In this document: one piece after another, positions 1 through 64,000 of the stretch
Numbering within the stretch: position 1 is the first letter of the stretch
How the letters are laid out: every line of letters starts with the position of its first letter
DNA from: Ktedonobacteria bacterium
GTDB taxonomy: Bacteria; Chloroflexota; Ktedonobacteria; Ktedonobacterales; JACDGC01
Direction of reading: 5' to 3'
Length of the DNA stretch: 64,000 nucleotides
Assembly (NCBI GenBank): GCA_027459525.1
Contig: DAIDIC010000210.1
Location: forward strand, 12,326-76,325
Program-made: the position numbers and the translations under genes
The notes under the pieces: generated by a model
The model's database searches: none
Told to the model about the DNA's origin: nothing
Seen by the model: only the letters and a program-made list of their open reading frames with translations

Positions 1-421
1 GGTTTACTGCGGCCAATGTAGCGTCTACCGCAGGACCCAAAGAGCAGCACCCATGGCTGTCGGGTGGCGATACTTGGATAAACGCAACATCAATGGCCAT
101 TTCGCCGCCGTGGCGAAACGTTGCCGGAACATCCGAAAGGAATATGGGGGTATACGTTCCCCGCCCAGAATTAATTGCCTGCCGCGTGTTATCGCTCACA
201 AATATAGCTCGCAGCAAAAAATGCCCCGCCCACTGAGGATCGGTATATGGGGTTGGGCCATAGGTGTGCAAATGCACAATTTCTACATTTTCCAATTCTT
301 GGCCGCGCGCCGTTAAAGCTTGCAGCAACGGAGTCGGCGTTACAGCAAACCCCTGTACATATACTCTATTACCCGATTGAACAACACGAACCGCTTCTTC
401 GGCTGTGCACCATGTCGTCAT
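1..421 (-). CDS. Acetyl-CoA hydrolase/transferase family protein (4-hydroxybutyrate CoA-transferase-like), N-terminal part; ORF runs off the left window edge
   Basis: Own translation of the minus strand from ATG 421-419: MTTWCTAEEAVRVVQSGNRVYVQGFAVTPTPLLQALTARGQELENVEIVHLHTYGPTPY..., open to position 1. The pattern is typical of this CoA-transferase family N-terminus. It is missing from the ORF track because there is no stop in the window. GAAAGG lies upstream. Confidence 0.6.
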   Translation of the reverse strand, partial: MTTWCTAEEAVRVVQSGNRVYVQGFAVTPTPLLQALTARGQELENVEIVHLHTYGPTPYTDPQWAGHFLLRAIFVSDNTRQAINSGRGTYTPIFLSDVPATFRHGGEMAIDVAFIQVSPPDSHGCCSLGPAVDATLAAVN

Positions 422-690
422 AAAAAGAACCTTTCTGCTTATAAACCAGCCCAGTACTCAAAAAAAATTTTTACTTACATATCTGCTACTCACATTGTAT
501 CCCTCACCACATTTATTGTATCTGATCTATATCACATAATATTAATTTTGTGAGTTAACTGAGAGACAGCATGACAAATTCTGCAGGGTCATGTTATAAT
601 ACCTGCAAAATACCCATTTCCGGCAATCGTCTAAGCGGTTGTCTGTTATTTTTATCGGGAAAATTACCCATTTAAATCAGATCAGTATAG

Positions 691-828
691 TAGGACTTTC
701 GCTTGAAAGAACAGCATATGTTTCTCGTATTTGAAGCAGAAGGGGGCTGGGGACACCCCAGAACCGCGTACAAGGGACGACTGCCCCGTATACATCCCTC
801 GATTTTCCCTGCTGAAGCGAAAGTCCTG
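691..828 (+). mobile_element. MITE-like structured repeat, copy 1 (orientation defined here as forward)
   Basis: T-AGGACTTTCGCTT...AAGCGAAAGTCCT-G with a 13-bp terminal inverted repeat. Flanked by a perfect 5-bp direct repeat TATAG (686-690 / 829-833). Its interior is the most diverged of the full copies. Confidence 0.85.
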
Positions 829-856
829 TATAGTATTTATTTATCAAGGAAACATC

Positions 857-1831
857 ATGAATAATCCAACACCAAATGCGCAATCCGTCTTTGAATGGGC
901 GCAAAAAATCCGCGAAAATATCGGCAAAGTTATCGTTGGCAAACAAGAAGTTATCGATCTGCTGCTCGCCGCCATGCTGAGCAATGGACATGTCCTTATA
1001 AATGATTATCCGGGCAGCGGAAAAACAATGCTGGCAAAATCATTGGCGAAATCACTGGGAATGCAGTTTCAGCGTATCCAAGGCACACCTGATTTATTGC
1101 CAACCGATGTCACCGGCGTAAGCTATTATGACCAAAAACAAAATAACTTCATTTTTAGAAACGGTCCAATATTTACCCAACTGCTGCTTTTTGATGAAAT
1201 TAACCGCGCAACCCCTCGCACGCAATCTGCGCTGCTGGAAGCAATGGCAGAAATGCAAGTGACGGTAGACAGAGACACAATGCGGCTGCCCGAGCCATTT
1301 ATGGCCATTGCCACACAAAACCCTGTAGAAATGGAAGGCACATTTCCGCTGCCGGAAGCGCAGTTAGATAGATTTATTATCAGCGCGCAAATGGGGTATC
1401 CGGAAGAAGAAGAAGAATTGTTTATGACACGCCGGTTCAAAACAGAAGAGCCGTTGGAAACAATTGAAGCGGTTTCCTTCTCCGACGATATTATGCGCAT
1501 GCAGCAAAAGATTAGAACCGCTATTTGGGCGCCGGATGTTGAACGCTATTTAGTTGCAATCATCCGCGGAACACGCAATCACCCGCTGATTGAATTAGGA
1601 GCCAGCCCGCGCGCAACCCTTGCGCTGTATCGCATGTGCGAAGCATGGGCTTTTATGAATGGCAGAATATTTGTAGAGCCTGATGATGTAAAAAAAATGG
1701 CGGCGCCAGTGCTTGCGCATCGGCTGATTATGAAAAGCAGCATCCGCCGAAGAACTTCCGGCGCAAAAGATGTTATCACCGAAATCATCGCGTCGGTTAT
1801 TGCGCCAGTTGAATTTACCAAAGGCCGCTGA
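857..1831 (+). CDS. moxR: MoxR-family AAA+ ATPase
   Basis: Walker A YPGSGKTMLAKSLA, Walker B LLLFDEINRA, AAA_3/MoxR-like layout. Start moved to ATG 857 (MNNPTPN, AAGGA upstream) because 731-856 of the track ORF lies over the repeat element. Confidence 0.9.
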   Translation: MNNPTPNAQSVFEWAQKIRENIGKVIVGKQEVIDLLLAAMLSNGHVLINDYPGSGKTMLAKSLAKSLGMQFQRIQGTPDLLPTDVTGVSYYDQKQNNFIFRNGPIFTQLLLFDEINRATPRTQSALLEAMAEMQVTVDRDTMRLPEPFMAIATQNPVEMEGTFPLPEAQLDRFIISAQMGYPEEEEELFMTRRFKTEEPLETIEAVSFSDDIMRMQQKIRTAIWAPDVERYLVAIIRGTRNHPLIELGASPRATLALYRMCEAWAFMNGRIFVEPDDVKKMAAPVLAHRLIMKSSIRRRTSGAKDVITEIIASVIAPVEFTKGR

Positions 1832-1836
1832 TTCCT

Positions 1837-3180
1837 ATGGATTATAATATTGGCAAATTCCGAACCGAAAAAGACGCGATTGCTTTTATCGGATGGTTTA
1901 TATTTGCAGGAACACTTACTCTATTGGCGGCAAGCAGCAAAAATGGCCTATTCCTGTTGCTTGCCCTATTTGCGGCCTTTATTGGCGGCGCGCTTGAATT
2001 ATGGCATAGGCTTGGCTTTCGAGGTGTTAGCGTAAAGCAGCAGACTATCCCTGCGCGCGTTACTATCGGGGAAGATTTTATGCTGGAAATTGCTGTAGAA
2101 AATCGGAAACGGCTGCCAATGCCATGGATAGAAGTTACCTGTGAAATATCCGCAGATATACCATTATCAAAATATATTGCGCAATCTTCCTATAAAGCCG
2201 GAAAACTGGATTTAATCAGCGCATTTTCCCTCTGGTCTATGGATCGAATCCGCCGTAAATTTTTGTTTCACGCAACAAAACGAGGATATTTTATCTTTGG
2301 CCCGGTAACAGTTCGCATGAGTGACCCTTTCGGGTGGAAAGTCCGTGAAATTCGTCTGCTGCGAAGCGCCAACGCAGGCATTATCATCTATCCTAAAGTT
2401 ATGGATATAGGGCGGTTTGGTCTGCCTGCCCACAGTCTGCTTGGCGAAATGAAACCGTTTCGACATTTTCTTGAAGATCCGCTGAAAGTAATGGGAGTGC
2501 GGGAATACATTATTGGCGATGACCCGCGCCGCATTCATTGGAAAAATACCGCGAAGGCCGGCGCGCTCCGCAGCAAAATATACGATTCCAGCAACAAAGT
2601 AGATTTGCTGATTGCTTTAAATATAAACACCTATCCACAAATTGCAATGGGACACGACGAAAATTTATTAGAGCTTTCCATAACATTTGCCGCATCTATA
2701 TCTGAATGGGCATTGGAACAAAAACATTCCGTTGGGTTGCTTGCCAACTGCCTGTTACAATCTATACAACATGTTATTACGGCAGAGAATTCGCTGGCGG
2801 ATGAACCGCTCACGAAAAACGCTGATACCCGCTTAACCTACGTGCCAATTGGCAGAAATGCTGTACAAGGTGAACGCATGCTGAATGCGCTGGCTAGGCT
2901 GCTGACTGTTTGGGGATCTTCTATGCAGCAGCGATTGGAAAATATACAAAGTGAACTGCCAATCGGCGCTACTATTTTGTATGTTGGCGCAATTCGCGCT
3001 TTAAATGACGAAATTATGGCGCAGCTTCTTGCCATGCAACACGCCGGTATGGGAATAATTTTAGCGGTAACCGGCGAACCAAACGAGGAAATACAAGTAT
3101 ATACTGGCTCTATTCCCATTTTTCATATCGGCGGAACGGAGCTTTGGAACATGATAAACGGAAAATCTGATGAAACATAA
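1837..3180 (+). CDS. DUF58 domain protein (usual MoxR partner)
   Basis: N-terminal TM pair and the RRIHWKNTAKAGALRSKIYD motif typical of DUF58. Starts 5 nt after moxR. Confidence 0.8.
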   Translation: MDYNIGKFRTEKDAIAFIGWFIFAGTLTLLAASSKNGLFLLLALFAAFIGGALELWHRLGFRGVSVKQQTIPARVTIGEDFMLEIAVENRKRLPMPWIEVTCEISADIPLSKYIAQSSYKAGKLDLISAFSLWSMDRIRRKFLFHATKRGYFIFGPVTVRMSDPFGWKVREIRLLRSANAGIIIYPKVMDIGRFGLPAHSLLGEMKPFRHFLEDPLKVMGVREYIIGDDPRRIHWKNTAKAGALRSKIYDSSNKVDLLIALNINTYPQIAMGHDENLLELSITFAASISEWALEQKHSVGLLANCLLQSIQHVITAENSLADEPLTKNADTRLTYVPIGRNAVQGERMLNALARLLTVWGSSMQQRLENIQSELPIGATILYVGAIRALNDEIMAQLLAMQHAGMGIILAVTGEPNEEIQVYTGSIPIFHIGGTELWNMINGKSDET

Positions 3181-4576
3181 TACTATAACTGCCGTTATCC
3201 GGATAGACACCATCCTAATACCGATTACACAAAGCTTAATGGAATCGGCGCAAATCATCGTCGTCTTTGCCGTACTTGCGCAAGTTTTTGCAAACACATA
3301 TACAGGTTCGCCATTTGCTTTGCCATCATTTTTTGCCATTAATCTGGGACAAATATGGGTTTTGCAGTGGATCTATTCACGAAACGGCCGCGAACAAAAA
3401 TATACCCGCTTCTTTGAGGTCATAGTATATATTGCAGTATTTTTGCTGCTCTCCGCTGCCAGTTTAAATGCAGTTTTCACTGATTATTTTTGGCTTAAAG
3501 AGTTTATTATTGCGCTGACTGTTGCTATTTTATGGCGGACACATATTATCAGCGGCGGTAAAAAACACACTGCTGCTCAGCAAACTACATTTCTTATAGG
3601 ATTTGGCGCATTTGTTTTTGCAACAATCGTAGCAGGATTCAACGGCATACAACTCACAAACTTTATTTTGCAATTATTTCCGATTTTTGCTTTAAGCGGC
3701 TTAATAACAATATCGCTTACGCGGTTGACAATATTGCAAAAAAAACTTATCAACAGATCTGCCGCCGAACAAAGTCTAACCATGCGCTGGCTGCTGTTAA
3801 CATCGCTTATCAGTTTAGCTTTGCTGATACTATCTTTATTATTCGATTCCCTCATCTCAATAAATATGTTGGATGCGGTAACCTCATTTTTTATGCCTTT
3901 ATGGGATGTTATTGGTGTTTTTGCTTTGGTTATTGGGATAGTTTTAGCGTTCAGTGTAGAAATTATTTTTTATCCGGTGCGCTGGGTTATCTATTTCTTA
4001 GAGTCACTTTTACATAAAGGAAATCAACAGATTACACCTCCGTCTGGGATACAATTAAAATCTATCCCAGACGTTGTATCGTCTCAGCAAACTATTACCC
4101 TCATTCAATATATATTGATAGCGTTACTGGCAATGCTTACAATATATATTGTACTTCGCATTCTTAAAACAACATTTAATAGAACTTCCACAGCAGATTA
4201 TGAAGATATTCATGAACATCTTGCGATTTCTTCGGAAACTTCTAAAAAATATGGTCTCTATTGGCCATATGATTCCACCAAAATTGATGAATCTTCTGTA
4301 AGAGCGCGTTACCGTGAATTGCTGGAATATATTCAGAAAAAGCATCCGCGGCTGGCGCGAAACATGGCGGAAACTCCTTTGGAATATAAACGAAGATTAC
4401 AAGCGACACTGAATAAAGAGGAAGAACCGGCGAGAAGCGCAACACAAGCGGCGCTGCAAGCATTAACCAACGCCTACCGGCAAGAGCGCTATGGCAAGCT
4501 GACAGCAGACGACACACAAAAGAAAAACGCGCGCGCATGGGCAAAACAGGTTACGGAGCATTTTCCCACAATATAG
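3170..4576 (+). CDS. Polytopic membrane protein with a C-terminal DUF4129-like domain (third member of the MoxR/DUF58 triad)
   Basis: Many hydrophobic segments. C-terminal ETPLEYKRRL...LTNAYRQERYGK resembles DUF4129. Overlaps the DUF58 gene by 11 nt. No obvious transglutaminase Cys-His-Asp core seen. Confidence 0.6.
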   Translation: MKHNTITAVIRIDTILIPITQSLMESAQIIVVFAVLAQVFANTYTGSPFALPSFFAINLGQIWVLQWIYSRNGREQKYTRFFEVIVYIAVFLLLSAASLNAVFTDYFWLKEFIIALTVAILWRTHIISGGKKHTAAQQTTFLIGFGAFVFATIVAGFNGIQLTNFILQLFPIFALSGLITISLTRLTILQKKLINRSAAEQSLTMRWLLLTSLISLALLILSLLFDSLISINMLDAVTSFFMPLWDVIGVFALVIGIVLAFSVEIIFYPVRWVIYFLESLLHKGNQQITPPSGIQLKSIPDVVSSQQTITLIQYILIALLAMLTIYIVLRILKTTFNRTSTADYEDIHEHLAISSETSKKYGLYWPYDSTKIDESSVRARYRELLEYIQKKHPRLARNMAETPLEYKRRLQATLNKEEEPARSATQAALQALTNAYRQERYGKLTADDTQKKNARAWAKQVTEHFPTI

Positions 4577-4597
4577 GCAGCAACGGTGTATGCAACG

Positions 4598-5446
4598 TTA
4601 TGATTGCATGGCAGTCAGCAATCGCTGCATATTCAGCCCTAGCGCAGCCTCTTGTGCGGCAGTTTCTAATGCGGCGGATCGCAAATATGCCAGCATTTTT
4701 TTCTGGCTGATTACCGCATAGTCGCTGCCCCAAACAATATGCTCAGGGGAAACTCCACAATGTAACGCCGCAGAAAAAATGGCGGAATCGTATAAATACG
4801 CCGACGCGGCGCAGTCGTACCAGCAATGTTGCGCAATTGCTTGAATTTCCGGCATAAGATGATAGAAGGGCAAGCCACCGCCCCAATGGGCAGCAATAAC
4901 CATATTTTCGGGGAAAGCCGCCAAAAAAGCTGCCAGTTCCTGCGGAAAAACCTGCTCTTTACCTGCGTATATATGGCCAACCGGCTCACTCGTGTGCGTT
5001 AAAATAATAAGTTTGCGTTCACGCGCAACCTCAGCCAACGGGCGCAGCAAATCGCTGTCACTCAGCGCATACTGCTGGCCTGCCGGCATAAGTTCGCCAA
5101 CGCCGCGAAACCCCATACCGGCGCAGCGCTCAACTTCTTGCGCGCAGCCTTTTGCAGTTGGATTTACAGAAGCAAACGCTGTCAATCGAGAAGGATATTT
5201 TTGAATAGAATCTGCCAGATAATCATTCGTTAAGCGGATTAAGCCAGTATCTTTCCAGGCAAACCCGCATATAACCGATATATCTATGCCGTTGCGATCC
5301 ATAGAAGCAATAAGATCTTCTGCAGAAGCCAGCCGCGCCTTTGGGTTAGCATATAGCTCGGCAAACCAACTGTCTTTCTGCAAAAATAGCGCTTTCCCTG
5401 CAGAAACTTCCGGAGGGAAAATATGTGTATGAGCGTCAATTATCAC
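4598..5446 (-). CDS. Amidohydrolase-2 / TIM-barrel metal-dependent hydrolase
   Basis: MIIDAHTHIFPPEV N-terminal metal-binding HxH, later HWGGG and WGSDY motifs. Starts 6 nt after the livF stop, so it is the last gene of the liv operon. Confidence 0.75.
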   Translation of the reverse strand: MIIDAHTHIFPPEVSAGKALFLQKDSWFAELYANPKARLASAEDLIASMDRNGIDISVICGFAWKDTGLIRLTNDYLADSIQKYPSRLTAFASVNPTAKGCAQEVERCAGMGFRGVGELMPAGQQYALSDSDLLRPLAEVARERKLIILTHTSEPVGHIYAGKEQVFPQELAAFLAAFPENMVIAAHWGGGLPFYHLMPEIQAIAQHCWYDCAASAYLYDSAIFSAALHCGVSPEHIVWGSDYAVISQKKMLAYLRSAALETAAQEAALGLNMQRLLTAMQS

Positions 5447-5452
5447 GTTGCA

Positions 5453-6157
5453 TTAACCGCCAAGATACGCTGCCCGCACAGTGTCGTTTTTCAGCAGATT
5501 TTGCGCAGTGTCTTCCATTATAATTTTGCCTGATTGCAAAACATAGCCTCTGTCAGCGTTACTCAGCGCCATAAAAGCATTTTGCTCCACCAAAAATATC
5601 GTCACACCATCTTGCCGTATTTTATGTATTGTATCAAACACAGTTTGCACCAAAATCGGCGAAAGCCCCAGCGAAGGCTCATCTAAGCACAATAATTGCG
5701 GCCGCGCCATCAAAGCGCGCCCAATTGCCAGCATTTGCTGCTCCCCGCCAGACATGGTGCCGGAAATTTGTTTGTCGCGCTCTTTCAGTCGGGGAAACAG
5801 CGCATACACTTTATCAATATCTTCAGCAACCTGCGTGGTGTTGGTAAACATAAATGCGCCCATTTCCAAATTTTCACGCACCGTCATGCGAGAAAAAACG
5901 CGGCGTCCTTCAGGCGAGAGGATGATACCTTTTTTAATAATTTGATCAGTTTTCAAGGTATCTATCCGCTCACCCTTAAACATTACCTTGCCATCTTTCG
6001 GTTTTACCAAACCAAAAATTGTTTTCATGGTAGTGGTTTTACCGGCGGCGTTTGCGCCGAGCAAGCAAACTATTTCACCTTGGTTTACTTTCACGGTCAT
6101 ATCCTGCAACACATGGCTGGGGCCATAAAATGTATTAATATTCTGCAATTCTAGCAT
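5453..6157 (-). CDS. livF: Branched-chain-amino-acid-type ABC transporter, ATP-binding protein LivF
   Basis: Walker A GANAAGKTT, signature MSGGEQQMLAIGRAL, Walker B LLCLDEPS. Start placed at MLELQNINTFYGP (ATG 6157), just after the livG stop. Confidence 0.9.
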   Translation of the reverse strand: MLELQNINTFYGPSHVLQDMTVKVNQGEIVCLLGANAAGKTTTMKTIFGLVKPKDGKVMFKGERIDTLKTDQIIKKGIILSPEGRRVFSRMTVRENLEMGAFMFTNTTQVAEDIDKVYALFPRLKERDKQISGTMSGGEQQMLAIGRALMARPQLLCLDEPSLGLSPILVQTVFDTIHKIRQDGVTIFLVEQNAFMALSNADRGYVLQSGKIIMEDTAQNLLKNDTVRAAYLGG

Positions 6158-6161
6158 ACTT

Positions 6162-6962
6162 TTAAGCGCCTTCAACTTTCCGTCCAAGATATGCCTCAAT
6201 AACCAAATCATTATGCTGAATTTCTGCGGGAAGCCCTTCGGCAATCTTTCTCCCATAATCCAATACAGCTATCCTATCAGAAATGCCCATAGTTACCTGC
6301 AATTTGTGTTCAATCAGCAAAATGGTTAAATCAAATTCCTGCCGTAATCGTTGAATATATTTTATTGCTTCCGCCGTTTCGGCGTCATTCATACCGGCAG
6401 TTGGTTCATCCAGCAGCAGCAGCTTGGGCCGTGACCCTAACGCGCGAACAATTTCTAAGCGTCGGCGAAACGCATACGCCAAATTAGCCGCATACTCTTC
6501 TTTGCGAAATACCAATTCGGAGCCAAAAAAGGATAATAATTGTAAGGCGCGATTGTGGGCTTTTTTTTCTGCGGCGCGGTAATTCGGCAGCCGAAAGGTT
6601 ACGGAAAACAGATCACTGGGGATGAAAGGATGCTGGCCAACCATAGCATTTTCCATAATGGTCATATTATTAAACAGGCGGATATTTTGAAATGTACGCG
6701 CTATACCACGGCGCAAAACCCTATCCGGCGAAAGATTTTTTAATGAAGATCCATTAAAAATAATTTCTCCGGATGTAGGCTGGTAGATACCTGTTATCAG
6801 ATTAAATACCGTCGTTTTTCCGGCGCCATTCGGGCCGATAATACTGAAGATTTCACCTTTTCGAACTTCCAAATCTATGGAATCCACTGCGGTCAGTCCG
6901 CCAAAACTTTTGGTAACATGCTTCAGTTGTAAAAGCACTTCTCCCTTTGATGTTCCAGCCAT
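6162..6962 (-). CDS. livG: Branched-chain-amino-acid-type ABC transporter, ATP-binding protein LivG
   Basis: Walker A GPNGAGKTT, Walker B LLLLDEPTAGMN, LivG-like C-terminal extension. Confidence 0.9.
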   Translation of the reverse strand: MAGTSKGEVLLQLKHVTKSFGGLTAVDSIDLEVRKGEIFSIIGPNGAGKTTVFNLITGIYQPTSGEIIFNGSSLKNLSPDRVLRRGIARTFQNIRLFNNMTIMENAMVGQHPFIPSDLFSVTFRLPNYRAAEKKAHNRALQLLSFFGSELVFRKEEYAANLAYAFRRRLEIVRALGSRPKLLLLDEPTAGMNDAETAEAIKYIQRLRQEFDLTILLIEHKLQVTMGISDRIAVLDYGRKIAEGLPAEIQHNDLVIEAYLGRKVEGA

Positions 6963-8288
6963 TTATATATCTCCCAAGCCTTCAACAGAATCCGGAGGAG
7001 CGGAAGCGCCTGATTCTTCACGCTCTATTTCTCCAACTACAGATAATTCTTCAGGGGCAAGACCAACACCCTGTAGCTCTAGCTGCCGGCGTTTATTGGG
7101 AACGATTCCCTGTGGCCTTAGTATAATCATTAACAGCAGAATCAAACCAAAAATTAAAAATTTGGTCGTGTTCAAATTGAAGCTAACCAAAAAGTGAAAT
7201 GGATTAGCGGGGTTAGCCAGCGCAATATTTGTTTGTAGCATAGTGCTGATAGTTGATATAACATAGACATCAATAAAGCGTAATAAAATGGCGCCAAGTA
7301 TAACACCGGGTATACTGCCGATGCCGCCAAGCACAATCATAATCAGCACAGATATAGACACCTGGAACGAAAACTGATCGTAGCTGATACTGGATGTCAT
7401 AACACCGTTAAATACACCGCCGATACCGCCGATAGCCGCGCCTAAACCAAACGCCATCAGCTTAATACGCACCAAATTTACACCGGACGCCGAAGCGGCA
7501 AGTTCATCTTCGCGGATTGCAATCCAGGCTCTGCCAATACTCGAATTGCGCAATAAAATATTAAACATAACAATCAATATAATGACTGCCAATGTTAAAT
7601 AATAAAACGCCGAAAAATCCAGCGGGTTGCCAAAATCTACTTGGCCAAATGGGGTGTTAATAACCGGAGCGGGAGGCACCTGAAACCCTAATGCGCCATA
7701 AAAAAACGGCACATCTTTAATGACAATCGGCACAATTTCACCAAAACCCAGCGTTACAATTGCCAAATAATCTCCGCGCAGCCGCAATGTCGGCGCTCCA
7801 AGCAGCACACCCATAAAGCCGGCAATAAGCGCCGCCAGCGGAATAGCCGCCCAAAAAGAAATCGCCGGAATCGTTACAACTTGGCTGTGGATATTGCGGA
7901 TAATGCCGCTGGTGGCAAACGCAACAGTATAAGAACCGATGACAAAAAACGCCACATATCCCAAATCCAGCAGGCCGGCATACCCCACCACAATATTTAA
8001 ACCCAGCGCCAACATAACATATATGCCGCACAAAATAGCGTCTAACAACAACACATTAGGGGCAAAATACGTTGGATCCAGAAAATTAGACGATAAACTG
8101 AGGAGCTGCGGCAAAAACAGCGCAACAAGCCCCCAAAAAATTCCGGCGCGCCAACCGGTTAGATACCAACTGAGTGAACGATTCAAAAATTTTGTATTAT
8201 TAAGAAAATCACCGATTTTTTTGCCTAAACCAAGCGATTTCAATGGGTTTTGCATTTTCTGCTGAAAATGAGAAGGTGAAGCAGACAT
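6963..8288 (-). CDS. livM: Branched-chain-amino-acid-type ABC transporter permease LivM
   Basis: Polytopic protein. LivM-like GYAGLLDLGYVAFF and GAPTLRLRGDYLAIVTLGFGE motifs. Abuts livG. Confidence 0.9.
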   Translation of the reverse strand: MSASPSHFQQKMQNPLKSLGLGKKIGDFLNNTKFLNRSLSWYLTGWRAGIFWGLVALFLPQLLSLSSNFLDPTYFAPNVLLLDAILCGIYVMLALGLNIVVGYAGLLDLGYVAFFVIGSYTVAFATSGIIRNIHSQVVTIPAISFWAAIPLAALIAGFMGVLLGAPTLRLRGDYLAIVTLGFGEIVPIVIKDVPFFYGALGFQVPPAPVINTPFGQVDFGNPLDFSAFYYLTLAVIILIVMFNILLRNSSIGRAWIAIREDELAASASGVNLVRIKLMAFGLGAAIGGIGGVFNGVMTSSISYDQFSFQVSISVLIMIVLGGIGSIPGVILGAILLRFIDVYVISTISTMLQTNIALANPANPFHFLVSFNLNTTKFLIFGLILLLMIILRPQGIVPNKRRQLELQGVGLAPEELSVVGEIEREESGASAPPDSVEGLGDI

Positions 8289-8304
8289 TGCGTAATACTT
8301 CCTT

Positions 8305-9246
8305 TCAAACCTTATCCGGTACTTGTTGCCCCAGCAGCCCGGATGGACGCAAGGCTAACACCAGAACCAAAATAGCAAAAACGACAGCGTCACTCAGATC
8401 GCTGCCATTCGGCAGATAATTTGTAGCTAAGGCTTTAATGACGCCAATAAGAAAACCGCCGGCCATAGCTCCGGTAATATTTCCGATACCGCCTAACACC
8501 GCCGCAGTAAATGCAATCAGACCGAGTTCAAACCCAACATTATAGGCATATACAGGAATCACAAGGCTGTAAAAAACTCCGGCAACCCCAGCCAACACAC
8601 CACCCACAAGAAACGCAAACGATATCGTTTGGTTAATATCCACACCCATCAGCGCCGCAGCTTCGGGATCTTGCGCAGTAGCGCGCATTGCCTTACCCAT
8701 TTTAGTCGACCGCACCAACATATTTAGACCATACATTAAGCCAACGGTTAAAACCACGACAACTACATCAATATATTGAATAGTTACATCTCCCAAAACG
8801 ATACCACCGTTTGGAAAAAAGTCTGGGTAAGAAATACCGGAAGCGCCAAGCCATAATTCTGCAATGTTTTCCAAAATAAATGAAACGCCAATAGCCGCAA
8901 TAAGCGGCGCAAGGCGAGGAGCTTTTCGAAGCGGACGATAAGCCAGCCGTTCAATAACGACGTTTAGGGTTCCCGAAACGACCGCGCCAATAACAATCAT
9001 CAATAACAGCAGGCCGATAAGGGTAAACCCATACACTGCAGTGGAAACATGCATAGAATTCAGCACAACCAACGTAATAGCGGTACTCCACATAAAGACA
9101 TCGCCATGCGCAAAATTGATCAATTCTACAATCCCATACACAATAGTGTACCCAAGGGCAACCAAAGCGTAAACCGCGCCTAAAGTTATGCCATTGACCA
9201 TTGTTTGTATGAATATACCCGATGAAGTTGAGGCAAGGACAATCAT
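8305..9246 (-). CDS. livH: Branched-chain-amino-acid-type ABC transporter permease LivH
   Basis: LivH-like INFAHGDVFM motif, polytopic. Confidence 0.9.
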   Translation of the reverse strand: MIVLASTSSGIFIQTMVNGITLGAVYALVALGYTIVYGIVELINFAHGDVFMWSTAITLVVLNSMHVSTAVYGFTLIGLLLLMIVIGAVVSGTLNVVIERLAYRPLRKAPRLAPLIAAIGVSFILENIAELWLGASGISYPDFFPNGGIVLGDVTIQYIDVVVVVLTVGLMYGLNMLVRSTKMGKAMRATAQDPEAAALMGVDINQTISFAFLVGGVLAGVAGVFYSLVIPVYAYNVGFELGLIAFTAAVLGGIGNITGAMAGGFLIGVIKALATNYLPNGSDLSDAVVFAILVLVLALRPSGLLGQQVPDKV

Positions 9247-9519
9247 ATCTACTCCCTGTCTAATTATAAGTTTTTAAAGCAATCGCTATTACCCATTGAA
9301 AGTATTTTTCACTTGTTTTACGGTGAAACAGCCAACAAACGCAAACATCTGTAAATGATTGCCGTTTCTAGAGTATTTTTGCTTTCTCAACACCAGCAAA
9401 TGATTTAACGAAAGATACATTGCTTTGCATAAGATGAATCTTATATTAAGATTGAGTATGCCTGATTTTAAAATATTCGTCAAGATACCTGCCATTTCAA
9501 AAAACCAAAATATCTTTTT

Positions 9520-9657
9520 TAGGACTTTCGCTTGAAAGAGCAGCGCATGGTTTCTCGTATCTGCAACAAAAGGAAATCTGGGGCCACCCCAGAACCCCGT
9601 ACAAGGGGATCCGCCCCTTGTACATCCCCGATTTTCCATGCTGCAGCAAAAGTCCTG
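9520..9657 (+). mobile_element. MITE-like structured repeat, copy 2 (forward)
   Basis: Full-length copy close to the consensus. Flanks TTTTT / TTCTT (4 of 5 identical). Lies between livK and livH, antisense to the operon. Confidence 0.85.
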
Positions 9658-9816
9658 TTCTTATATCTGTGTGGTCTTTGACACGCGCCAAACACGTACC
9701 ACATTCATATATTCATTGAATAATTTACCAATACATTGGTTTTCTTATTGATGCTGACAAAGCAAACGCCACAGCGCAAAAATATATTTCCGCAATTATG
9801 TCGCTGTAGCAAAGCA

Positions 9817-9854
9817 GCGCTTTCACTGAATTGAGATAGTGCAGGTGAAAGCGC
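9817..9854. other. Perfect 10-bp hairpin, possible IS200/IS605-type subterminal end structure
   Basis: GCGCTTTCAC (9817-9826) pairs with GTGAAAGCGC (9845-9854), 18-nt loop. Lies downstream (minus-strand sense) of the TnpB relic. Confidence 0.35.
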
Positions 9855-9973
9855 CGCTACTCAGTATGCTAAACGCCATACAGCGTTAAGCGCCATATAG
9901 TATCCTTTAGTATGGACAAATATGCCCAAGGTTAGGTTCGCCTTATTGAAGGGCAGGCTGACTACAACAGCCA

Positions 9974-10177
9974 CTACGCGCTGGCCTTACGGCGAACACG
10001 CTGCATGCGCTTGTCCTGATGGCGATCAGGCAATGGCAAGAAATGCAGACGAAGGAGGCAAGACGCCACTCCATCCACGAATGCGTCGGGAGCATACCGG
10101 CGCAAAATATTGTACGCCCCATTGACATCCGCATTGAGCAGGGTTCCAGTGGCTAAGCGGAAGACCTTGCAGAGTTT
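9974..10177 (-). pseudogene. tnpB: C-terminal relic of a TnpB (IS200/IS605 or IS607 OrfB-type RNA-guided nuclease) gene
   Basis: Own minus-strand translation: KLCKVFRLATGTLLNADVNGAYNILRRYAPDAFVDGV..., i.e. the characteristic NADVNGAxNILRK...P.AF..G tail of TnpB. Only about 67 codons, no start and no upstream RuvC motifs. Begins immediately after the livK stop. Confidence 0.6.
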
Positions 10178-10182
10178 TCAAA

Positions 10183-11499
10183 CTACAGAGTGCTTGTGTC
10201 AATCTGTGTTTCAAATACCCACTGTTTTGTCTTGGGGTCTGCATAGTAAATGCTATAGAATTTTGAACCTTTGTTGTCACCATTGGAATCAAATGAAATT
10301 GTTCCGGTTACACCATTATAAGTCAAACCAGCAATCTCATCACGCACCGCAGATCGAGTAACAGGTTTGCCGGCGCTGATCAAATCTTTGATAGCAGTAA
10401 TTTCAATCATTGCCGCATCATATGCCATAGCGCTGTATGGAATCGGAGCTGCGCCAAATTTTGCAGTATACTGCTGAACAAATGTTTGAGCAACTGTGTT
10501 GGTTTTTGCAAGTGTGCTGATATCCGGAGCTGCGACTGTGCCAGAAACATTGAACGCATCAGCGCCGCCTTGGGTTATCCACGAAGGATCGTCGGCAATA
10601 CCGTCGCCGCCAACCCATGGGATACTGGAACCGCCGGCTTTATCTACCTGGGCCTTCAGCTGAGGAGCGCCATTAGAGGTAACGCCGCCATAGAAGATAA
10701 CTCCAGGATGCGCATTAACAATATTTTGAGCAAGTGTTGGGAAAGTGCTGGCTTGGCTTAACGAAATGGACTGACGTGTGCCAACAGTTTTGCCGCCGTC
10801 TTGCTGGAAATATTGTGTGAAGAAGTTCGCTAAACCTACGCCATATGCTTCGTTATCATCGATAACAAATGCAGTTGTGGCGTTGATTGGCGCGGATGTC
10901 GCAATTTTTGCGTCCAATTTGCCTTGGTCAATATCATTGCCGCATACACGGAAATAATAATCCGGTTTACCTGCCGGGTGCAGGGTGTTAAAGTCAAATC
11001 CATTCGCCGCAGCATACTGCTGAAGGGTAAGACCAGGATTTGTGTTTGAAGGGCTGATTAATGTCAAACCATAGCGGTTGGCAACCGGAATTTCTGCGCC
11101 GGCAACATTGCTGTTGAACGGCCCAACTACGCCCATAACACTGGCGTTATTTGCCAACGCTACAATATTGTTTGCGCCAGTTGTAGGATCGTGTGTGCCG
11201 GTTGTTGTGCTTACGTCATTTTCACTCAGAAACGTTAATGTATATCCATTTCCCAGATTGGCGTTTTGTGACACGGCTAACTGCACACCATTTTGTGTGG
11301 GAACACCATCACCTGCGTCTGTCCCAGTAACGGGCAACTCGGAAGCGATAATCAGATTCTTAGGTCCGCTGGATCCGCTGTTTGTCGATCCGCCGCACGC
11401 TGCAAGGCTAATAGCCATAACAGCAATCGCTGCAACAGAAAACTGAGCAAATCCGCGCACGAACTTCGAAAATTGCTTTTGCTGCATAACTGCATGCAC
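10183..11499 (-). CDS. livK: Liv-type periplasmic/extracellular substrate-binding lipoprotein
   Basis: Signal peptide with lipobox SLAAC-GGS. Type-1 PBP (LivK/Peripla_BP_6-like) length and composition. AAGGAG upstream. Confidence 0.8.
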   Translation of the reverse strand: MHAVMQQKQFSKFVRGFAQFSVAAIAVMAISLAACGGSTNSGSSGPKNLIIASELPVTGTDAGDGVPTQNGVQLAVSQNANLGNGYTLTFLSENDVSTTTGTHDPTTGANNIVALANNASVMGVVGPFNSNVAGAEIPVANRYGLTLISPSNTNPGLTLQQYAAANGFDFNTLHPAGKPDYYFRVCGNDIDQGKLDAKIATSAPINATTAFVIDDNEAYGVGLANFFTQYFQQDGGKTVGTRQSISLSQASTFPTLAQNIVNAHPGVIFYGGVTSNGAPQLKAQVDKAGGSSIPWVGGDGIADDPSWITQGGADAFNVSGTVAAPDISTLAKTNTVAQTFVQQYTAKFGAAPIPYSAMAYDAAMIEITAIKDLISAGKPVTRSAVRDEIAGLTYNGVTGTISFDSNGDNKGSKFYSIYYADPKTKQWVFETQIDTSTL

Positions 11500-11948
11500 T
11501 CCTTAAGATTAATGTGCATCACAGGAAAACCTTTTTCCTATGAATACACGGCGCTTGATTGAACATAATACAATCAGGCCGCTTATGACTTATATACGCA
11601 ATTTTTCGGCAAAATCACACAAAACTTTAACAAATTTATTGATCACATGGTTAATCAGACTCATTTTTTTGATATATCAGAAAAAACGCCGGCATGAATG
11701 GACCCAAAAATCATCGTTATATCATGCGGATAAAAGCTTTGCAGCAGCGCATTTGCCTGGGTTTGGCTCAATCTTTACTGGGCGCAGGCAAACAGTTTTG
11801 GGGGAAATAATGTTTGGAGATGTTACGCTGAATTTGTTTTAAACCTGTTTTTATAAAGTGGCAAAAGCAACAAAAAAGCCTGCGCAACAAGCGCCATGCT
11901 TTTTGCGTATTCGGATACGTCTCTAAAAATAGCCGCTATTTTAGTTAC

Positions 11949-12341
11949 TCAGTTTGACAACATCTGTTGCTGAGGAGGCTGTCCTTTAAAAATTCGGTTA
12001 TAGTGCTCCCCCACTATCGAAATAGGGAAAACCCTCAACAAGTTAAGGGCAAGCACAGCAATAGCAAGCCAATCAAAGGCTGCGTCGGCAGGTAACCCAA
12101 TTGCCGGGCCTATAAACGGTATAACATTGGCAAATAATTCAACCGCAAGGTCTCCGGAAAACAGCAAGACAATCATGGCAAGAATAGCGCCGACAAAAAA
12201 AATCTTGCGAAAAATTGAAACTCTGCCGTCTTTCATTAACGCGCCAGTCAGACGAAACGTTTTCCCTAAATGAAATATCAACGCAAGGGGATTTGGCTGT
12301 TTAGCCGTCAGTTCTTGGTGTGGATTGGATGGCGCAGACAT
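11949..12341 (-). CDS. Small membrane protein (possibly DUF1232/YkvA-like)
   Basis: 130 aa with two or three hydrophobic helices. The family assignment is weak. Confidence 0.45.
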   Translation of the reverse strand: MSAPSNPHQELTAKQPNPLALIFHLGKTFRLTGALMKDGRVSIFRKIFFVGAILAMIVLLFSGDLAVELFANVIPFIGPAIGLPADAAFDWLAIAVLALNLLRVFPISIVGEHYNRIFKGQPPQQQMLSN

Positions 12342-12766
12342 ATTATTCTCTCCATCAAAAAAATCTGAGTGTAAATCTCTAATAATTAAAAATATAGCGC
12401 TCCGTTAAGTATACCACCAAAACTTTCGCCAGTTATTTCTGATAGGCTATCACTACAAAAAACGCCGAGCAATGTCCTACTACAACAGCCTGCCTGTAAT
12501 ATTGAATACATGAAGGCATACAGAAAAAAACAGATCAAAGGCTTTATCAGAATATAGCATTCCCCCCAAAATAATACAATAGTATGCAGGTATTATAAAC
12601 GATTATGTGCCTTATCTCACACCATAGCAGTGAAATTTGCTCTTAGCGCAATCTGTGGTATATACTGTCCAAGACGGTTTATGAAATTTTCGTTTAGCCT
12701 CATAGTACAATAGCGCGTTTTATTCGCGTTTTCCATGCAATTGAAAGGACCTTTTATTCGGCCGAT

Positions 12767-13225
12767 ATGAAAGTAATTCTCCTAGAAGAAGTTCCCGGTC
12801 TTGGAAAAGCCGGTGAAGTTAAAAATGTCGCAGACGGTTACGCCCGCAATTATCTGTTACCCCGCAATATGGTTACTGCTGCAACCTCAAACGCTCTTTC
12901 CAATCTGCAGGATCGTGTAGCTCTTGAAAATCGCCGCAGAGAAAAATTATTGGCAGATCTTCAAAGCCTTACCGATCGACTAAACAGCGTTTCTTTAAAA
13001 TTTGCCGTTCGTGTTGGGAAAGATAACCAACTGTACGGTTCAGTTACCAATCAAGATATTGCCGACGCGCTCCGCGAACAAGAAAAAATTATTGTGGATC
13101 GCCGCTCCATTACGTTGCGCGAATCCATCCGCAGATTAGGTGAATATAAGGTTCCTGTGCGGTTGGGCAATACTTTTGAACCACAATTAACAGTGGTTAT
13201 TGTTCAAGAGGCCACAACAAAGTAA
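12767..13225 (+). CDS. rplI: 50S ribosomal protein L9
   Basis: MKVILLEEVPGLGKAGEVKNVADGYARNYLLPR is the canonical L9 N-terminus. Confidence 0.95.
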   Translation: MKVILLEEVPGLGKAGEVKNVADGYARNYLLPRNMVTAATSNALSNLQDRVALENRRREKLLADLQSLTDRLNSVSLKFAVRVGKDNQLYGSVTNQDIADALREQEKIIVDRRSITLRESIRRLGEYKVPVRLGNTFEPQLTVVIVQEATTK

Positions 13226-13239
13226 GCGTTGGCTGTGTT

Positions 13240-13923
13240 TCATCGCGCAATCTGTGGAATAGTGTGATGGAAATATGAGGCAATTAATGCCGCAACACGA
13301 ACTTCATATCCTTTCATAAGGTGTTCGGCGCGCGGCACAGTTGTTTGTGTTTTTTGAGATGGATTTTGTTGTATCCACTGCTCTAATTTATATGGCGGGC
13401 ACACCTCGTCATTTTCCCCAGATAGCAGCAAGCAGGGGATAGCAATTTGCCTTGCCAATGATTGCTGCAGCCGAAATATCGGCGGGCTGACGGCCGCCAC
13501 AGCCGCTACAGATGGATCTGCTGCGGCGTATACTAACGCCACAGCGGCGCCAAACGCATGCCCGGCAATAGCTACTTTGGAAGAATCTACCTGCGGCTGT
13601 GAACGCAACCATAACACCGCCGCAGCAATATCAAATAACTCCAGACGGCCATCAGTATATGCGCCTCCGCTAGGCGGCGCGCCCCGAAAGTTAAATCGAA
13701 GCACAGACCAGCCGGCTTTCACCAACTCGCGCTGTAACGCCTGCGTCAGCGGATCATTCATATCATTTACCAGCGGTTGCGGGTGGCATAACACTACTGC
13801 TGGGCCGGAAACAGCCGCGCTTGTTTGCGATGCGCCATTTGCAGGGGTCCATTCACCCGCCAGCCGAACACCATTGGGATCGAGAGATGTAAAAAAAACT
13901 TGCTGCGACTGTATCGCTGACAT
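13240..13923 (-). CDS. Alpha/beta-fold hydrolase (COG2945-like) with the nucleophile Ser replaced by Ala
   Basis: LCHPQP...LRFNFRG...IAGHAFGAAVA, where relatives have GFSFGA. Start placed at ATG 13923 (AGGTG upstream) rather than TTG 13944. Confidence 0.65.
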   Translation of the reverse strand: MSAIQSQQVFFTSLDPNGVRLAGEWTPANGASQTSAAVSGPAVVLCHPQPLVNDMNDPLTQALQRELVKAGWSVLRFNFRGAPPSGGAYTDGRLELFDIAAAVLWLRSQPQVDSSKVAIAGHAFGAAVALVYAAADPSVAAVAAVSPPIFRLQQSLARQIAIPCLLLSGENDEVCPPYKLEQWIQQNPSQKTQTTVPRAEHLMKGYEVRVAALIASYFHHTIPQIAR

Positions 13924-14218
13924 ATCAATGCACCTGCCGCACAAAAATTATGCTATAAAATTGCGCTATTCCATACAATAAACTTATTGGCAGCAATCTC
14001 AATTGCAATTATCTTTGCTGCCGGCGCAGTATTTTTCCGCAACATTGCGAAAGATTAAAAAGAAAACACTAGCCTATATTGTACCTCATATTCCGCCAAT
14101 CTGATCGCCTGTTTTGCCAAGAATAGCCGGCAAAGTAGAGATTCAACTGGTATTCTTGCAAAATTAGGATAGCGCATAGAAAATCAAGGTAAACTCTCAA
14201 ATTTTGTTTCATGAGACA

Positions 14219-14249
14219 TAAAAAACAGCCTGTTCTGCATTGAACAGGC
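14219..14249 (-). terminator. Rho-independent terminator of the 14449-14844 gene
   Basis: Minus strand reads GCCTGTTC-AATGCA-GAACAGGC followed by TGTTTTTTA. Confidence 0.65.
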
Positions 14250-14448
14250 CTAAATTAGATATTTACCGGCAAATACAGCTGCTTGCTGTGTATGTGTTTG
14301 ATAAACTTCAGCAAAATATTTCATACATAGTGTATAGTTCTCAGATGATCCCGTAAAGACGCGGCCCCTTTAAGATATGTACATGCAAGGGATTGTATCG
14401 GACAATGAGAACCAAAAATCCACTATGGCTTTTCGCTTATGCGGAATA

Positions 14449-14844
14449 TTAATTCGCTGGCTTCGGAGGCGGTCTCTCCATTTGTGCGTTGCCGGTAGTT
14501 TTGTTATATACCGCAGCAATATCTGTATGCATTGTTGAAAGTGGGTTTTGTTCACCAATCATAAAATGCAGCAAAAGCATTTCGCGCTGAGGATTTCGCA
14601 ATAGACCGCGATTTTTTCGGTAGTTATCATGCCCATCTGCGATAATTTGTTTTTGCGCCTCGCCGCCGGCGCCGGTGTCTTTCGATTTAATTTTTATCTG
14701 ACGATTATAATTTTTAACATATTTAGACTGCATTTGCTGCTCAACAGCTTGTGTTCGTGAAATCAGCATCGGTTCCTGAATCGTGCCTTCTCCTGCCCGG
14801 TATTGTGTAAACCCCGATAACTCTGAGCTTTTGACTGGATTCAT
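14449..14844 (-). CDS. Hypothetical protein (131 aa, Q/K/N-rich)
   Basis: ORF with AGAGG upstream of the ATG and its own terminator. No family recognised. Confidence 0.5.
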   Translation of the reverse strand: MNPVKSSELSGFTQYRAGEGTIQEPMLISRTQAVEQQMQSKYVKNYNRQIKIKSKDTGAGGEAQKQIIADGHDNYRKNRGLLRNPQREMLLLHFMIGEQNPLSTMHTDIAAVYNKTTGNAQMERPPPKPAN

Positions 14845-15237
14845 ATACCAAACCTCTTTTCGTTAACACTCTTCATCAAACTTCGACCTGCGGATACCTC
14901 TAACTTCAGTTATAGGGAGGAAGCAGATCTTCCTTATATATTTGTCTGTTAAAGTTTTTCTTCCGGTAGTTGTATTCCGGATGTCTTGTATACATACATC
15001 GACAGGTTTACACAAGCCAATACAGCCCAAAAGTCCTTAATATCGCCATCCAAAGGTACTGAGCATAGTTATACAATATATTTGCTGTCACATCCTATAA
15101 AATAGTTCAACAGCTGAATATTGACCGCAAAAAATCTTGTAGACACAAAAAGAATCTGTTACAATACGATCGAGACAGCAGTTTTCCGATTTTGCGGTTC
15201 ACCAAAACCGCTCAACGGAATATCCGGGAGGAAGAAA

Positions 15238-15381
15238 ATGGCGCAGCAGCCTGCTCAAAAACAATTCCATAAAATCAGCGTTTTGGAATACATTTTAATC
15301 GTTGCCATCATCGCCGTATTTTGCGCCGGTGTATTTATTGTTATATATCCATCAATTTCCAACATCATCTCTGTTTTTTAG
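15238..15381 (+). CDS. flp: Flp-family type IVb pilin (47 aa)
   Basis: GGGAGGAAGAAAATG RBS. MAQQPAQKQFHKISVLEYILIVAIIAVFCAG... has the Flp EY + hydrophobic core, but K instead of G at the usual G/XXXXEY cleavage position. Lies directly upstream of the tad genes. Confidence 0.7.
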   Translation: MAQQPAQKQFHKISVLEYILIVAIIAVFCAGVFIVIYPSISNIISVF

Positions 15382-15651
15382 GTCATTGACAAAAACGTAG
15401 CCACTCGCTTGTTCACTGCGCACACATAGCATCCTGCGCCAATAAAGTGAAATCTGGAAACATCCAGGCCTCAATCTCCGCGCAAAGGGCCAACAATGTA
15501 TGCATTTTTGATGCAGTGCAGCAAGCGAGTGTTTTTGTCTGTATATATTGTTTATTTCAATGCAATTCTTTGGATTTAAACCCATAAATATGGAGTTCCG
15601 CACCGTCTCTTCTCAACATTTCCTCATACATCTCCGCCAAAAACATATTTT

Positions 15652-15788
15652 CAGGACTTTCGCTGCAGCATGGAACATCGGGGATGTACAAGGGGCGCCG
15701 CCTCTTGTACGGGGTTCTGGGGTGTCCCCAGACCTTCCTTTGCTGCAGATGCAAGAACCATGCGCTGCTCTTTCAAGCGAATGTCCTA
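15652..15788 (-). mobile_element. MITE-like structured repeat, copy 3 (reverse)
   Basis: Reverse complement of the consensus. Perfect 5-bp direct repeat ATTTT (15647-15651 / 15789-15793). Lies between flp and cpaB. Confidence 0.9.
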
Positions 15789-15874
15789 ATTTTATTGAAA
15801 CAATTTCGGTAAAATGGACTGATTCTTGCTGAATAGCTATTAGTATTTTCATCGTACAGTAAGGAAAACCAAAC

Positions 15875-16651
15875 ATGGACGCATCATCTTCGCGCAAAGC
15901 CCCAACCGGAGCATTTTTTATCATTTTAGGGATAATATTTGCGTTACTTGTTGGGATTATCATTCTAAAACTATCAGAAAATTTAGGAAAAAATAACGCA
16001 AATATCAGTATGACGCAAGTAATAACGGCAACCACAAATTTAAGCACAGGCATGGTGCTTTCTTCTAACCAAAGCGCTGCGCCCTACATCCTTATTTCTG
16101 CCGCCGTTCATGTTACTTCCATACCTCAAAGTTCTTTGCCGCCAAATGCGCTAATCTACACATCACAACAGCAATTAAACGATGCGCTGAATAATATGGT
16201 TGTGCAAAATACCATTCTCAATGGATCCATCTTACGGCAAAATGATCCTCGGCTCAGTCACTCCGGCGGACCTGCCGCAAGTTTAGCCAACAAAGATCCC
16301 TCCGATCTTCCTGCCGGAGATGTGCTGGTCGTTTTGCCGCTTACTTCACCGGCTATGCAAATCGGCGCAGTGCAGGGGGACCACATAGATATACTGGCAA
16401 CTGCGTGTATCGGTTCATCAGGCTCAGGCTCATGTCAAGTTGCGCAAACAACGCTGCAAAACGTGTATGTATACGCGGTTCCAGATTCGCAAACGCTCAT
16501 TGTTGCCTTAAGTCATCAAGACGCGCTGAATTTAAAAATACTCATTGAAACAACAAAAATCTCCATTGCGCTGCGCAAACCGGATGATACGGGACATATA
16601 TCAACAACGCCGGTTTCACCACAAACCATCTATAGTTTATTTGGATTTTAA
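15875..16651 (+). CDS. cpaB: Flp pilus assembly protein CpaB/RcpC-like
   Basis: N-terminal TM anchor followed by a CpaB-like domain. Position in the tad cluster. Confidence 0.7.
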   Translation: MDASSSRKAPTGAFFIILGIIFALLVGIIILKLSENLGKNNANISMTQVITATTNLSTGMVLSSNQSAAPYILISAAVHVTSIPQSSLPPNALIYTSQQQLNDALNNMVVQNTILNGSILRQNDPRLSHSGGPAASLANKDPSDLPAGDVLVVLPLTSPAMQIGAVQGDHIDILATACIGSSGSGSCQVAQTTLQNVYVYAVPDSQTLIVALSHQDALNLKILIETTKISIALRKPDDTGHISTTPVSPQTIYSLFGF

Positions 16652-16671
16652 AGGAAAGGAACATCAAAGCA

Positions 16672-17823
16672 ATGTCTGGATTTTTCAAAAATGACCCTAA
16701 AATACGTGTGGTAATTGCCCATTCATCGCAAAATTCTGCGCTATATTTGCGCAAAATTGTAGAATCTAAACCGCAGTTGCGCGTTATTGCGGTTACCGTA
16801 TCAGCAGATGAATTAGTCGAAATTTGCAGAGACGGCAATCCGCAATTGGTAATAATGAATCAGCGGCTGGCAGATTGCAATAATGTTTTAGATACATCAT
16901 TGATTATGGATTTAGCGGTTCCTGTAATCCTTTTCACAGGGCATAGCTATGATGAGCTTTGGAAAGAAGCAATGCAACGCGGCGCACGTTATGTGCTGTT
17001 AGAGCCGATTAATTCTAAAGAATTGCACGCCAATATCACCCAGATTATTAACTCCACTGCCGCTGTGACATTACCTGCCCCCGAGCCGCAAAAAACTGAC
17101 GGCGCGCTGATTGCCGTGTGCGGCGCAAAAGGTGGCAGTGGATGCAGCGTTACTGCGGTAAATTTAGCGATTGCCCTGCAAGCTGATCATAAAAAAACTG
17201 CGTTGATCGATCTGGCGTTTGACACCGGCGACGATCACATTTTATTGAATTTAATGCCGCAGCAAACCATCGTTTCTTTATGCAATGAACCCGAGCTTGA
17301 CCAAGAAACAATTATCTACAACTCTGCAGAACATTCTTCGGGAATGCGCTTCTTCCGTGCGCCAGATTATATAGGAGAGGCGATGCAAATTCACGCTGAA
17401 GATTTACGCAGAATTCTTGTAGAAATGAGTGAGCATTTTGATTATATTATCGCCGATATCGGTTACCCAAACAACAGTTTAGCCTTAACCGCGCTGGAAC
17501 GAGCAGACGCCGTTTTGCTGCTGATGTCGCTCAACATAACATCAATCGGCCGAGCTACTAAAATGTTGCGATTCTTCAATGAAAACCAAATTCCTCAAGA
17601 AAAAATTTTTATTGTCAATACCGAGTTTAACAACAATAAACAGTTTAAACCGCGTCATCTGGAAAATTATACCGGAAAACAGATTTTTGCCGCGATTCCG
17701 GCAAATGAATCAGTCGTTGAAGAATCAATCATTAACGGTATGCCTTTTATTCTCAATAAAAAGCGAGAATCTGTCAGCAAAGCAATTTTTGATATTGCCC
17801 ATAAACTGGCTGCACGCCGTTGA
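16672..17823 (+). CDS. cpaE: TadZ/CpaE-like ParA/MinD-type ATPase with an atypical receiver domain
   Basis: Deviant Walker A CGAKGGSGCS. The N-terminal REC-like domain lacks acidic pocket residues (VVIAHSS, VIMNQ). Confidence 0.8.
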   Translation: MSGFFKNDPKIRVVIAHSSQNSALYLRKIVESKPQLRVIAVTVSADELVEICRDGNPQLVIMNQRLADCNNVLDTSLIMDLAVPVILFTGHSYDELWKEAMQRGARYVLLEPINSKELHANITQIINSTAAVTLPAPEPQKTDGALIAVCGAKGGSGCSVTAVNLAIALQADHKKTALIDLAFDTGDDHILLNLMPQQTIVSLCNEPELDQETIIYNSAEHSSGMRFFRAPDYIGEAMQIHAEDLRRILVEMSEHFDYIIADIGYPNNSLALTALERADAVLLLMSLNITSIGRATKMLRFFNENQIPQEKIFIVNTEFNNNKQFKPRHLENYTGKQIFAAIPANESVVEESIINGMPFILNKKRESVSKAIFDIAHKLAARR

Positions 17824-17884
17824 ATAAAAACCCGGTAATCTGATTGATTACTGAGTATGATTTTCCGCACAAAAGGATTTTACA

Positions 17885-19267
17885 ATGAATGACGACCGAG
17901 ACGAAGTAAATCGTAGCATATATTCTAGGAATTCCGGAAAAAATGTCACCGAAAATACAAAACTCACCGGCAAATCTACTGGACACGAAGATAAGCAGTA
18001 TGAATTTCAAAAGAGAATTTTGATGGCGTTAAGCAATGAACTGCGCGTCAATAAAATTGATCTGCTTACATATCCTAAAGAAAAGATTCGGCAAATGCTG
18101 GAAAGTTATTTGGACCGTATCATTACAAATGAGCTGAATACGAGTTTTCAAACAATGAATCGCGGGGAACGAAAAGCGCTCATCGATCAGTGTCTTGATG
18201 ACACGCTAGGCAACGGACCTATTGAATCCCTCCTTCGTGATGACAGCATAACTGAAATTATGATCAATGGTCCGTTTGATGTTCGTGTGGAACAACACGG
18301 CCTGCAAAAAAAAACAGCCATAAAATTTTATAATGAACAGCACCTTATGAACTATATTGAACGGGTAGTTTCACGTTCCGGCCGGCATATCGATGAAGCT
18401 AACCCAATGGTAGACGCCCGTTTAGAGAACGGCTCGCGTGTACATATCGTCATTCCGCCGGTATCACTAAACGGGCCTCATGTAACCATTCGAAAGTTTA
18501 CCAAAGCAATCTTACATCCCGAAAAACTCATTGAAAACGGTTCGGTAACCCCTCCGGTCATGCATTTTTTAGAAGCTTGCGTACAGGCGCAGTTGAACAT
18601 TATTGTTTCCGGCGGCACAAATTCCGGCAAAACGACATTGTTAAATGTGCTTTCGGCGTTTGTACAGCCGGAACAGCGCATTATCACGATTGAAGATTCC
18701 GCAGAATTGCAGTTGCAGCAAGAGCATGTTGTAAAACTTGAGTGCCGGCATGCTTCAATTGAAGGCAAAAATGAAATTACAACAAGAGATTTGGTCCGCA
18801 CATCTCTCCGAATGAATCCAACACGCATCATCGTTGGCGAATGCCGCGGCGGCGAGGCGCTGGATATGCTTCAAGCAATGAACACTGGGCACGATGGATC
18901 GATGACGACAATACACGCCAACAGCCCGCAAGACGTTATCAGTCGATTGGAAACATTGGTTCTTATGGCAGGGTACGAATTGCCGACACGCGCAATCCGT
19001 GACCAAATTGCCAGCGCAGTGCATCTGATTGTGCATACGGCGCACTTTATCGACGGTAAACGACGAATTCAAAATGTTTCTGAAATTCGGCGCACCGGTT
19101 CGGGTAACATTGAGGTGGTTGATATCTTTACGTTCGATCAAACCGGATTTACTGCAAACAACACCATTCACGGAAGATTAATTGCAAATAATATCATCCC
19201 AAGATTTCTGCCAAATTTGCATAAAGCCGGATTTACGTTTCCTCAAAATTTCTTTGAAAAGGCATAA
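17885..19267 (+). CDS. cpaF: Tad secretion ATPase CpaF/TadA
   Basis: Walker A GGTNSGKTTLLN, IITIEDSAELQL, RIIVGECRGGEALDMLQAMNTGHDGSMTTIHAN (T2SSE family). Confidence 0.95.
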   Translation: MNDDRDEVNRSIYSRNSGKNVTENTKLTGKSTGHEDKQYEFQKRILMALSNELRVNKIDLLTYPKEKIRQMLESYLDRIITNELNTSFQTMNRGERKALIDQCLDDTLGNGPIESLLRDDSITEIMINGPFDVRVEQHGLQKKTAIKFYNEQHLMNYIERVVSRSGRHIDEANPMVDARLENGSRVHIVIPPVSLNGPHVTIRKFTKAILHPEKLIENGSVTPPVMHFLEACVQAQLNIIVSGGTNSGKTTLLNVLSAFVQPEQRIITIEDSAELQLQQEHVVKLECRHASIEGKNEITTRDLVRTSLRMNPTRIIVGECRGGEALDMLQAMNTGHDGSMTTIHANSPQDVISRLETLVLMAGYELPTRAIRDQIASAVHLIVHTAHFIDGKRRIQNVSEIRRTGSGNIEVVDIFTFDQTGFTANNTIHGRLIANNIIPRFLPNLHKAGFTFPQNFFEKA

Positions 19268-19273
19268 AGGCAA

Positions 19274-20260
19274 GTGCAGAATATGAGCAGCATACAAATA
19301 GTATTATTTGTTTTAAGCGTGTCGGCGGTATTATTATTTGCCTCCGGTATACGATTGATTTCAATGCGCAGATCACCGCTGGCCCGATTGATTAAACTGC
19401 AAACACCCGATACAACCCAGAAAATTCACGCAGTTCCATTTACTATTGCGACTGCAAAACATAAACAAGGAATTTTTGCGCAAAATCTTGAAAAATTGGC
19501 CAATCAACTAAACGCAGGGTCGAGAATTGAACAAACCATGCGGCTGGCCGGCATTAAACAAATGCAATTAGGTGATTATCTAACCGCCATCTCCACATTC
19601 ATAATCATCAGTATTATTATTGCGCTATGGACTCGCAATATCATCATCGGAATAGCCCTCATCGGGGCTTCCATCTTTCTGCCGCAATTCTGGCTGCAAA
19701 TGCGCGGAAAAAGGCGCTTAAAACTTATCGAGCAGCAATTGCCCGAATATATTTCCCACGTAATTACTATTTTAAAATCCGGCGCTATTTTAAAGGCAGC
19801 GCTGATTCAAGCGTTAGATGAGGTCCCTGAACCACTGGCAACTGAGTTGGGGTATGCGTTTCACAATCTGCAATTTGCGCCGATTCAAGATTCACTGAAT
19901 GAGTTATCGGACCAGATTCCCAGTAAAGATATTGTTCTGTTGGCGCAGGCTATAGCCATTCAAGTTGAAGGCGGCGGAGATATTATTTTTGTCTTAGAAA
20001 ATCTCAGCGCCATTATTCGCGAAAGAGTAAAGTTTCAAAAAGATGTCCTGTCGCTAACCTCGCAGCAACGTTTTTCCGGCAATATTATTGCGTTACTTCC
20101 GGTGGGATTTGTCATTCTTATACTTATCTTTAACCCAAATTATATTCTTGGCGTTTTTCGCATAACACATTGGCTGGGATACGCCATATTCATCGTTTCT
20201 ACTATTATGATTATGATCGGCCTTTGGGTTATGCAAAAAATCGCAAATATTGATGTTTAG
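19274..20260 (+). CDS. tadB: Tad platform membrane protein TadB
   Basis: T2SSF-like polytopic protein following cpaF. Start uncertain (GTG 19274 or ATG 19283). Confidence 0.8.
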   Translation: MQNMSSIQIVLFVLSVSAVLLFASGIRLISMRRSPLARLIKLQTPDTTQKIHAVPFTIATAKHKQGIFAQNLEKLANQLNAGSRIEQTMRLAGIKQMQLGDYLTAISTFIIISIIIALWTRNIIIGIALIGASIFLPQFWLQMRGKRRLKLIEQQLPEYISHVITILKSGAILKAALIQALDEVPEPLATELGYAFHNLQFAPIQDSLNELSDQIPSKDIVLLAQAIAIQVEGGGDIIFVLENLSAIIRERVKFQKDVLSLTSQQRFSGNIIALLPVGFVILILIFNPNYILGVFRITHWLGYAIFIVSTIMIMIGLWVMQKIANIDV

Positions 20261-20272
20261 AGGTCTCTTTGT

Positions 20273-21202
20273 ATGTTAGATATTCTCCCGCTTTTTGCTT
20301 CTATCAGCGCATCGCTCAGCATTATGTTTATCGTCATGGGGATCTCTCAACGCATGCGCAAGCCAAACAGCATTCAAAAACGCTTGGCGTTTGCCACACA
20401 GCAAATAAACGAAATGCATACGCGCAGAAATAAGAATCCCCTGAAAAAGACGATAAAATCATTCAATTCATTTACCTCTGGCCTGTCTAATACGTTTATT
20501 CCCCTGCGCATGCAGCGTAATATTATGGAAATTGCTCGCTTTGCAGGCAAAGATGATACTTTTGTCTCTTCATTTATCCTTATACGCTTCTTGCTCACAG
20601 GCAGCGGCGTTTTGTTATTTCTGCTGCTGTTCATCTTAAGCGGCGCGCCCGTCTCCAACTCTTTTATCATCAGTGCGCTGATGGGGTTTTTTATGTATAT
20701 GTTTCCTGTTATGTGGCTAAAAAATGCCGCAAAACGCCGGCAAATCGCCATTCGCAAAGATCTTCCCGATACTATTGATTTATTGATCCTCTGTTTAGAA
20801 AGTATCCCTTTCGATCAATCTCTCCAACGTGTTATCGATAAATCGTCCGGAGCAATAAAAGAAGAACTGCTGCACACACGTTCAGATATGAACATCAATA
20901 TTTCCCGCAGCGACGCTTTAAAAGCTATGGCAGACCGTGTGGGTATTGATGAAATCCGCATGATGACCAGCGCCATCATTCAAGCAGAAAAATATGGCAC
21001 ACCGCTGGCAAATGCCCTGCAAATACAAGCAGACGATATGCGCACAAAAAGACGCCAGCGCGCAGAAACAATGGCAAGACAAGCAACAGTGAAAATGATG
21101 TTTCCAACCGTAGCTTTCATCTTTCCTCCACTGTTGCTTATTATGGCCGCGCCAATTCTGCCAAAAATTATTCTGTTGGTCAATCCGGGAGCGCACATAT
21201 AA
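20273..21202 (+). CDS. tadC: Tad platform membrane protein TadC
   Basis: Second T2SSF-like protein (DLPDTIDLLILCLESG-type motif). Confidence 0.8.
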   Translation: MLDILPLFASISASLSIMFIVMGISQRMRKPNSIQKRLAFATQQINEMHTRRNKNPLKKTIKSFNSFTSGLSNTFIPLRMQRNIMEIARFAGKDDTFVSSFILIRFLLTGSGVLLFLLLFILSGAPVSNSFIISALMGFFMYMFPVMWLKNAAKRRQIAIRKDLPDTIDLLILCLESIPFDQSLQRVIDKSSGAIKEELLHTRSDMNINISRSDALKAMADRVGIDEIRMMTSAIIQAEKYGTPLANALQIQADDMRTKRRQRAETMARQATVKMMFPTVAFIFPPLLLIMAAPILPKIILLVNPGAHI

Positions 21203-21726
21203 TGCGCAAAATAGTATTTCAAGCACAAAAACACCGGCGCGGGCAAGCTATCGTTGAATTTGCATTAGTTGCGCCAATTTTATTTACGCTGATTTTTGGG
21301 ATCATCGAATTTGCTCTTATCGGCGCATCACTCTCAATTTGCGAAAACGCTGCGCAAAACGCTGTACATTTGCTTGCCGTCAACGGCGACACCAACTCGT
21401 CTATTGATACACAAGCAGTGCAATTAATACTCGGCCGCGCAAATATACTGCCGGTTATACAAATTCAATCGATCACCATTTTCCAATCTTCCGCCACTAA
21501 TTCGGGTCCGCAAATAAACGCAGAAAATATCTATTCGGGGCCGAGCGGAATACCCACAACACAAAACTGGCCAATATCGCAACGATTTTCTACCGTTTCA
21601 TCGCCGATTTTTGCCGGTATAGAAATTCAATTTACCTATAACTTGCCTTTTGCCTCTATCGGGTCCGGATCAATAATACATCTTCAGGCGCAGGCGTTTT
21701 CATTAATTATGCCTTCCGGAGGTTGA
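21202..21726 (+). CDS. TadE-like pseudopilin
   Basis: N-terminal RRGQAIVEFALVAPILFTLIFGIIEF TadE motif. Start overlaps the tadC stop. Confidence 0.75.
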   Translation: MRKIVFQAQKHRRGQAIVEFALVAPILFTLIFGIIEFALIGASLSICENAAQNAVHLLAVNGDTNSSIDTQAVQLILGRANILPVIQIQSITIFQSSATNSGPQINAENIYSGPSGIPTTQNWPISQRFSTVSSPIFAGIEIQFTYNLPFASIGSGSIIHLQAQAFSLIMPSGG

Positions 21727-22265
21727 TTACCGTGAAATACGCAAAAGGCCAATCAATCGTAGAATTTGTTTTAACAGCTACTGTATTATTAATCCTTCTC
21801 GGCGGCATACTCGATCTCGCTAATATATTAAACGCGCAAAATACGTTACAAAACGCCGCGTTTCAAGGCGCGCTGGCAGGATCGTTTTCCGGAAAAAACA
21901 CCGCCGCCGATTGCAGTATCCTTGCGGCAATTTATAACGGATCACAGGGGTTAAGTGGTGTAACCATCAGCCAAATTATTATCTATCAAGCAAATGTAAC
22001 AGGTAATCCTCTTGGAGGCTCACAGTCTATTGCCTATGAAGATATTTATGCCGGCAATCCCGGATGCAGCAGCGCAGCTGCGCCTCCGGCGCCAACAAGC
22101 GCCAATTGGCTGCCAGCAGCGCGCAATAATTTCATGTATCAAAACGCAAATTTAGGTATAAAAATTGTTTATGTTTATGCGTGGCAGACAAACCTGCTGC
22201 CATTCGGCAGTATAACCCTTTCAGTGAAAGCAGTTGCGCCGATGAATCCTCAGCCGGCCCCATAG
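21723..22265 (+). CDS. TadE-like pseudopilin (second copy)
   Basis: KGQSIVEFVLTATVLLILLGGILDL TadE motif. Non-ATG start (TTG 21723 or GTG 21732). Confidence 0.7.
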   Translation: MITVKYAKGQSIVEFVLTATVLLILLGGILDLANILNAQNTLQNAAFQGALAGSFSGKNTAADCSILAAIYNGSQGLSGVTISQIIIYQANVTGNPLGGSQSIAYEDIYAGNPGCSSAAAPPAPTSANWLPAARNNFMYQNANLGIKIVYVYAWQTNLLPFGSITLSVKAVAPMNPQPAP

Positions 22266-22274
22266 GAAAGCGCT

Positions 22275-24074
22275 ATGACAAAATTTTATTGTATGAAACA
22301 TGAAGCACAAATACGAGCAATTCTCAAAAGGACTCGCAAACCGCAAAAAGGACAAGCGTTGGTTTTATTTGCGTTCAGCGCCGTCATTCTGATTGCCATT
22401 GCCGGGCTGGCTATCGATGAAATTACGGCGTTTTTCCAAATGAATACTGCGCAAACAGCAGCAGACGCCGCCGCTATTGCCGCCGTTCCCTATGCGGCGT
22501 TTCCCTCAGCTGCAACCCCTGCGCCGGATGGCTCAAACGCCGTAGGAGCCGCAGATAGCGCCGCCGCGCAAAATGGATTTACTGACACAAGTAAAATTTC
22601 TGTTTCCACAACAATGCAGCCAATACCCAAAGTTACCGTCACTATTGCAGTTGGCCTTTCATTTACCCTAATATCACTAGTAGGTGTCAACTCAATAGGG
22701 GCAAGTGTAACGGCGACCGCCAGCATGCTACCACCGATTAATTCCGATAACTCCCAAAATTCCGTCGGGCTGCCCGGCAGCGGTGAATATGTTTTTTTGA
22801 CGGGACAAAATGACCTAAAAGAATTTGGTGATCCTTATTCTACACTTTGCGAAGATGGATGGAGTGACGCCTCCAACACAACCTACACCGACGCATCATC
22901 CTATATCTATCTTACACGGCTGGACACATACACCAACGCGCCGCAATACCCAACGGGACCACAGTGCAGCCCCGCCAATCCCGGCAATCCGGATGCTGTG
23001 CCCGGCGGATTTGGCGGACTTTTAACCGCAAGCAGCAGCGTTCCTAATGGTGAAAGTTATCTTGTTAAAATTCCACCAAACACAAAAAATATTGCGCTGT
23101 GGATTTATAATCCGCAATTTGTGTATCAAAACGGCGCAAATACCGGCAATTATTTCGATTATTTCGAGAATATTTTTTCGCCGCCATACTTTGATAATAT
23201 GCAATTTTATCCCCAAATTGCATATGCGCTTTACTCTGTTCCCGAATGGTATCACCGCAGCGCAGATACGCTGGTTTCCGCTATTTGGCCAAATAACACT
23301 GCGCCGCAGTCGGCGCCAAATGTATACTTGCCGGCTGGCGCATGGATGTATCTGCCTTCGCTTGATATGACATCTGCCGATCTATCCTTGCACGGCTGCT
23401 CTGGGGCGCTGATTCCGCAAAGCGGCAGCTATTATAATCCGCCAGTTACAACCGGTTTGGGCTGCGTTGCTGCGCCAAGCGATATTATGAATTGGACAGC
23501 TATGCCATACACATTCAACAATACAACATCCTCGCCACAGTATTATCGTTTTACCACTGATATCAGCGGCGGCTACGGGGTTCACGCATATGCGCTGGCC
23601 ATATGCGCAGACGGCGCCTCGCCGCCTTGTTTAGGAGAAGGAGCAACCATCAGCGCATGGAACACCCAAACTATCAACTTAAACGGCGCGCAGACAAATT
23701 ATCCTATTTTTACCATCCCGGCGGCGTATAAAGGGCAGCAAGTAACCGTAAGAATATTCAATCCCGGCGTGGCAGAATCCGATGAGAATACTGATCTGAG
23801 TGTTACCGGCCCGGCCAACGCCGGAACCATCACATACCCATCTTATTTGCGAACCACATCCGGCGCCGGCGGAACGACAATCGAAACATCAATTGCTGGT
23901 GATAACCTCTACCATGCAAAATGGATTTCTATAACTATTCAGCTTGCGCCAAATTACAACGGCGGGCAATGGTATCTCACTTATTCTATTTTTAACTCCT
24001 CTAATTTAACACCAATGCTGCCGATGACAGTTGCAGTGTCTTCACCCGGAAATCTTGTGCAATTATCTTCCTGA
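22275..24074 (+). CDS. TadG-like large pilus-associated protein
   Basis: QKGQALVLFAFSAVILIAIAGLAIDE TadG-type N-terminus. The remainder is N/Q/S/T/Y/P-rich with no recognised domain. Confidence 0.65.
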   Translation: MTKFYCMKHEAQIRAILKRTRKPQKGQALVLFAFSAVILIAIAGLAIDEITAFFQMNTAQTAADAAAIAAVPYAAFPSAATPAPDGSNAVGAADSAAAQNGFTDTSKISVSTTMQPIPKVTVTIAVGLSFTLISLVGVNSIGASVTATASMLPPINSDNSQNSVGLPGSGEYVFLTGQNDLKEFGDPYSTLCEDGWSDASNTTYTDASSYIYLTRLDTYTNAPQYPTGPQCSPANPGNPDAVPGGFGGLLTASSSVPNGESYLVKIPPNTKNIALWIYNPQFVYQNGANTGNYFDYFENIFSPPYFDNMQFYPQIAYALYSVPEWYHRSADTLVSAIWPNNTAPQSAPNVYLPAGAWMYLPSLDMTSADLSLHGCSGALIPQSGSYYNPPVTTGLGCVAAPSDIMNWTAMPYTFNNTTSSPQYYRFTTDISGGYGVHAYALAICADGASPPCLGEGATISAWNTQTINLNGAQTNYPIFTIPAAYKGQQVTVRIFNPGVAESDENTDLSVTGPANAGTITYPSYLRTTSGAGGTTIETSIAGDNLYHAKWISITIQLAPNYNGGQWYLTYSIFNSSNLTPMLPMTVAVSSPGNLVQLSS

Positions 24075-24081
24075 CCAAATA

Positions 24082-25038
24082 TCAGCGTGACCGGCGGGTA
24101 GTTTTGCTGCGGCTCTGCTTTATAAAAGGAAGAACTAACGTCGGCAGCGGCGGCGGAACCGATTCAATATACACGGTTTCTTCCTGCGAGTGCAGCGCGG
24201 CAAGCACAGCGTTTCCGTCGGCCGGCCTTTCCGCCGGATGAATGGAAAGACATTGCGAAATCAGTTTATCCAAATAAGCCGGCACATGCGGATTCAGCAG
24301 CGCCGGCCGCACAGCCGCCAATCGTCTCTGAGCTATTGCCGATAAATAGTTTTGCACACTCTGCGCCGGAAATGGCATTGCGCCGGTTACCAAGCGATAT
24401 AAGATAACCCCAAACGCAAACACATCGCACGCAGAAGAAATAGTGTCATACATCCATTGCTCCGGCGCTAAATACATCATTGCTTTCTCATTAAACATGC
24501 CGGTAACAGTTATACCGGTATCAGAAACTATTCTGGCAACGCCCATATCTGTTACTGTTACCGCGCCGGTTTTATCGGGAAAAATATTATCGGGATTTAA
24601 GTTGAGATGCATATAGCCTTTTGTATGGATAGCAGCAAGATACTGCGCTAATGTAAAACTAATTTTCTGAACAACACGCATAGTCAATAAGCGATTGCTT
24701 TTCATCAGTTCGGCAAGCGAAACCGCTTCAATCCATTGGGATATAATATATGGCTGTTCATCAACAATAAAAAAATCATATAACTGCGCCGCAGTTTGTG
24801 TATTACACTCCAACATAGCATGGCAGGCGCTCCAAAAACGAAACAAAGATTTTGCCGAAACCCGCGGCAAAAGCAATTGCTTTATTGCCGCTTTGCGCTG
24901 CAATTGTGTATCTATTCCGGCATACACTTTCGCGTATGCGCCGGAATGCATCAATGAATGGGTTTCATATCGATTTTCAAGAGTTAGACGAACAATATTA
25001 TTATTTTTTTTCTTAGTCCATGACATAACATATATCAC
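24082..25038 (-). CDS. Ser/Thr protein kinase-like protein, predicted pseudokinase
   Basis: Kinase fold markers AAIK, DMG, YLAPEQ, but the catalytic loop is HLNLNPDN instead of HRDxKPxN and the Gly-rich loop is degenerate. Start may be ATG 25026. Confidence 0.7.
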   Translation of the reverse strand: MIYVMSWTKKKNNNIVRLTLENRYETHSLMHSGAYAKVYAGIDTQLQRKAAIKQLLLPRVSAKSLFRFWSACHAMLECNTQTAAQLYDFFIVDEQPYIISQWIEAVSLAELMKSNRLLTMRVVQKISFTLAQYLAAIHTKGYMHLNLNPDNIFPDKTGAVTVTDMGVARIVSDTGITVTGMFNEKAMMYLAPEQWMYDTISSACDVFAFGVILYRLVTGAMPFPAQSVQNYLSAIAQRRLAAVRPALLNPHVPAYLDKLISQCLSIHPAERPADGNAVLAALHSQEETVYIESVPPPLPTLVLPFIKQSRSKTTRRSR

Positions 25039-25057
25039 CTATATATATATATCTGAT

Positions 25058-25194
25058 CATGACTTTCGCTGCAGCATGGAACATCGGGGATGTACAAGAG
25101 GCGGCGCCCCTTGTACGGAGTTCTGGGGTGTCCCCGGACCTCCCTTTGTTGCAGATACGAAAACCATACGCTTCTCTTTCAAGCGAAAGTCTTA
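25058..25194 (-). mobile_element. MITE-like structured repeat, copy 4 (reverse)
   Basis: Perfect 5-bp direct repeat CTGAT (25053-25057 / 25195-25199). The termini carry substitutions (ATGAC.../...GTCTT). Confidence 0.9.
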
Positions 25195-25242
25195 CTGATA
25201 TTGAAAGAATCACCGCTTTTCGGTTACAGCGGCAACAAGCCG

Positions 25243-27216
25243 CTATTGTACAGAATGATGAACCATAACCGGCATTTTTACCGTTTCAACTTCAGCGGGA
25301 TATTCATTATTTTTTCGATTATTCTGCGAATGCCGCATATTCAGCAGCGCCATTATGATAGCGGGGCTGATAACCAAAATGTGCCACAACAGCAGCAGCG
25401 ATAACAATACAGTTTCAATACTTACGCTTTGTACCAGCAATATAACTATAGAGACAGCGGCAATTACAGTAAAAACGGTTTCCGGAGCCGCCATTTTTAT
25501 TGCGGAGCCAAACGAAAGTGATGATGTGTATTTCGGTGTCCGTATAAACGGGAGCCGCCGACGATACAATCCGGCAAAAGATGCACGAGAAACCGCCCAA
25601 TTCACGGCAAATAGTCCTATTAAAACCCCTGCCGCTTCTTTCCATGAAACACGCATCACCACCTTAGATGACCATAGAACACGCGCTGCGCCAATAACTG
25701 TTCCTAAAATTGGCGCCAACAACGCCGAGGCAATTAAGGGACGCACCGTTAAGGGAATATGTAAAATGCGCGCCACAATAATGCAATTAAGAAACATACC
25801 CAATGTTATTTGCAAAAATGGATGAAACCAATGCAGCCCATGCATAAGATAATCGTAGCGTTGTTTTGCGTTAAGCCGCGCAAATGCGCCGGCGACTGCC
25901 CCTTGTTTAGGATTTTTATTGCGCAGTTTCCGCCCAAACAGCAGCAGCAAAATATACGCTCGCGTTAGCTGTACGCTGCCATATGCCCAGCGATAATGCT
26001 GTTTTTTCAAATCTGCTAATGTTGCAGGCAATTGCCCGTGTCCATACACAATATCCAAATATCCCCCAACATACCCTTTTGTAAAAATACGCAAACTAGC
26101 TTCGGCGTCTTCAGTTACACTCCATTCCGCCCAGCCGCCGAGGCGCTCTAGCACCCTGCGGCGAATTAATCCCATAGTTCCGCAAAAAATAATAGAATTG
26201 CGTTCCGCGCGGGAATGCATGCCCACCGAGAAAAAATATTTTTCCGCCAAGGCGTTTACATGATGGTAGGTATCGCCCGCGTCATAAGTAAAGGCTTGTG
26301 GGGTTTGTATAAAGGCCATTTCCGGATTTTGCAGAAAAAGCGGCGCAGTTTCTTTCAACCATTGCGGCTGAACAATATAATCGGCGTCTACTATAGCAAT
26401 CAGTTCAGCGTTGGGACTGGTTTGTGTTAGGGCAAAATTCAGCGCGCCCGCCTTATACCCGGGATATTGCTGCAAATGAAATACTTTAATATTATGCTTT
26501 AAACAGAAATCCATTACCGGCCGCCATTTTAACATATCCTGTGTATTATCATCAATGAGAATTATTTCATAGGAAGGATACTCTAACCGAAGAATCGCTT
26601 GTAACGTTTGGATAACCATCTCCGGAGGTTCATCATGCGCCGGCACATGCAGTGAAACCATCGGAAATTGCGCCGCAGCGCTGCTATTTCGCGATGGATA
26701 AAGCCGCATATTCCATTTAGTTCGGCAAAGCACATCAATTAATTCACTGGTATAATACACATCAATAAACGCCGACGCCAGTTCTCCCGCAATAAGGAAA
26801 AAAGCCAGCGTATATCCATACCACTGCGCTGAAGTTGTAACCGAAACATAGAGCGCATATTGCAAAAAACTAAGGGAAAATAAAATAGGCGCGCTAAAGG
26901 CCAAGCAGCCGATGAGGCTCCATTCAGTATGAGTAAAAAAGACACTGATATCTATCAGCTCGGCGGCAAGCGTTGCCAGCAACAAAACAACCAACGGCGC
27001 GCCAACAAGATAACCGATATAAATCGGCGTAACATACGCCGCTGCGGCAAGCAGAACATTTCGCGGACTGGTTCGTTTTATACGTGAAGCTCCTGCCGCG
27101 GCAAGCTCCAGCGTCCGTATCATAAATGTTAGTATGCCCCACCACAAAATTCCCCAAGACGCCGCACTTTTAGCGCTTAAATACCGAACAAAAAGTATGT
27201 GAGGGAGCGCGTTCAT
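25243..27216 (-). CDS. Membrane-embedded family-2 processive glycosyltransferase (cellulose/PNAG synthase-like)
   Basis: IILIDDNT, IVDADY, QTPQAF, VTEDAE and QHYRWAYG (QxxRW) motifs flanked by multiple TM helices. Confidence 0.85.
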   Translation of the reverse strand: MNALPHILFVRYLSAKSAASWGILWWGILTFMIRTLELAAAGASRIKRTSPRNVLLAAAAYVTPIYIGYLVGAPLVVLLLATLAAELIDISVFFTHTEWSLIGCLAFSAPILFSLSFLQYALYVSVTTSAQWYGYTLAFFLIAGELASAFIDVYYTSELIDVLCRTKWNMRLYPSRNSSAAAQFPMVSLHVPAHDEPPEMVIQTLQAILRLEYPSYEIILIDDNTQDMLKWRPVMDFCLKHNIKVFHLQQYPGYKAGALNFALTQTSPNAELIAIVDADYIVQPQWLKETAPLFLQNPEMAFIQTPQAFTYDAGDTYHHVNALAEKYFFSVGMHSRAERNSIIFCGTMGLIRRRVLERLGGWAEWSVTEDAEASLRIFTKGYVGGYLDIVYGHGQLPATLADLKKQHYRWAYGSVQLTRAYILLLLFGRKLRNKNPKQGAVAGAFARLNAKQRYDYLMHGLHWFHPFLQITLGMFLNCIIVARILHIPLTVRPLIASALLAPILGTVIGAARVLWSSKVVMRVSWKEAAGVLIGLFAVNWAVSRASFAGLYRRRLPFIRTPKYTSSLSFGSAIKMAAPETVFTVIAAVSIVILLVQSVSIETVLLSLLLLWHILVISPAIIMALLNMRHSQNNRKNNEYPAEVETVKMPVMVHHSVQ

Positions 27217-27357
27217 GAAATAAATAACCTCTCAATTAACAATTTATGCGTGGAGGAGCGCCTTTGAGTATCGTTCCATGCATACAGTTCACAGCGAGCC
27301 AGAAATCATCTTTCACAATACAATATGCAATCCAAATGGCTATTGGAAAAGCAATGT

Positions 27358-27864
27358 TTATATCAGAGAAAACTGCCAATTAGCGCGCAAATCATATGTA
27401 ACGGTTTCCTGTAAAAAAACTGCGCCATCAAAAAAATGAAGCTCTCCGGTCATTTGGCTGTACATATATGGCATTGTTGTCCGAATGCTTTTCTCTGCCA
27501 AATAAATCATCATTTTCTCCGCTTGCCCGGTATGCGCTGCTGTTTGAAAAGTTGCTTCATCTGTAATTGGCCATGCGTCTTCACCGGAAAATAGCCGCAG
27601 ATCGGGTGAAAAAGTGGAATAAACCTTTATCAGCCTTTTGCGATCGGTATGAATAAATTGTTCCATAATCATACCGGCAGATCCGGAACTGATAGCGTCG
27701 ATACTTTGCAACAACGCCACAAAAGTTGCCGGATTCATAGCAAGGGACGCCAACAACGGCTGAATATAATTTTTTGTCAGTAAAAAGCTGTATCCGCTTA
27801 TATCTTGTTCAATAACTATAATACGAACGATTGCCGAATTTGTTTCATTTGCTTGAAGATACAT
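27358..27864 (-). CDS. Hypothetical protein (168 aa) upstream of the GT2 gene
   Basis: Complete ORF co-directional with GT2. No family recognised. Confidence 0.5.
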   Translation of the reverse strand: MYLQANETNSAIVRIIVIEQDISGYSFLLTKNYIQPLLASLAMNPATFVALLQSIDAISSGSAGMIMEQFIHTDRKRLIKVYSTFSPDLRLFSGEDAWPITDEATFQTAAHTGQAEKMMIYLAEKSIRTTMPYMYSQMTGELHFFDGAVFLQETVTYDLRANWQFSLI

Positions 27865-28066
27865 GATTTATCACGGTCTTTTTATGAAAAACTGCGGATA
27901 ACTGCGCTTGCGACGCAGTTATTGCAAAATAGAAATTGCGCTTATGCAACTTTGCGCAACAAAAATTCTGATTCTATTTTTTGTAATCTGTAATTGTTAC
28001 GTTTTATGGCCATTATAGCAAATATTGGCGTATTAGAAAATGTATTAGCAAAGATGTTTTCTTTTA

Positions 28067-28204
28067 TGGGATTTTCGCTGGAAAGAGAAGCGCATGGTTC
28101 TCGTATCTACAACAAAGGGAGGTGTGGGGGGCATCCCAGAACCCCATACAAGGGGCGGAGACCATTGTACATCCCCGATGTTCCATGCTGCAGCGAAAGT
28201 CCTG
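28067..28204 (+). mobile_element. MITE-like structured repeat, copy 5 (forward)
   Basis: Full length but diverged at the 5' end (GGGATTTTCGCTGG). No recognisable target duplication (TTTTA / TTATT). Confidence 0.8.
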
Positions 28205-28352
28205 TTATTATTGAGATAACCACTATCAACTCGTACTTGCGCTCTGGCCAGCAACCCAGAAAATAGGCAAAGGCAGAATGAGCGCAAATAAACAAGAATA
28301 TATAAATAATTATTTATATATAAAAATATTTACATTTATTCATAAAAATTGC

Positions 28353-28382
28353 TTGACTTTTGCCAGGTAAATCTGTTATAAA
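28353..28382 (+). promoter_or_regulatory. Candidate sigma-70-type promoter for the ArsR-MIPS gene
   Basis: TTGACT (28353-28358), 18-nt spacer, TATAAA (28377-28382), in a very AT-rich tract. Confidence 0.35.
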
Positions 28383-28453
28383 TAGGACAGGACCCTGAAA
28401 ACATCAGGATATACAAATATATAAAAATAATTTGATGTATTGGGATAAATGGT

Positions 28454-29953
28454 TTGTATCAATGGCAATCTTCTTCGGAATTTGATCACAGCCTGCGCGC
28501 ATTAGGCGATGTATACCGATTAAATATCTTACGACTGCTTGCTTCGCAAGGAGATATGACGGTATCAGAAATTACTCAGACACTTGGAAAGAGTCAGCCG
28601 CTTATCTCATTTCACTTGCGCATCCTGCGTGAGGCAGAAATTGTGCAAAAAATACAGCGCGGACGACAAGCCTATTATTCCGTAAACGATCGGGCGCTTT
28701 CGCGCATATATTCCGCAATAAACCGCTTTATTTTTGCCGCGACACCGCATGGCAATGCGCCAAACGGCCGGCAAACACCTGCAAAGGCGCCACATATACA
28801 GGCGCAAGAATCTACAAGGGAGAAATTTTCAATGGGCAAAAAAGTTCGGGTTGCAGTTATCGGCGCCGGTAACTGCGCATCCTCATTTGTTCAAGGTGTG
28901 CAATACTACCAAAACGCCAGCGAACAAGATTTTATTCCAGGCCTTATGCATGTCAACTTAGGCGGATATCATATTCATGATATCGAATTCAGCGCCGCGT
29001 TTGATATTGATTCCACCAAGGTTGGCAAAGACCTGAGTGAAGCAATTTTCTCGGGACCTAACAATACCTATAAGTTTTCCGACGTTCCCAACTTGGGCGT
29101 TACCGTAAATCGCGGCATGACACACGACGGCTTAGGCAAATATCTGTCGCAAGTGATAACTAAAGCGCCGGGATCAACCAGCGATATTGTAAAAATTCTG
29201 CGCGACACCGGCACCGATGTTGTAGTTAATTATCTTCCGGTAGGCAGCGAAACCGCTACCAAATGGTATGTTGAACAAGTGCTGCGCGCCGGCTGCGGCT
29301 TTGTTAACTGCATTCCTGTTTTTATTGGACGTGAGCAATATTGGCGCGAACGCTTTGAAGCAGAACATTTGCCGATTGTTGGCGATGATATTAAAAGTCA
29401 GGTCGGCGCCACCATTGTGCACCGTACACTTACCAGACTGTTCCGCGAGCGCGGTGTTCGCTTAGAGCGCACCATGCAGCTAAACGTCGGCGGCAACACC
29501 GATTTCTTAAACATGCTTGAGCGCGAACGATTGGAATCGAAGAAAATCTCGAAAACTAATTCGGTAACCAGCCAGTTAGATTATAATATTGGCGCCGAAA
29601 ACGTGCATATCGGCCCCAGTGACTATGTTGCATGGCTTACAGACCGCAAATGGGCCTACATTCGCATGGAAGGCCGCACATTCGGCGATGTTCCCTTAAA
29701 TATGGAACTGAAATTAGAGGTATGGGATTCACCCAATTCCGCAGGGGTGGTTATAGACGCCGTCCGTTGCGCAAAATTAGCAAAAGATAATGATGTCAGC
29801 GGCGCGCTGCTTGGTCCTTCCGCCTACTTTATGAAATCGCCGCCAGTGCAATATACCGATCCGCAGGCGCGGATTATGGTAGAGCAATTTATCAGTGAAT
29901 ACGGCGCAGGAGCCGCCGCCGCTCAGCCTTTCACTGAAACACCGGCTGAATAA
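28454..29953 (+). CDS. ino1: ArsR-type winged-HTH domain fused in frame to myo-inositol-1-phosphate synthase
   Basis: Residues about 14-80, [63 protein letters not shown], match ArsR/SmtB. From [26 protein letters not shown] the sequence is a bacterial/archaeal-type MIPS. No stop between the two parts. Internal ATG 28832 has its own GGGAG RBS. The outer start is TTG. Confidence 0.75.
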
Positions 29954-29974
29954 ACCGCACTACACGCCAAAGAT

Positions 29975-30010
29975 TTGCAAGGGGATCAGCCGCCCCTTGC
30001 AAAGGGCGGC
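29975..30010. terminator. Convergent-gene hairpin (two alternative stems), likely bidirectional terminator; related to the MITE apical hairpin
   Basis: TTGCAAGGGG (29975-29984) pairs with CCCCTTGCAA (29993-30002). Overlapping alternative: GCCGCCC (29989-29995) with GGGCGGC (30004-30010). Lies between the ino1 and PNP stops. Confidence 0.5.
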
Positions 30011-30056
30011 GTGGATATTCCCAAAAATCATTTTTCCTCTTATAAAACCTCTAGAC

Positions 30057-30980
30057 TTACGAATACAGTATCGAGCGCACACCGGTCTGTTTTATCGGTG
30101 AAAAAGCCGGAGCGGTTAATCGTTGCAAAATTCCTGTCAGCAGGGTATTCAGCCGCGGCAATATCATCTGTGCGCCGGCCAAAACTTCTTCATGATTCAC
30201 ATTTTTTGCTGTCTCCGGAGCAGCAGAGTTAGTGATAGAACTTATTCCCAGCACCTTCATGCCTGAATGCCGCGCCGCTATCACTTCCGGAGCAGTAGAC
30301 ATGCCCACAGCGTCGGCTCCTAAAATACGCATCATGCGTATCTCTGCCGGTGTTTCATATGTTGGCCCCGAAACCATCAAATAGACACCTTCCCGCAAAA
30401 CAATATGATGTTCCGCAGCAACCTCCCGCGCCATCTGAATATATTCTGGCGCATACGCTTCACCCATCGGCACAAACCGCGGACCCAATGCGTCATCATT
30501 CGGGCCAACTAAGGGATTAGAGCCTGCAAGTGTTGGTAAACCAATATGGTCTTGAATCACCATTAAATCACCTTGCCGAAACGTGGGATTTAGTCCGCCG
30601 GCGGCGTTTGTTACTATAAGCGTTTCCACACCCAGCTCTTTCATTACCCGAACCGGCAATATAACGCGACTTCCTGAATGACCTTCATAAAAATGAAAAC
30701 GGCCGCGAAGAATTGCGACCTGTTGTGCGTTTATTTCTGAAATATCTAAAACACCGGAGTGACCTTGAACTGTTGGGGCGGCAAAATGGGGAATTTCCTG
30801 ATAGTAAAAACGCTGTAACAGCGTGGAGTTTTGTAATGTATCGTTTAATCCGGAACCAAGAATTACTGCTATTTTAGGTTTACACACCCCTGAACCAGAA
30901 TGCTCAAAACGTTCTTTCAACCAATATGCTGATTCTTTAGCGGCGCTGGGCGGCAATCTCGTTACATCTATTTTCCGCAT
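30057..30980 (-). CDS. punA: Purine nucleoside phosphorylase (trimeric PNP/MTAP family)
   Basis: ILGSGL, TVQGHSG, GRFHFYEGH, VTNAAGGLNP, GPTYETPAE, GADAVGMST motifs. Confidence 0.9.
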   Translation of the reverse strand: MRKIDVTRLPPSAAKESAYWLKERFEHSGSGVCKPKIAVILGSGLNDTLQNSTLLQRFYYQEIPHFAAPTVQGHSGVLDISEINAQQVAILRGRFHFYEGHSGSRVILPVRVMKELGVETLIVTNAAGGLNPTFRQGDLMVIQDHIGLPTLAGSNPLVGPNDDALGPRFVPMGEAYAPEYIQMAREVAAEHHIVLREGVYLMVSGPTYETPAEIRMMRILGADAVGMSTAPEVIAARHSGMKVLGISSITNSAAPETAKNVNHEEVLAGAQMILPRLNTLLTGILQRLTAPAFSPIKQTGVRSILYS

Positions 30981-31194
30981 TTTTTTCCTCCTGAATTATG
31001 CTGCTGGAAAGACGCCGATTAATCATCCTCTTTTTCAAATACTCGGTAATTCAAAATTAATGGCGATATTTCCTAATATACCATTACTTATTGTATCATG
31101 CAAGAATAATACCCAAAACAAAAAAAATTCCCTCTTGATTTTTTACTAAGTTTAGTACTAAACTTATAAGTATGCGATAGTTGAGGCTCGTATT

Positions 31195-31698
31195 ATGCAA
31201 AAGTTAAGCGTCCTTGTATGGGTTCGTTTAGTCCGAGTATTCCAAAAATTACAGAAACGTTCCATGAAAAATCTCAGCGATCTTGGCCTCACTCCTTCAG
31301 AATTTGATATCCTGGCGCAAGCCGGAACCCATGAAGGAGCAAGCCAGCAGCAATTGGCAGACCTGCTTTTGGTTACCAAAGGCAATATCTGCCAGCAGCT
31401 TAGCCACATGGAGCAAAACGGTTTGCTTTGCCGCACGCAAGACGGCAGACTAAACAGAATCTATCTCACCGAGGCGGGCCGCAGTCTTTTTTATACTGTT
31501 ACGCCGCTTCAGGAAGAGTTTTTGCAAAAACTTTTTGAACCGCTTTCCGATTCCGAACAACGGCAATTATACGCGATTTTGAAAAAGTTGGATCATTCTT
31601 TCCGCGCTGCCAAAACGCCGCAAAAAAAAGAAAAAACTCAGCAAATCCAAGAATTGTTTCCCTGCAATTCTCAGCCGGGCTTAGAACCGGATTGCTGA
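31195..31698 (+). CDS. MarR-family transcriptional regulator
   Basis: LTPSEFDILAQAGTHEGASQQQLADLLLVTKGNICQQLSHMEQNGLLCR wHTH. Confidence 0.8.
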   Translation: MQKLSVLVWVRLVRVFQKLQKRSMKNLSDLGLTPSEFDILAQAGTHEGASQQQLADLLLVTKGNICQQLSHMEQNGLLCRTQDGRLNRIYLTEAGRSLFYTVTPLQEEFLQKLFEPLSDSEQRQLYAILKKLDHSFRAAKTPQKKEKTQQIQELFPCNSQPGLEPDC

Positions 31699-31729
31699 AT
31701 ACTTTATACAATTAAGAGGAACACACAAA

Positions 31730-32272
31730 ATGGCTACCCCAACAACTGTCACTTGGAATATTGACGCTGCGCACACACATGTTGAATTTGCTGTAAAGCA
31801 TATGATGTTTTCTACCGTTAAAGGCAGTTTTGCCGATGTAAAAGGAACTATCACCGAACACGCAACCGACAAATCATTATCATCCGTTCAAGCTGAAGTA
31901 ACAGTAAATTCTATTAGCACCGGTGATGAAAAACGTGATGGGCACCTGCGCTCTGCAGATTTCTTTGATGTGGAAACCTACCCAACAATTTCATTTAAAA
32001 GCACAAAGGTAGAACACGCCGGCGGCGATCACTATAAAGTATATGGCGATTTCACCATGCACGGCGTTACAAAAGAGATTGTTTTCAACGCTGAATTTAC
32101 CGGAACCGGCAAAAATCCATGGGGCGCAACCGTTATGGGACTGACTGCCGAAACCAAAATTAACCGGAAAGATTTTAATTTAAACTGGAACGCAGCGCTG
32201 GAAACCGGTGGTGTGCTTGTTGGTGAAGAAGTGAAACTGACATTGGATGTTGAAGCTACCGCAGCCGCATAA
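31730..32272 (+). CDS. YceI-family polyisoprenoid-binding protein
   Basis: WNIDAAHTHVEFAVKHMMFSTVKGSF and the overall YceI pattern. Confidence 0.85.
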   Translation: MATPTTVTWNIDAAHTHVEFAVKHMMFSTVKGSFADVKGTITEHATDKSLSSVQAEVTVNSISTGDEKRDGHLRSADFFDVETYPTISFKSTKVEHAGGDHYKVYGDFTMHGVTKEIVFNAEFTGTGKNPWGATVMGLTAETKINRKDFNLNWNAALETGGVLVGEEVKLTLDVEATAAA

Positions 32273-32300
32273 TATCTTACTGCTTCCTGTTGTTTTCCTT

Positions 32301-32339
32301 TGGCCGTGAATCGCTGTGATTCCGGCCATTTTCTTTTCA
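32301..32339 (+). terminator. Rho-independent terminator after the yceI-like gene
   Basis: TGGCCG-t-GAATC-gctgt-GATTC-CGGCCA followed by TTTTCTTTT. Confidence 0.75.
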
Positions 32340-32382
32340 AAAACTGCTATAGATAAAGTCGGCGCGCCTGCTGACGCCGCTT

Positions 32383-34731
32383 TTACATCGGAAATAATAC
32401 TGCTTGTTCCGGGGGAGAAAAAAATTCGGCAAAAACGGCGCGGCTCAGCCCATTTTCTAATTTTGCGGCGTATTGATTGCGCAAAATTTTTTTATAATAT
32501 GCAACATCATAGTTGCGGGTATCTGCTCCGGTATATAAAGTAACTTGGCGCTGTCCGGCGTAATAAAACCGTATGCGTTCGCCTTTTGCCCATACCGTTT
32601 TGCCTGCCGCAAGCATCGCTTCATAGGGCGCTTCGCGGCGTGTTTGGCGGGTGTTTAGATATTCTTTGCTGCTTTTTGTCAGCCGCGCAGGTATCAGCAT
32701 ATCTTCTAACGGCAGCGCTTTTTCGGCAAGAAGCGTAAGATAGCGTTGAAATATTTGCGGGATAAGCGCGCTATTATCGCGCAGCAACGCCGAAACGATT
32801 TCCGTAAGAAAATCGGCGCCAAACTTCTCAAATTTGCTGGAGCGAAACGCCACACCTTTTAAGATGATGATATCGTCATAGGTAAGCAGCGCATAGTTTT
32901 TCACCTCATGCGAAAGCATGGCCGCATATCGGCCCTCATATTCCAAATGTATCAACGGGGGCAGCAAAGTGTCTACTTCTTGAACGATGGCGCGTTCCTC
33001 AGTTTCACTCCAAGATTCCGGAACACTAAAGTATACACCATCGGTATCAGCTTCAATTAATTCTGCGCCGCGCGCCTTAAGTTGTTCGCAAATAACATTC
33101 AAGGTATCACGGCCGCGCTTAGTAATTTCATTTGCAGCGTTCATATCGGCAAAGCGCGCTAAACGCACGGAGCCTAAATAGCCATAGGCCGAATTAATAA
33201 TAATCTTCATTGCTGCAGAAAGGCTGTTATAACCGGCGCGCGCATTTTCCGGCAAAGAAGTATCTTTAGATAATTTTTTTGCTTGCAGGCGCTGCTCAAC
33301 CAACCGATCGACAATTCCCAGCAAAGCGCCTAAGCTATCTTGCTGAGATCCAATATGAAATTGTCGCATTAAGGATGGATATAAACTTGCCACATCGGCT
33401 TTTACCACATGTTTTTTAACGCCGGCGGCAAATAAAATAGTTGCCGCGCCGGAATGCGTTGCGCCATTGGGCTGAGTATACGCGGGAATAGCAGTTTGCG
33501 CGCGCAGATATGCGCGAAGCAGCATCGGCTCCAAAATTCCTGTTGCGGGTCCGGCGTCTGCAGCTCGTTCTCCGCGCCGCGGCGCCATTTTAGCCAAAGC
33601 AAAGGCCGCGCCGCCTAAAATTTCAGCAATGGAACCGGCCTCTATCACATCATCCATCGCATAGGCGCGCACTGCGTCTGGCTGTGTTTTCCATGTGTCA
33701 TACACCGCGCCGCCGCTAAGATAAACACGGTTTGGCGCGGCAACTCCAAAATATTTCGCCGTATCTTTCAAACCATGGTTTGGCAAAGCGCGCGCGGCAA
33801 AATCAAAACGCCGCACTGCGTCCAGCGTATCTATGATTTCTCTGCCTTGAATGCTGTAGCGCTGCCGGCCCAAATTAGCAAGCGGAATGGCGTATGTATC
33901 AGAATCTTCGGTAAATGCGCGTACTGCGCCATACCCGCGGGCAGAGCCGCGCGCAGTTCCCAGCACAGATGGCGCGCCCTTTCGGCCCAGCGCCATAGCT
34001 ACGCCAAGCTGTTGCGCGCGATAGAATAAAAACGGCAAATCAAACCCATGGATATTATGGTTTTCCAAAATATCGGGATCGGTTTCCTGAACAACTCGAC
34101 AAAACGCTGCCAATAACTCTTTCTCTGCGGCGGCGTCATCGGCAGATTTTGCGCCAATATCCAAAATACCCTGAAAGCCAAAATTAGAATGAATGGCTAT
34201 AAGAAACACGTGACTATCAGACGGATTCAGACCAGTGGTTTCAATATCAAAGCGCAAACGCCGTATATCGTTAAAATCCAGCCCTTTATAATACGTTCGG
34301 CCACTGGCAATAAGATATTGTTCTTCAGGGGGCAGCCGCAAAACAATATCTTTGCTTAGTTCACCTATATGGCTGGCTTTTGGGTATCCGCGCTGTGCAG
34401 CGCCTGCTAAAATATTTCTTTCAAGCAAACTATTATTTGCGCAGGAAAGTTTCCACTGCAGCGCGCCGGTTCCTTGCAATTTTTGCGCATAGATAACGGT
34501 GGGGTCTGCCTTTTCGGGAAATTCATATTGTATTTTTGGATACGTTAGCATAGCCAGATCAGAAATAAGCGCCCATGGGAGAAAATAATCGCGCTCTAAA
34601 ACCACAGGCTCACGCAGCGATGTGCGCCGCCATACCATAACCGAACCATTGTGCTGCGCCAATATCGATACAATACCGGGAGTAGTATCCCATCCCCAAA
34701 GCCAATCTTCCGGTGAAGCAATACTCATCAT
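32383..34731 (-). CDS. polB: Family B DNA polymerase (Pol II-like) with intact 3'-5' exonuclease motifs
   Basis: Exo I FDIETTG, Exo II NHNIHGFDLPFL, Exo III YAMDDV. Pol A DVASLYPSLM, Pol B KIIINSAYGYLG, Pol C EADTDGVYF. Start set to ATG 34731 (AAGG 5 nt upstream). Confidence 0.9.
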   Translation of the reverse strand: MMSIASPEDWLWGWDTTPGIVSILAQHNGSVMVWRRTSLREPVVLERDYFLPWALISDLAMLTYPKIQYEFPEKADPTVIYAQKLQGTGALQWKLSCANNSLLERNILAGAAQRGYPKASHIGELSKDIVLRLPPEEQYLIASGRTYYKGLDFNDIRRLRFDIETTGLNPSDSHVFLIAIHSNFGFQGILDIGAKSADDAAAEKELLAAFCRVVQETDPDILENHNIHGFDLPFLFYRAQQLGVAMALGRKGAPSVLGTARGSARGYGAVRAFTEDSDTYAIPLANLGRQRYSIQGREIIDTLDAVRRFDFAARALPNHGLKDTAKYFGVAAPNRVYLSGGAVYDTWKTQPDAVRAYAMDDVIEAGSIAEILGGAAFALAKMAPRRGERAADAGPATGILEPMLLRAYLRAQTAIPAYTQPNGATHSGAATILFAAGVKKHVVKADVASLYPSLMRQFHIGSQQDSLGALLGIVDRLVEQRLQAKKLSKDTSLPENARAGYNSLSAAMKIIINSAYGYLGSVRLARFADMNAANEITKRGRDTLNVICEQLKARGAELIEADTDGVYFSVPESWSETEERAIVQEVDTLLPPLIHLEYEGRYAAMLSHEVKNYALLTYDDIIILKGVAFRSSKFEKFGADFLTEIVSALLRDNSALIPQIFQRYLTLLAEKALPLEDMLIPARLTKSSKEYLNTRQTRREAPYEAMLAAGKTVWAKGERIRFYYAGQRQVTLYTGADTRNYDVAYYKKILRNQYAAKLENGLSRAVFAEFFSPPEQAVLFPM

Positions 34732-34797
34732 GAAAACCTTTGCGAGATATTTTGTTCTAAGTATATCATAGCGCAAAAACCGCAGGAAAGTCTGCAG

Positions 34798-35304
34798 TTA
34801 TTTTTTGTCCGTGGAAGAAGCGCGCAGCAGTTCACATTGCGTTATACGCAGTAAATCTGCAGTTTGCAGCTGCACATCTATCCCGCGCTGCCCTGCGCTC
34901 ACATAGATGGTAGGATTATTGTGCGCAGAATCGTCGATATACATAGCAAAACGCCGGTTCAGCAGCGCCAAAGCTGATATGCCGCCAACTTTTAGTCCGG
35001 TGAGCAATTCTGCCTGTGTATGCGGCGCCATATGAACACTCTTCAAACCGATTTCGCGGGCAAATGCGCGTTCATCTAAAGATGCGCAGGCCGGCAGCAT
35101 CACAAGCATTGGGCGAGAGCTTGGCACATCGGAGAGTACAACCAATGTTTTAAAAACGCGATCTGCCGGGGCTTCAATCGCCTGCGCCACCAATACAGCG
35201 TCGCGAATATCTTCGGGATACGTGTGAATGGTATACGCTATCTTCATTGCGTCAAGCGTTCTCATTGCCAACGTTTTAGAGATTTTAACCATACAATTTT
35301 GCAA
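34798..35304 (-). CDS. ybaK: YbaK/EbsC-type Cys-tRNA(Pro) deacylase
   Basis: YbaK-like length and pattern (KTLVV, GGISAL). The true start may be an internal Met (35292). Confidence 0.65.
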   Translation of the reverse strand: MQNCMVKISKTLAMRTLDAMKIAYTIHTYPEDIRDAVLVAQAIEAPADRVFKTLVVLSDVPSSRPMLVMLPACASLDERAFAREIGLKSVHMAPHTQAELLTGLKVGGISALALLNRRFAMYIDDSAHNNPTIYVSAGQRGIDVQLQTADLLRITQCELLRASSTDKK

Positions 35305-35312
35305 AAAACAAA

Positions 35313-36512
35313 TCAGTCAAGATATTCTTTCAGACGGCGCATTTTGCTTGGCATGCGCAGTTTACGAAGCGCTTTCGATTCTATTTGGCGAATGCGCTCG
35401 CGGGTAACACGGAATTCGCGGCCAACCTCTTCTAATGTGCGGCCTTTGGTGCCATCTAAGCCAAAGCGCAGTTGCAAAACTTTGCGTTCTCTGTCGGTTA
35501 AAGCGGCCAGCACTTCATCTACCTGTTCGCGAAGAATTTTTTTTGTTGCGGCTTCGGGTGGGGTAAGGGAAGTATGATCTTCCAGAAAATCACTTAAATG
35601 CGAATCATCTTCTTCACCAATGGGGGTTTCCAAACTCACCGGCTCTTGATTCACTTTCACAATTTCACGGACTTTATCAGGGCTGATATTCATTTCCAAG
35701 GCAATTTCTTCAGGAAGAGGTTCACGTCCAAGTTCTTGGGTTAACCGACGAGTGATGCGCATCATTTTATTGATGGTTTCAACCATATGAACGGGAACGC
35801 GAATAGTGCGGGATTGATCGGCAATAGAGCGTGAAATTGCTTGGCGAATCCACCATGTGGCGTATGTGCTGAACTTATAGCCTTTAGTATAATCAAATTT
35901 TTCAACCGCGCGCAGTAAACCGATATTGCCTTCTTGAATAAGATCCAGCAAACTCATGCCTCGGCCAACAAATTTTTTAGCAACGCTGACAACTAGGCGA
36001 AGGTTAGCTTCTGTCAGTCGTTTTTGCGCTTCAATACCGTCATTGATAAGGCGTTTATTACGTTGGGTGTGTGTTTTTTTAATTTCAACCAGTCCTCGTT
36101 GCACACGAATAGCAAACGCAACTTCTTCATCATAAGAAAGCAGGGGAACTTTACCAATTTCGCGCAGATATACCCGCACAGGGTCATCGGCAGAGCATTC
36201 AGACTCTAGGGAAAGCAAGCTGGAGGAATGAGCGATATGGGTATGTACGCCATTAGAGTCATTTGCTTCTTCAGTATTTTCTTCTTCAAAACTCCAAGAG
36301 GCTTCATGCATATCTTCTGTTTCAATATCACCGGCAACGAATTGCTGCGCAATAATCTGAAATTGAGCAGAGGGGTGAGCGCTGTCTGAAAAACCATGAT
36401 CTGAAGATGTATCGGCAAAAATAGGCTCTCGATCGACAAGCTGCTGATCAGCGGTGTTCCACTGAGATGAAAGCGAGCGACGGCTATATTGGCGCATGAA
36501 CAATTCCTCCAA
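35313..36512 (-). CDS. rpoD: Primary RNA polymerase sigma factor (RpoD/SigA)
   Basis: Regions 1.2 to 4 are present: [78 protein letters not shown]. Confidence 0.95.
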
Positions 36513-36633
36513 CGAAACCTGTGTACTGCAACTTAAGTATGCATTATTGAGTTATACAAATCAATCAATAGTACGCAGAAAAAACTGAAAACTACCTTAA
36601 AACTAGCTGGCAGTTTTTTTTGCAGAGCATTTA

Positions 36634-38643
36634 TTACGTTTGAAGCAAAGCTTCATCATCGATACGTTTGCGTTTAGCTAAAAGCGTAAAGCTTTTTTCG
36701 CGCAACGCCTGAACAGAACTGAAATCGTTTTGTTCAGCTGCTTCATGCTGTAATACAGATATTTGGTTGATTGCTTCCGTCAACCTGACTTTTTTAAGTC
36801 GTAACGCCAGTTGCTTGGCTGTCCGTGCCAAAAGAGCGCTATCTTGTGTTTGCTGAACGGTATGCATTGATTTCAACCGCTCATAAACATCGACTAAAAC
36901 AGGTGAAGATTCTATCAACGCTGACGCAGTACTTTCACTATCCTGTCTGCCGCTTGCTTGCAAAATCAGGCTAAATAACGCTCTTGTCTCGGTTCCTTCG
37001 AAGTCATTCACTTCAATTATAACATATATCTCCTGTGCAATAATAGGGTAGTTAATAATCAGGGAAAGGATCTGTTCTTCAAGCGTGTTTCCTAGTCTCA
37101 TCCGCTCCGAAATAGCTCCGGATCTGGGAGATTCTGCCACAGAAGCGTCATCTGTGTCATAGTACTTATTAGCTATGCCATCTGGCGCAGTACTGCTTTG
37201 AGATCGTTTTTGTGCGGCGCCGGCGGCATATTTTCGGCGCAGCCGATTCATTTCATGAATAGCGTCGCGTTCCTGTAACTGCATTTCGCTGGCAACGCGG
37301 CGCACATACATATCGCGTTTTAAAGGATCTGCCATAACCGCAATTGCCTGAAGCAATTCATGGCTGGCTTTCAGGCGTTCGTAAGAATTGCGCAGATCGT
37401 GTGCGCCCATAATATTTTTTATGGCAAATTCAATTAAAGGCATTGCCGCATTCATTTGCTGCTGCCACGCCACAGGATTGGCGCGAATAAATTCATCAGG
37501 ATCTATACCATCCGGCAGCTCCATAATAGTAATCTCAGCGTTTACCTGTTCTTCAAACTGTATAGGGCTTTGTGGCAGCGGTGAATATTTCCCTGCTTTT
37601 TTACCTTTAAACCGCGGCTCTTCAGCTACAGGAGCCAAGTGTTGAGGAACTAACGAACGATCGAAGCCCTCCTGCGCAACTTCGATAGCGCGCAGCGTCG
37701 CCATTTGGCCGGCAGAATCGGGGTCGAGCGCCAAGGTGAGCTTATTGGTTAATTTCTTAATAATTTCCACATGTTTGGCGGTTATGGCGCTGCCAATACA
37801 AGCAACCGTATTACGAAAATGATATTGCTGCGCAATAATTGCGTCGAAATATCCCTCTACAATAACGATTCGGTCTTCTTTGCGCACCGCTTCCCGCGCG
37901 GTGTCTAAGCCATACAGCGTTGCGCTTTTATCAAACAGCGGTGTTTGCGGCGAGTTTAAATATTTAGGCGTTCCGCCGCCCAATTCACGGCCGCCAAACG
38001 CTATTACTCCGCGAGTATCGCGAATGGGAAACATAATACGGCTGCGAAAATATTCTGCCGTAAAACCGGTTTCCTCTTTTATATGCGCTAAACCGGCTTC
38101 AATAATCAACTGGCTGGGAAAACCCTGCTCTTGCAGAAATTGTAGCGCGCCGCCATGTTCCGGCGCATATCCCAAACGAAATTTTATGATTGTTTCGTTT
38201 GTAACTCCCCGAGATTGTAAATATGATCGCGCTTTTGCCGCCGCGTTCGCCGCCAGCAATTGATGATGGTACCACAGCGCCGCCGCTTCATTCACCTCAC
38301 GCAATTTCTGCAAATGTTCGCGCCGCTCTGCAGATCCCGCAGAAAACTCAATATCCGTAAAACCAATTGGAATCCCGGCTTTGTCTGCAAGCTCACTCAG
38401 CGCATCGTGAAATGTCAGAGATTGTGTTTTCATCAAAAAGGTGAATATATCGCCGCCTTCGCCGCAACCAAAGCAGCGCCACGTTCCGGTTTCGGGAAAG
38501 ACATAAAAAGAAGGTGTTTTTTCCCCATGAAACGGGCATAACCCTTTATAGCCTTTTCCGGAGCGCTTTAACTCCACAACCGCCCCTATTTCCTGAACAA
38601 CATCTATTCGGGCCTTAATCTGATCGATAGGGGAATCTGCCAT
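36634..38643 (-). CDS. dnaG: DNA primase
   Basis: Zn ribbon CPFHGEKTPSFYVFPETGTWRCFGCGEGGD, TOPRIM IVIVEGYFDAI. Start at ATG 38643 with GGGAGG 7 nt upstream. Confidence 0.95.
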   Translation of the reverse strand: MADSPIDQIKARIDVVQEIGAVVELKRSGKGYKGLCPFHGEKTPSFYVFPETGTWRCFGCGEGGDIFTFLMKTQSLTFHDALSELADKAGIPIGFTDIEFSAGSAERREHLQKLREVNEAAALWYHHQLLAANAAAKARSYLQSRGVTNETIIKFRLGYAPEHGGALQFLQEQGFPSQLIIEAGLAHIKEETGFTAEYFRSRIMFPIRDTRGVIAFGGRELGGGTPKYLNSPQTPLFDKSATLYGLDTAREAVRKEDRIVIVEGYFDAIIAQQYHFRNTVACIGSAITAKHVEIIKKLTNKLTLALDPDSAGQMATLRAIEVAQEGFDRSLVPQHLAPVAEEPRFKGKKAGKYSPLPQSPIQFEEQVNAEITIMELPDGIDPDEFIRANPVAWQQQMNAAMPLIEFAIKNIMGAHDLRNSYERLKASHELLQAIAVMADPLKRDMYVRRVASEMQLQERDAIHEMNRLRRKYAAGAAQKRSQSSTAPDGIANKYYDTDDASVAESPRSGAISERMRLGNTLEEQILSLIINYPIIAQEIYVIIEVNDFEGTETRALFSLILQASGRQDSESTASALIESSPVLVDVYERLKSMHTVQQTQDSALLARTAKQLALRLKKVRLTEAINQISVLQHEAAEQNDFSSVQALREKSFTLLAKRKRIDDEALLQT

Positions 38644-39022
38644 AGCGCCGCCTCCCAAGTCTCCGGCGGAAATATGCCCGAAATATCAAGGATTCGGTAC
38701 CACCGGCTGATTATATCGATTTGGTTTTTGTGTATGATGTTCTGTAACAGCAGAACTATTCCGCTGCCGCAGATATGTGTTACGTTACGCTTTATTGCGC
38801 TGCGCTTAGTGATATTATTGTACAAATCAGCAGAACATTTCATTTGTATGGGAAATTTGCTGCAATAAAAACTGCGTTACGCCATTTGACGGCGGCCAGA
38901 AATAATAAAACACAATATATTCATTGCCGGCAAAATTATTTTGGTCCCATACCTGCGAATAATTCAATTCATTCCATGATACAATATGCATATGAAACGA
39001 TTGCCTGAAAGGACGCTTTGTA

Positions 39023-40261
39023 ATGGCGTCAATTGAACCAACCGATACCATTCCTTCATTAAAACGCGCCGAACGATCCCTGCGAGTTATCATTTCTGGC
39101 GGGGGAACCGGCGGACACATCTATCCGGCGCTGGCTGTGGCCCAGATATTAGCTGAATCCTATGGCGCCGAAATATTATATATCGGAGACGCCGATGGCC
39201 CAGAGGTAAAACTGGCGCCGGCGGCAGGGTTCCGGCTGAAAACTATTCACGCCGGCAAACTGGTTCGCTATTGGTCAAAAGAGTTGATACAAGAGCTGGC
39301 CAATGTTCCGGTGGGGTTTTTTGAGGCGCGGCAAATTGTTCATGAATTTGATCCACAGGCGGTGTTTACCAGCGGCGGCTATGTAGCCACACCGGTTGGG
39401 GTAGCCGCGCGCGCGCATGGCGCTCCGGTATTAATTCACCAACAAGATGTATCGCCAAATTTAGCAAATAAACTGCTTAAACCATTTGCCACACGCATCT
39501 CGGTTTCGTTTCACGATTCGCTGCGTTATTTCCCCCCAGATAAAACTACGGTTTCGGGCAACCCGGTGCGCAAAGCAATACTCGACGCAGCCCAGTTATC
39601 TCGCGCACAAGCTAAACAATTATCAGGTTTTGCCGATGATCTTCCATTGATAGTAGTTACAGGGGGAAGCCAAGGCGCGCGGCGCATTAACCAAGTTGTA
39701 TGTGAAATATTGCCGGTTATTCTGCCAAAAGCGAATGTTTTGCATATCAGTGGCAGGCAGACATTCCAAGAAACGGTTGAACGTTCTGTTCAAGCGTTAA
39801 CCTCGTTGCCGGAAGATGTGCGCGCGCGATATAAACTAACGCCATATCTTGATAATGAAATGGGGGCAGCGCTTGCCGCCGCAGATTTTGTTATTGCGCG
39901 TTCTGGCGCCGCCACACTGGCAGAGCTTGCGGTTTTAAGTAGAGCCTCAATTTTAGCGCCGCTACCGCCAGGCTTTAGCGGATCTCCGCAAGAAATTAAC
40001 GCCAATATGTTTGCCGATAAAGGCGCCGCAGTGGTTATTCCGGACGATGCGTTTACAGCGGCGCGGCTCTTACAATCGGCGCTTAACCTGCTGGAAAACA
40101 GCGCGCAAGTACGGGCAATGGAAACAGCGGCGCAGCAATTTTCTCAGCCAAACGCCGCAAATGATATTGCGGCGCAGGTTGCGCGGCTGGGCGCCGAGTA
40201 TAGGGTTCAACGCCGCAAAGATCGCGCACGGCGAATAGTTGAACGAGCGTCTCGGCAATGA
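39023..40261 (+). CDS. murG: UDP-GlcNAc:lipid I GlcNAc transferase MurG
   Basis: ISGGGTGGHIYPALAVA, VTGGSQGA, ARSGAATLAEL motifs. Confidence 0.9.
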   Translation: MASIEPTDTIPSLKRAERSLRVIISGGGTGGHIYPALAVAQILAESYGAEILYIGDADGPEVKLAPAAGFRLKTIHAGKLVRYWSKELIQELANVPVGFFEARQIVHEFDPQAVFTSGGYVATPVGVAARAHGAPVLIHQQDVSPNLANKLLKPFATRISVSFHDSLRYFPPDKTTVSGNPVRKAILDAAQLSRAQAKQLSGFADDLPLIVVTGGSQGARRINQVVCEILPVILPKANVLHISGRQTFQETVERSVQALTSLPEDVRARYKLTPYLDNEMGAALAAADFVIARSGAATLAELAVLSRASILAPLPPGFSGSPQEINANMFADKGAAVVIPDDAFTAARLLQSALNLLENSAQVRAMETAAQQFSQPNAANDIAAQVARLGAEYRVQRRKDRARRIVERASRQ

Positions 40262-40321
40262 CAGCAATGGGGTTTTGCGCGCAGATGTGTATAAACAGAG
40301 ATTCATTCAAGAGAGGGCGCC

Positions 40322-42109
40322 ATGGGATGGAGTGAACTGATTAACTCTGAACTGGATGGGTATAAAATTATTAAAGAAATAGCCCGCGGAGGCACTTCGC
40401 GGGTATATCTTGGCGTGCATTTACAAACAGGGCAGGAAACTGCAATAAAGGTAATGGCGGTTAATGTAGACGGCGGAGAGCAAAATTCCTTTGTCCGCAG
40501 ATTTGAACAGGAATCTCAAGCAGTGCTGATGCTGAATCATCCCAATATTGTGCAGGTATATTCCGTCGGGAAAAATGATGAATTTGTATATATGATTATG
40601 CAATTGGTCTCCGGCGGCACGCTGCGCGATAAACTCGGCAAGCCGCTGCCGGTTCCTGAAGCCGTATCGCTGATTTCACAAATGGCGCGCGCGCTGCATC
40701 ATGCGCACCAACGCAATATAGTGCACCGTGATGTAAAGCCAGCCAATATGCTGGTAGACGATAAAGACACTTCACATCTTTTACTGGCAGATTTTGGTAT
40801 TGCCAAAATCATCGGCATGCAAGGCATCACCAAAACGGGCACAGCGTTGGGCACGCCGGAATATATGGCGCCGGAGCAGGCCCAAGGCGAAGTTATTGAC
40901 CACCGCGCAGATATTTATGGCTTAGGCTGTGTGCTTTACGAAACGTTGGCCGGCCGCCCGCCTTTTTCTGGGCCTACCGCTTTTTCAACCTGTTATCAAC
41001 ATGTGCATTACCGTCCGCCATATATTCGGGGATTTAACCCGGATGTTTCACGAAAACTTGCGCTGATTATTGAAAAAGCGCTGGCTAAAAATCCCGCAGA
41101 TCGTTTTGCCACTGCCGAGGAGTTTGCCGAAGCGCTATATCCATTTTCGGAAGCGCAGCCGGATAGACATATCCCGCCTGCCCCACCCATTGAAGGCTTA
41201 AATACCGACAGAGATTTTTCCCGCCCGCAGCTGCGGCTGGCGCCAAACCCAGAAATACAGGAACAACAGTCATCTTCTTTTGAGGAGCCAATTTCAGTTG
41301 AAATAAATCCGCCGGTGTTGGATATTTCTATGATTCGCCGAGCCACGATACCGACGCCCACAGCGCACACCGATGACGAAACCACTCGCCAAACCACCGA
41401 GGTAACCCCGGTAGCCACACCATTGCGGCCGCGCCACACCAGACCGATAGAAAAAAATTCTCCGGTTAAAAATCACGCCGTATCTCCGCCGGTTATGCAA
41501 CCGCACACCGAGGCTCCGCGCCACAGCAGCAACGCTTCCGCCGGCTCCGGATCAGATCACCGCGCACAACCGCCGGCGCGCAAGCCCGATAATAAATTGG
41601 GAAAAGCGCTTATTTTCCTTGCGGCTATTTTAGCCCTAGGGTCTATCGCTTTAGCTGTGCCGCATTTTTTAAATAAAAACCAGCCGGCAGCTTTGGCTAC
41701 AGCTACACTGGCGCCTACAGACACAGCCACACTGGCTCCTACAGCCACACTGGCGCCAACGGTAACCGCCGCGCCCGCAACAGCAACCACCGCGCCACAG
41801 GCAGGCGCTATTACAAAAGCGACAGCAAATTCCGTAATAGATCTAAGCTGTTCTATTTCCAAATCCGTTTTTCCGGCGTATTCACAAGTATATATTAACA
41901 TTTGTATAAACTCCGGATATGGCTCGGGAGTCATTTCTGCTGTATATTACCGCAACGGCGCATTTATAATACGTTCATCTTATTCCGGCGCTTCCGCCGG
42001 AGGATATTATCTTTCCGCAGACTCTTCCGTCATGCAGCCGGGATCTTACACCGTAGATGTTCAATGGAATAGTCAAACTGAATATACGTTATTATTTACT
42101 GTTTCATAG
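40322..42109 (+). CDS. Transmembrane Ser/Thr protein kinase (PknB-like, canonical catalytic motifs)
   Basis: GGTSRVY, AIKV, HRDVKPANML, DFGIAK, APEQ. Then a P/T/A-rich linker, one TM helix and an unassigned extracellular domain. Confidence 0.9.
   Translation: MGWSELINSELDGYKIIKEIARGGTSRVYLGVHLQTGQETAIKVMAVNVDGGEQNSFVRRFEQESQAVLMLNHPNIVQVYSVGKNDEFVYMIMQLVSGGTLRDKLGKPLPVPEAVSLISQMARALHHAHQRNIVHRDVKPANMLVDDKDTSHLLLADFGIAKIIGMQGITKTGTALGTPEYMAPEQAQGEVIDHRADIYGLGCVLYETLAGRPPFSGPTAFSTCYQHVHYRPPYIRGFNPDVSRKLALIIEKALAKNPADRFATAEEFAEALYPFSEAQPDRHIPPAPPIEGLNTDRDFSRPQLRLAPNPEIQEQQSSSFEEPISVEINPPVLDISMIRRATIPTPTAHTDDETTRQTTEVTPVATPLRPRHTRPIEKNSPVKNHAVSPPVMQPHTEAPRHSSNASAGSGSDHRAQPPARKPDNKLGKALIFLAAILALGSIALAVPHFLNKNQPAALATATLAPTDTATLAPTATLAPTVTAAPATATTAPQAGAITKATANSVIDLSCSISKSVFPAYSQVYINICINSGYGSGVISAVYYRNGAFIIRSSYSGASAGGYYLSADSSVMQPGSYTVDVQWNSQTEYTLLFTVS
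41702..41761 (+). repeat. Three 18-nt tandem units inside the kinase gene (ATLAPT linker)
   Basis: GCTACACTGGCGCCTACA, a 6-nt spacer, then GCCACACTGGCTCCTACA and GCCACACTGGCGCCAACG. Confidence 0.6.
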
Positions 42110-42225
42110 CAATTTTGGTTATCTTCTGCCATAATAGTATATAAAGTCTTGACGATTGCGCAGACCTATGATAGCCTACTTACTAAGATGCGCTGTCTTG
42201 GTTGTATGGCTTAATATATAATTAT

Positions 42226-42300
42226 AGGACTTTCGCTTGTTACCTTATTTGGAAATTTGCAAGGCTCTCCTTGCGCAGGATTTGGGGTATCCCTCCCAAA
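42226..42300 (+). repeat. Degenerate or rearranged relative of the MITE-like element
   Basis: Starts with an exact T-AGGACTTTCGCTTG terminus. Contains a GCAAGG-CTCT-CCTTGC hairpin and TTTGGG-GTATCCCT-CCCAAA. No matching right terminus was found. Confidence 0.35.
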
Positions 42301-42391
42301 TGCTCTCATCGGCGCAGTATGTAAGACAACCTTGAATGGTTCCGGCGGAAAACTAGCGTCAAAAAGATATTTCATACAATAAAGGGTCAAT

Positions 42392-42589
42392 ATGACAGAA
42401 AAAGAACTGCTTCAAACGCAAATGCGCAGTTTTCAGTTTTACGCTGATTTAATTGAACGCGCAACACGCACAACCGGCGATGAACTGCCGCGCTGGAATA
42501 TCGAAAAAGCCAGAAAGTTTCGAGAATTGGCGGAGCAATATAAATTGCGGCTGCAAGAAATTGAACAAAAAGAGCGGCAAGCGTCTTAA
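42392..42589 (+). CDS. Small coiled-coil protein (65 aa), hypothetical
   Basis: ORF with AAAGGG upstream. Charged helical sequence. First gene of the 42.4-45.4 kb cluster. Confidence 0.45.
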   Translation: MTEKELLQTQMRSFQFYADLIERATRTTGDELPRWNIEKARKFRELAEQYKLRLQEIEQKERQAS

Positions 42590-42667
42590 CAATTCATTGT
42601 GAAAATCAGCGGATATGCGTTGCGTATCCCTGATTTATTTCAGGCGAACCTTGAAGGAAGTTGCGGT

Positions 42668-43390
42668 ATGAGTGATCAGCAATATCTATATACCAGCAGG
42701 CTGGGCAATATTATACGCCTGATTATTTTAGGAAGACAAACCGGATCGCTTCGCGCGTATCGGGGCACAGAAAACTCGCGGGAAGAAGGCGGCGCCGATT
42801 TTATCGACGGGCAGGCCGAAAATGTTTTTGTTGGTCAAATACATGATCCAAGAATGCTGGATGTGTTAATTGCGTGGGGAGAGTGTCATTATTTATTTTT
42901 GGATAATCTTACCAACGCAGACGGAATGCAAAACAGCGGTGGGTATAGGTCTGTGCCCAGAGAGGCGCAAAAAAGCGGATCACTGCCTCCAATCAGCTCA
43001 GGATCGCTGCCGGGGTCTCAGCTTTATAACCCATACCCGCCGATCAATAATACCGGCAATCCGCAGGGATATAACCAGTATGGCAACCAGCCTTACCCGC
43101 CGGACAGCAGTTATAACACTGGTTACGGCGCTGAACAAAGCACAAATGTATATAATATTCAAATACCCGCATATATATGGCAAAAAGTGCAAAATACAAG
43201 TTATATTCCACGCAGAGTTTCTGCGCAAGACCTAAGCATATTCAGTCAGTTCAACCGATACGATCGTCAGTTAGCCTTTTTAGTTGACGGACGGCGGACA
43301 TTACCCGATCTTATCCGCATGACAAACCGGCCGGCGGAAGAAGTGCAAAAGATCGTTGCAACACTAATAGTACTGGGATTAGTCGAATAA
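42668..43390 (+). CDS. DUF4388 domain protein with a Q/N/P/Y-rich linker
   Basis: N-terminal LGNIIRLIILGRQTGSLRAYRG...DGQ...W pattern of DUF4388. C-terminal RRTLPDLIRMTNRPAEEVQKIVATLIVLGLVE wHTH-like tail. Start at ATG 42668 (GAAGGA upstream). Confidence 0.55.
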   Translation: MSDQQYLYTSRLGNIIRLIILGRQTGSLRAYRGTENSREEGGADFIDGQAENVFVGQIHDPRMLDVLIAWGECHYLFLDNLTNADGMQNSGGYRSVPREAQKSGSLPPISSGSLPGSQLYNPYPPINNTGNPQGYNQYGNQPYPPDSSYNTGYGAEQSTNVYNIQIPAYIWQKVQNTSYIPRRVSAQDLSIFSQFNRYDRQLAFLVDGRRTLPDLIRMTNRPAEEVQKIVATLIVLGLVE

Positions 43391-43428
43391 AAACCGGCGT
43401 ATTGTTCCCGGATATGAGGAAATTTTCT

Positions 43429-44922
43429 ATGAAAAAATGGTCAGCAAGATTTGGTATTCGGACCCAGATTATTTTTGTTGTGTTATTAGGCGCAATTATA
43501 ACCACCGCTATTACGCTGGTTATTGCTGATACATCCATCCAATCATATGGATATTCTCAGTTTTTAAATCAAGAATCAAATAATTTAAAGTTTGTTAATT
43601 TAACATTAGCTTCTCGTTTTGGATCCAGCGTTTCTATTACTTCAAATGATCTGCTTGCTTTTGATGATCCTGCGGCTAATTCATATCTCAATCAGCCATA
43701 TGGTATACTTGCCGCAAATAATAACCCAGATATTGTTAATTATATTCATGCGCTTTTGCAAGATAATCAAATCACAGTCTATCAATGCGCCAACCAAAAC
43801 GCTCAGTTAATTTTGGTCAACGGGTTGCTGCAATGCCAAGTTGCCTCTACCACGTTTCTGTCAAATGGTCAGCCAGTCACTGCTGATACACCATCTATCC
43901 TCAATTTAACAGTGCTGCCGCAAAACGTGATTCAACAAATGGCTATTCCAATCAATTCGGCAAATAGTTTTGACACACCACCCAAAACATATTATGGATC
44001 TGTTACCATCCAAAAAATTTCTTATTTTGCCGCGTATGAGCCACTCATCGATCCTCAGCATCACCTTGTAGGGATTCTTTCCATTGCGGTGCCGCAAACA
44101 ACTGTTTCTACCCTGATTAATGACGTTTCGCTGAAGTTAATTATCAGCGGCGCCGCAATATTAATTGCCGGCGTTATTCTTGCCATTTGGGTTGCTACGG
44201 CGGTTTCCAACACACTAAAAGGATCTTCCAACCAAATTATTGTTTCTTGCGATAAAATATCGAAAAACGCCTTGCAGCAAACATCCGGCGCGCGGCAGCA
44301 GGTTTGGGCAATTAACGCCATCAACCAAGCCATCGTCGATCTGCAAAACTTCTCAAATGAAGTTACGGGCCGCACGCAATATTTAGCCAATATCACCGGC
44401 GAAACATATAATCGACGCAGTGAAATGAGTCATGCCCAATATGAAGCGGTGCTGGCGTTTATGTCTAATCAATCACGCTCTATCAATTCATATGCGCAGC
44501 AGCAAAATCATACTATCGATCGTATGTCTAAAGCCATGCAGGCAGTTATTGAAATTGCCGACCAAGTGGTTGACAGCAGCCAAGACACCCAAAATAACGC
44601 TGATCAACTGAATGAAGTTGTTTTACGCCTGAATCAATTGGTAAAAGGCTTAAATAAAAAGACGGCAGCGCCGGCTCCGGCGCCAAATGCGCAAATTAGG
44701 AAATCACCAGAAAACCGCAACGGTAAAGCCATGTTGGATGCGCCCGCAGCGCAGTCGTCACAGTATGGCGATCCCTTTGCGCAAAGCCAGTTAAACGCGC
44801 CAAGAAGCGGCGGCTCGCGCAGCAGCGGCATCCCTGCTATGCGTTCTTCTTCGTCGCCGGCGCAGCCCGGGATAAGATCTGGAAATAATTCTTTGCCAAA
44901 TCAGCGCCGGAATACAAAATAA
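43429..44922 (+). CDS. Membrane sensor-like protein: TM, Cache-like extracellular domain, TM, cytoplasmic coiled coil, disordered tail
   Basis: YFAAYEPLIDPQHHLVGILSIAVP resembles a Cache core. The cytoplasmic heptad region vaguely resembles an MCP, but the conserved MCP hairpin is absent. Confidence 0.45.
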   Translation: MKKWSARFGIRTQIIFVVLLGAIITTAITLVIADTSIQSYGYSQFLNQESNNLKFVNLTLASRFGSSVSITSNDLLAFDDPAANSYLNQPYGILAANNNPDIVNYIHALLQDNQITVYQCANQNAQLILVNGLLQCQVASTTFLSNGQPVTADTPSILNLTVLPQNVIQQMAIPINSANSFDTPPKTYYGSVTIQKISYFAAYEPLIDPQHHLVGILSIAVPQTTVSTLINDVSLKLIISGAAILIAGVILAIWVATAVSNTLKGSSNQIIVSCDKISKNALQQTSGARQQVWAINAINQAIVDLQNFSNEVTGRTQYLANITGETYNRRSEMSHAQYEAVLAFMSNQSRSINSYAQQQNHTIDRMSKAMQAVIEIADQVVDSSQDTQNNADQLNEVVLRLNQLVKGLNKKTAAPAPAPNAQIRKSPENRNGKAMLDAPAAQSSQYGDPFAQSQLNAPRSGGSRSSGIPAMRSSSSPAQPGIRSGNNSLPNQRRNTK

Positions 44923-44982
44923 CCGGCGTTGGCCGCAAAAATTCCGGATATTTTATTTTTCATTCTAATGGAGGTCTTTTAC

Positions 44983-45405
44983 ATGTCAATTACCGATACA
45001 CTGGCAAGGGCGCCGCTGTTTGCTTCGCTGGATCAGAAAGATCTGACAGCGTTAGCGTCGGCTGCACGAGAACAGCAATACCACCATGGCGAAGAGTTAA
45101 TTCGCCAAGGACAAACAGGCGTAGGTTTATTTATCTTAACATCAGGACGAGTTCGTGTAACGCAGCAGCGAAACAATGAATTATTCGATCTTGGTGTGCT
45201 GGAACATGGCCAAGTATTTGGCGAGTTATCACTCTTGGATGACCTGCCACGCACTGCAACCATAACAGCAATTGAAAACTGCAATGTTATTATCATTCCA
45301 ATTTGGGATTTCCGCGCCGCATTGCGCGAAAATCCATCTATGGCGCTGGGTCTGCTTAAATCACTCAGTCAGCGCATCCGGCAAATTGAAAAACCAACAA
45401 ACTAA
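44983..45405 (+). CDS. Stand-alone cyclic-nucleotide-binding domain protein
   Basis: LFASLDQKDL...GELIRQGQ...FGELSLLDDLPRTATITA (CAP/cNMP fold). GGAGG RBS before ATG 44983. Confidence 0.8.
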   Translation: MSITDTLARAPLFASLDQKDLTALASAAREQQYHHGEELIRQGQTGVGLFILTSGRVRVTQQRNNELFDLGVLEHGQVFGELSLLDDLPRTATITAIENCNVIIIPIWDFRAALRENPSMALGLLKSLSQRIRQIEKPTN

Positions 45406-45444
45406 CTTCAGCATACAAGTTGAAATAGTGTCACAGCAATAAGA

Positions 45445-45475
45445 GGGCGGCGCCAATAGCCGCCTTTCGTTGTAT
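45445..45475 (+). terminator. Candidate terminator after the cNMP-binding gene
   Basis: GGGCGGC-gccaata-GCCGCCT followed by TTCGTTGTATTT. Confidence 0.45.
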
Positions 45476-45607
45476 TTACAGAACATCCCGTAAAGCCGAC
45501 AGTCTGTAGACTGTGCGGAGTTGGCTTGAGCCTATGCGGAGTATCAATTTGTGTATCATTGGTTTTCTGGCCGAACAATATACAGTATTTTTACCGATAT
45601 CTTTTTT

Positions 45608-45965
45608 CACCTTTCGGAAATCGCTGGTATGCTAGAAAAAAATATCCCATCATGCGGTATATTAGATAAAAACGACCTATGAGGGATCAACGTGAATTTT
45701 TTACCGCCCAAAAGCGATTCATGACGAAGTTTCCCGGCTGGAAGACGCTTTAGCGCAAGGCAAAGAGGAAGGCAGAGCAGAAGGCACAGTTGAGGGAATA
45801 GTCCAGTCAATTCGTCAACTGTGGCGCAAACATTTTGGCAAAATGAGCAAAAAAGAAGAACAAGCGTTGTCAGCCGCCGGCAGCGATGCGCTCGAACACA
45901 TTCCGGATCAAATGCCGGAGCCACACCATACGGTTGAACAGGCTCGCGCCGATCTGGGGATGTAA
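45608..45965 (+). pseudogene. Frameshifted C-terminal relic of an Rpn/YhgA-like (PD-(D/E)XK 'transposase'-like) protein with a DUF4351-type tail
   Basis: Own translation of 45696-45965: ...LEDALAQGKEEGRAEGTVEGIVQSIRQLWRKHFGKMSKKEEQALSAAGSDALEHIPDQM..., matching the EGRxEG + helical DUF4351 pattern. No start codon. The upstream piece (SEIAGMLEKN...) is in another frame. Confidence 0.45.
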
Positions 45966-46273
45966 ATAGCCCTTTATCTATGCGCGGCGCTAACATGTTA
46001 TACTATTAATGTTACACTGATACTGCCTAATATATAGCGCGCAATATTCAACGCCGTTCAGCCAGCTGCGCACAGGTGTTGCACAACAATACAGTCAATA
46101 ATTTAGCTGGCGTATGCGCGCGGCAACGTAATATGGGGCAGTTTCGCGTTTAAAGCCCGGAGTAGGGCGCTCCCGGTTTCTTTCACGCAATTGCGTATAA
46201 AAGAAATCCTTGAATGGATTATATGAATGCCCAACAAATATATCAATGTTGATAGTGTAAAAGAGGATGTTGT

Positions 46274-48376
46274 ATGGCGACTCAAGCAGATAAATCATCC
46301 GCGGCGGCAAACGCTGCGCCGGCATTTGATCCGATTGACTGCTATAAGCAGATGATCATGGCTCGAACCATTAATGAGACATTAAAGGCTCGTAAAACAC
46401 AGGGTAAATTCCCCTTTTATATCGGCGCCGGCGGACATGAAGCTTTAGCCGGTGTGGTCGCCGCGCTGCGGCAAGATGACTGGCTGGCCCTTTACTATAG
46501 AGATCTTGCCGTATGGCTTCAACGCACCCGCGACGCATTCGCGCCAGTGCGCGCCGCGTATTCGCGTGTTACCGACCCTATGTCTGCCGGGCGGAATATG
46601 CCGGAACATTTTAGCAGCGCGGACTATCATATTCTGCCAACATCCAGCGAAGTTTCCAGCCTTGGACCATTTGCCGCCGGCGTGGCGTATGCCTTTAAGC
46701 GCGCAAAAACCGGCCAATTGGCAATGTTTTGCACCGGAGATGGCGGCGCGGCAACCAATGATTTTACGGCAATGTATCGCGCGGCAACCGTGCATAAACT
46801 GCCGCTGATTATGACTGTAGAAGATAACGGCTGGGCAATTACTACGCCAACAGACGGACACCAATGGGGCGGTAATTTGGCAGAATGGGCGCGCGGCGGT
46901 GGCGCATTTACGATTGAAGCAGACGGAACCAACGCTTTAGAGCTATATGAGGTTGGGTTGCAAGCCGCTGAAGTTGCCAGATCCGGAAACGGTCCGGTAT
47001 TTTTGCATTTAAAGATGGGCCTGCTCGATCCGCATTCCAGCAGCACCGATATTTATGCGTACCGCCAACGCGACGAAGTTGCTAAAACAAAAGAAACCCG
47101 CGACCCCATCCGTAATACCGGCAAAGCGTTGATAGAACGCGGCCTGCTGACACAGGAACAGATCGACCGGATGATGGAACAAGCAAAAGATGAGTTGGAC
47201 GCTATTGAAGATCAGGTTTTGGCAGAGCCGGTTGCCACCGGAGATCGCGTGCAGGAACGGCTGTATTATTGGCCGACGGAGCCGCAGGTAGAACCGGGAT
47301 CGAATCGGTCGAGTAAACATATGCTGCAGGCCATCAACGAGGCGCTGGTAGAAATTACGCGCCGAGATTCCGGCTTTTTTGTGTACGGCCAAGATGTTGG
47401 CAGCCCGCGCGGCGGTGTTTTTGGCGCAACGCAAATGCTGGTAAATGAATTTCCGCAATCGGCAATCAGCAGCCCCCTGAATGAGCAAATTATTTTCGGC
47501 ATAGCCGCTGGCGCCTCTATGGCAGATAACAAAGCGCGATTTGGCGAAATTCAATTTGTGGATTACCATCAATCTATGTCGCAAAGCATACGCATAGCAG
47601 GGCGCATATCGTACCAAACGTTTGGTGACTGGAAATGTCCTGTGGTTATTCGCACAAAAGCCGGCAGCGGCGGCGGCGGCCCAATTTCTGATTCTGGCAC
47701 AGGCGGCGGCGCATTCGGGCATTCACATTCCGGAGAATATTGGTTTACCTCCATTCCCGGATTGATTACTGTTTGCCCCAGCAACCCATTTGACGCTAAA
47801 GGTTTGATGATCGAATCTTCACGCACACAATCACCGCTCGTATTTTTGGAACGCGGCAGACTCTTCCGATCAGATCCGCCAAAAGACGCCAACGGCAATG
47901 TGATAGCAGAACTGGCAGATTTATGGCTGACCCCCGATGGATATTATACTGTGCCGCTGCGTTCGGCGCGAACCATTCATATTGGGCAGGGCAGTACCGC
48001 CGGCGCAATTATAACATGGGGCACTATGGTTTTAGAGTCTGCCATTGCCGCGGCAAATGCGTCACAGCAATATAACTGCGCATTTGATATTATTGATTTG
48101 CGCACGCTGTACCCATTTGATGAAGCGACTGTTTCTCAGGCTATTGCGGCAACAAACCGTGTTGTGGTAGTAACTGAAGAAGGTGACCATACCAGTTTTG
48201 GCCGGCACCTGCATTCGTGGATTGTAGAACGGCATTTTAATGACCTTGATATGCCGGCAGAACTCATCCATGCGCTCGCATTCCCGGCCGTTTCATACAG
48301 CGCCGCCGAAGAAGCAGTGTTTTATCCGACTTCTAAGGATATTGAGCAGATCTTGGTCCGCTTTGCTTCAGCGTAA
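46274..48376 (+). CDS. Fused E1 alpha-beta TPP-dependent 2-oxoacid (branched-chain/acetoin-type) dehydrogenase component
   Basis: The N-terminal half has the E1-alpha TPP motif (CTGDGGAATNDF...EDNGWAI). The C-terminal half is E1-beta (YGQDVGSPRGGVFGAT...SSPLNEQIIFGIAAGA). Confidence 0.85.
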   Translation: MATQADKSSAAANAAPAFDPIDCYKQMIMARTINETLKARKTQGKFPFYIGAGGHEALAGVVAALRQDDWLALYYRDLAVWLQRTRDAFAPVRAAYSRVTDPMSAGRNMPEHFSSADYHILPTSSEVSSLGPFAAGVAYAFKRAKTGQLAMFCTGDGGAATNDFTAMYRAATVHKLPLIMTVEDNGWAITTPTDGHQWGGNLAEWARGGGAFTIEADGTNALELYEVGLQAAEVARSGNGPVFLHLKMGLLDPHSSSTDIYAYRQRDEVAKTKETRDPIRNTGKALIERGLLTQEQIDRMMEQAKDELDAIEDQVLAEPVATGDRVQERLYYWPTEPQVEPGSNRSSKHMLQAINEALVEITRRDSGFFVYGQDVGSPRGGVFGATQMLVNEFPQSAISSPLNEQIIFGIAAGASMADNKARFGEIQFVDYHQSMSQSIRIAGRISYQTFGDWKCPVVIRTKAGSGGGGPISDSGTGGGAFGHSHSGEYWFTSIPGLITVCPSNPFDAKGLMIESSRTQSPLVFLERGRLFRSDPPKDANGNVIAELADLWLTPDGYYTVPLRSARTIHIGQGSTAGAIITWGTMVLESAIAAANASQQYNCAFDIIDLRTLYPFDEATVSQAIAATNRVVVVTEEGDHTSFGRHLHSWIVERHFNDLDMPAELIHALAFPAVSYSAAEEAVFYPTSKDIEQILVRFASA

Positions 48377-48392
48377 TCGATTGCCTGCGCGG

Positions 48393-48426
48393 GATATGGC
48401 AGAAACAAGCTATTTTCTGCCATATC
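48393..48426 (+). terminator. Perfect 13-bp hairpin after the E1 gene
   Basis: GATATGGCAGAAA-caagctat-TTTCTGCCATATC. The U-tract is weak (TTGTGG). Confidence 0.5.
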
Positions 48427-48521
48427 TTGTGGCGGATAAGGATTTTGAACAGATTTCTAGGTCCTCTACTCATTCCCAATACAAGCAAAAATTTTTTGAA
48501 AAATATAGGCGGATAATCTCT

Positions 48522-49289
48522 ATGACACAGCGTTTTTCATTAGCAGGTAAATATGCGGTTGTTACCGGAGCCAGCAGAGGTATTGGTTTTGCAGTGGCAA
48601 AATGGCTGGCTGAAGCCGGAGCAGATATTGCAGTTTGCGCGCGAAAAGAGGAAAATTTGGCAGAAATTACCCGGATAGTGCGTTCGCTTGGCCGAAAAGT
48701 AGTTTCTATCGGCGCAGATTTAGCAGAATCGGAAAGCGCGCAAATAATTATCGATCGCGCGGCGCAAGAATTTGGGTCGATTGATATTTTAGTCAATAAC
48801 GCCGGTGTCAGCCCAATATTTAAACCTGTTTTGGATACAAAGCAGGCGGAATGGGAAGATATCCTAAAAATCAACCTTACAGCGCCAATGCTGCTTTCAC
48901 AGGCCGCGGCGCGCATTATGATTGCCGCGCAAAAGGGCGGATCAATTATACAAATGGCTTCAGTTGCGGGAATAGTGGCAACACCGCGTATGGCGGCTTA
49001 CGGAGCAGCTAAGGCCGGGTTGATTCAATTAACCAAAACAATGGCGGCAGAACTGGCGCGTTATCAAATTCGGGTAAACGCAATAGCGCCGGGGTATGTG
49101 CAAAGCGATTTAACCGCTGCGTTGCTGGCAAACCCAAAATACGCCGAAAGCATTGCCGCCGCGGCGCCGCTGGGGCGAGTTGGTGTGGCAGATGAAATAG
49201 CAGGAATAGCGCTGTATTTAGCGTCAAACGCATCCTCATTTGCTACAGGCCAAGTGTTTACAGTTGATGGCGGCATATCGGCTGTTTAA
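48522..49289 (+). CDS. Short-chain dehydrogenase/reductase (FabG-like)
   Basis: VVTGASRGIG, NNAG, YGAAKAG catalytic motifs. Start at ATG 48522, because the track ORF start at 48240 overlaps the E1 gene. Confidence 0.9.
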   Translation: MTQRFSLAGKYAVVTGASRGIGFAVAKWLAEAGADIAVCARKEENLAEITRIVRSLGRKVVSIGADLAESESAQIIIDRAAQEFGSIDILVNNAGVSPIFKPVLDTKQAEWEDILKINLTAPMLLSQAAARIMIAAQKGGSIIQMASVAGIVATPRMAAYGAAKAGLIQLTKTMAAELARYQIRVNAIAPGYVQSDLTAALLANPKYAESIAAAAPLGRVGVADEIAGIALYLASNASSFATGQVFTVDGGISAV

Positions 49290-49661
49290 TCAGCGAATTG
49301 GCGATAAACCTTATAGCGCTATTTGTCCCAAATTATACATATTCAGCGTTATATATACTGATAGCAGATACTCGATTTGCCGGCTCTTATTTTCAATTGC
49401 CAAAGCGCGCGGCTTAACGTCGCATATATGACGTGTTGCAGTGAACTACCACTGAACTGAAGACTCAGGGGAGATACGCATCACCTGCTGTCGGGCAGAA
49501 TATCTTGAGTTGGCTGGCTCTCAGTAAAAGCCTGTCCCCGCAAGGGAGATATATGTGATAGCCAACAAAGCAGAGAAATTGACACCTTGCTTCTCTGCGG
49601 GTACCATTCTAAGTATTATCAGTTCTTAAAATTCAGCGCATTTGTAAGAGGAGAGTTATTC

Positions 49662-50348
49662 ATGGGCGCAAAGCCAGGCCGCATGCGTACAATACTATTG
49701 CTGTTCATGCCATTCATCATTCTAACTTCAGCGTGCAACGCTTCAACATCCAACCCTGTTTCTATTAATGGAACCACTGGGGCAAGTTCTACTTCAACAT
49801 CTACACCTGCCGACAACCAAAATATTCCTATCACGGCATACCAAAGTGTGACACCAATTCCTGGGGATTACTCATTATATGTTGACCCCAATTACGGATA
49901 CTCATTTCAATATCCCACTCCATGGATTGTTTATCCGGCGCACCCCAGCAATTCAAATGAAAGCGACGTAGCGTTTACCCAGCAATATACTGCTAATATG
50001 GAACATCCGTTGCTGGTATTTGTTGCGCGTGTTACCAACGATTACCATCATCAGTTTGTGCAAAAATATATTTGTTCGGGGCAATATGCCATGAATTCAA
50101 CGTTTGGCCCATACAAAGCTGTTGATATTACATCTCGTGGGGGAGATCCTACAGTTGGTTATGGCGGCGTTATTATCGGGCGTGTTTTTATCGCCAAAGG
50201 GCTTGTTTTTATGGTTTGGCTGGAGGCGTCCCCAAAATCTGATTATAACATTTACATGTTTTTCAAGATATACACACCGATATATCAGCATATGATGGAT
50301 TCCTTTAACGTCGGCAATGGCGCAAAACCTTTAAATAGCTGCAATTAA
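49662..50348 (+). CDS. Secreted lipoprotein, hypothetical
   Basis: MGAKPGRMRTILLLFMPFIILTSAC lipobox, AAGAGGAG RBS. Confidence 0.6.
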   Translation: MGAKPGRMRTILLLFMPFIILTSACNASTSNPVSINGTTGASSTSTSTPADNQNIPITAYQSVTPIPGDYSLYVDPNYGYSFQYPTPWIVYPAHPSNSNESDVAFTQQYTANMEHPLLVFVARVTNDYHHQFVQKYICSGQYAMNSTFGPYKAVDITSRGGDPTVGYGGVIIGRVFIAKGLVFMVWLEASPKSDYNIYMFFKIYTPIYQHMMDSFNVGNGAKPLNSCN

Positions 50349-50449
50349 AACGGCGGTGAGGAAAGAGCGTCGTTTCTGAATCTTTAAAATTTGCTGCTGA
50401 AAAGCGGGATTTGCAGAAAAAGCAAATCCCACTTTTAACACATGTGTCA

Positions 50450-50944
50450 TCAACGCAGCATAGATGTTTTGCTTGAGTGTAAGTGGCAAATGGCAATAGC
50501 AGCGGCGTCGGCGGCGTCATCGGGCTTTGGAACTTGGGAAAGGCCAAGCAGAATGCGCACCATTTCGCCCACTTGGTGTTTCGTTGCAGAGCCATAGCCT
50601 TGTACTGCTTGTTTTATCTGCATGGGAGTATATTCACTGATTTTCAGCCCAGCTTCAGCTGCCGCCAGCAACGCCACTCCACGACCCTGCCCAACAGCAA
50701 TGGCGGTGCGAGTATTACGGGCAAAAAACAGTTCTTCTACGGCAACATCATCTGGGTGAAATTGCGCAATAATATCTGAAAGTCCATGAAAAATTTTACT
50801 GAGCCGCACTTCAAATGCGTCTGACGGCTCAGTAGTAATAACATTGCACACACGCAGAGATAGCTGCGAGCGTTCTTCCGCAACAACAGCATAGCCAACA
50901 ATAGCAATTCCCGGGTCTATACCAAGGGTTACTCGCGTCGTCAT
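50450..50944 (-). CDS. ruvC: Holliday junction resolvase RuvC
   Basis: LGIDPGIAIVGYAVV...AVEELFF...DAADAAAIAICH motifs. Confidence 0.95.
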   Translation of the reverse strand: MTTRVTLGIDPGIAIVGYAVVAEERSQLSLRVCNVITTEPSDAFEVRLSKIFHGLSDIIAQFHPDDVAVEELFFARNTRTAIAVGQGRGVALLAAAEAGLKISEYTPMQIKQAVQGYGSATKHQVGEMVRILLGLSQVPKPDDAADAAAIAICHLHSSKTSMLR

Positions 50945-50959
50945 ATATACAACAGCCCG

Positions 50960-51718
50960 CTAATCTTCGCCACCCATTGCGGCGTCGCTGATTTCCGCGT
51001 TAGTGTACACATTTTGCACATCATCCAAATCTTCCAAGCGTTCAATTAAACGAATGGTTTGCAAACTTTGTTTTTCATCTAATGAAATGGTTGTTTTGGG
51101 CACCAATGAAGTGTCAGATTTAGTAACAGGAATTTTTTTTGTTTCCAGCGCGCCGCGCACCGTTTCAACTTCATTTGCCGCAGTATATACTGTCATTACC
51201 ACATCGCCTGCATCAGGCTGTTCTACATCTTCGGCCCCGGAATCAATTGCTTCGAGATAAATATCATCTGCATTTTTGCCGGTTAAATCAATTTCAATGA
51301 TGCCACGGTTTTCAAAAATCCAATCTACACAGCCATTTTCACCAAGGTTGCCACCGTTTTTCGAGAAAACGTTGCGAATTTCCGAAACCGTTCTGTTGCG
51401 ATTATCAGTCAGTGTATAGATAAGAACCGCCGCGCCACCGGGGCCATAGCCTTCGTAAGTAATTTCCTCTAATTGAGCGCCTTCACCACCGCCCAACGCG
51501 CGTTTAATGGAACGATCAATGTTTTCCATTGGCATGTTAGCAGCGCGCGCAGCGTCTATCGCTTTTCTCAGGCGAAAATTCATATTGGGATCACCACTGC
51601 CGCCTGCCCTTACTGCAACAATAATTTCGCGGCCAAGTTTGGTAAATAACTGACCTCTTCGGGCGTCGTTAACGCCTTTCTGACGCTTGATCTGCGCCCA
51701 TTTTGAGTGACCAGACAT
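50960..51718 (-). CDS. yebC: YebC/PmpR-family transcriptional or translational regulator
   Basis: MSGHSKWAQIKRQKG canonical N-terminus. GAGG upstream of ATG 51718. Confidence 0.95.
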   Translation of the reverse strand: MSGHSKWAQIKRQKGVNDARRGQLFTKLGREIIVAVRAGGSGDPNMNFRLRKAIDAARAANMPMENIDRSIKRALGGGEGAQLEEITYEGYGPGGAAVLIYTLTDNRNRTVSEIRNVFSKNGGNLGENGCVDWIFENRGIIEIDLTGKNADDIYLEAIDSGAEDVEQPDAGDVVMTVYTAANEVETVRGALETKKIPVTKSDTSLVPKTTISLDEKQSLQTIRLIERLEDLDDVQNVYTNAEISDAAMGGED

Positions 51719-52111
51719 AGGATTCGCCTCATCTCCAGAAAGTATGCAAAAGTGATATCCAACATCAAAAAGATGGAACGATATCACTGAAAAATATAGC
51801 TCAAAATTGTACGAACGTAGGCATTGTATCACCTGTTTGCCCTATTGAGCAAGAAGCGCGCAAAAACCAAACATCGCAAACAAAGCTCCATGGCCCCTCA
51901 GTTTGCTTCGCAGCAGACTGCAGATAGAAAATTCTGCCGGCTATCAAGAAACTGAGAGATATTCGCTTTATGATATGTGTTATGGTATACTGTTGTCTAA
52001 GCCCGCTATAATGGGCTTTAGTACATCCCAAAATGCGAAGATTCAGTTTGCAGTTTTAAAAAAATTGCGCCAGCCATGCCGGCTGGTGAAAACAGAACAG
52101 GAGAATTGACT

Positions 52112-54169
52112 ATGAGAGTCTTTAAACCGGAGAGTATCCGCAATGTTGCCTTGATTGCGCACAGCGGCTCGGGAAAAACTTCGCTGGCGGATGTCGCCCT
52201 CTTTGACACAAAAGCAGCAACACGCATCGGTCGAGTGGACGACGGCTCATCAGTGATGGATTATGAACCTGAAGAGTTGAAGCGAAAGATGACACTATCT
52301 TTAAAGATAGCTCCGGTAGAATGGAAGGATACAAAAATTAATCTGCTTGATACTCCCGGATATATCGACCTTATCGGTGATGTTCATTCAGCTCTGCGCG
52401 CCGCAGATTCTGCCGCGCTGATCATTTCGGCGGAAAAAGGAGTTGAAGTAGGCGCAGAGATCGCATGGAACTCGGCGGCCGAATATGGCTTGCCCCGCAT
52501 TATTTTTGTCAATAAGTTAGATCGTGAAAATACCAGTTTCGATCGCGCATTACAATCGGCGCAAAAAATGTTTGGCAAACAAGTGGCGCCGCTGCATGCG
52601 CCTATCGGTTCACAGGCCAGCTTTCGCGGAGTGGTGGATATTTGCAGTGGTATAGCGTATTTTTTTGAGAAAGATACAATAACAACCGGCGCGCCGCCCG
52701 ATGATATGAAAGATATTATTGAAAATTACCGTGTGCAATTAACAGAAGCCGCCGTGGAAAATGATGATACATTGATGATGAAATATCTGGACGGCGAAGC
52801 CATCTCGGCTGATGAGCTGCGCGCCGCAGTTTGCGCAGGTGTTCGAAATAGCGCTTTGATTCCCGTCTTAGCCGGCTCTGCCGCAAAAAATATTGGCGTA
52901 CAATTGCTGATGGATACTATCGTTGAAATGACTCCTTCCGCCAGCGAAACCATTAAAACCATGAAAGACCTCGACCATACCGGCACAGCGGCGCTGATTT
53001 TTAAAACATTTGAAGATCCACAACGCGGCCGAATTTCCGCCATCCGGGTATTCAAAGGCACGCTAAAACCCGATGTGCATTTATGGAACCCGCATACCCT
53101 TACCGAAGAACGCATTGGGCAGCTGCTTTTGCTGCGCGGCAAACAACAGGAAGCGTTAGAAGCGCTCCCTGAAGGTGATATTGCCAGCGTTGTAAAGCTG
53201 AACAAAACTCACACCGGTGACACTTTATGCCAGGATAAAGACCATACCGCAGAATTGCAGGGAATAAAGTTCCCCAAACCAGCGTATACAGCCGCAATTG
53301 AACCGAAAAGCAAATCGGACCTCGATCGATTAAGCACCGCTTTGTCACGCGCCTGTGAGGAAGACCCGACGGTGCATGTCAGCCGCGATCAGGAAACCGC
53401 CGAAACACAATTAATGGGCTTGGGTGAATCGCATATTGAAATTACCCTTGAACGTATGCAACGCAAATATGGGGTGGAAGTGACAAAACATAACCCACAT
53501 ATTCCTTACCGCGAAACCATTAAAAAACCTGCCCAAGCGAATGGCCGCTTCAAAAAACAGTCCGGCGGACACGGCCAGTTTGGAGATGTAGTTTTAGAGG
53601 TTGCTCCGCTTCCGCCGGGCAGCGAAGAAACATTGGTTTTTGAAAACAAAATTGTCGGCGGGGTAGTGCCCAGAGAATATGTGCCCGGTGTGGAAAAAGG
53701 CGTGCGGGAGTTTATGCAGCACGGCTTCCTTTCCGGCTGCCAGATGATTGGGTTGCGTGTGGCGCTCATTGACGGTAAATATCATCCGGTCGATTCATCG
53801 GCGCAAGCGTTTGAAGTCGCAGCAAACCTAGCAATGAAAGAGGCTATGGTAAAAGCAATGCCGGTAATTCTTGAGCCAATGATGCGTGTAACCATTTTTG
53901 CTCCTGAATCCTTTGTAGGTGATATTACCAGCGGACTAAACACCAAACGCGGCCGAATTTCCGGAATGGATTCTGCAGCAAACGGCTTACAAATTATTAA
54001 CGCTGTGGCGCCAATGGCGGAAATGATGCATTACGCCACTGATTTGCGGTCCATTACCCAAGGCAGAGGCTCGTTTACTGTGGAATTTGATCACTACGAA
54101 GAAGTTCCGCCGCTGGTGCAAAAAGAGATTACCGAAGCGCACGCCGCAACGCGGGCGCAAGCCAGCTAA
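52112..54169 (+). CDS. Elongation factor G-like GTPase (EF-G paralog)
   Basis: Five-domain EF-G length. G1 reads AHSGSGKTS rather than AHIDAGKTT. DTPGYIDL, NKLD. AGGAG RBS before ATG 52112. Confidence 0.85.
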   Translation: MRVFKPESIRNVALIAHSGSGKTSLADVALFDTKAATRIGRVDDGSSVMDYEPEELKRKMTLSLKIAPVEWKDTKINLLDTPGYIDLIGDVHSALRAADSAALIISAEKGVEVGAEIAWNSAAEYGLPRIIFVNKLDRENTSFDRALQSAQKMFGKQVAPLHAPIGSQASFRGVVDICSGIAYFFEKDTITTGAPPDDMKDIIENYRVQLTEAAVENDDTLMMKYLDGEAISADELRAAVCAGVRNSALIPVLAGSAAKNIGVQLLMDTIVEMTPSASETIKTMKDLDHTGTAALIFKTFEDPQRGRISAIRVFKGTLKPDVHLWNPHTLTEERIGQLLLLRGKQQEALEALPEGDIASVVKLNKTHTGDTLCQDKDHTAELQGIKFPKPAYTAAIEPKSKSDLDRLSTALSRACEEDPTVHVSRDQETAETQLMGLGESHIEITLERMQRKYGVEVTKHNPHIPYRETIKKPAQANGRFKKQSGGHGQFGDVVLEVAPLPPGSEETLVFENKIVGGVVPREYVPGVEKGVREFMQHGFLSGCQMIGLRVALIDGKYHPVDSSAQAFEVAANLAMKEAMVKAMPVILEPMMRVTIFAPESFVGDITSGLNTKRGRISGMDSAANGLQIINAVAPMAEMMHYATDLRSITQGRGSFTVEFDHYEEVPPLVQKEITEAHAATRAQAS

Positions 54170-54215
54170 TCGAGCGATGAGCGGCGGTGATATTGCCGAG
54201 GCAGTTTGCCGCATC

Positions 54216-54256
54216 AGGAGCCGGATAAAAGAAATCTGGCTCCTTTGCTGTTTTGT
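54216..54256 (+). terminator. Rho-independent terminator after the EF-G-like gene
   Basis: AGGAGCC, 15-nt loop, GGCTCCT, followed by TTGCTGTTTTGT. Confidence 0.55.
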
Positions 54257-54267
54257 GGAATCAAAAA

Positions 54268-54672
54268 CTACATTGCCGGCATAGTATATTCTTCATCGGT
54301 AACGTGGCTGCCCCACGTTGCGCTGGTTCCGGCGGCGTCAACTTCCAGAAACGCAATATGCGTCATAAAGCGCTGTGGCGCCGCCCCATGCCAATGTTCT
54401 TCATTGGGTTCAAAAAACACTTTGTCACCCGGATAAAGCACTTCTACTGGACCGCCGCGCCGCTGACACAGACCGATTCCTTCTGTCACATAGATAGTTT
54501 GCCCGCAGGGATGCGTGTGCCATGCTGTGCGAGCGCTCGGTGAAAAATGAACATTCACTGCAGAAAGCCGAGATTGTTCTGTTGGAGTAGTAATTGTGTC
54601 TACATACACTGTTCCGGTAAACCATTCTTCAGGTCCCACAGTGGTATTTAAAGAGTTTTTTGTTATGCGCAT
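54268..54672 (-). CDS. Cupin-domain protein
   Basis: WHTHPCGQTIYVTEG...EEHWHGA cupin_2 metal motifs. Confidence 0.8.
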   Translation of the reverse strand: MRITKNSLNTTVGPEEWFTGTVYVDTITTPTEQSRLSAVNVHFSPSARTAWHTHPCGQTIYVTEGIGLCQRRGGPVEVLYPGDKVFFEPNEEHWHGAAPQRFMTHIAFLEVDAAGTSATWGSHVTDEEYTMPAM

Positions 54673-54826
54673 ATTGATCTCCTATACAAAAAATTTCCGC
54701 TATTTTGGCGCCTTTGCTTAATAATGCTAAAATGTTTTGCAGTCTGCGTTACTGACACAAACATTTAGAGACTCAGCAATTCCTGTATATCGGCCTATGC
54801 AATTGCGCCAGCAGTATTTCCGCTGA

Positions 54827-55861
54827 TTACCACTGCACCATCACTTTAAGCGCTGTTCGTTTATCCATAGCTTCATATCCGGCAGGAACATTATCCAGAT
54901 CCACGGTCATATCAAGGATAGCAGATGGATCCAATGTTCCATTAACAACATCCTGCAACAATTCGGGCAAATAGGCGCGCGCGGGAGCAACTCCGCCGGT
55001 GACGGTTATGTTGCGGAAAAATCTATGGCCCATATCAGGGATTTGATCGATATGCGCCACACCAACAAAGCTGGCGATTTTCCCCGGCCGGGTAATATGC
55101 AGCGCCATATTAATGCTTTCTAATGTTCCAACGCATTCTAACACAGCGTCGGCGCCACCATGAGTTTGTTCATTCACTTCGTGCTCTGCCTGCTCACCGC
55201 GCGCCAAAATAATATCTGTTGCGCCAAATGATTGCGCTATTTTTAATCGCTGCTCTTGATGCCCAATAACAAAAATCCGCTCTGCTCCCAACCTTTTTGC
55301 GGCAAGCGCCGCACATAAACCAACCGCGCCATCGCCGATAACCGCTACCGTGCTGCCTTTGCCAACTTTTGCGGTATAAGCTGCGTGGTGACCGGTTGCC
55401 ATAACATCGGTCAGTGGAAGAACCGCTTTCAACAATTGCTTATCTTCCGCAAATGAAGGAGGAAGAGCCACTAATGTTCCGTCCGCGTAGGGAACACGCA
55501 CAGCTTCACCTTGCCCGCCATCGGCTGCTCTGCCCCAAAGTGAGACGTGCAGGCAAGAACTATGCAATCCGGCTTGACAAAACTCGCACACTCCATCGGA
55601 TATCAAAAATGGCGCAATGACACGGTCACCTTTTTTAAGAGTCTGCACTTCCGCGCCGACTTCCTCTACAATCCCCATCCATTCATGCCCCATACGTGTC
55701 CCTGGTTTTGGCTGATCAACGCCACGATATGGCCAAAGATCGGATCCGCAGATACAAGCATGGGTAACCCGAGCGATAACATCGGTTGGTTTTTGAATGA
55801 CAGGATCAGGAACACGCTCAATACGTATATCTCTTGCCCCGTAATAAACTGCTGCTTTCAT
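54827..55861 (-). CDS. Zinc-dependent alcohol/formaldehyde dehydrogenase family oxidoreductase
   Basis: CICGSDLW catalytic Zn site, GHEWMG, structural Zn Cys cluster CEFCQAGLHSSC, GDGAVGL Rossmann motif. Confidence 0.9.
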   Translation of the reverse strand: MKAAVYYGARDIRIERVPDPVIQKPTDVIARVTHACICGSDLWPYRGVDQPKPGTRMGHEWMGIVEEVGAEVQTLKKGDRVIAPFLISDGVCEFCQAGLHSSCLHVSLWGRAADGGQGEAVRVPYADGTLVALPPSFAEDKQLLKAVLPLTDVMATGHHAAYTAKVGKGSTVAVIGDGAVGLCAALAAKRLGAERIFVIGHQEQRLKIAQSFGATDIILARGEQAEHEVNEQTHGGADAVLECVGTLESINMALHITRPGKIASFVGVAHIDQIPDMGHRFFRNITVTGGVAPARAYLPELLQDVVNGTLDPSAILDMTVDLDNVPAGYEAMDKRTALKVMVQW

Positions 55862-55911
55862 GAATATCTCCTGTTTTTTACACTATTTATTTGCCAAAAA
55901 TCATTTACCTG

Positions 55912-56048
55912 TAGGACTTTTGCTTGAAAGAGCAGCGCATGGTTCTCGTATCTGCAACAAAGGGAGGTCTGGGGACACCCCAGAACCCCGTACAAGGGGC
56001 ATTGTCCCTTGTATATCCCCGATGTTCCATGCTGAAGCGAAAGTCCTG
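55912..56048 (+). mobile_element. MITE-like structured repeat, copy 6 (forward; closest to consensus)
   Basis: Full-length. Flanks ACCTG / ACATG (4 of 5 identical). Lies in the divergent region between the ADH and Pnkp-like genes. Confidence 0.9.
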
Positions 56049-56312
56049 ACATGGCAATTGGATGGATCATCCAAAACAATATTATAAAAAATTTTAAAGA
56101 AATGGTGATAGATCCAAAATATATTAGTTATTTCTCATGCAATTACATACTACACAAAATATATACCACCGCAGAAAATTGCGCCGGTTAAAAGATATCT
56201 GCTATACTGCAAAGAGACAGAAAAATTAATATGCTGGTGTCCGGCTTAGGCACGCAAAATATAATGAAAGGCCGGCGAACTGCGAAAGCATGCGCCGTAA
56301 ATAATCTGAAAA

Positions 56313-57644
56313 ATGGCGGCACAACCCGATTTGTATTCAATCAAAGTTCCTCCGTCCTCACTGGTGGTTCTTGTCGGCCCTGCCGCTTCAGGGAAAAGTT
56401 CGTGGGCAAAAAAACATTTCTCACCATCGCAAATTGTATCTTCTGATGCGCTCCGTTCCATTGTAGCTGATGATGAAGCTATGCAAGAAGCTTCATCCGA
56501 TGCGTTTATGCTGCTGTATAAAATTATCGATGCGCGGCTGCGCCGCGGCCTGCTCACTGTTGTTGATTCTACTGCGCTGACTGCAGATTCACGCAGAAAA
56601 CTTCTTACGATTGCAGCAGGTTATGGGCGCTCTGCAATTGCTGTAATTTTTCATATTGATGAAAAATTACAATATGAATGGAATGACAGACGTTCGCGCA
56701 GCGTAAATCAGCGTGTGCTGCACGAACACCGCGAACTTGCGGCAGATGCAATGAGCCACATACCTCACGAAGGCTTTTCAGCCTATTACACCATCCATTC
56801 CCCGCAAATGATTGAATCTGTTCAGGTTATCCGCAACATCGTAGATGATTCGGGGCCGTTTGATATTATCGGCGATGTGCATGGGTGTTTTAGCGAACTG
56901 TGTGATTTATTGATGAAATTGGGATATGAGCAGAGTCCTGGCAATCAATTTCTCTGGAAACATCCGCAACATAGAAAATTAGTGTTTGTTGGTGATTTAT
57001 GCGACCGAGGCCCGGATTCTGTTTCGGTCATCCGGCTGGCGATGGAGATGCAAAAAGCGCGCTTGGCGTGGCTTGTGCAAGGAAATCACGATTATAAAAT
57101 CGCAATTAAAATCGACGCAAACGATCCGCTTCCGGCGCAGCCGCAAAACGCCGGAGAAATTACCATAAGTGAAATTTTAAACGCCAGCGCAAACGCACCG
57201 CAGCTGAAACAGCAAATTATACACTTGCTGAAGTTTGCGCCGGGTTACCTGATTTTTGATAATGGCGGGTTAGTTATCACACATGGCGGTATCCTTGATT
57301 CTATGATCGGCGGTTGGAGTCCGCGAATTAAATCATTTTGCATGTATGGTGAGGTGTTTTCACCTAATAATAATAATTCTGAACGTATGGACTGGATCCA
57401 TCGGCGCCAAGTTCACAGAACCAGCCCGCTAATCGTGTACGGGCACACACCAATGCAAAATCCATATATCGTAAATAAAACAGTGGATATCGATACAGGC
57501 TGCTGTTATGGCGGCAAATTAACGGCGTATAGATATCCCGAACACACAACAGTTTGTGTCAGCGCCAAGGCAGCCTATGCCCGCAAAAAACGTAAAAATT
57601 TTCTTTCTGAAAGAGAAAACGGCAAAGAAAGAGGCGCTGATTGA
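56313..57644 (+). CDS. pnkp: Polynucleotide kinase-phosphatase (Pnkp-like) lacking the ligase domain
   Basis: P-loop kinase SLVVLVGPAASGKSSWAKKHF followed by a metallophosphoesterase: GPFDIIGDVHGC, VFVGDLCDRGPDS, GNHD, GHTP. From memory the domain order and motifs follow Clostridium thermocellum Pnkp residues 1 to about 425. The protein ends where the ligase domain would begin. Confidence 0.75.
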   Translation: MAAQPDLYSIKVPPSSLVVLVGPAASGKSSWAKKHFSPSQIVSSDALRSIVADDEAMQEASSDAFMLLYKIIDARLRRGLLTVVDSTALTADSRRKLLTIAAGYGRSAIAVIFHIDEKLQYEWNDRRSRSVNQRVLHEHRELAADAMSHIPHEGFSAYYTIHSPQMIESVQVIRNIVDDSGPFDIIGDVHGCFSELCDLLMKLGYEQSPGNQFLWKHPQHRKLVFVGDLCDRGPDSVSVIRLAMEMQKARLAWLVQGNHDYKIAIKIDANDPLPAQPQNAGEITISEILNASANAPQLKQQIIHLLKFAPGYLIFDNGGLVITHGGILDSMIGGWSPRIKSFCMYGEVFSPNNNNSERMDWIHRRQVHRTSPLIVYGHTPMQNPYIVNKTVDIDTGCCYGGKLTAYRYPEHTTVCVSAKAAYARKKRKNFLSERENGKERGAD

Positions 57645-57736
57645 CAAAGCAAAAGCCGAAACGGAACTGGCGCATTCTCCCTTTCCGGCTGCCGAAGCCG
57701 AACACAACTCTTTTAACCAGAAACGAGGATGAACGC

Positions 57737-59014
57737 ATGGCTACATATCTAATTTTAAGCGATCTGCATTTAAGCGGCGGCGCGGCAGATCCGTGGAACC
57801 CTATTCGGCAGAAGGCGTTTGAAGAAATTACTAACGCCGCTATGCCTGGCCAAAGCTTTGCCGATGATTCGGTTGAACTTATTTTTAATGGCGACACCTT
57901 TGATTTTCTGAACACTCCCCCTTCATTGGCAAATCATCCTGCTACCGATGTAGCGACAGCGCATGAAAAATGGTCCGCCATTGCATTGGCGCATGATCCA
58001 TGGTTTCAGGCGCTTCGCAAATTTACCGCTATTCCCGGCCGAAAAATTACCTTCCTCATTGGCAATCACGATCTCGAATTGTGGTATCCTTCCATTCGCG
58101 CGCGCATACGCTCGGCCATTCACGCTGCTCCTGGGCTAGTGCAGTTTTGTCTGACTCAGTCTTACCAGCCAAGAACAGATTTGGTAATAGCCCACGGCTG
58201 CCAGCAAGACATTTTTAACTATATCCCCAATATTTGGGAAGCAGACACAGAGCCATCAGGGCCAGATCATCTGGAACGAAATGATATGAGAACCGCCCCG
58301 GTCGGTGACTTAAAACTTCCGTGGGGTTCGCGCTATTACTACCAAATTATGCAGCCAATGCTGGAAATGTACCCATATCTCATTCATATGAATCCGGAAC
58401 TCACTTTACACGAGCAAATTGCGCTATTTTGTTTATTACAGCCAAAATTAGCAGAGCAAAACGCCGCAAAAATGCAAAATTTGGTTACGTCTCCAATTCA
58501 TTTTCCAAGTTTTTCCACCGGTGATATCGCACAGCTTTTTGCAGATATTACCCAACTGCAAAACCAAATTATCGGGGAATTACGCGAAACAGTACATATA
58601 CCGGCTTCCAATTCAACAGAAGAGTATGATCGATTATTGAACATACTAAAGTTTTCCGGCGTTTCCGATGCGTTACGACGTATTATTACCACTCCCCACG
58701 CAGAGTATCCCGTACAGTTAGCTCCGCAAAACAGCGCTTTTTATATATACGGACACACACACTTCGCCGGACGATGGCGCAATGGCGCAAATCAAACAGC
58801 GATTAATACGGGAACATGGATTCCTCAATTTACCCGCCCCAAAGACGCTGAGTGGAACCCTGAATTCGAGCAGTGGTTTATGCAGCCCAATTCCACGCCT
58901 TATCCGGGAGCAGACACATCGCGACTTACTCTTGCGTGGACCCGCGCATACCCGCACAGCGCATCTTCCACCGAATTAATCGAATGGAAGAACGGCAGTT
59001 TTATCCTCGTATAA
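57737..59014 (+). CDS. Calcineurin-like metallophosphoesterase, unknown specificity
   Basis: ILSDLHLSGG, NGDTFDF, GNHDLE, GHTH motifs. GAGGA RBS before ATG 57737. The track ORF start at 57641 overlaps pnkp. Confidence 0.75.
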   Translation: MATYLILSDLHLSGGAADPWNPIRQKAFEEITNAAMPGQSFADDSVELIFNGDTFDFLNTPPSLANHPATDVATAHEKWSAIALAHDPWFQALRKFTAIPGRKITFLIGNHDLELWYPSIRARIRSAIHAAPGLVQFCLTQSYQPRTDLVIAHGCQQDIFNYIPNIWEADTEPSGPDHLERNDMRTAPVGDLKLPWGSRYYYQIMQPMLEMYPYLIHMNPELTLHEQIALFCLLQPKLAEQNAAKMQNLVTSPIHFPSFSTGDIAQLFADITQLQNQIIGELRETVHIPASNSTEEYDRLLNILKFSGVSDALRRIITTPHAEYPVQLAPQNSAFYIYGHTHFAGRWRNGANQTAINTGTWIPQFTRPKDAEWNPEFEQWFMQPNSTPYPGADTSRLTLAWTRAYPHSASSTELIEWKNGSFILV

Positions 59015-59023
59015 ATTATGTTT

Positions 59024-59068
59024 AGCAGGGATTCAAAAAATATGGCGGCGCGCCGGTGAATCCCTGCT
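59024..59068 (+). terminator. 11-bp hairpin after the metallophosphoesterase gene
   Basis: AGCAGGGATTC, 23-nt loop, GAATCCCTGCT, starting 10 nt after the stop. No clear U-tract. Confidence 0.4.
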
Positions 59069-59210
59069 CGTTAATGATACCGCTTATCAAAGATTTCACC
59101 AAGCAAGCTCACGAAGGCGCGGCGATATTGGGGTTGAACATTAGTTTTTCTCAAAAGCAACATGATAGGGGCGGTTTTAATGCATGGTGGTTTAGGAGAG
59201 GAAGAAAGAG

Positions 59211-59284
59211 TGGGCAGTACAAGACTCGAACTTGTGACCTCGTCGGTGTGAACGACGCGCTCTAACCAACTGAGCTAACTGCCC
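59211..59284 (-). tRNA. tRNA-Val (anticodon CAC)
   Basis: Minus strand GGGCAGTTAGCTCAGTTGGTTAGAGCGCGTCGTTCACACCGACGAGGTCACAAGTTCGAGTCTTGTACTGCCCA folds as a cloverleaf: 7-bp acceptor, GCTC/GAGC D stem, CGTCG/CGACG anticodon stem with loop TTCACAC, ACAAG/CTTGT T stem. CCA is not encoded. Confidence 0.95.
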
Positions 59285-59553
59285 AAAACCATTGAATAGC
59301 TGATACTTGGTTATATCATGCGCCGCGCCGGTCTGTCAAGGTGTTTTTCTCCGATCTCGTGTGGATTGTGTTTCTTAAAACAGCGATGGGCAAGAGGCGA
59401 CGTGTGAAAAGATATATGTTTCCGCAATATGAAAAACCACTATACTTATAGTAGCGTCAGCCTATTAGGGCAACCTTGCGGCTGCCCCGTTATAGCGTTA
59501 GTCAGGCGCACTTGCTGCGACGCAATCGAATATTTTGCCGCAGCAATGCACAG

Positions 59554-60408
59554 TTAATATCCAAGAGTGTTCGTAAATGCGTTGGCAATAACCTGATACC
59601 CGGTTGAAGTCGGGTGGATATTGTTGAAGAAACTGCACATCCACGTATAGCTGCATATATTGCTTGCTTGGTTTGAGCCACCGAAAGCAGCATATACATT
59701 CACTACAGGAATACCGAACATGGCTGCGTCATTTTGAATATTTGTATTTAATTGCTGCACATATGGAATGGTGTTAGGGCATTGCAGCGCAAATGGATCA
59801 TAATAATTCATCATCACCAAATCGCCAGTGCGAACACCATTTACTGTTAACGCATTGACCAGTTTGGGAAGAATAATATTATTGAGATTATAATTTAATG
59901 TGCTCAGCGCGCTGGTCCAAGAGGATGAAATGCTGCAATTCGATGCGTTAATATAGGGAAGCAAATCATTTGCGCCCATATCCAGCGTAACCGGGCTGAC
60001 ATTGCCTTTATGATTATTCAGAAAATTAACCGCAGCGGTTAATTGCGCGCCCCAATAATAGTTATGCAATATATACCAATAGGGACAGTTGCCGCTGATC
60101 ATAGAGTTAGAAGTTTCGCCATTGCAGCCATAATTAGTTAAGCTGCTCGACCCATGATACTGCAGATTTTGGTAGTAGAGATCTTCCACATAACCTTCGT
60201 CCCAGTTTAAATCCGGCTGAAAGCCGAACGCTAATGAATCGCCAAGCCCAAGGTAGTAGTGTTTTGCGCCAACAAATCGTGTTGCAGCGGCGGCTTTCGG
60301 GGTGAAAGCAAACATTCCCATGGTAAAACTGAACGCCAGAAGCACCGACATTGTGACGAGAGAGATGCGCCGCAAATGTGAACGAAGCATACCTTGCCCT
60401 TCTTTCAT
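59554..60408 (-). CDS. Secreted SGNH/GDSL-family hydrolase
   Basis: Signal peptide followed by the YLGLGDSLAFG block I motif. Start at an internal Met (MKEGQG or MLRSHL) is more plausible than 60507. Confidence 0.75.
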   Translation of the reverse strand: MKEGQGMLRSHLRRISLVTMSVLLAFSFTMGMFAFTPKAAAATRFVGAKHYYLGLGDSLAFGFQPDLNWDEGYVEDLYYQNLQYHGSSSLTNYGCNGETSNSMISGNCPYWYILHNYYWGAQLTAAVNFLNNHKGNVSPVTLDMGANDLLPYINASNCSISSSWTSALSTLNYNLNNIILPKLVNALTVNGVRTGDLVMMNYYDPFALQCPNTIPYVQQLNTNIQNDAAMFGIPVVNVYAAFGGSNQASNICSYTWMCSFFNNIHPTSTGYQVIANAFTNTLGY

Positions 60409-60562
60409 AGAAAATAAATACCCATCTTTGGGGAAATAAAAGAAACCTAAACGGCCCCAACGCCGTATATACCATATTAGGTGAACTATAACACAGTATA
60501 TGAGCAAAATTTTACCATATCTTTAAGAAATTTTCAATAGCAGAAAAAAACTTTTGAATATT

Positions 60563-60633
60563 CAGGACTTTCGTTTCAGTAGAAAATTTGGGGGTATACA
60601 AGGGCGCGGCGCCTCTTGCAAGCGAAAGTCCTA
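60563..60633 (-). mobile_element. MITE-like repeat, copy 7: internally deleted (about 69 nt core), reverse orientation
   Basis: Both termini (AGGACTTTCG... / ...AAGCGAAAGTCCT) and the apical hairpin are kept, and about 65 nt are missing. Flanks ATATT / ATATA (4 of 5 identical). Confidence 0.8.
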
Positions 60634-60686
60634 ATATATTAAATATATCGCCGAGCGGTTGAATAAGCGCTGAAGCGCTGCGGAAA

Positions 60687-61685
60687 CTATAAATCCGACG
60701 CACTATTTGATTCTTCTGTCAGTGGCTTTGCAATTACAAATCCATCGGGAGCAACCCGCCGAAACCCAAACCATTCATATAGTCGATGCGCATGCGCATT
60801 GGCTTCTTCCGTGTTCAACAAAATGCGCACAGCGCCGGCGCGCGCAAAAAATTCTATCGCGGCGCGCATCAGCCGGGCGCCGATTCCTCTGCTGTGTAGC
60901 GCCGGATGCACTCCAATTCTAATCAAAAATCCGATAGAACCTTCCACATCACTGTATTGGTACCCCAAAATTACGCCATCGTCATCTACCGCAACCACAA
61001 AAAAAGGATTATTTTGGTATATCTCGGTAAATTCTTGCGCGTTATGCCGCCATAATGGCGCAAATGCTGCGTTTTCTACCGCACAAATAGCTTCCATATC
61101 TGTTTCCGGCTGAAAAGGACGAACCTGCACATATTGCGCGCCTTCCGCAGGGATTGATACACCATATTTATCATATGACCATAATTGCGATTGCATAGTA
61201 AATCCTTGCTTCAGCAGCAGTCCCTTCAGCCAATCATTTTCGGTGTCATATCCCGAATAATAGAGACACTCCGCGCCGTTGGCCCGCAACATAGGGTACA
61301 GCGCCGCTAAACTTCTTTGCAGATATACCTCTAAGCGCTGATGTTCTCCCCACTCTGCGCCGAAGCCGCCTATCCATGCGCTGGGCGCCACTACCGATGA
61401 ACACAACAGAAACGCGGTGTAGGGATTGTTTTTGCGATATACAATAACTCCGGGTCTTGTAGCAATCAGCGCCGACAGTTCATTCGGTAAAAATCGCTGT
61501 GTCGACCATGGAGACTGCGTTAAAATCTGCATGATACCATCACTGTCTTCATGCGAAACAGGCCTGATAAATATTTCCGGTGTGTTCAGAAAAAGCACCT
61601 GCGATTCACAAAATAATAGGCTTTTGTCGCGCTGACGCGCGTATTCACAGACAGAATAATATAGCGCATTGCAAATGTCAAACAT
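60687..61685 (-). CDS. Two-domain GNAT-family N-acetyltransferase
   Basis: The C-terminal domain has HPALHSRGIGARLMRAAIEFF (acetyl-CoA Q/RxxGxG/A motif). An N-terminal second GNAT-like half is present. Confidence 0.7.
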   Translation of the reverse strand: MFDICNALYYSVCEYARQRDKSLLFCESQVLFLNTPEIFIRPVSHEDSDGIMQILTQSPWSTQRFLPNELSALIATRPGVIVYRKNNPYTAFLLCSSVVAPSAWIGGFGAEWGEHQRLEVYLQRSLAALYPMLRANGAECLYYSGYDTENDWLKGLLLKQGFTMQSQLWSYDKYGVSIPAEGAQYVQVRPFQPETDMEAICAVENAAFAPLWRHNAQEFTEIYQNNPFFVVAVDDDGVILGYQYSDVEGSIGFLIRIGVHPALHSRGIGARLMRAAIEFFARAGAVRILLNTEEANAHAHRLYEWFGFRRVAPDGFVIAKPLTEESNSASDL

Positions 61686-61760
61686 GCTTTAAATCCGATT
61701 GTACGGCAAAAATAGCTTTTTCATCCATTGAACGGGCAGGTGAGCATTGAGCATATTTGT

Positions 61761-61789
61761 TTGACAGATCACAAATTTAGAAGTATAAT
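61761..61789 (+). promoter_or_regulatory. Consensus sigma-70-type promoter upstream of rpmH
   Basis: TTGACA (61761-61766), exactly 17 nt, TATAAT (61784-61789). Confidence 0.55.
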
Positions 61790-61901
61790 TGATGGTGAAT
61801 TAATAAGCGCTTTCAAGGCATTTCGGCTTTGCAAGCCATTATTGTAAGGAGATGCGGCATATACTGTTTGACAGGTATAGCAAGCCGCATATAAATGCGA
61901 C

Positions 61902-62048
61902 ATGAAACGAACCTATCAGCCCAAAAAACTCCCGCGTCTGCGTGTACATGGCTTTTTAAAGAGAATGTCTTCTCATGACGGCCGCAAAGTATTAAAATCT
62001 CGCCGTTTGAAGGGTCGCTGGCGCCTGACTGTTGGCGCTTCAAAATAA
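61902..62048 (+). CDS. rpmH: 50S ribosomal protein L34
   Basis: Own translation [48 protein letters not shown]. At 48 aa it is below the ORF-track length cutoff. Confidence 0.95.
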
Positions 62049-62050
62049 TA

Positions 62051-62389
62051 GTGAAACGCTGGGAGAGAATCTGCCTGCAACGCGATTTTGACGCGGTATA
62101 TGCCCACGGCAAAACCATAAAACGGCCATCTTGCGTTATAGCTTGGGCGCCGAATACGTTACAGTTTTCTCGCTTTGGCGTTGTCGCCAGCAAACGTGTA
62201 GGCGGCGCCGTTGTGCGCGCGCTCGTAAAGCGCCGAATACGCGCCATTGCGCAAGAAATAAAAGATTCGCTGCATATACCCTGCGATATCATTATTTCTG
62301 CCCGCCCGCTTGCCGCGCGCCGCGAGTTTAGCGATCTGCGGCGTGATATTTGGGAAGCTATAAACGCAGCGGGCCTGCTTAAACAATAA
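62051..62389 (+). CDS. rnpA: Ribonuclease P protein component
   Basis: GTG start 2 nt after the rpmH stop. RFGVVASKRVGGAVVRALVKRRIRA RNR-type motif. Confidence 0.9.
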   Translation: MKRWERICLQRDFDAVYAHGKTIKRPSCVIAWAPNTLQFSRFGVVASKRVGGAVVRALVKRRIRAIAQEIKDSLHIPCDIIISARPLAARREFSDLRRDIWEAINAAGLLKQ

Positions 62390-62434
62390 CACGCGCCATT
62401 TTGCGCCGCCGCCAAGATTGCGAGGCATTGCACT

Positions 62435-62647
62435 GTGAAATATATTGCTCTTTTTCTCATCCGGCTCTATCAGAAATTTATTTCTCCTCTTTTTCCTCCA
62501 TCGTGCAGATTTCAGCCAACCTGCTCTCACTATGGATATGAGGCGATACAAAAATATGGCTTTCTGAAAGGCGGCGTTATGGCCATAAAACGCATCGGCA
62601 GATGTCATCCCTTCTATAAGGGAGATCTATACGATCCCGTGCCATAG
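62435..62647 (+). CDS. yidD: Membrane protein insertion efficiency factor YidD
   Basis: [35 protein letters not shown] canonical YidD. Confidence 0.95.
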
Positions 62648-62750
62648 CCGATTATAATCACTATACTGTTTTGATATGCAATATTTGTAAATTTGGCGTA
62701 AGTTTTATTCCCCGGCAGCGCGTCGTGGAAGATTTTTGGGAGGCTCTATC

Positions 62751-64000
62751 TTGGGCGGTATTGGGCAATTGTTCGGCTATGTTTTCTTTGAGCCGACGTT
62801 TAATCTGTTAATGTTTATCTATGGTGTTATCCATAGTTTCGGCTGGTCCATCATTCTTATGACTGTCATTGTTCGCATGCTGATGATACCGCTTTTTATG
62901 AAGCAGCTTGAATCACAGCGCCAAATGCAGAATGTTACACCTCTCATTCAAGAAATTCAGAAAAAATATAAGAATGATCCCCAAACCGCAAATCGCGAGA
63001 TTATGCGGGTGTATAAAGAACATAACGCCAGCCCGGTAAGCGGGTGTCTGCCAAATCTTATTCAACTCCCCTTTATTTATGGCCTCTTCGACGCTTTTAA
63101 TCAAATTTTAAATGGCGCAAAGCCTGCCGTTCTGTATTCTCAACTCTATCCATTTGTAAAACCGGTTTTTGGCAGCGCAAATTCATATTATTTAGTGAAC
63201 CTAAATCATTTTATGCAATTTTGGGGCTATAACCTCGCAAAACCAGATCCATATTATATCTTACCGATTCTGGTTGGTTTAACTACGTTTGTGCAAACAC
63301 GCATGATGCTAAATGTCACCAAAAATCAACCGCAACAAGCCAACGCAAGTTCTTCTCAGCAAAACGCCACCCAAGCTTCTATGCAGATGATGCAATATGT
63401 TATGCCAATTATGCTGTTCTTCTTCAGCATACGCTTTGCTTCGGGCTTGTCTGTGTATTGGACAGTCAGCACACTTTTTATGGTTATTCAGCAAGGGTTG
63501 GTGTATGGAACCTTTATTCCCTATTTGCCAAAATCAATTGCCAAGTTCATGCCAAAACCCGCTATGAGAGTCGCTGTAGCCGCCAATGCAGGATCAAACA
63601 GCCTAAATGTCAGTTTGTCTAATCCTTCTGAGCCTGCTTCTAAACCATCTTACAACCGATTTAACAGATTAAATCCCGGCACAGTCGTAGACGCGGACAC
63701 GAAAGAATTACCGGATTCGGCGAATGATTCTCGACATGAAGCCGAAAACAACCAAAATAATGACGCCGCTATGAAGCAAAATTTCCCGGCAGCCAGCCAA
63801 CCCAAAACACCAAGAGAAGCTAAACCCAAAAAGCCGCAAGTACAGTTTATTTCTGACACTTCGGCTGAAGCACAGCCCGAAACACATTCTGTTGTCAAAC
63901 CTTCACCGGCTGCGGTTTCAACAATGAAGACGAAAACACCTACAAAACCGGTCCAAACACATTCAATGGCAAAAGGTAACGCCGCCGTCGGCGCCAAAGC
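62751..64000 (+). CDS. yidC: Membrane protein insertase YidC/Oxa1 family (short form) with a long S/P/K/T-rich C-terminal tail; runs off the right window edge
   Basis: Own translation from TTG 62751 (GGGAGG 7 nt upstream): ...SIILMTVIVRMLMIPLFMKQLESQRQMQNVTPLIQEIQKKYKNDPQ...GCLPNLIQLPFIYGLF...SGLSVYWTVSTLFMVIQQ. Open to the end of the window, so it is absent from the ORF track. Confidence 0.9.
   Translation, partial: MGGIGQLFGYVFFEPTFNLLMFIYGVIHSFGWSIILMTVIVRMLMIPLFMKQLESQRQMQNVTPLIQEIQKKYKNDPQTANREIMRVYKEHNASPVSGCLPNLIQLPFIYGLFDAFNQILNGAKPAVLYSQLYPFVKPVFGSANSYYLVNLNHFMQFWGYNLAKPDPYYILPILVGLTTFVQTRMMLNVTKNQPQQANASSSQQNATQASMQMMQYVMPIMLFFFSIRFASGLSVYWTVSTLFMVIQQGLVYGTFIPYLPKSIAKFMPKPAMRVAVAANAGSNSLNVSLSNPSEPASKPSYNRFNRLNPGTVVDADTKELPDSANDSRHEAENNQNNDAAMKQNFPAASQPKTPREAKPKKPQVQFISDTSAEAQPETHSVVKPSPAAVSTMKTKTPTKPVQTHSMAKGNAAVGAK

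Follow-up and report, generated by a model that had tools for sequence, protein, structure and literature searches.

One repeat is commoner than any other in the 64-kb stretch of DNA analyzed here (hereafter, the window), and it raises the question of whether its copies truly transposed and, if so, which kind of machinery moved them. The window is ordinary chromosome (it encodes dnaG, rpoD, murG, an EF-G paralogue, a Tad pilus cluster, ABC transporters, and a tRNA-Val) from a species represented by no more than a few MAGs and metagenome assemblies. An RpoD search that reached 185,579 GTDB species representatives yielded distant relatives only, with identities of at most 72% for RpoD over its conserved part and about 33% for DnaG (the two genes lie at window positions 35313–38658). 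A preliminary description of the locus had proposed, from the 5 nt on either side of seven copies, that the repeat spread by true transposition through a 5-bp staggered cut and not by a REP/RAYT-type route, and it had named empty sites in relatives, as well as transposase families with 5-bp duplications and related ends, as the comparisons to make. We report both comparisons here. The repeat is a 137-bp non-coding MITE with ends and 5-bp duplications as in ISAba11-like ISs of the IS701 family, i.e., a genuine but ordinary mobile element of an uncultured bacterium. As far as sequence can tell, it was very probably mobilized in trans by an ISAba11-like IS701-family DDE transposase.

Copies and Boundaries of the Repeat Family

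Six full-length copies of 137–138 nt each, a 71-nt form and a decayed remnant lie in the window, which amounts to seven copies and one remnant in 64 kb (~1 copy per 9 kb); all coordinates and flanking sequences previously given for the copies proved right on rechecking. The first copy (c1; 138 nt, 691–828, plus strand, 85% identity to the family consensus) lies 29 nt upstream of the start codon (857) of a MoxR-like ATPase gene and is framed by identical TATAG 5-mers at 686–690 and 829–833. Copy c2 (138 nt, 9520–9657, plus strand, 93% identity) has a branched-chain amino-acid ABC substrate-binding gene on one side and a permease gene on the other, with flanks TTTTT (9515–9519) and TTCTT (9658–9662). 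Two minus-strand copies carry perfect duplications: c3 (137 nt, 15652–15788, 95% identity), upstream of the Tad/Flp pilus gene cluster, has ATTTT on the plus strand at both 15647–15651 and 15789–15793, and c4 (137 nt, 25058–25194, 94% identity), with a Ser/Thr kinase gene and a glycosyltransferase gene to either side, has CTGAT on the plus strand at both 25053–25057 and 25195–25199. The ends of c5 (138 nt, 28067–28204, plus strand, 90% identity) are the most decayed among the copies (its left end is TGGGAT), and its flanks TTTTA (28062–28066) and TTATT (28205–28209), described earlier as showing no match, in fact agree at three of five positions. Copy c6 (137 nt, 55912–56048, plus strand, 95% identity) has as neighbors an alcohol dehydrogenase gene and a polynucleotide kinase-phosphatase gene that diverge from each other, and is flanked by ACCTG (55907–55911) and ACATG (56049–56053). 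The 71-nt form (c7; 60563–60633, minus strand) has suffered an internal deletion with both ends intact, and its flanks are ATATT (60558–60562) and ATATA (60634–60638).

The decayed remnant (42225–42335) consists of an exact 15-nt terminus, TAGGACTTTCGCTTG, followed by ~95 nt weakly similar to the reverse-complemented consensus, within which a second end is not recognizable; it lies upstream of a small ORF (42393–42589). Separately, imperfect 18/24-nt tandem repeats (CTACAGCYACACTGGCGCC-like) occupy 41697–41780, in the C-terminal part of a Ser/Thr protein kinase gene (40322–42109).

At least two further copies exist elsewhere in the genome. One, the eighth of our set, comes from a different contig of this species (L088, 10030–10166; flanks ACAAT and ACTAT), and the left half of another lies on contig L087 (positions 1–217; ERZ27237304). 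When the latter is compared with window positions 15180–15788, the right flank of c3 (100% identical) is seen joined to an unrelated left flank, and the left half of the copy at this junction is like another family member. The junction is either an assembly chimera or the product of recombination between two copies, and it implies at least one extra MITE copy in the genome.

In all eight copies (seven in the window plus that of L088), the bounds of the family are 5'-T AGGACTTTCGCT...AGCGAAAGTCCT G-3'. The terminal T before AGGAC and the G after GTCCT, previously reported for the seven window copies, thus hold for every one of them and also for the L088 copy. At the TIRs, TAGGACTTTCGCT and the reverse complement CAGGACTTTCGCT pair at 12 of 13 positions, with an imperfect extension to ~30 nt. 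Every copy lies outside genes; several occupy divergent promoter regions or gaps within operons, several are just 5' of start codons, and both orientations relative to adjacent genes occur. Neither the alignment of the copies nor their six-frame translations suggest any coding capacity; when the peptides of all six frames were searched against 5.8 billion proteins, two read-through ORFs and nothing else came back.

Flank Agreement Is Specific to One Register

Read in the orientation of the element, the flanking 5-mers of c1–c4 are TATAG/TATAG, TTTTT/TTCTT, AAAAT/AAAAT, and ATCAG/ATCAG, and those of c5–c7 are TTTTA/TTATT, ACCTG/ACATG, and TATAT/AATAT. With the T...G bounds, the flanks of the eight copies agree at 34 of 40 positions (five of five in three copies, four of five in four, and three of five in one). 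Shifts of the boundary by 1–4 nt on either side give an agreement of 7–29 of 40. Position by position, the two 5-mers agree in 7, 8, 4, 8, and 7 of the 8 copies, and the positions directly outside agree in 1/8 and 2/8. Among 14,833 derangements that re-paired left and right flanks, agreement reached a maximum of 26, with a mean of 15. Under a null of AT-rich 5-mer pairs with the same spacing in the window, the probability of at least three perfect pairs among eight is 4e-6, which bears out the earlier judgment that three perfect 5-mers exceed chance, and the probability that at least seven of the eight agree at four or more of five positions is 1e-9. The invariant T and G sit between the duplication and the inverted repeat, and are therefore part of the element.

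These features are those of prokaryotic MITEs: the family has less than ~500 bp of non-coding sequence, TIRs, a duplication of fixed length, and dispersed, mostly intergenic copies. Among MITE-like elements, Correia and RUP elements make TA duplications and belong with transposases of other families. Likeness to known prokaryotic MITEs extends from small size, lack of coding sequence and TIRs to duplications that decay with age, AT-rich intergenic sites, and a strongly folding transcript (PMC10969869, PMC6382973). MITEAba12 differs in its 9-bp duplications (PMC6382973), as against 5 bp in the window MITE.

The flank statistics also bear on a different reading, in which recombination or a REP/RAYT-like single-strand mechanism spread a structured palindromic repeat and the flank matches arose by chance in AT-rich DNA. 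The element is strongly palindromic, and homology links its central 55 nt to a REP-like repeat that occurs in tandem clusters in a sister species and has no MITE ends. However, the register-specific agreement is far above chance; the flanks vary between copies, with no fixed tetranucleotide or pentanucleotide target as in IS200/IS605-type elements; and no Y1 transposase was found among the window ORFs scanned. The MITE shares with REPs and BIMEs the character of GC-rich palindromic intergenic hairpins, and its core resembles the clustered repeat of the sister species. Yet REPs measure 20–40 bp, do not duplicate their target, and go together with a RAYT gene (PMC3733652, PMC2817692), whereas the MITE has 137 nt, 12–13-bp inverted termini, variable 5-bp duplications, and an empty site (see below), a combination that does not fit a REP/RAYT assignment.

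Orthologous Sites with and without the Element

Five other assemblies or assembly sets of the same species (GCA_027399355.1, GCA_021812265.1, two ENA assemblies, and one Logan run), all ~99.8% identical, were compared at orthologous sites located by exact-protein look-ups. No empty site was found among the orthologous sites covered in these approximately five assemblies, and each copy checked was present: c1 recurs in all other same-species assemblies covering its site, and c7 is found in contig L155 too. Contigs of the other assemblies often break within MITE copies; at c4, short-read contigs L001 and L002 both terminate within the copy.

A sister species (~84% nucleotide identity) was reached via 90%-identity protein clusters. 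The filled site on L088 reads GCTCTTT ATAGT, then the element, then ATTGT ATTATTTGC; its sister-species orthologue, without the element, reads GCTC-TT ATCGT ATTACTTGC. In other words, the sister species carries one ATCGT where L088 carries ATAGT and ATTGT around the MITE, which is the kind of empty site that the preliminary description had hoped for. The best colinear alignment of the two sites removes the element plus one 5-mer (score 59, vs. 54 if both or neither 5-mer is kept). This empty site fixes the exact boundaries of the element and the 5-bp length of its duplication, and it does so independently of the flank statistics.

Clean empty sites were not obtained at c2, c3, and c5, where the intergenic DNA of the sister species is too diverged or rearranged. 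At the c4 site (window 25048–25259 vs. L173 17131–17319), the sister species bears a different insert of ~135 nt. Its local alignment to the MITE, in opposite orientation, scores 35, which is marginal against a shuffle maximum of 33; the insert could be an older relative of the MITE or reflect independent use of the same target.

The single 5-mer at the empty site and the permutation tests together effectively refute spread by recombination or a REP/RAYT-like mechanism, and we give that reading almost no credence. True transposition with a 5-bp staggered cut, as originally proposed, is instead upheld by the flank statistics, by the empty site, and by a matching transposase family, to which we now turn.

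Ends Shared with ISAba11-Like Elements of the IS701 Family

A metagenome search with a pattern spanning both MITE ends (YAGGACTTTCGCTKSARMRWG) returned 57 stretches, about as many as estimated for chance. In 11 of the 57, an exact partner end, GCGAAAGTCCT, lies ~1.05 kb off, and the paired ends bound elements of 1,057–1,064 bp with the form [T/C]AGGACTTTCGCTTGA...AGCGAAAGTCCT[A/G], each filled by one ORF of 332–335 aa. The two ORFs that were tested score 365–368 bits on the NCBIfam model NF049921 "IS701 family transposase" (cut-off 250), and both match Pfam DDE_Tnp_1 and DDE_5. The 21 nt of these metagenomic IS ends that match the search pattern were selected for and are no independent evidence; such evidence comes from the partner ends and from the ISs retrieved by protein similarity. 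Two viral-contig matches to the end pattern came without a partner end and were taken as chance. Many of the metagenomic full-length IS copies have no matching flanks, which we assume to reflect chimeric short-read assembly across multi-copy ISs.

As a check free of this selection bias, finished plasmids were searched by tblastn with one metagenomic transposase, and four kinds of IS were retrieved. Three of them, i.e., ISAba11 (1,101 bp), a Spirosoma linguale IS (1,049 bp), and ISPlag1 (1,306 bp), match NF049921 with 389–408 bits and have the termini TAGGACTTACGC or CAGGACTTACGC, which conform to the motif YAGGACTT(A/T)CGC. The fourth, a more distant Piscirickettsia IS outside the NF049921 scoring, has the terminus CACGAGTTTCGC. 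Perfect 5-bp duplications stand directly outside the terminal base in six of the seven scorable complete insertions in these plasmids (CATAT, ACTCT, TAAAA, and TATAT for the first three kinds; CTGGA and GAGGT for the Piscirickettsia IS). The terminal 12 nt of the MITE agree at 12/12 positions with the metagenomic ISs and at 11/12 with ISAba11, the Spirosoma IS, and ISPlag1. ISAba11-like IS701 elements are thus the family that the preliminary description had suggested looking for, with 5-bp duplications in the same register and 11–12 of 12 terminal nucleotides in common.

ISAba11 is an IS701-family element (PMC9771954), and its insertion gives "a characteristic 5-bp direct repeat" (PMC7885321). 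The IS701 family as first defined makes 4-bp duplications, and related emerging families make duplications of ~5 bp (PMC2266710); duplications of 5 bp characterize the ISAba11-like clade. Specifically, ISAba11 and the MITE have the termini TAGGACTTACGC and TAGGACTTTCGC, respectively (11/12), duplicate 5 bp in the same register, and use AT-rich targets (PMC7885321). They differ in that ISAba11 is autonomous, with 1,101 bp and a 342-aa transposase, whereas the MITE has 137 bp, is non-coding, and contains an unrelated, highly structured core; at the right terminus, the MITE has ...CCTG and ISAba11 ...CCTA. Among autonomous relatives, the terminal bases are mostly T...A, with C...G in L114 and ISPlag1 and C...A in L097. 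The "non-complementary" T...G ends of the MITE are explained by this variation, because its relatives carry T or C (Y) at the 5' end of each strand. Judging from these matches, a clade of small (~1.05–1.3 kb) IS701-family ISs, ISAba11 and ISPlag1 among them, has the 12–13-bp TIRs of the MITE, YAGGACTTTCGCT, as its recognition ends.

Deletion derivatives also occur in this IS clade, namely a 385-bp form (L093 4220–4604, the same as in L096) and a 116-bp MITE (L130 3766–3881), the latter flanked by the perfect duplication TTTAA/TTTAA. They are independent miniaturizations within the clade, from other metagenomes.

A 5-bp target duplication is not unique to one IS family, and the repeat might accordingly be a MITE of another such family (Tn3-derived, the IS2 group of IS3, IS1380, or IS21) with coincidental ISAba11-like ends; no transposase of any kind was found beside the copies, and internal similarity to IS701-clade elements is not significant. 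We nevertheless consider this very unlikely. The agreements of 11/12 (with ISAba11, the Spirosoma IS, and ISPlag1) and 12/12 (with the metagenomic ISs) are anchored at the tip and share the duplication register, and anchored agreement of 11/12 by chance has a probability of ~1e-6. Nor do the MITE ends bear the hallmarks of the other families: Tn3 elements have 38-bp repeats led by GGGG, IS3 and IS21 elements have TG...CA ends, and IS1380 has CC. Tn3-derived miniature elements (TIMEs and IMUs), like the window MITE, are non-autonomous and make a 5-bp duplication, but their Tn3-type repeats of ~38 bp start with GGGG, whereas the MITE ends have 12–13 bp and match the IS701 clade.

We return to mobilization by an ISAba11-like transposase, which probably proceeded as follows. 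A DDE transposase of the clade, acting in trans, would bind both YAGGACTTTCGC ends and cleave exactly at the T and the G; the element would then be joined to an AT-rich intergenic target at two positions with a 5-bp stagger; and repair of the two 5-nt gaps would yield the 5-bp direct duplication. Cut-and-paste chemistry would be expected for the copies from the relationship between IS4 and IS701. The 64-kb window and ~25 kb of further same-species sequence (~90 kb in total) contain no transposase gene, cognate or otherwise, that we could find; mobilization in this host is therefore something that we infer.

Origin of the MITE by internal deletion from a particular parent IS is not supported, given that similarity to the metagenomic ISs beyond the terminal repeats is not significant: MITE positions 22–45 and −50 to −13 align to seven ISs no better than shuffles do. 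The MITE consensus has no match in plasmid or phage collections, and the core pattern CACCCCAGAACNNCGTACAAG has zero matches in the GTDB species representatives and zero in JGI metagenomes. The family appears to be confined to this lineage. Its burst is old and its copies are now decaying, as they are 84–96% identical to the consensus, several of their ends are mutated, and all covered orthologous sites in the same species are filled.

Fold and Possible Origin of the Palindromic Core

The consensus folds as a whole-element hairpin (−69.4 kcal/mol, z = −8.7; other strand −69.1 kcal/mol, z = −6.2). So stable an RNA fold would suit an element selected by the host in cis, e.g., as a regulatory 5'-UTR structure or an mRNA stabilizer, with mobility secondary. 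The intergenic position of all copies, several of them just 5' of start codons or between operon genes, would fit such a role, as would the position of c1 between a promoter-like site (571–600, 11/12) and the MoxR start codon. That site resembles a strong sigma-70 promoter (ATGACA-18-TGnTATAAT). Behind it comes a terminator-like hairpin with a T-run, both of them within 571–643, just upstream of c1 and the MoxR operon; if the promoter is used, c1 would lie in the 5' UTR. However, compensatory changes were found in 0 of 43 predicted pairs across the eight copies, and the substitutions break pairs, which points to neutral decay and not to a selected RNA. The copies also stand in both orientations relative to neighboring genes. 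In Rfam 15, only the tRNA-Val reaches the gathering score in the window, with nothing better than E = 0.46 on the element, and promoter and terminator scans gave no consistent signal within it. We hold host selection to be highly improbable; the simplest account of the fold is that it follows from the inverted repeats and the palindromic core.

The central 55 nt of the MITE (consensus positions ~57–112, the two-hairpin core) are 80–88% identical to, and homologous with, a repeat of 70–90 nt in the sister species. This REP-like repeat forms tandem clusters without AGGACTTTCGC ends (L170 13885–14208; L173 5956–6099, 7561–7613, and 20096–20165). In the window, the core occurs within MITE copies only. 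We hypothesize, from this homology, that the MITE may have originated through the placement of IS ends on either side of a palindromic (REP-like) repeat of the host.

Two of the copies differ in the direction of their central hairpin (GTACAAG..CTTGTAC): reverse complementation of the c4 hairpin (25092–25116) gives exactly the c3 hairpin (15686–15710), while the overall orientations of the two copies are equal. This suggests an in-situ inversion of the hairpin or, otherwise, three coincident substitutions.

Central-Base Mismatches in the Duplications

Four of the six mismatches in the duplications of MITE copies fall on the central base (9517/9660, 28064/28207, 55909/56051, and L088 10027/10169). 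In a full-length IS in L099, the single duplication mismatch is also central, and the empty site of the sister species shows a third base in this position (ATCGT, vs. ATAGT and ATTGT). With the two off-center mismatches of ISPlag1 counted, five of nine are central (binomial P ~0.02); in recent plasmid insertions, all duplications are perfect.

This clustering is probably due to chance. We think it very unlikely that ISAba11-like transposases leave a signature at the target dyad, whether by preferring a distorted or mismatched central pair or through error-prone repair of the central gap. MuA, which makes 5-bp duplications, centers strand transfer in vitro on a mismatched base pair (PMC5357137). 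By our own estimate, mismatches occur in nature far too seldom to account for half of all insertions. If a preference for central mismatches were true, the two copies of a duplication would record both strands of a heteroduplex.

Implications

With these data, the identity of the commonest repeat in this region of the genome is settled, and its exact boundaries can be used for annotation. The MITE copies explain the fragmented short-read assemblies of this uncultured lineage. For the ISAba11-like clade, a conserved end motif, YAGGACTT(A/T)CGC, is now defined together with a 5-bp duplication. Current understanding of MITEs is not overturned. Mobilization by such a transposase would widen the range of this clade of the IS701 family, mainly known from resistance plasmids of Acinetobacter, to include MITE formation in an uncultured bacterium of a deep-branching lineage, and the family may offer a case of a MITE core taken from a host REP-like repeat.

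Follow-up and report, generated by a model that had tools for sequence, protein, structure and literature searches.

The window, by which we mean the whole 64-kb stretch of DNA that was analyzed, has the gene content of ordinary chromosome, with genes for EF-G, DnaG, a sigma-70 factor, RuvC, L9, a tad pilus cluster and an ABC transporter. The named homologs of a neighboring protein come solely from Ktedonobacterales, and the host is therefore probably a member of the Chloroflexota. The only match to an Rfam covariance model across the whole window was a tRNA-Val. A 797-residue ORF on the minus strand (32383-34776) resembles family B DNA polymerases only weakly, its best match (E = 3e-25) falling well short of all curated cut-offs. 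Such a divergent PolB-like gene is unusual in a bacterial chromosome; its neighbors in the cluster code for a sigma-70 factor, the DnaG primase and a YbaK-type editing domain. There are also two apparent gene fusions on the plus strand, one joining an ArsR/SmtB-type HTH domain to an inositol-3-phosphate synthase (28454-29953) and the other joining the alpha and beta subunits of pyruvate dehydrogenase E1 in a single 700-residue ORF (46274-48376).

The window contains seven intergenic copies (c1 to c7) of a repeat, 137-138 bp in length, which carries the hairpin at 25092-25116 that had been flagged in the initial annotation. All seven copies have terminal inverted repeats of approximately 12 bp (CAGGACTTTCGC at the start and GCGAAAGTCCTA at the end) and a 5-bp target-site duplication, which is perfect in c1, c3, and c4, matches at four of five positions in c2, c6, and c7 and at three of five in c5. 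The predicted fold is an outer stem with two adjacent hairpins, HP1 (the flagged hairpin) and HP2 (TCTGGGG TGT CCCCAGA), with z-scores of -4 to -5 on either strand.

Four of the copies are on the minus strand. These are c1 (691-828, 138 bp, duplication CTATA), which is the most diverged copy and has HP1 at 768-793 (26 nt) and HP2 at 747-762; c2 (9520-9657, 138 bp, duplication AAGAA/AAAAA), with a perfect HP1 stem at 9599-9623; c5 (28067-28204, 138 bp), in which HP1 (28146-28170, center base C) is eroded by three G-to-T changes; and c6 (55912-56048, 137 bp), with HP1 at 55990-56014. On the plus strand, c3 (15652-15788, 137 bp, duplication ATTTT, HP2 at 15716-15732) ends 86 nt upstream of a CpaB-like gene, the first of the tad/Flp pilus cluster, and c4 (25058-25194, 137 bp, duplication CTGAT at 25053-25057 and 25195-25199, HP2 at 25122-25138) is neighbored by Ser/Thr kinase and glycosyltransferase genes, both on the minus strand. 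The last copy, c7 (60563-60633, plus strand), is an internally deleted derivative of 71 bp with an HP1 remnant at 60596-60621. At its junction the 3′ arm of HP1 is fused to the 3′ end of the element at CTCTTG, a sequence whose source may be either the HP1 3′ arm or CTCTTTCAAG near the element 3′ end, and which suggests that the internal deletion was microhomology-mediated. As a separate matter, copies c1 to c6 (e.g., 15652-15788) are nearly free of internal stop codons in all six frames, and c3, c4, and c6 share an ATG-started ORF (MEHRG..., 38-39 codons) whose end is only a few bases away from the element 3′ end. A coding function is unlikely, because the frame shifts between the 137-bp and 138-bp copies.

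The repeat is a MITE-like non-autonomous element of an undescribed family, and the hallmarks of a MITE that can be tested are present in it. It resembles the Correia/NEMIS elements of Neisseria and the ERIC/IRU elements of enterobacteria (PMC3184786) in its size range (~100-200 bp), terminal inverted repeats and short target-site duplication, and also in that a transposase is lacking, intergenic copies are numerous, the transcript folds strongly and internally deleted variants occur. It differs from such bacterial MITEs in having no similarity to the repeats curated in Rfam and in that its core is common to differently built repeats of a sister species (see below). We rejected membership of a known RNA family, as there was no Rfam 15 match at gathering score and the best sub-threshold score for the element was 16.6 bits relative to a cut-off of 40. 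REP/REPIN sequences mobilized with RAYT transposases (PMC3337134) are likewise GC-rich extragenic palindromes that are often clustered or in tandem, but this class was rejected since the hairpin starts with GTAC rather than a 5′ GTAG, and inverted repeats and a target-site duplication are present. The 46 ORFs scanned in the window include no RAYT or Y1 transposase, nor any other transposase, recombinase or reverse transcriptase, and no autonomous insertion sequence with matching terminal inverted repeats was found within the window.

Searches for the family beyond the window were negative. A scan of 185,579 representative genomes and of the JGI metagenomes for the family 20-mer CAGCATGGAAMATCGGGGAT gave chance matches in unrelated sequence only. 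Viral contigs scanned for HP2, in both its window form and its sister-species form, gave no match, and when the concatenated six-frame translation of all copies was compared with a set of 5.8 billion proteins, in search of spurious ORFs annotated over other copies, nothing scored.

A syntenic sister species (GCA_027350185.1 and related assemblies) encodes a neighboring protein that is 85% identical to that of the window. The MITE itself is absent from the sister-species loci examined; these have some 17 distinct copies of a module, 58 nt in length, that is homologous to the core of the MITE. The module consists, in order, of GGGAT, HP1 (CGTAAGGGGC, a 4-nt loop and GCCCCTTGCG), CGGGGTTT, HP2 (GGGGTGTCCCC) and an A/T-rich tail. 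Two outer pairs of the HP1 stem differ between the two species, each through a double change that keeps the pairing (C-G to U-A, and G-C to A-U). Modules were located in L007 (1605-1753, 3210-3267, and 15762-15819), L011 (42-291, 4630-4687, and 11789-12048), L018 (9828-10060 and 13071-13128) and L019 (10021-10078 and 10321-10378). They lie in differing scaffolds and are often in tandem with a period of 87-101 bp, and the arrays look REP/BIME-like. A covariance model of the module found no copy in the more distant relatives L020 and L022, whose TadG-like neighbor protein is 41-42% identical. The sister species also has a second conserved repeat, GTAGCCGGG...GGGCGACCGCAAGGGTCGCCCCTACCGGATTGCAT, which was not found in the window; it has a GC-rich hairpin with a GCAA loop in a GTAG...CTAC frame, looks REP-like, and occurs in L007 (1790-1840 and 15890-15940), L018 (10095-10140) and L019 (10120-10165 and 10410-10455).

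The same covariance model gave weak matches (15-27 bits) to single-copy sites at 29969-30030 and 42251-42304 on the plus strand of the window and at 17760-17817 and 12812-12867 on the minus strand of L007. Both window sites and L007 17760-17817 are directly 3′ of genes and resemble native terminator-type double hairpins; L007 12812-12867 is at a greater distance downstream, within the ortholog of the intergenic region into which c4 is inserted. The mobile module may be derived from double hairpins such as these. The MITE itself has some likeness to intrinsic (Rho-independent) terminators, in that HP2 and its T-rich tail were called terminator-like by a consensus scan on the element strand of c2 and c3, and in the similar single-copy double hairpins 3′ of two genes. 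It differs from them in that the T-tract of the window element is weak and the copies occur in all orientations relative to genes, including in divergent promoter regions. A further, improbable reading is that the two-hairpin module, which is conserved between the species, has a function as an RNA or DNA signal, either terminator-like or for protein binding, and was captured by different mobile scaffolds.

The feature that had drawn most attention was a mirror-image relation between the HP1 hairpins of c3 and c4. The initial annotation described the two as exact reverse complements that differ at three places, the center and one paired position, with a G-T wobble on opposite strands, and our analyses confirmed this description. 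By BLAST, the HP1 of c3 (15686-15710, plus strand, GTACAAGGGGCGCCGCCTCTTGTAC) and that of c4 (25092-25116, plus strand, GTACAAGAGGCGGCGCCCCTTGTAC) are identical at 25 of 25 positions as reverse complements, and the host copies align in the same orientation with 88% identity across ~150 bp. As the two copies are co-oriented, the mirror image is confined to the hairpin and is not a by-product of element orientation. Read directly, the hairpins differ at positions 8, 13 (the center) and 18, and there is no difference between them in the outer 7-bp arms GTACAAG/CTTGTAC. In c3 the pair 8-18 is a G.T wobble on the plus strand and the center base is C; in c4 the pair is an A.C mismatch on the element (plus) strand, which is G.T when read on the minus strand, and the center base is G. 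The hairpin motif has three exact matches in the window relative to none expected by chance. A hairpin of the c3/c4 type is a perfect odd-length palindrome but for one center base and the transition that each copy carries, and it differs from its own reverse complement at three positions only.

It is conceivable that the mirror image arose in assembly or sequencing, since the contig is probably metagenome-assembled and repeats and palindromes are known to give assemblers trouble. We consider this very unlikely and rejected it, because assembly k-mers are much longer than the stem arms (7-12 bp). The k-mers that link A8 to the unique left flank and T18 to the right flank could not have come from the other orientation, and both copies have unique flanks and intact target-site duplications.

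The apex of HP1 had been described as the only strongly variable segment of the element, and it is indeed its most variable part, at approximately five times the level of the stems and flanks. In c1 to c6, 13 of the 48 cells in the central eight alignment columns are off consensus (27%), compared with 7 of 108 in the HP1 stems (6.5%) and 46 of 690 in the flanks (6.7%), and the comparison of the center with the rest (13/48 vs. 53/798) gives an odds ratio of 5.2 (Fisher p = 3e-5). The apex is all G/C and a general GC-to-AT bias accounts for part of the excess; when G/C positions only are compared (28.6% in the apex vs. 8.3% elsewhere, p = 3e-4), an excess of ~3.4-fold is left. The clearest case is c6, which has two changes in 115 flank columns and five in the 25-nt hairpin. 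The sister species is alike, with its 4-nt HP1 loop being the most variable part of the module (23/64 vs. 75/768), whereas the HP2 loop, TGT, is conserved, unlike the HP1 apex. Since the stems and flanks decay equally and the outer stem of the element has uncompensated changes, a raised mutation rate at the apex is a better explanation of these figures than selection elsewhere in the element.

The tip strings that had been quoted for the seven copies are correct as plus-strand reads; however, with four copies on the minus strand, tips have to be compared in element orientation, in which they read CGGAT in c2, ACAATG in c6, TGGTCTCCG in c5 and CAGTCGT in c1. The differences in length that these strings imply did not hold up. 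In a global alignment HP1 is 25 nt throughout, or 26 nt in c1 and c7, showing that the tips differ through substitution, and their apparent length mirrors only the extent to which stem pairing has eroded. The c2 tip, CGGAT, is also the commonest tip in the sister species and is probably ancestral. The CGGCG and CGCCG tips are set apart from it by an AT-to-CG change of two bases, which makes the palindrome perfect. The center base is dimorphic, being C in c3 and c5 and G in c1, c2, and c4, with c7 of the G type by inspection, and outside the apex G-to-C changes are seldom seen (2 of 50 recorded changes).

Variability concentrated at an apex in two species, together with one mirror-image pair, might be taken as the trace of programmed switching or diversification at the hairpin apex, for example by a site-specific invertase or by targeted hypermutation. 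There is nothing else in its favor, and we regard it as extremely unlikely. An invertase switch was rejected given that no recombinase (and likewise no reverse transcriptase or transposase) occurs among the ORFs scanned, and that the invertible segment would be ~11 nt between 7-bp arms, far below the size of known invertible switches. Orthologous copies are, moreover, unchanged across up to seven assemblies, and the changes at the apex are mostly GC-to-AT, like those in the rest of the element.

Our preferred reading, in which we have about even confidence, is that the c3/c4 mirror image came about through ordinary point mutation and not through a physical flip. As the hairpin is palindromic bar one center base, a mirror image needs only one transition per copy and a C/G difference at the center, and c3 and c4 are indeed each one transition away from the consensus stem. 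On this reading, copies would decay roughly neutrally once inserted, with stems and flanks changing at one rate, and the GC-only apex of the quasi-palindrome would be a local mutation hot spot, likely as a result of hairpin-associated replication errors and single-strand damage. A C-to-T transition in c3 and the mirrored G-to-A transition in c4 would have struck a single G:C pair of the G4/C4 tract, one on each strand, and the unpaired center base, which is C or G across the family, would complete the mirror image. That no inversion took place is a step that we infer. Consistent with point mutation, independent changes at the same G:C pair occur in a sister-species copy, r13 (AAGAGG...CCCC), and in L007, where they affect the orthologous single-copy hairpin 3′ of the inositol-phosphate synthase gene.

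Several observations weigh against point mutation. In simulations of independent substitution, an exact non-trivial reverse-complement pair arose in 0.2-0.6% of cases for the three copies with GC tips and in 1-4% with all seven copies treated alike, in both cases before allowing for post-hoc selection and with the center base set at 50:50 C/G, a setting generous to independent mutation. The dimorphism of the center would require the G-to-C change that is rare outside the apex, and the AT-to-CG double change looks templated. This palindrome-perfecting change suggests to us that template switching does act on HP1.

The chief alternative is the hairpin or cruciform flip that the initial annotation had proposed. 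Here a single short template switch in replication, a cruciform or hairpin event, or a short conversion patch from an oppositely oriented copy would have inverted at least 11 nt between GTACAAG and CTTGTAC, so that a c3-type hairpin became one of the c4 type or vice versa, and the same process would also perfect the palindrome and create the C/G dimorphism of the center. We view this as a possible, if somewhat doubtful, account. The data are compatible with it, in that replacement by a reverse complement bounded by inverted repeats explains all three of the clustered c3/c4 differences by one event. It also draws on the low probability of such a pair under the null (0.2-4%), on the CGGAT to CGGCG double change, which perfects the palindrome as template switching predicts, and on the center dimorphism (c3 and c5 vs. 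c1, c2, and c4), which otherwise calls for a rare transversion. Inversion of a hairpin by template switching is a known mechanism, described in a general model (PMC5453318) and with loop inversions on record that include bacterial rRNA hairpins (PMC8794818), and it may have acted on c3/c4 as well. Those systems resemble the present case in having clustered differences that are explained by a reverse-complement segment between short inverted repeats, and also in the palindrome-perfecting double change and the mutation hot spot at the apex; the present case differs from them in that the c3/c4 segment departs from its own reverse complement at just three positions, making point mutation a serious competitor. 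Where a near-perfect palindrome leaves just three positions free to differ, finding a mirror-image pair is weak evidence of inversion. Further points of comparison are the quasi-palindrome model of Ripley, the quasi-palindrome hot spots of Escherichia coli and the minute hairpin inversions of chloroplast non-coding DNA.

A larger alignment had been proposed as the test for an excess of reverse-complement pairs, and the result in the sister species went against a flip. The 14 sister-species hairpins compared all have clearly asymmetric loops, and not one of them is inverted; the direct orientation was the closer in 82 of 91 pairs and the minimum reverse-complement distance was 4, although the control hairpin is related yet distinct, has a 4-nt loop and may flip less readily, and the copies of the actual family that were examined number seven. 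The window family itself offers 11 comparable pairs only, too few to decide on such an excess. In one sister-species copy, r7, the mirrored state of the pair (C.A, not T.G) is seen to have been reached by substitution with the loop uninverted, and orthologous sister-species copies are identical across two to seven assemblies. Within the window, c5 has center C with a perfect pair 8-18, which breaks the linkage of stem and center expected from a flip, and c7 has a G-type center, possibly together with the T at the c3 position, a base that is ambiguous at the deletion junction. From these combinations, stem state and center base are not obviously linked. Copies c3 and c4 are also paralogous insertions that share no derived change outside the hairpin, with conflict among the eight informative flank sites, and complete loop inversions are described as very rare (PMC8794818). 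In a rough likelihood comparison, a flip was favored only if flips exceed ~3% per copy lifetime; the sister-species data permit a rate of up to ~17% and favor less.

A different process, strand-specific and tied to local transcription instead of to element orientation, could produce the same pattern. This might be selection at the RNA level that tolerates only the transition that forms a wobble, or deamination of the exposed non-template strand at the same cytosine. Copy c3 is co-oriented with the downstream plus-strand tad operon and c4 lies between minus-strand genes, so that on the local coding strand the two hairpins are one sequence with a G.U wobble. By RNA folding the c3 hairpin (-15.7 kcal/mol) is more stable than that of c4 (-11.8 kcal/mol), i.e., the wobble form is favored over the A.C form by 3.9 kcal/mol. 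The terminator-like calls on the element strand of c2 and c3 and the module-like hairpins directly 3′ of genes at 29969-30030 and 42251-42304 also speak for this reading. Despite these points we consider a transcription-linked origin to be quite unlikely. A tally over the seven copies found five wobble-type and three A.C-type stem changes on the element strand, with no clear bias, and c7 is anti-oriented to its flanking genes and yet apparently has a wobble on the plus strand. The occurrence of elements in every orientation relative to genes, divergent promoter regions among them, is a further argument against it.

Whichever way the mirror image arose, what is reported here is an undescribed MITE family and a two-hairpin module that it has in common with repeats of a sister species. 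A broader proposal would be that the near-perfect MITE palindrome undergoes frequent template switching in situ, which perfects it, flips it and scrambles its apex; we think this improbable. If it did so, the several hundred copies per genome expected at the density of the window would amount to a multi-locus recorder of template switching in an uncultured bacterium. Were the flip real and recurrent, the family would be one of few natural readouts of short bacterial template-switch inversions, and would caution against counting clustered differences in repeat hairpins as independent substitutions. One further observation concerns the divergent intergenic region between the gene for a 168-residue protein and the ArsR-INO1 fusion gene, where a module-bearing repeat is found in both species (28067-28204 in the window and 15762-15819 in L007). 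The two repeats differ in type and are in opposite orientation, and are thus independent insertions into one permissive region.

Follow-up and report, generated by a model that had tools for sequence, protein, structure and literature searches.

The ORF at positions 28454-29953 (forward strand, 499 aa, TTG start) of the 64,000-nt stretch of DNA analysed here (the window) raises the question of whether an ArsR-type helix-turn-helix (HTH) domain has genuinely become part of a myo-inositol-1-phosphate synthase (MIPS) and, if so, which proteins are made from the fused gene and what the regulatory half controls. MIPS converts glucose-6-phosphate to inositol phosphate, the committed step towards phosphatidylinositol and glycolipid derivatives, and to our knowledge the regulation of the bacterial MIPS gene (ino1) is largely unknown outside Corynebacterium and Mycobacterium. 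A sequence-only reading of the window had placed an in-frame HTH-MIPS fusion at this position, and the ORF listing together with Pfam and NCBIfam matches bears it out: a complete winged helix of the ArsR/SmtB type is followed in the ORF by a disordered linker and then by an Ino1-type MIPS of full length. The exact 499-aa protein is found on 3 public contigs, where it carries no name; publicly annotated fusion proteins are described either as a synthase only or as a metalloregulator only, and the architecture is invisible when one works from names, because each name covers one half.

The N-terminal domain (28472-28735, forward strand, residues 7-94) scores above the family cutoffs in both profile collections (Pfam HTH_5, residues 22-66: 54.2 bits, cutoff 22; NCBIfam NF033788, ArsR/SmtB: 76.6 bits, cutoff 55), while the matches to the NCBIfam models of SdpR and PagR remain below their own cutoffs. 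The AlphaFold model shows the ArsR/SmtB order of elements α1-α2-α3-α4-β1-β2-α5 with pLDDT of 76-92 (helices 7-17, 20-32, 37-44 and 48-60, strands 64-69 and 72-77, and the α5 helix 79-94); only the HTH and linker parts of this model were used, as the mean pLDDT of the whole protein is 49.9, owing to a shallow alignment. A sequence search of the PDB returned ArsR, SmtB, CzrA, BigR, NolR and PagR, among others, as relatives of the domain. The recognition helix of the ArsR-family regulator that many soil bacteria have upstream of ino1 (see below) carries SQPL[IV]S[FW]HL. Neither the α3N Cys-x-Cys site nor the α5 Asp/His/His/Glu site of the metal sensors is present: the domain has no Cys at all, and of the α5 site of SmtB only the Asp is aligned (DRALSRIY in the window, DHHIVALY in SmtB). 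Across the fused clade no His or Cys of the HTH domain is conserved. Metal or redox sensing by the window domain was ruled out for lack of Cys or His ligands, and the public label "metalloregulator" is unsupported, because the canonical metal ligands are absent.

The C-terminal part (28832-29953, forward strand) is an Ino1-type myo-inositol-1-phosphate (inositol-3-phosphate) synthase, aligned over its residues 4-354 with residues 15-365 of the 367 residues of M. tuberculosis Ino1 (1GR0, E = 3e-143). Pfam Inos-1-P_synth (PF01658) matches residues 318-426 of the fusion (127.6 bits), and the GxGxxG region of the NAD-binding site is present as GAGNCAS. The model TIGR03450 (mycothiol_INO1) covers residues 131-480 with 532.6 bits, below its equivalog cutoff of 638; the MIPS part is the same type of enzyme, outside the actinobacterial group of mycothiol-linked orthologues. 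Its dN/dS of 0.007-0.08 indicates very strong purifying selection, which argues that the enzyme is active. Its product most likely feeds phosphatidylinositol and PIM-type lipids: genes for PatA-like acyltransferases, a GT4 glycosyltransferase and a CDP-alcohol phosphatidyltransferase are found in the neighborhood in the loci L012, L016, L018 and L019, and phosphatidylinositol is among the major lipids of cultured Ktedonobacteria (PMC12453558).

Between the two domains lies a linker (28736-28831, forward strand, residues 95-126) modelled with pLDDT <40 and without secondary structure. Its length had been put at about 45 residues, a fair estimate given that it comes to 32 residues in the AlphaFold model or to 51 codons if counted from the GRQAYY motif. 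Across homologs the linker is highly variable in sequence and in length (23 to 75 codons), with dN/dS of 0.16-0.53. It can be aligned with the tail of the separate L018 regulator, and appears to consist of the regulator's old C-terminal tail plus a remnant of the intergenic spacer. Over 15 loci the linkers contain no stop codon in frame 0, but 18 and 12 in the other two frames; in shuffled linkers the chance of an open frame is 0.04-0.36 per locus. Frameshifting or read-through yielding a separate ArsR protein was considered and rejected, as a conserved signal is absent and the stops in the other frames are not conserved.

The joined reading frame could in principle be trivial: two genes brought together by accident, through the recent, strain-specific loss of a stop codon or through an error of sequencing or assembly. 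Such an origin would fit the observation that regulator and enzyme are two separate genes in many relatives (an ArsR gene of 132 or 129 aa lies 61-65 nt upstream of ino1 in L018 and L019, and in 28 of the 29 ArsR+MIPS pairs found in metagenomes the two genes are separate and 2-177 nt apart), and all sequences compared come from metagenome assemblies. However, the same open fusion is intact in 14 loci besides the window, taken from independent assemblies (NCBI, ENA, JGI and Logan); the architecture is common to 12 protein clusters of 71-95% identity, the linkers differ in length as described above, and in an NJ tree of 119 sequences, computed from the MIPS part only, all fused proteins group together as one clade. 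With respect to the nearest relative dS has already reached 0.4-0.7, with the frame preserved. A stop codon between the two parts, which the sequence-only reading had named as the observation that would speak for an error or a strain-specific mutation, occurs only in the unfused sister lineages and nowhere within the fused clade. We therefore consider an accidental joining extremely improbable and, in our view, already refuted. Of the earlier alternative of a recent stop-codon loss that merged a regulator with its target, the merger with the adjacent downstream gene stands, the genes being separate in relatives, but the age does not: as judged from its distribution and divergence, this is an old, vertically inherited gene fusion.

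The comparison of domain architectures in relatives, which had been recommended, shows one fused clade, with separate arsR-like and ino1 genes as the common state. The starting state is that of many soil bacteria, in which ino1 is immediately preceded, on its own strand, by the gene of a small ArsR-family regulator; in a Ktedonobacteria-like clade the stop codon of the regulator and most of the short spacer were then lost, leaving the regulator, its flexible C-terminal tail and the enzyme in one reading frame. The stand-alone regulator and the first 121 residues of the window protein can be aligned over their whole length. A profile search with the alignment of the N-terminal ArsR subfamily did not return the fused proteins, and its top matches were mostly fragments at contig ends; it was unusable for counting fused versus separate genes. 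A search of a representative library (50% identity) reported mainly fragments, with P0242 and P0369 as leads. One further protein, P0388 (PadR+MIPS), was discarded as a likely frameshift artefact.

The long form can be started only at the TTG (28454-28456, forward strand), as had been claimed: an in-frame TGA lies upstream (28433-28435), there is no other canonical start before the HTH domain, and the next in-frame ATG is codon 35 (28556), inside the domain. The TTG is preceded by a weak Shine-Dalgarno (SD) sequence (gggata), is kept in L001 and L005, and is aligned with an ATG and a GGAG-type SD of the other fused lineages; every lineage outside this TTG group has an ATG with a good SD for the long form. 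The poor start in the window, L001 and L005 would be expected if only the short MIPS were made and the HTH frame were, at least in the TTG lineage, the decaying, untranslated remnant of a regulator, and the operator at the -10 box has indeed decayed in this lineage (see below). On the other hand, the reading frame and the TTG itself are conserved, these organisms use TTG as an ordinary start codon (the unfused ino1 genes of L018 and L019 begin with it), and a perfect palindrome is maintained upstream. Moreover, the HTH domain shows dN/dS of 0.15-0.18 in close pairs (median 0.21 over 33 pairs), with 0.15 for the window versus L001 (13.5 synonymous and 7.5 nonsynonymous differences). These ratios argue that the HTH domain is functional and under purifying selection, and we regard an untranslated remnant as unlikely.

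The enzyme also has a start signal of its own. As had been noted, a ribosome-binding site (AGGGAGA, 28817-28823, forward strand) precedes an internal ATG (28832-28834, forward strand) that would initiate a stand-alone MIPS of 373 aa. At the equivalent junction all 15 loci have a start codon, ATG in 9 and GTG in 6, and other Val codons never occur (P ~10^-4.2 from the codon usage of each gene, with the lineages taken as independent). Of 14 junctions, 10 have an SD core, compared with 15 of 280 control codons (5%). The initiation region of the window is within the most accessible 5.5% of mRNA positions according to the predictions, and the median predicted rank of the junctions across loci is 6% within each mRNA, although this accessibility is partly a by-product of the A/G-rich composition. 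An in-frame internal start codon with an SD is thus conserved in the fused clade.

The opposite possibility is an obligate fusion, with only the long form made and the internal ATG/GTG and SD being relics, or kept for the residues they encode. The internal SD is weak and degenerate in four loci (L008, L009, L010 and L012), and elongating ribosomes could mask internal initiation. Nonetheless, the ATG/GTG is conserved within an otherwise hypervariable linker, all six junction valines are encoded by GTG despite its share of only 12-32% of the Val codons in those genes, and the predictions make the site an accessible one. In Gaiellaceae another, independent fusion is common, in which MIPS is joined to a tandem ribbon-helix-helix (RHH) domain; it shows the same pattern, with an invariant Met after R-K-[DE] in 119/119 proteins. 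An obligate fusion is accordingly a doubtful explanation, to which we assign a minor chance. From the survival of the SD and ATG inside the ORF, the most likely outcome would be two proteins from one mRNA, with the enzyme's own start signal probably allowing both a DNA-binding enzyme and a plain enzyme to be made.

Upstream of the ORF, the search for a palindromic operator that the sequence-only reading had suggested identified a perfect 24-bp palindrome, candidate operator O1 (28298-28321, no strand assigned), in which two 12-nt arms (ATATATAAATAA followed directly by TTATTTATATAT) are 100% complementary without a spacer. Its half-site is TATATAAATA in a 10-2-10 layout, and the only two exact matches to this half-site in the 64-kb window are those of O1; L001 retains O1 as a 10-2-10 palindrome. 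O1 agrees with the operator model at 20/20 positions, and two further operator-like 22-mers agree at 16/20 (28315-28336, overlapping O1 and identical in L001) and at 15/20 (28418-28439, in the leader, conserved in L001 with 16/20), the sites being scored against a consensus from the same loci, for which only constant position and absence elsewhere count as independent evidence. The putative promoter consists of a -35 box TTGACT (28353-28358, forward strand) and, 17 nt after it, a -10-like box TTATAAATA (28376-28384, forward strand); CTTGAC[AT] is found at the equivalent place in 15/15 loci examined (fused or unfused) and in most separate arsR-ino1 loci. Since its -10 box ends without the canonical T, this promoter is missing from the output of a consensus promoter scan. 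The -10-like box of the window corresponds to the remnant left half of a second operator, O2, which in the other fused loci occupies the -10 position as TATATAAATA-N2-nnnTTATATA (consensus TATATAAATAGCAGCTTATATA).

In fused as well as unfused loci the -10 box is overlapped by a 22-bp palindrome, TATATAA-N8-TTATATA, whose position relative to the -35 box is constant (+24 to +28); positions 1-7 and 16-20 of the candidate operator are nearly invariant among 28 sites. The motif is ~120-fold enriched in the 220 nt upstream of the gene (31 matches in 3.3 kb versus 12 in 156 kb elsewhere in the loci). In the window lineage the -10-overlapping site has decayed to a half-site, and the perfect palindrome is located ~80 bp upstream of the presumed transcription start, without obvious occlusion of RNA polymerase; regulation here could therefore differ, for instance by activation or looping. 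The region 28298-28453 is ~88% conserved with L001, the rest of the intergenic region being unalignable. O1 scores 13-15/20 in most fused loci and ≤11 in L018 and L019, but the idea that it occurs only in fused loci was set aside, since just these two unfused loci were examined at that level.

The ArsR domain might, instead of controlling its own gene, tether MIPS to the DNA or nucleoid, control other genes (e.g. those for PI/PIM lipids), or be cleaved off after translation. The position of the best site of the window lineage, far upstream of the -10 box, would be compatible with these roles. They are highly unlikely, however, given that the operator-like motif is nearly confined to the gene's own promoter, that the window contains no other exact site, and that the arsR-ino1 operon of unfused relatives has the same site across its -10 box.

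The 5' UTR contains a small hairpin in the minimum-free-energy fold (CCUGA-aaaca-UCAGG, 28394-28408, forward strand), of which both sides are changed in L001 (CCCGA-aaaca-TCGGG) with the pairing kept. The structure of the 5' leader overall is not significant (z -0.46), and an Rfam scan of 27850-28900 gave no match, which leaves this region without a known riboswitch or leader RNA. The fusion gene and the PNP gene are convergent, and between them lies a strong hairpin (29963-30013, no strand assigned; dG -30.4 kcal/mol, z -3.7), probably a terminator without a U-tract, which is not among the terminators listed by a scan of the window. The "MITE" copy noted upstream is a real repeat of ~150 nt with copies in the window at 689-786, 9552-9666, 15645-15804, 25049-25210, 28033/28070-28211 and 55878-56049; the copy next to the fusion stops 243 nt short of the TTG (~250 had been estimated).

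Taken together, the conserved clade, the selection on the HTH domain, the internal start and the palindromic promoter site support the dual-product, possibly autoregulatory fusion proposed from the sequence, and the reading we consider reasonably probable is that one mRNA yields free MIPS together with a bifunctional enzyme-regulator that controls its own expression. In the window lineage the long ArsR-MIPS, initiated at the weak TTG, would be the minor product and plain MIPS the major one. The ArsR domain most likely binds the candidate palindrome TATATAA-N8-TTATATA and represses its own promoter. Any signal would probably be relayed by the attached MIPS domain or by the oligomerisation of MIPS, the HTH domain having no Cys/His sensor site. 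We speculate, tentatively, that the MIPS domain is the sensor of the repressor, either by binding glucose-6-phosphate, NAD or inositol phosphate, or by forming mixed tetramers of long and short forms that alter HTH pairing or operator bridging, and that this design has arisen more than once, as ArsR-MIPS in Ktedonobacteria-like Chloroflexota and as RHH-MIPS in Gaiellaceae, with the enzyme's internal start kept in either case. If so, the occupancy or abundance of the enzyme would be read out directly at the ino1 promoter. As DNA-binding and catalytic domains share one conserved polypeptide and both are under selection, the fusion can be provisionally classed as a "trigger enzyme", a term for enzymes with an additional role in the control of gene expression.

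The regulator has thus become a permanent part of MIPS in one group of soil Chloroflexi. The conserved arsR-ino1 module and its 22-bp operator candidate offer a handle on the control of ino1 in Chloroflexota and other soil bacteria. The series from a regulator beside its target gene to a regulator fused to it, with both translation starts preserved, resembles a natural time series and may be a clean case of how trigger enzymes arise, and an unrelated DNA-binding domain on the same enzyme in Gaiellaceae suggests convergence. Our literature search found no paper on an ArsR-MIPS or RHH-MIPS fusion, in agreement with the earlier remark that no characterised HTH-MIPS fusion was known.

Among known systems, the window HTH domain shares its fold and α4 recognition helix with BigR, NolR, PagR and SdpR, which are ArsR/SmtB autoregulators that do not sense metals. 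HlyU is another such autoregulator, not among the matches found here. The absence of the canonical α3N and α5 metal sites and the AT-rich inverted repeat overlapping the promoter (a candidate in our case) are also as in BigR-type autoregulators; those, however, are stand-alone proteins of ~100 aa, several of them cysteine-sensing, whereas the window protein continues C-terminally into a 373-aa enzyme. In-frame internal starts with their own SD, giving products with a common C-terminus, are known from IF2 α/β, ClpB and the long and short forms of CheA. The isoforms of these three have been demonstrated experimentally, whereas the predicted dual products of the window gene rest on conservation.

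For ino1 itself, the regulator IpsA reportedly acts as an activator in an inositol-responsive manner. IpsA is a LacI-type, dedicated ino1 regulator for inositol-derived lipids in Corynebacterium and Mycobacterium (PMC3899939); it is thus of another family than the window regulator, and its gene lies at a different place in the genome and is unfused, whereas the window regulator is joined to MIPS. An analogy on the side of the DNA-binding domain is ArsR^M from Brevundimonas sp. M20, in which an ArsR-family HTH is likewise joined to an enzyme; this ArsR-methyltransferase fusion binds its own promoter and keeps its enzymatic activity (PMC10190100), but it has an As(III)-binding cysteine site and serves arsenic detoxification, while the window fusion has no Cys/His sensor residues and carries a lipid-precursor enzyme. 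Classical trigger enzymes are BirA, NadR and PutA, and the archaeal RbkR combines a riboflavin kinase with a regulator (PMC5397151). The HTH of RbkR is MarR-like, that of the window fusion is of the ArsR/SmtB family and its enzyme is MIPS; RbkR binds palindromic sites in the promoters of its pathway and ligand control of its DNA binding has been demonstrated (PMC5397151), whereas for the window fusion the palindromes are candidates and ligand control is a conjecture. An internal start that probably also gives the free enzyme is a feature of the window fusion not described for RbkR. In both systems, nonetheless, the two halves are conserved together and unfused versions of the enzyme are found in sister lineages (PMC5397151 for RbkR).

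The fused ORF (28454..29953, + strand, 499 aa, TTG start) appears in the ORF listing as the sequence-only reading had described it. The TTG is indeed the sole possible start of the long form, with no other canonical start ahead of the HTH: an in-frame TGA at 28433-35 shuts the frame just 5' of the ORF, and the first in-frame ATG after the TTG is codon 35, within the HTH domain. Pfam places HTH_5 (ArsR) at residues 22-66 and Inos-1-P_synth at residues 318-426, and according to NCBIfam the N-terminus scores above the cutoff for the ArsR/SmtB subfamily, with residues 131-480 matching the Ino1 model. M. tuberculosis Ino1 (1GR0) aligns full-length to the C-terminal 373 residues (E = 3e-143), and the ArsR, SmtB, CzrA and BigR structures align to the N-terminal 100 residues. 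The AlphaFold model, based on a shallow alignment, poor for the enzyme part and confident for the winged helix, exhibits a complete a1-a2-a3-a4-b1-b2-a5 winged helix at residues 7-94 (pLDDT 76-92), followed by residues 95-128 without structure.

We consider it almost certain that the ArsR-MIPS fusion is real, ancient and selected. Among 5.8 billion proteins searched, 12 clusters (473-548 aa, 71-95% identity) have the same HTH+MIPS architecture; several hundred stand-alone MIPS (388-392 aa), from Ktedonobacterales wherever named, were found as well. The reading frame is unbroken in all 14 fused loci fetched besides the window (from NCBI, ENA, JGI and Logan assemblies), and a metagenome scan added one further fused locus (L023). 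When a neighbor-joining tree was computed from the MIPS domain only (119 sequences), the 15 fused proteins grouped into a single clade that includes no unfused protein, which points to one ancestral fusion event. Linker length ranges between 23 and 75 codons, and linkers of different lineages cannot be aligned; frame 0 of the linker contains no stop vs 18 and 12 stops in the two alternative frames, the chance of staying open being 0.04-0.36 per locus according to shuffles. The dN/dS values for HTH, linker and MIPS are 0.15, 0.53 and 0.007 between the window and its nearest relative L001, 0.15, 0.16 and 0.04 between the fused loci L008 and L010, and 0.18, 0.46 and 0.08 between L007 and L009; the median for the HTH core over 33 usable pairs is 0.21, and such low values argue that the HTH is translated and constrained. 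The alternative of a sequencing error or a recent stop-codon loss, left standing by the sequence-only reading, is excluded by the frame that is open across loci, the single clade and the selection on the HTH. L007 (JAJPKG010000454.1) is labelled as a Proteobacteria MAG, yet its fused gene nests among Ktedonobacteria-type sequences, so this contig is probably mis-binned.

The closest unfused relatives (L018 and L019) carry a separate ArsR-type gene (132 or 129 aa), co-oriented with ino1 and 61-65 nt upstream of it, with two PatA-like acyltransferases, a PHP protein and a GT4 glycosyltransferase downstream. Their regulator shares with the fused protein an unusual recognition-helix motif, SQPL[IVL]S[FW]HL, and the first 121 residues of the window protein align with it almost end to end, proline-rich tail included, which suggests that the linker is mostly the C-terminal tail of the former regulator. 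Deletion of the regulator's stop codon and most of the spacer would then have produced the present fused gene. The metagenome scan returned 80 ArsR loci with this motif, 29 of them with MIPS immediately downstream, as separate genes in 28 pairs (gaps of 2-177 nt) and fused in one; two separate genes are thus the common state of arsR-ino1, and the fusion is a rare, derived one. P0242, a 181-aa fragment, is a more divergent ArsR-MIPS fusion with an SQPRMSWHL helix and a short linker (...EGSVVSKKVKV...), and may represent another fusion event in the arsR-ino1 module, independent of the first.

The proposal that the MIPS part has its own ribosome-binding site and start holds up in the comparison. 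At the initiator position (28832 in the window) 9 loci have ATG and 6 have GTG; all six junction valines use GTG, although the share of GTG among the Val codons of the respective genes is only 12-32% (probability about 10^-4.2, with the lineages taken as independent). In 10 of the 14 non-redundant loci the junction codon is preceded, at a distance of 5-16 nt, by a GGAG, GAGG or AGGA core, compared with 15 of 280 other in-frame ATG or GTG codons used as controls, and the residues encoded at this site (R-E-K, K-E-K, E-E-R) are the sole conserved part of the linker. The 25-nt initiation region ranks at a median of 6% for accessibility within each mRNA by RNAplfold (5.5% in the window). The original MIPS start thus seems to have survived inside the fused ORF. 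The long form starts with ATG and a good Shine-Dalgarno sequence in every lineage except the window, L001 and L005, where it has TTG and a weak one. Judging from these signals, two products are probably made from two starts, and one mRNA would yield the short form as the major product and the long form as the minor one.

In all fused loci and in L018 and L019, CTTGACA is followed after 17-18 nt by TATATAAATA-N2-nnnTTATATA. The separate arsR-ino1 loci from metagenomes share this promoter layout, with the candidate site (T/C)ATATAAgcgnnTTTTTATAaA at +25 to +27 from the -35 box. Positions 1-7 (TATATAA) and 16-20 (TTATA) are nearly invariant across 28 candidate sites, which defines a 7-8-7 inverted repeat. 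The 3.3 kb of upstream sequence contain 31 copies of the 10-mer half-site (≤1 mismatch), vs 12 copies in the remaining 156 kb of the loci. Immediately 5' of the -35 box, a second palindrome, weaker than the first, is present in most fused loci. The geometry is less clear-cut in the window than in other lineages: the -10 is overlapped only by a half-site remnant (28376-28384), and a perfect 24-bp palindrome, detected by inverted-repeat search, lies upstream (28298-28321) and contains the only two exact half-site matches in the 64 kb; weaker operator-like copies are found at 28315-28336 and 28418-28439. The segment 28298-28453 is about 88% identical to L001, the remainder of the intergenic region being mostly unalignable. 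Classically, ArsR repressors have their site over the -10 box of the operon to which they belong, which makes autoregulation through the candidate palindrome the likeliest function, and we regard it as a reasonably probable one. A subgroup of separate arsR-ino1 loci (L030, L039, L048, L051, L057, L084, L095) has an extra conserved element, ATTATACC...GTTTGGCAAG, 40-20 nt upstream of the -35 box.

The public label "metalloregulator" is not supported, because the HTH domain is devoid of cysteine and retains one of the four SmtB a5 ligands. One or two a5 cysteines are frequent in stand-alone relatives, and the fused clade has lost them. One fused subclade (L007-L010, L013, L023, P0008, P0121) has in its linker, directly ahead of the MIPS start, a conserved RH[TV]CxxC motif that is absent from the window protein and may be a metal or redox site. 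That the attached enzyme domain acts as the sensor, by analogy to RbkR, BirA and NadR (PMC5397151), is a conjecture we think rather unlikely to be correct.

In L012, L016, L018 and L019, the genes after ino1, fused or unfused, encode PatA-like acyltransferases, a GT4 glycosyltransferase and a CDP-alcohol phosphatidyltransferase; phosphatidylinositol is a major lipid of cultured Ktedonobacteria (PMC12453558). The fusion gene of the window and L001 has moved out of this cluster, its neighbors being a GT2 glycosyltransferase, a 168-aa protein of unknown function (27358-27864, - strand, divergent, no Pfam match), a purine nucleoside phosphorylase (PNP), a MarR regulator and YceI. A block of ~70 nt (27990-28060), 130-200 nt upstream of the 168-aa gene, is almost identical in L001 amid an otherwise unalignable intergenic region, and may be the promoter of that gene or a small RNA. 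The "MITE" of the sequence-only reading was recovered as a repeat family of ~150 nt, in both orientations and 76-91% alike (689-786, 9552-9666, 15645-15804, 25049-25210, 28033-28211, 55878-56049); the part at 28070-28211, intergenic and upstream of the fusion gene, has no alignable sequence in L001. The fusion gene converges with the PNP gene, and a strong hairpin between them (29963-30013, dG -30.4 kcal/mol, z -3.7) was missed by the terminator scan because it lacks a U-tract. Family-B DNA polymerases are uncommon on bacterial chromosomes; a 797-aa ORF with a TTG start (32383-34776, - strand) carries domains of such a polymerase (Pfam DNA_pol_B, E = 2e-20) and of an exonuclease.

An independent fusion, in Gaiellaceae wherever named, places two tandem Arc/Mnt-like ribbon-helix-helix (RHH) repeats ahead of MIPS (484-490 aa; at least 120 clusters at 90% identity; genes L021:4001-5455 and L022:288-1742, proteins P0369 and P0391-P0509), the RHH assignment being weak (Pfam Arc 20.7 bits, cutoff 20.4; Mnt repressor E = 0.4). 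Its junction, [RG]-K-[DE]-x-M with an invariant Met, occurs in 119 of 119 proteins with a recognisable junction (DNA ggaaaggaagcgATG). The ATG of the long form is preceded, at a distance of 10 nt, by a perfect 9-2-9 palindrome, GATAGCACA-tc-TGTGCTATC, and PI-lipid genes flank this fusion too (CDP-alcohol phosphatidyltransferase, GT4+PHP fusion).

No publication on ArsR-MIPS, or on a fusion of any HTH domain to MIPS, came up in full-text literature searches, just as the sequence-only reading knew of none that was characterised. The known bacterial ino1 regulator IpsA (PMC3899939) is of LacI type and unrelated. Regulator-enzyme fusions are well known as a class, which includes RbkR, BirA, NadR and PutA (PMC5397151) as well as ArsR^M (PMC10190100).

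Follow-up and report, generated by a model that had tools for sequence, protein, structure and literature searches.

Does a family-B DNA polymerase gene lying directly behind the genes for DNA primase and the primary sigma factor form a functional unit with them, or is its position an accident of local gene order? We addressed this question for a 64,000-nt stretch of DNA (the window) from an uncultured species of Ktedonobacteria (Chloroflexota), in which dnaG, rpoD, a YbaK-like gene and polB follow one another in the same orientation on the minus strand (32383-38643). Open reading frames and matches to Pfam and NCBIfam models agree on this layout, as it had been described in a first-pass annotation.

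Layout of the four-gene array

The leading gene, dnaG (36634-38643), encodes a DNA primase of 669 residues from the ATG at 38643, the form called in the same-species contigs L028-L030; its longest open reading frame begins at a TTG at 38658. The product carries the Pfam domains Zn_ribbon_DnaG, DNAG_N, Toprim and DnaB_bind and passes the TIGR01391 cutoff (394 bits; cutoff 283.6). Behind it, rpoD (35313-36497, ATG at 36497) encodes a primary sigma-70 factor of 394 residues, 100% identical to database protein P0121, with sigma-70 regions 1.2, 2, 3 and 4 and a score above the cutoff for TIGR02393 RpoD_Cterm (382.9; cutoff 354). The third gene (34798-35292) codes for a YbaK-like aminoacyl-tRNA trans-editing domain protein of 164 residues from an ATG at 35292, as in the gene calls of L028-L030; the first-pass annotation had started it at a TTG at 35304 and named it a ybaK-type deacylase. 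While the tRNA_edit domain (PF04073) is well matched (74.5, cutoff 25.5; E 1e-20), the scores against the YbaK/EbsC equivalogs TIGR00011 (118.5 bits, cutoff 153.25) and NF007951 (83.6, cutoff 243) are too low. Since the general domain alone passes, the name stands at the level of the domain, not of a substrate specificity. The array ends with polB (32383-34731), which encodes a family-B DNA polymerase of 782 residues. Gaps of 121, 8 and 66 nt, as first reported, are exact for the starts used then, whereas the ATGs at 38643, 36497 and 35292, favoured by Shine-Dalgarno context and by the public same-species calls (L028-L030), give 136, 20 and 66 nt.

The 136-nt region between dnaG and rpoD (36498-36633, minus strand) contains an A-tract/U-tract hairpin, with a centroid hairpin formed by AAAAAACUG...CAGUUUUUU, within a fold whose overall z-score is just -0.78. 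A GGAGG Shine-Dalgarno sequence can be read 8 nt 5' of the rpoD ATG. Both are putative functional elements, judged from the letters alone. Upstream, the neighbour of dnaG is the divergent murG (39023-40261, plus strand), and the sole minus-strand open reading frame there (38827-39120, 97 residues) is uncalled in public annotations and has no Pfam match. At the other end, a consensus scan marked a weak terminator-like hairpin directly 3' of the polB stop (32360-32379, minus strand), which folds no better than shuffled sequences (z +0.33) and faces the convergent yceI, whose end is at 32272; yceI and marR are both on the plus strand.

The class of the polymerase

The PolB protein, identical to database protein P0001, is built in the canonical way from an N-terminal, a DnaQ-like exonuclease and a polymerase domain (Pfam DNA_pol_B_exo1/RNase_H_2 at residues 176-324 and DNA_pol_B at 483-777), and aligns over its full length to archaeal PolB structures. 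Its motifs were checked in a 14-sequence alignment (A2) and in alignment A3, and are invariant in both. The 14-sequence alignment revealed invariant Exo I (FDIETTG; D162, E164), Exo II (NHNIHGFD; N226, D231) and Exo III (YAMDD; Y357, D361) motifs, together with invariant polymerase motifs A (DVASLYPS; D446), B (KIIINSAYG; K509, N513, Y516, G517) and C (EADTDG; E560, D562, D564) and the KxY motif (KNY; K611, Y613), bearing out the first-pass description of a complete and undamaged motif set. In motif C, set in the context LIEADTDG, residues E560, D562, T563, D564 and G565 are invariant in both A2 and A3. At the C-terminus, QAVLF (residues 776-780) aligns with Q[PL]SLF of the homologues and is, by sequence, a beta-clamp-type motif, from which clamp binding is predicted; the protein ends 2 residues past it, compared with about 25 further residues in most homologues.

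The polymerase had been called Pol II-like, a description that does not hold. Scores fall far under the cutoffs of the NCBIfam Pol II equivalogs (NF004421, 88.6 against 570; NF004422, 61.7 against 1103; NF004420, 47.1 against 1435), leading us to reject a Pol II (G1) identity, and archaeal PolB is closer: the best solved relatives by phmmer are Thermococcales PolBs at E 3e-30, against E 3e-9 for E. coli Pol II. Foldseek searches with a predicted model likewise returned these same archaeal PolBs as top matches, aligned over the full length (E 2e-24), with a TM-score of only 0.39 because the model itself is mediocre (pLDDT 67.5). E. coli DNA polymerase II (PolB, G1 group) is SOS-regulated and, since the window's PolB is not Pol II-like, it is not the natural comparison.

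The protein instead fits the bacterial G3 (Pol-epsilon-N-like) group, judging by the features given in descriptions of that group. To our knowledge, the bacterial G3 polymerases, though described and widespread, have no experimentally characterised member. The clade is treated by Kazlauskas et al. 2020 (PMC7544198) and in a survey of 2026 (PMC12926913): the glutamate of motif C (E-x-DTDG) is a synapomorphy of G3, B10 and Pol-epsilon-N (PMC7544198), and G3 proteins are described as having intact exonuclease and polymerase sites and a clamp motif (PMC12926913). Homologues of the window's PolB were found in Ktedonobacterales, Myxococcota, Gemmatimonadota, Acidobacteriota, Ignavibacteria and Rhodothermales.

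Gene order in relatives

The dnaG-rpoD-ybaK-polB arrangement recurs in three further assemblies of this species, two of which (L028 and L029) have the same 136, 20 and 66-nt spacings, while the contig of the third (L030) ends 207 nt into polB. In a sister species (about 88% identity) it was found in disrupted form. There, murG-dnaG-rpoD-ybaK contigs are colinear with the window up to 34746 and end 83-147 nt beyond, and polB contigs are homologous from 34716 onwards, after 144-172 nt of foreign sequence; with break points 30 nt apart, we infer that the two contigs are contiguous. The sister ybaK is frameshifted and the sister polB is intact and constrained. Between window and sister species, polB has a dS of 0.71, similar to the 0.56-0.79 of its neighbours, and a dN/dS of 0.094, where dnaG, rpoD and murG have 0.07-0.09, implying that polB has co-diverged with the locus under purifying selection.

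Beyond these two species the pattern is lost. Two sampled outgroup relatives (RpoD identity 63-64%) keep dnaG-rpoD but carry unrelated genes behind it, the one having small ORFs there and the other a T2SSE ATPase gene, so that the placement of a proofreading family-B polymerase behind rpoD is indeed unusual, as first noted. Nor was dnaG, ybaK or a primary rpoD found near polB at 19 other distinct G3 polB loci, and a comparison of 15 polB loci from other lineages by tblastn and ORF clustering identified no neighbour conserved across lineages. Four of the 19 loci have gene calls (L017, L033, L034 and L035); in each of them the first sizeable gene upstream of polB is oriented the other way, and polB must therefore have its own promoter there. 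Synteny in relatives had been proposed as a check on co-expression; since the arrangement is confined to this species and, disrupted, to its sister, what we found is largely the lack of conservation that was held to speak against the proposal.

One locus bears on this point. In another Chloroflexota MAG (L009), a sigma-70-family gene lies directly 5' of a G3 polB, an adjacency that is unlikely to reflect pure chance, even though the sigma factor scores 290.9, under the RpoD cutoff of 354, and a GC-rich hairpin separates the two genes.

Expression signals and readings of the array

The 66-nt gap between ybaK and polB (34732-34797, minus strand) contains, in order, a hairpin (CTGCAG-actttc-CTGCGG, 34797-34780) followed by a T5 run (34779-34775), an extended -10-like element (TGaTATACT, 34768-34760), AGAACaaaaTATCT at 34758-34745 and an AAAGG Shine-Dalgarno-like sequence (34741-34737). 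As RNA the gap folds at -16.4 kcal/mol (z -2.25), with 3 of 200 shuffles folding as well. The hairpin is weak, at 6-8 bp with G-U and A-U pairs among them, and the extended -10 is a consensus match, nothing more. In the sister species the hairpin is not conserved, while GCGCTAT and TTAGAACAAAATATC are. Consensus scans gave promoter-like sites (14 against 12 expected) and terminator-like sites (12 against 12) at background level. These features leave room for both co-transcription and separate transcription of polB, making a separate promoter or partial termination within the gap possible.

We also searched 34732-34797 for a LexA-type box, as had been suggested, and found no CTGT-N8-ACAG, GAAC-N4-GTTC or other LexA-type motif. 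Near matches fall inside genes and are no commoner than chance predicts (14 in the window against 15.7 expected), and 15 homologous polB genes have no LexA-type box upstream, bar two single-mismatch matches at chance level. Thus nothing argues for SOS control, and the sequence gives no sign of LexA regulation of polB.

Taken together, the data point to a real but lineage-restricted juxtaposition of genes rather than a conserved functional unit, with polB an accessory gene that likely has its own promoter, and we regard this as the probable explanation. The conserved core is the dnaG-rpoD pair common to related Chloroflexota (Ktedonobacteria-like), behind which the YbaK-like and G3 polB genes would have been placed, on the same strand, before this species and its sister diverged. 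PolB is an intact proofreading enzyme that probably binds the beta-clamp, and its likeliest role lies in accessory DNA synthesis such as repair, the filling of gaps or accurate clamp-bound extension in lesion bypass. Some read-through from rpoD/ybaK across the 20- and 66-nt same-strand gaps is plausible; given the hairpin, T-run and -10-like element in the gap, and polB standing alone behind divergent neighbours elsewhere, we would expect polB to be transcribed from a promoter of its own, to which read-through would at most add.

The first-pass annotation had instead favoured constitutive co-expression of PolB with primase and the housekeeping sigma factor. On this reading the four genes would form a single operon, and PolB would have housekeeping or replication-linked duties and not a function induced by damage. 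Close spacing on one strand generally predicts co-transcription well, and the shared strand and 136, 20 and 66-nt gaps agree with such an operon, as do the missing LexA-type box, the sigma gene preceding polB at L009 and an arrangement older than the split from the sister species, as the similar dS of polB and its neighbours indicates. However, the arrangement is absent from the outgroups and the other G3 loci, the sister polB has stayed intact and constrained despite foreign sequence before it and a frameshifted ybaK, a hairpin with T-run and a -10-like element lie within the 66-nt gap, and the L009 sigma factor misses the RpoD cutoff. We therefore consider a single operon unlikely. The move away from SOS control is upheld by the missing LexA box; constitutive co-expression, set against these gap elements, the narrow synteny and a polymerase that is not Pol II-like, is a possibility that short gaps allow, not a conclusion.

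A recent acquisition of polB, through horizontal transfer or with a mobile element that chanced to insert next to rpoD-ybaK and left the adjacency as an integration scar, is very improbable. G3 PolBs are patchily distributed across phyla, with a viral origin proposed (PMC7544198), and the nearest non-sister homologues of the window's PolB, from several phyla, are only about 50% identical; moreover, the sister polB lies between foreign, repeat-like sequence immediately upstream of its start and tandem repeats of about 174 nt downstream, colinearity with the window ends exactly at the polB stop codon, and L013 has a tyrosine recombinase gene at a distance of 200 nt downstream. These observations would suit a mobile gene, but the composition of polB (GC 0.483, GC3 0.439) is typical, less than 1 SD away from that of the window's genes, the window has no integrase, repeat or tRNA next to polB, and a dS matching that of dnaG, rpoD and murG places any acquisition before the species split. 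Also very improbable is the proposal that the G3 PolB is transcribed as the last gene of a primase/primary-sigma unit and, with the recurrence of a sigma-polB adjacency in the distant Chloroflexota genome L009, has a growth-coupled, replication-associated role rather than a damage-induced one. Examples of such a role are clamp-bound extension of primase products and lagging-strand gap filling.

A true coupling of rpoD and polB would offer a first clue to the function of G3 family-B polymerases; the evidence argues against a selected coupling of polB with dnaG-rpoD, and the position of polB behind rpoD looks accidental, an ordinary local outcome of gene order at the genus level rather than a new regulatory unit. 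The main value of the analysis is thus corrective, in that the polymerase is G3-type rather than Pol II-like and has no SOS box; it offers a clean, intact G3 representative and, by itself, no new biology.

Compared with the macromolecular synthesis operon, rpsU-dnaG-rpoD in E. coli with a dnaG-sigA core in Firmicutes (e.g. PMC2824700), the locus has dnaG directly 5' of the primary sigma gene on the same strand, a pairing kept in relatives, but it lacks rpsU or any other co-oriented gene upstream of dnaG, and carries ybaK-like and polB genes behind rpoD in this narrow lineage only. With E. coli Pol II the window's PolB shares a bacterial family-B identity, a proofreading exonuclease, a beta-clamp motif and a presumed accessory role; it differs in its distant sequence (a phmmer match over about 150 residues), in belonging to another clade of the published classification and in having no LexA box upstream of its gene. 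Archaeal PolB3 enzymes (Thermococcales Pfu, KOD and Tgo) are its best solved relatives by sequence and fold, but identity is only about 19%, and in place of their PCNA PIP box it has a bacterial beta-clamp motif. No feature of PolB departs from the description of the bacterial G3 group, with which it shares intact Exo I-III and motifs A, B and C, the EADTDG signature, a C-terminal Qxx[LF]F clamp-type motif and homologues in many phyla.

Gene content and boundaries of the dnaG-polB locus

An ORF scan, combined with Pfam and NCBIfam identities, revealed four ORFs in succession at 32383-38658, all on the minus strand. The first codes for DNA primase (dnaG; ATG start at 38643), with a zinc ribbon, DNAG_N, Toprim and DnaB_bind domains and a TIGR01391 score above cutoff. 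This is followed by rpoD (ATG start at 36497), which encodes a primary-type sigma-70 factor possessing regions 1.2, 2, 3 and 4 (TIGR02393 RpoD_Cterm, 382.9 bits versus a cutoff of 354), by a ybaK-like gene for a tRNA_edit domain protein (ATG start at 35292) and, from 32383, by polB, which encodes a family-B DNA polymerase with an exonuclease domain. The head-to-tail order described in the first-pass annotation is therefore borne out, and its gaps of 121, 8 and 66 nt were reproduced when its own start codons were used. Support for the alternative starts at 38643, 36497 and 35292, which yield gaps of 136, 20 and 66 nt, comes from the genes called on three public same-species contigs and from a GGAGG sequence placed 8 nt ahead of the rpoD ATG.

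A divergent murG flanks the unit upstream, and convergent yceI and marR genes flank it downstream. No rpsU was found upstream of dnaG, where there is a 97-aa ORF without a Pfam match. The local gene order behind rpoD is unusual, as had been described. Elsewhere in the window, one ORF of 499 aa (28454-29953, plus strand) encodes both an ArsR-type HTH near its N-terminus (HTH_5, aa 22-66) and, at aa 318-426, a domain of myo-inositol-1-phosphate synthase; it may represent either a regulator-enzyme fusion or an over-extended ORF call.

Conservation and plasticity of the arrangement

Three independent assemblies of the same species (L028-L030) encode an RpoD identical to that of the window. Two of these, L028 and L029, carry the four-gene arrangement with the window's spacings; it is also present in L030, where the contig stops 207 nt into polB.

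In a sister species (RpoD 89% and PolB 88% identical to the window's), contigs from several samples are colinear with the window through murG, dnaG, rpoD and ybaK up to 34746 and stop 83-147 nt later, while on the contigs that carry polB homology starts at 34716, after 144-172 nt of unrelated sequence. These break points are 30 nt from each other, directly upstream of the polB ATG. On the left side, the unrelated sequence (L025:11751-11897, L026:5185-5309 and L027:3711-3793) begins an ORF, MPTKHLELSIRTYVCEHCGLV..., and on the right side (L013:1-172, L014:1-158 and L001:1-144) it ends one, ...ACGEFVSPRVLAHVAVAKMQEENTEEDSA followed by a stop. Since all of the sister-species assemblies break inside this unrelated sequence, the simplest reading, with contiguity inferred from the break points, would be that a multi-copy (IS-like) element has been inserted between ybaK and polB. 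The ORF fragments of the insert matched no NCBIfam family; they may be similar to the final part of a TnpB-like gene.

In the sister species ybaK carries a frameshift close to ...DDSAQK (L025:11203-11700; also in L026 and L027): three assemblies give a 131-aa gene call, and the conserved C-terminus, ...IYVSAGQRGLDIQLQTADLLRITQCELL...TDKK and stop, can be read in another frame. This raises the possibility of a pseudogene, or of an assembly error common to the three assemblies. Directly after the polB stop, the same species has a repeat of ~174 nt in 2-3 tandem copies (L014:2514-2854, L015:2514-3027 and L013:7384-7574), the number of which varies among assemblies; diverged copies lie elsewhere on L013. 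In that one MAG, the other strand carries, 200 nt downstream of polB, a gene for a tyrosine recombinase (Phage_integrase, E 1e-41). The sister species shows the polB locus to be structurally plastic.

Between the window and the sister species, dS is 0.71 for polB and 0.56-0.79 for its neighbours. That polB falls within its neighbours' range ties it to the locus and implies that the arrangement is older than the split of the two species. Its dN/dS of 0.094 (0.07-0.09 for dnaG, rpoD and murG) is indicative of ordinary purifying selection. Recent horizontal acquisition of polB is unlikely given this neighbour-like dS and a composition (GC 0.483, GC3 0.439) within one SD of the window's 47 ORFs.

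Outside these two species, the synteny is largely absent, both in two outgroups and at polB loci from other lineages; a lack of synteny conservation is what the first-pass annotation had named as refuting its interpretation. Both outgroup relatives, whose RpoD is 63-64% identical, retain the dnaG-rpoD pair; ybaK and polB are absent downstream of it in either case, their place being taken by small unrelated ORFs in one and by a gene for a T2SSE ATPase in the other. Neither dnaG, ybaK nor a primary rpoD was found near polB in Ktedonobacterales, Dictyobacter, Gemmatimonadota, Acidobacteriota or the other loci examined, and when the ORFs around 16 polB loci (the window among them) were clustered, no cross-lineage conserved neighbour of polB emerged. 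At four loci with gene calls (L017, L033, L034 and L035) the nearest sizeable gene upstream of polB is on the opposite strand, so that polB must have its own promoter there. A metagenome scan returned 5 loci, none of them informative on synteny.

Candidate control elements upstream of polB

The first-pass annotation had proposed that polB is constitutively co-expressed with the primase and sigma factor, rather than being under SOS-type control. We scanned 34650-35000 for six LexA consensus forms: E. coli, Cheo (Gram-positive/Chloroflexi), alpha-proteobacterial, cyanobacterial, myxobacterial and actinobacterial. The Cheo-type box, the core of which was also sought over the whole window, is reportedly the form to be expected in Chloroflexi, after work in Dehalococcoides. 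No LexA-type operator was found in the 66-nt ybaK-polB gap or nearby, only single-mismatch matches within coding sequence, and LexA-like matches in the window occur at chance frequency (14 found versus 15.7 expected); SOS control is therefore unsupported. Nor was a common box or palindrome identified upstream of 15 homologous polB genes.

The gap itself contains a hairpin (CTGCAG-actttc-CTGCGG) followed by TTTTT, a consensus-like extended -10-like sequence (TGaTATACT) and a Shine-Dalgarno-like AAAGG, and a 79-nt stretch across it has a predicted RNA fold of -16.4 kcal/mol (z -2.25). The sister species does not keep the hairpin but does keep the -10-like block and TTAGAACAAAATATC; at ~85% overall identity, the conservation of these two is not significant. 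Generic promoter and terminator scans were at background level. Taken together, the gap sequence would allow read-through, attenuation or a separate promoter. The proposed interpretation is supported only in part: nothing points to SOS control, and nothing but the proximity of the genes points to obligatory co-expression.

Affiliation of the polymerase

The window PolB (782 aa) is identical to a database entry (P0001). As annotated, its exonuclease motifs (Exo I FDIETTG, Exo II NHNIHGFD, Exo III YAMDD) and polymerase motifs (A DVASLYPS, B KIIINSAYG, C EADTDG, and KNY) are all intact, being invariant in a 14-sequence alignment. The label "Pol II-like" fails in the strict sense: among proteins of solved structure, sequence similarity is highest to Thermococcales PolBs (E 3e-30), whereas E. 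coli Pol II matches only at E 3e-9 over ~150 residues, and scores on the NCBIfam Pol II equivalog models are 47-89 bits, versus cutoffs of 570-1435. An AlphaFold model of mediocre quality (pLDDT 67.5, pTM 0.49), used solely to confirm the family-B fold, matched Thermococcales PolBs over its full length. At its C-terminus (32383-32391), the window protein, like its sister-species orthologue, stops 2 residues past a QxxLF clamp-type motif, after which most homologues have ~25 extra residues (...IRPVLT...).

The bacterial G3 group, defined by Kazlauskas et al. 2020 (PMC7544198), has the N-terminal half of Pol epsilon as a relative, and a conserved motif C glutamate is the synapomorphy that marks it most clearly. 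In the window PolB this residue is E560 (E-A-DTDG), invariant among homologues. These homologues belong to Ktedonobacterales, Myxococcota, Gemmatimonadota, Acidobacteriota, Ignavibacteria and Rhodothermales, a spread in keeping with G3 having been described as the broadest bacterial group in taxonomic terms. By these motif and group features, rather than by a tree, we place the window PolB as a putative new member of the already described G3, which the 2026 polymerase survey (PMC12926913) ranks second in abundance among bacterial family-B groups and describes as experimentally uncharacterised.

The single exception among the polB loci is a second sigma-polB adjacency, in a high-GC Chloroflexota MAG (L009:1-3556), where a G3 polB ORF is preceded, 131 nt upstream, by a gene of the sigma-70 family. 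As support for an ancient rpoD-polB linkage this locus was downgraded: its sigma factor scores below the RpoD_Cterm cutoff (290.9 bits versus 354), its PolB, ~39-40% identical to the window's, is more distant than myxobacterial PolBs, and a GC-rich hairpin lies between the two genes. We regard it as an unexplained recurrence, not as synteny between orthologues. Direct repeats, GGGGCGCGATGACTC (two copies), and two palindromes of 20 nt, GGGCGCGATAAATCGCGCCC and GGGCGCGATTTATCGCGCCC, also occur within the 5' part of this MAG's long polB ORF.

The two sigma-polB adjacencies in Chloroflexota hint at a growth-coupled, replication-linked role for G3 PolB, which we regard as very improbable. In summary, dnaG-rpoD-ybaK-polB represents a real and unusual gene order, the polymerase of which is placed in the already known G3 group.

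Follow-up and report, generated by a model that had tools for sequence, protein, structure and literature searches.

The question raised by this locus is what the structured 137-bp sequence is that recurs in its intergenic spacers. We named it family A, and our answer, to which we give a probability of roughly 0.8, is that it is a non-autonomous DNA transposon (MITE). A first-pass annotation of the window (the whole 64-kb stretch of DNA analysed here) had listed seven copies and had described them as MITE-like, intergenic and not assignable to any known family. Using alignment and a profile HMM, we found all seven at the coordinates and on the strands that it gave, and all seven align end to end. 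Overall, the window contains six full copies (76-91% pairwise identity), one internally deleted copy and one relic; the full and deleted copies are flanked by target-site duplications (TSD), given below as left/right 5-mers:

691-828, + strand: full copy c691, supported by alignment and profile HMM; TSD TATAG/TATAG
9520-9657, + strand: full copy c9520, supported by alignment and profile HMM; TSD TTTTT/TTCTT
15652-15788, - strand: full copy c15652, supported by alignment and profile HMM; TSD AAAAT/AAAAT
25058-25194, - strand: full copy c25058, supported by alignment and profile HMM; TSD ATCAG/ATCAG
28067-28204, + strand: full copy c28067, the most decayed, supported by alignment and profile HMM; TSD TTTTA/TTATT
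55912-56048, + strand: focal copy c55912; TSD ACCTG (55907-55911)/ACATG (56049-56053)
60563-60633, - strand: internally deleted copy c60563; TSD TATAT/AATAT
42225-42305, + strand: eighth copy, a relic, found by a mismatch-tolerant search for the left end

The profile HMM, built from the six full copies, recovers all six with E-values of 1e-45 to 1e-52 and the deleted copy at 60558-60640; no further match at a comparable level was found in the 64 kb. Copy c60563 has lost about 66 nt internally and retains the left terminal inverted repeat (TIR), the second hairpin, the tail and the right TIR. In the relic, the left end TAGGACTTTCGCTTG is intact (15/15 bases) and is followed by a diverged core in inverted orientation, to which our model of the core (described below) gives 21.6 bits at 42248-42301 (- strand); neither a right end nor a TSD is recognisable there.

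Family A is 137 bp in size, with the ends 5'-TAGGACTTTCGCT...AGCGAAAGTCCTG-3' and the boundaries TAGGAC...GTCCTG. The TIRs are imperfect and about 13 bp long, and TAGGACTTTCGCT and AGCGAAAGTCCTG form a terminal helix of 12-13 bp in every copy. A second imperfect repeat, GCAGC(GC)ATGG/CCATGCTGC, lengthens the inverted repeat, so that the ends reach about 25-30 bp when indels are allowed. The parts of the focal copy are located as follows:

55912-55925 and 56035-56048: left and right TIR of c55912
55932-55942 and 56027-56034: arms of the second helix
55969-55983: hairpin 1
55990-56014: hairpin 2
55967-56023: core module

The family has no coding capacity. Gene calls on contigs near-identical to the window place no gene on any copy, and the ORFs that overlap copies are mechanical only; together with ORF/Pfam annotation of the window, this bears out the earlier view that every copy is intergenic. 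The surroundings are core chromosome (RpoD, DnaG, EF-G, RuvC, ribosomal protein L9 and Tad pilus genes). No transposase gene was detected in the 64-kb window by ORF/Pfam annotation, in agreement with the earlier statement that it holds no transposase with matching ends. The closest named homologues of the window proteins are 50-55% identical and come from Ktedonobacterales, Ktedonobacteraceae, Dictyobacter and Thermosporothrix. In a scan for loci related to that of the CpaF ATPase, the relatives among the matches listed were at most 53% identical and belonged to many phyla.

The duplications are a new observation, absent from the list of the first-pass annotation. In 7/7 copies, 5-bp direct repeats of flanking DNA abut the same element boundaries, with 0, 1, 0, 0, 2, 1 and 1 mismatches per copy, that is, 5 mismatches in 35 positions. 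As a control, we drew seven 5-mer pairs 200,000 times from AT-rich sites, where pairs have on average 3.6 mismatches; a sum of 5 or fewer mismatches over the seven pairs was reached in 0 of the 200,000 draws. The seven target 5-mers differ from one another, and the flanks of the seven copies share no conserved tetra- or pentanucleotide target.

Comparison with a sister species (GCA_027350185.1 and GCA_027399295.1), whose neighbouring proteins are 83-84% identical and which is syntenic with at least positions 1-31,000 of the window, revealed empty sites. The site of c691, by the MoxR gene, is uninterrupted in the sister species: the element and one 5-mer are gone, and the spacer is exactly 137+5 nt shorter. 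The spacer of c28067, at the inositol-phosphate synthase gene, is also empty, with flanks that are 5 nt different once the element is removed. At c9520, in an ABC-transporter spacer, the sister species lacks the element, although divergence has blurred the junction. The spacer of c15652 contains no family-A copy and a family-B element (see below) instead. Family A is missing from all of the roughly 42 kb examined in the sister species; a protein search found no sister-species orthologue near 57 kb. For c25058 the comparison comes from a distant relative (55% identical protein), in which the glycosyltransferase and kinase genes that flank the copy are just 5 nt apart; this spacing is the ancestral state of the site. 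The corresponding spacer of the sister species itself (L085 11770-11920) measures 199 nt, against 204 in the window, and is of unrelated sequence. It contains a weak, inverted core-like stretch, GAGGGAACACCCCAGG, which is not significant, and it may be a decayed insertion of another family.

Family A is previously undescribed, ordinary in kind and new in sequence. At the gathering threshold, the sole Rfam match in the window was a tRNA gene (59211-59284, - strand, 70.3 bits), about 1.3 kb from c60563; lenient Rfam searches of the family-A copies, and of a sister-species region with a partial family-B element and cores, gave only chance-level matches. Literature searches returned unrelated primers only for family-A sequence strings and ecology papers only for Ktedonobacteria together with MITE. 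A blastn search of plasmid and phage records gave no family-A match, and neither GTDB representative genomes nor JGI metagenomes contained an exact match to a degenerate 26-mer taken from the element's right half. The earlier remark that the sequence could not be assigned to a known family, for which a comparison with Rfam had been proposed as a check, thus stood in Rfam, in the literature and in plasmid and phage records.

Family A is short and non-coding, and has TIRs, a TSD of constant length, dispersed copies and presence/absence at orthologous sites. With duplications at all seven copies, empty sites in the sister species and no database match, the MITE-like character proposed earlier is substantiated. 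What is observed directly is confined to the traces that insertion leaves, namely the duplications and the empty sites. As to the process, a transposase encoded elsewhere in the genome would recognise the family-A ends and act in trans, and the element would insert into AT-rich intergenic DNA through staggered cuts 5 bp apart, yielding the 5-bp TSD. The family would have expanded in the window species after its split from the sister species, and its copies are fixed among the sampled strains and are now in neutral decay. The strong fold of the element comes from its inverted ends together with an inner 57-nt double-hairpin core, a module that other repeat families share and that is probably older.

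A rival proposal, which we consider improbable, is that the element, or at least its core, has a function as a structured DNA or RNA, either as an RNA leader or stabiliser or as a site on DNA or RNA to which a protein binds, and that it was spread by transposition and selected by the host or by mobile elements. The positions of the copies speak for it to some extent. For five or six of the seven copies the next gene runs in the same sense as the copy, and for three of these its start codon is 19-56 nt away: c25058, within the glycosyltransferase-Ser/Thr kinase gene pair, lies 19 nt before the kinase start; c691 lies 28 nt before the start codon of a MoxR-type ATPase; and c60563 lies 56 nt before that of a GDSL lipase. 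Since these copies are in sense orientation and 19-56 nt upstream of start codons, they must presumably be part of the transcripts of these genes, as structured 5' leaders or operon spacers, and would influence expression, if at all, only as a by-product. Among the others, c28067 is 250 nt upstream of an ArsR-inositol-1-phosphate synthase gene, c15652 is in a divergent intergenic spacer, and c9520 separates the binding-protein gene of a branched-chain amino-acid ABC transporter from the permease gene and is antisense to the two. A bias of 6/7 towards the sense orientation is not significant (one-sided binomial test, about 0.06), and may reflect which insertions are tolerated. Furthermore, the genes 3' of the copies (MoxR ATPase, Ser/Thr kinase, inositol-1-phosphate synthase, a kinase-phosphoesterase protein and GDSL lipase) are functionally unrelated, which argues against a dedicated cis-regulator, and there is no Rfam match.

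Two other features were seen in these spacers. Between c25058 and the ribosome-binding site of the Ser/Thr kinase gene, at 25039-25057, there is an (AT)n run, ATATATATATATA. In AT-rich DNA 5' of the ArsR-inositol-1-phosphate synthase fusion gene, at 28316-28456, there is a 40-nt direct repeat spaced 101 nt; this repeat region is unusually conserved in the sister species (L085 8450-8620), unlike the rest of the spacer, and could be an operator or promoter region.

Folding reproduced the architecture that the first-pass annotation had predicted: a terminal helix, a second helix (GCAGCGCATGG/CCATGCTG) and two hairpins, CTGGGG-ACA-CCCCAG and GTACAAGGGG..CCCCTTGTAC. The minimum free energy of the copies is -52 to -62 kcal/mol, with z-scores of -4.2 to -6.2 against shuffled controls. 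Within family A, however, the structure is not under selection. No compensatory changes were found among the copies in 45 predicted pairs, and diversity is similar in paired and unpaired columns (0.128 vs 0.175, p 0.3-0.6). Thus, with paired and unpaired columns decaying alike and without compensatory changes, the copies have the look of insertions in neutral decay. Most differences occur in a single copy only, a star-like pattern such as a burst leaves when neutral decay follows it. Conservation of the core (identity 0.82) does not exceed that of the remaining element (0.85-0.95; left end 0.87, right end 0.95), and the stems of the core decay like its loops. The alternative raised in the first-pass annotation, a functional mobile structured RNA, is consequently unsupported for the whole 137-nt element.

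More specific roles were also considered and rejected. A riboswitch or dedicated leader is at odds with the unrelated downstream genes and with the lack of covariation within family A. Promoter delivery was rejected since no consistent sigma-70-like site was found within the family, and a terminator since no U-tract follows either hairpin on the sense strand; a weak terminator-like match is present on the antisense strand only.

The core tells a different story across families. The sister species has a second MITE-like repeat, family B, 264-299 nt long, with the ends GTAACTAC-TCAGGAGG (also given as GTAACTACTCAGGAGG). We found no family-B element in the window, and three in the sister species:

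L085 8690-8988, + strand: full family-B copy with a perfect 8-bp duplication, GATATTTA
L085 21282-21545, + strand: full family-B copy with a perfect 8-bp duplication, AAAAATTC
ending at L085 2125: partial family-B copy

Two of the three occupy the same spacers as family-A copies of the window species, at different positions, which suggests that few spacers tolerate insertions. A further hairpin module of family B, X (GGGGCGACCCTTGCGGTCGCCC), has opposite orientations in the two full copies. In addition, some 87 nt within family B are homologous to the central part of family A, and at the heart of this segment is a 57-nt double hairpin: YTGGGG-ACA-CCCCAR, AACCCCG, a hairpin of 10-11 bp, and A(A/T)TCCCC.

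Taking all its occurrences together, the core has the layout YTGGGG-loop-CCCCAR, AACCCCG, a 10-11 bp hairpin and A(A/T/C)(T/C)CCC, and it is found in families A and B, in tandem (in the sister species, at L090 1556-1703), inverted (in the window, in the relic described above) and alone. The solitary cores, and those found in another phylum, are the following:

29966-30026 of the window, - strand: degenerate solitary core without family-A ends (core model 26.8 bits, E 6e-4)
L098 2791-2846, - strand: solitary core in a soil metagenome contig (JGI Ga0137380)
L099 4488-4543 and 1306-1359, - strand: solitary cores in a second soil metagenome contig (JGI Ga0137379)
L019 9635-9691, 12940-12997 and 2340-2410, - strand: double hairpins in a Vampirovibrionales MAG (JBIKUS010000039.1)

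The degenerate core of the window lies between two convergent genes, and its hairpin 2 is TTTGCAAGGGG/CCCCTTGCAAA; at the orthologous place in the sister species, this hairpin has a weak match (L085 6883-6906, 16.5 bits, E 0.28). The soil cores, at three places in the two JGI contigs, have neither family-A nor family-B ends. One core in each of these contigs lies just 3' of a truncated, IS5-like N-terminal transposase fragment; we looked for inverted ends bracketing the L098 core beside this truncated gene and found none. In the Vampirovibrionales MAG the core architecture occurs three times in 15.6 kb, with 26.8-35.5 bits; TTGGGGC..GCCCCAAACCCCGC is conserved in these copies and the second stem is quite different in sequence. 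The first of the three is flanked by inverted repeats of about 16 nt (TTTAAAATAGC...). No core was found in about 64 kb of three other Ktedonobacteria-type loci, including one of Dictyobacter kobayashii, and the core pattern had no match in viral contigs.

This recurrence, in family B, alone in soil contigs and in Vampirovibrionales, speaks for function, as do signs that the stems keep pairing. When 13 cores were aligned with plain MAFFT (a hand-made alignment), U-A/A-U alternated with C-G/G-C at two hairpin-2 pairs, a result reached by only 5-6 of 500 shuffles. In an extended alignment of 17 distinct core sequences, which the covariance model itself selected and fitted so that pairing is inflated, compensatory changes appear in 9/16 pairs and 88.9% of cells pair; all 500 shuffles stay below this, and in slid controls only 32-67% of cells pair. 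Compensatory changes maintain the core from one family to another, so the element may not be junk throughout. Mismatches of the A-C and G-U types are equally common, however (14 vs 10), and thus nothing points to RNA rather than DNA. Given this lack of an RNA strand signature, the inflated pairing, the decay of the stems within family A and the absence of the core from the other Ktedonobacteria-type loci, we regard selection for function by the host or by mobile elements as improbable, and the non-autonomous transposon as the better account of family A.

We read the core as a palindromic module of older date that different MITEs carry and that has stayed intact at the mobile-element level. A more ambitious version seems rather unlikely to us, though somewhat less so than function of the element or its core as such: the core would be an undescribed module, either independently mobile and REP-like or functional (a protein-binding site or RNA stabiliser), that MITEs unrelated to one another, differing in their ends and in the length of their duplications (5 bp and 8 bp), had captured repeatedly, and its occurrence would span at least two phyla, Chloroflexota and Vampirovibrionia.

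That family A could be a REP/REPIN-type or IS200/IS605-derived repeat, moved as a single strand by a tyrosine (HUH/RAYT) transposase and not by a DDE enzyme, is very improbable. Like REP/REPIN-RAYT systems, the family is a dense, intergenic, hairpin-forming repeat, and the 57-nt core, which occurs alone without inverted ends, resembles a pair of adjacent REP-like palindromes. There is also a trace of such elements in the genome. Directly 3' of the binding-protein gene, at 9900-10165 (- strand), we observed some 270 nt of inserted DNA that the sister species lacks; the insertion encodes ...LNADVNGAYNILRRYAPDAFVDGV..., which matches the C-terminus of TnpB RNA-guided nucleases (tblastn against annotated TnpB genes, E 2e-5 to 9e-5). 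Probably the insertion is what is left of the 3' part of an IS200/IS605- or IS607-type element, which would place elements of these types in the genome at some time, and it may include the omega-RNA region. The DNA 3' of this remnant is, however, unlike both the core and family A, and an origin of the family from it was rejected. REP/REPIN and IS200/IS605-type elements are not known to make a TSD or to have terminal inverted repeats, and family A has both; REP/REPIN and IS200/IS605-derived repeats are therefore excluded for the 137-nt element. Palindromic elements derived from IS200/IS605 (PATE) are likewise not known to have inverted ends or duplications and insert beside a fixed short target, and they were ruled out by the inverted ends, the duplications and the differing target 5-mers of family A. 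Moreover, neither a common tetra- or pentanucleotide target in the flanks nor a RAYT (Y1 transposase) gene in the 64-kb window was found.

Finally, although the window appears to derive from a metagenome-assembled genome and the near-identical contigs are MAG or metagenome contigs, the idea that the copies are an assembly or binning artefact, or chance similarity, can be dismissed, since the same copies are found at the same places in independent assemblies from different samples that are 99.8% identical to the window (ENA ERZ27237364, GCA_021812265.1, GCA_027399355.1 and Logan SRR13206618), and the copies differ from each other by 9-24%, have unique flanks and duplications of their own, and reach profile E-values of 1e-45 or better. 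The first-pass annotation had named an assembly artefact as an outcome that would overturn it, and these assemblies speak to the contrary. We saw no insertion polymorphism of family A among the near-identical strains, and thus no sign of current activity.

As a MITE family, family A accounts for long intergenic spacers of odd structure in a Ktedonobacteria-like lineage about which little is known, and its value here is mainly one of annotation. It also marks recent transposon activity separating two sister species, and it flags genes whose 5' leaders now bear a hairpin of -52 to -62 kcal/mol. A core common to two MITE families with different ends and duplication lengths, found also alone and also in another phylum, would, if true, represent a reusable hairpin cargo or an unrecognised REP-like element.

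Among known systems, family A is closest to the bacterial MITEs, which are small (100-300 bp) and non-coding, with TIRs, a fixed-length TSD and dispersed intergenic copies. Like family A, they can fold into a long hairpin when transcribed, and they often insert near gene starts. Family A differs from those known so far in its sequence, which is unrelated to anything in the collections searched, and in its host, an uncultured, soil-type, Ktedonobacteria-like member of Chloroflexota. Correia elements of Neisseria duplicate TA, whereas family A duplicates 5 bp and shares its inner module with other repeat families. TIMEs are non-autonomous elements derived from Tn3, and they also have a 5-bp TSD. 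The ends of the Tn3 family are, however, about 38 bp long and start with GGGG, whereas those of family A are about 13 bp long and start with TAGGAC/CAGGAC; a Tn3-derived TIME was thus rejected, since the duplication length fits and the ends do not. Several transposase families that make 5-bp duplications have TG...CA ends, which do not match the terminal bases TA...TG of family A. In the reuse of its core in differing combinations and orientations (in families A and B, alone, in tandem and inverted), the system resembles the BIMEs of E. coli and the BOX elements of pneumococci, which are mosaic repeats built from reused hairpin modules. The sequences are unrelated to these, and, unlike BIMEs and BOX elements, the composites described here have transposon-type ends as their boundaries, and their duplications measure 5 bp in family A and 8 bp in family B.
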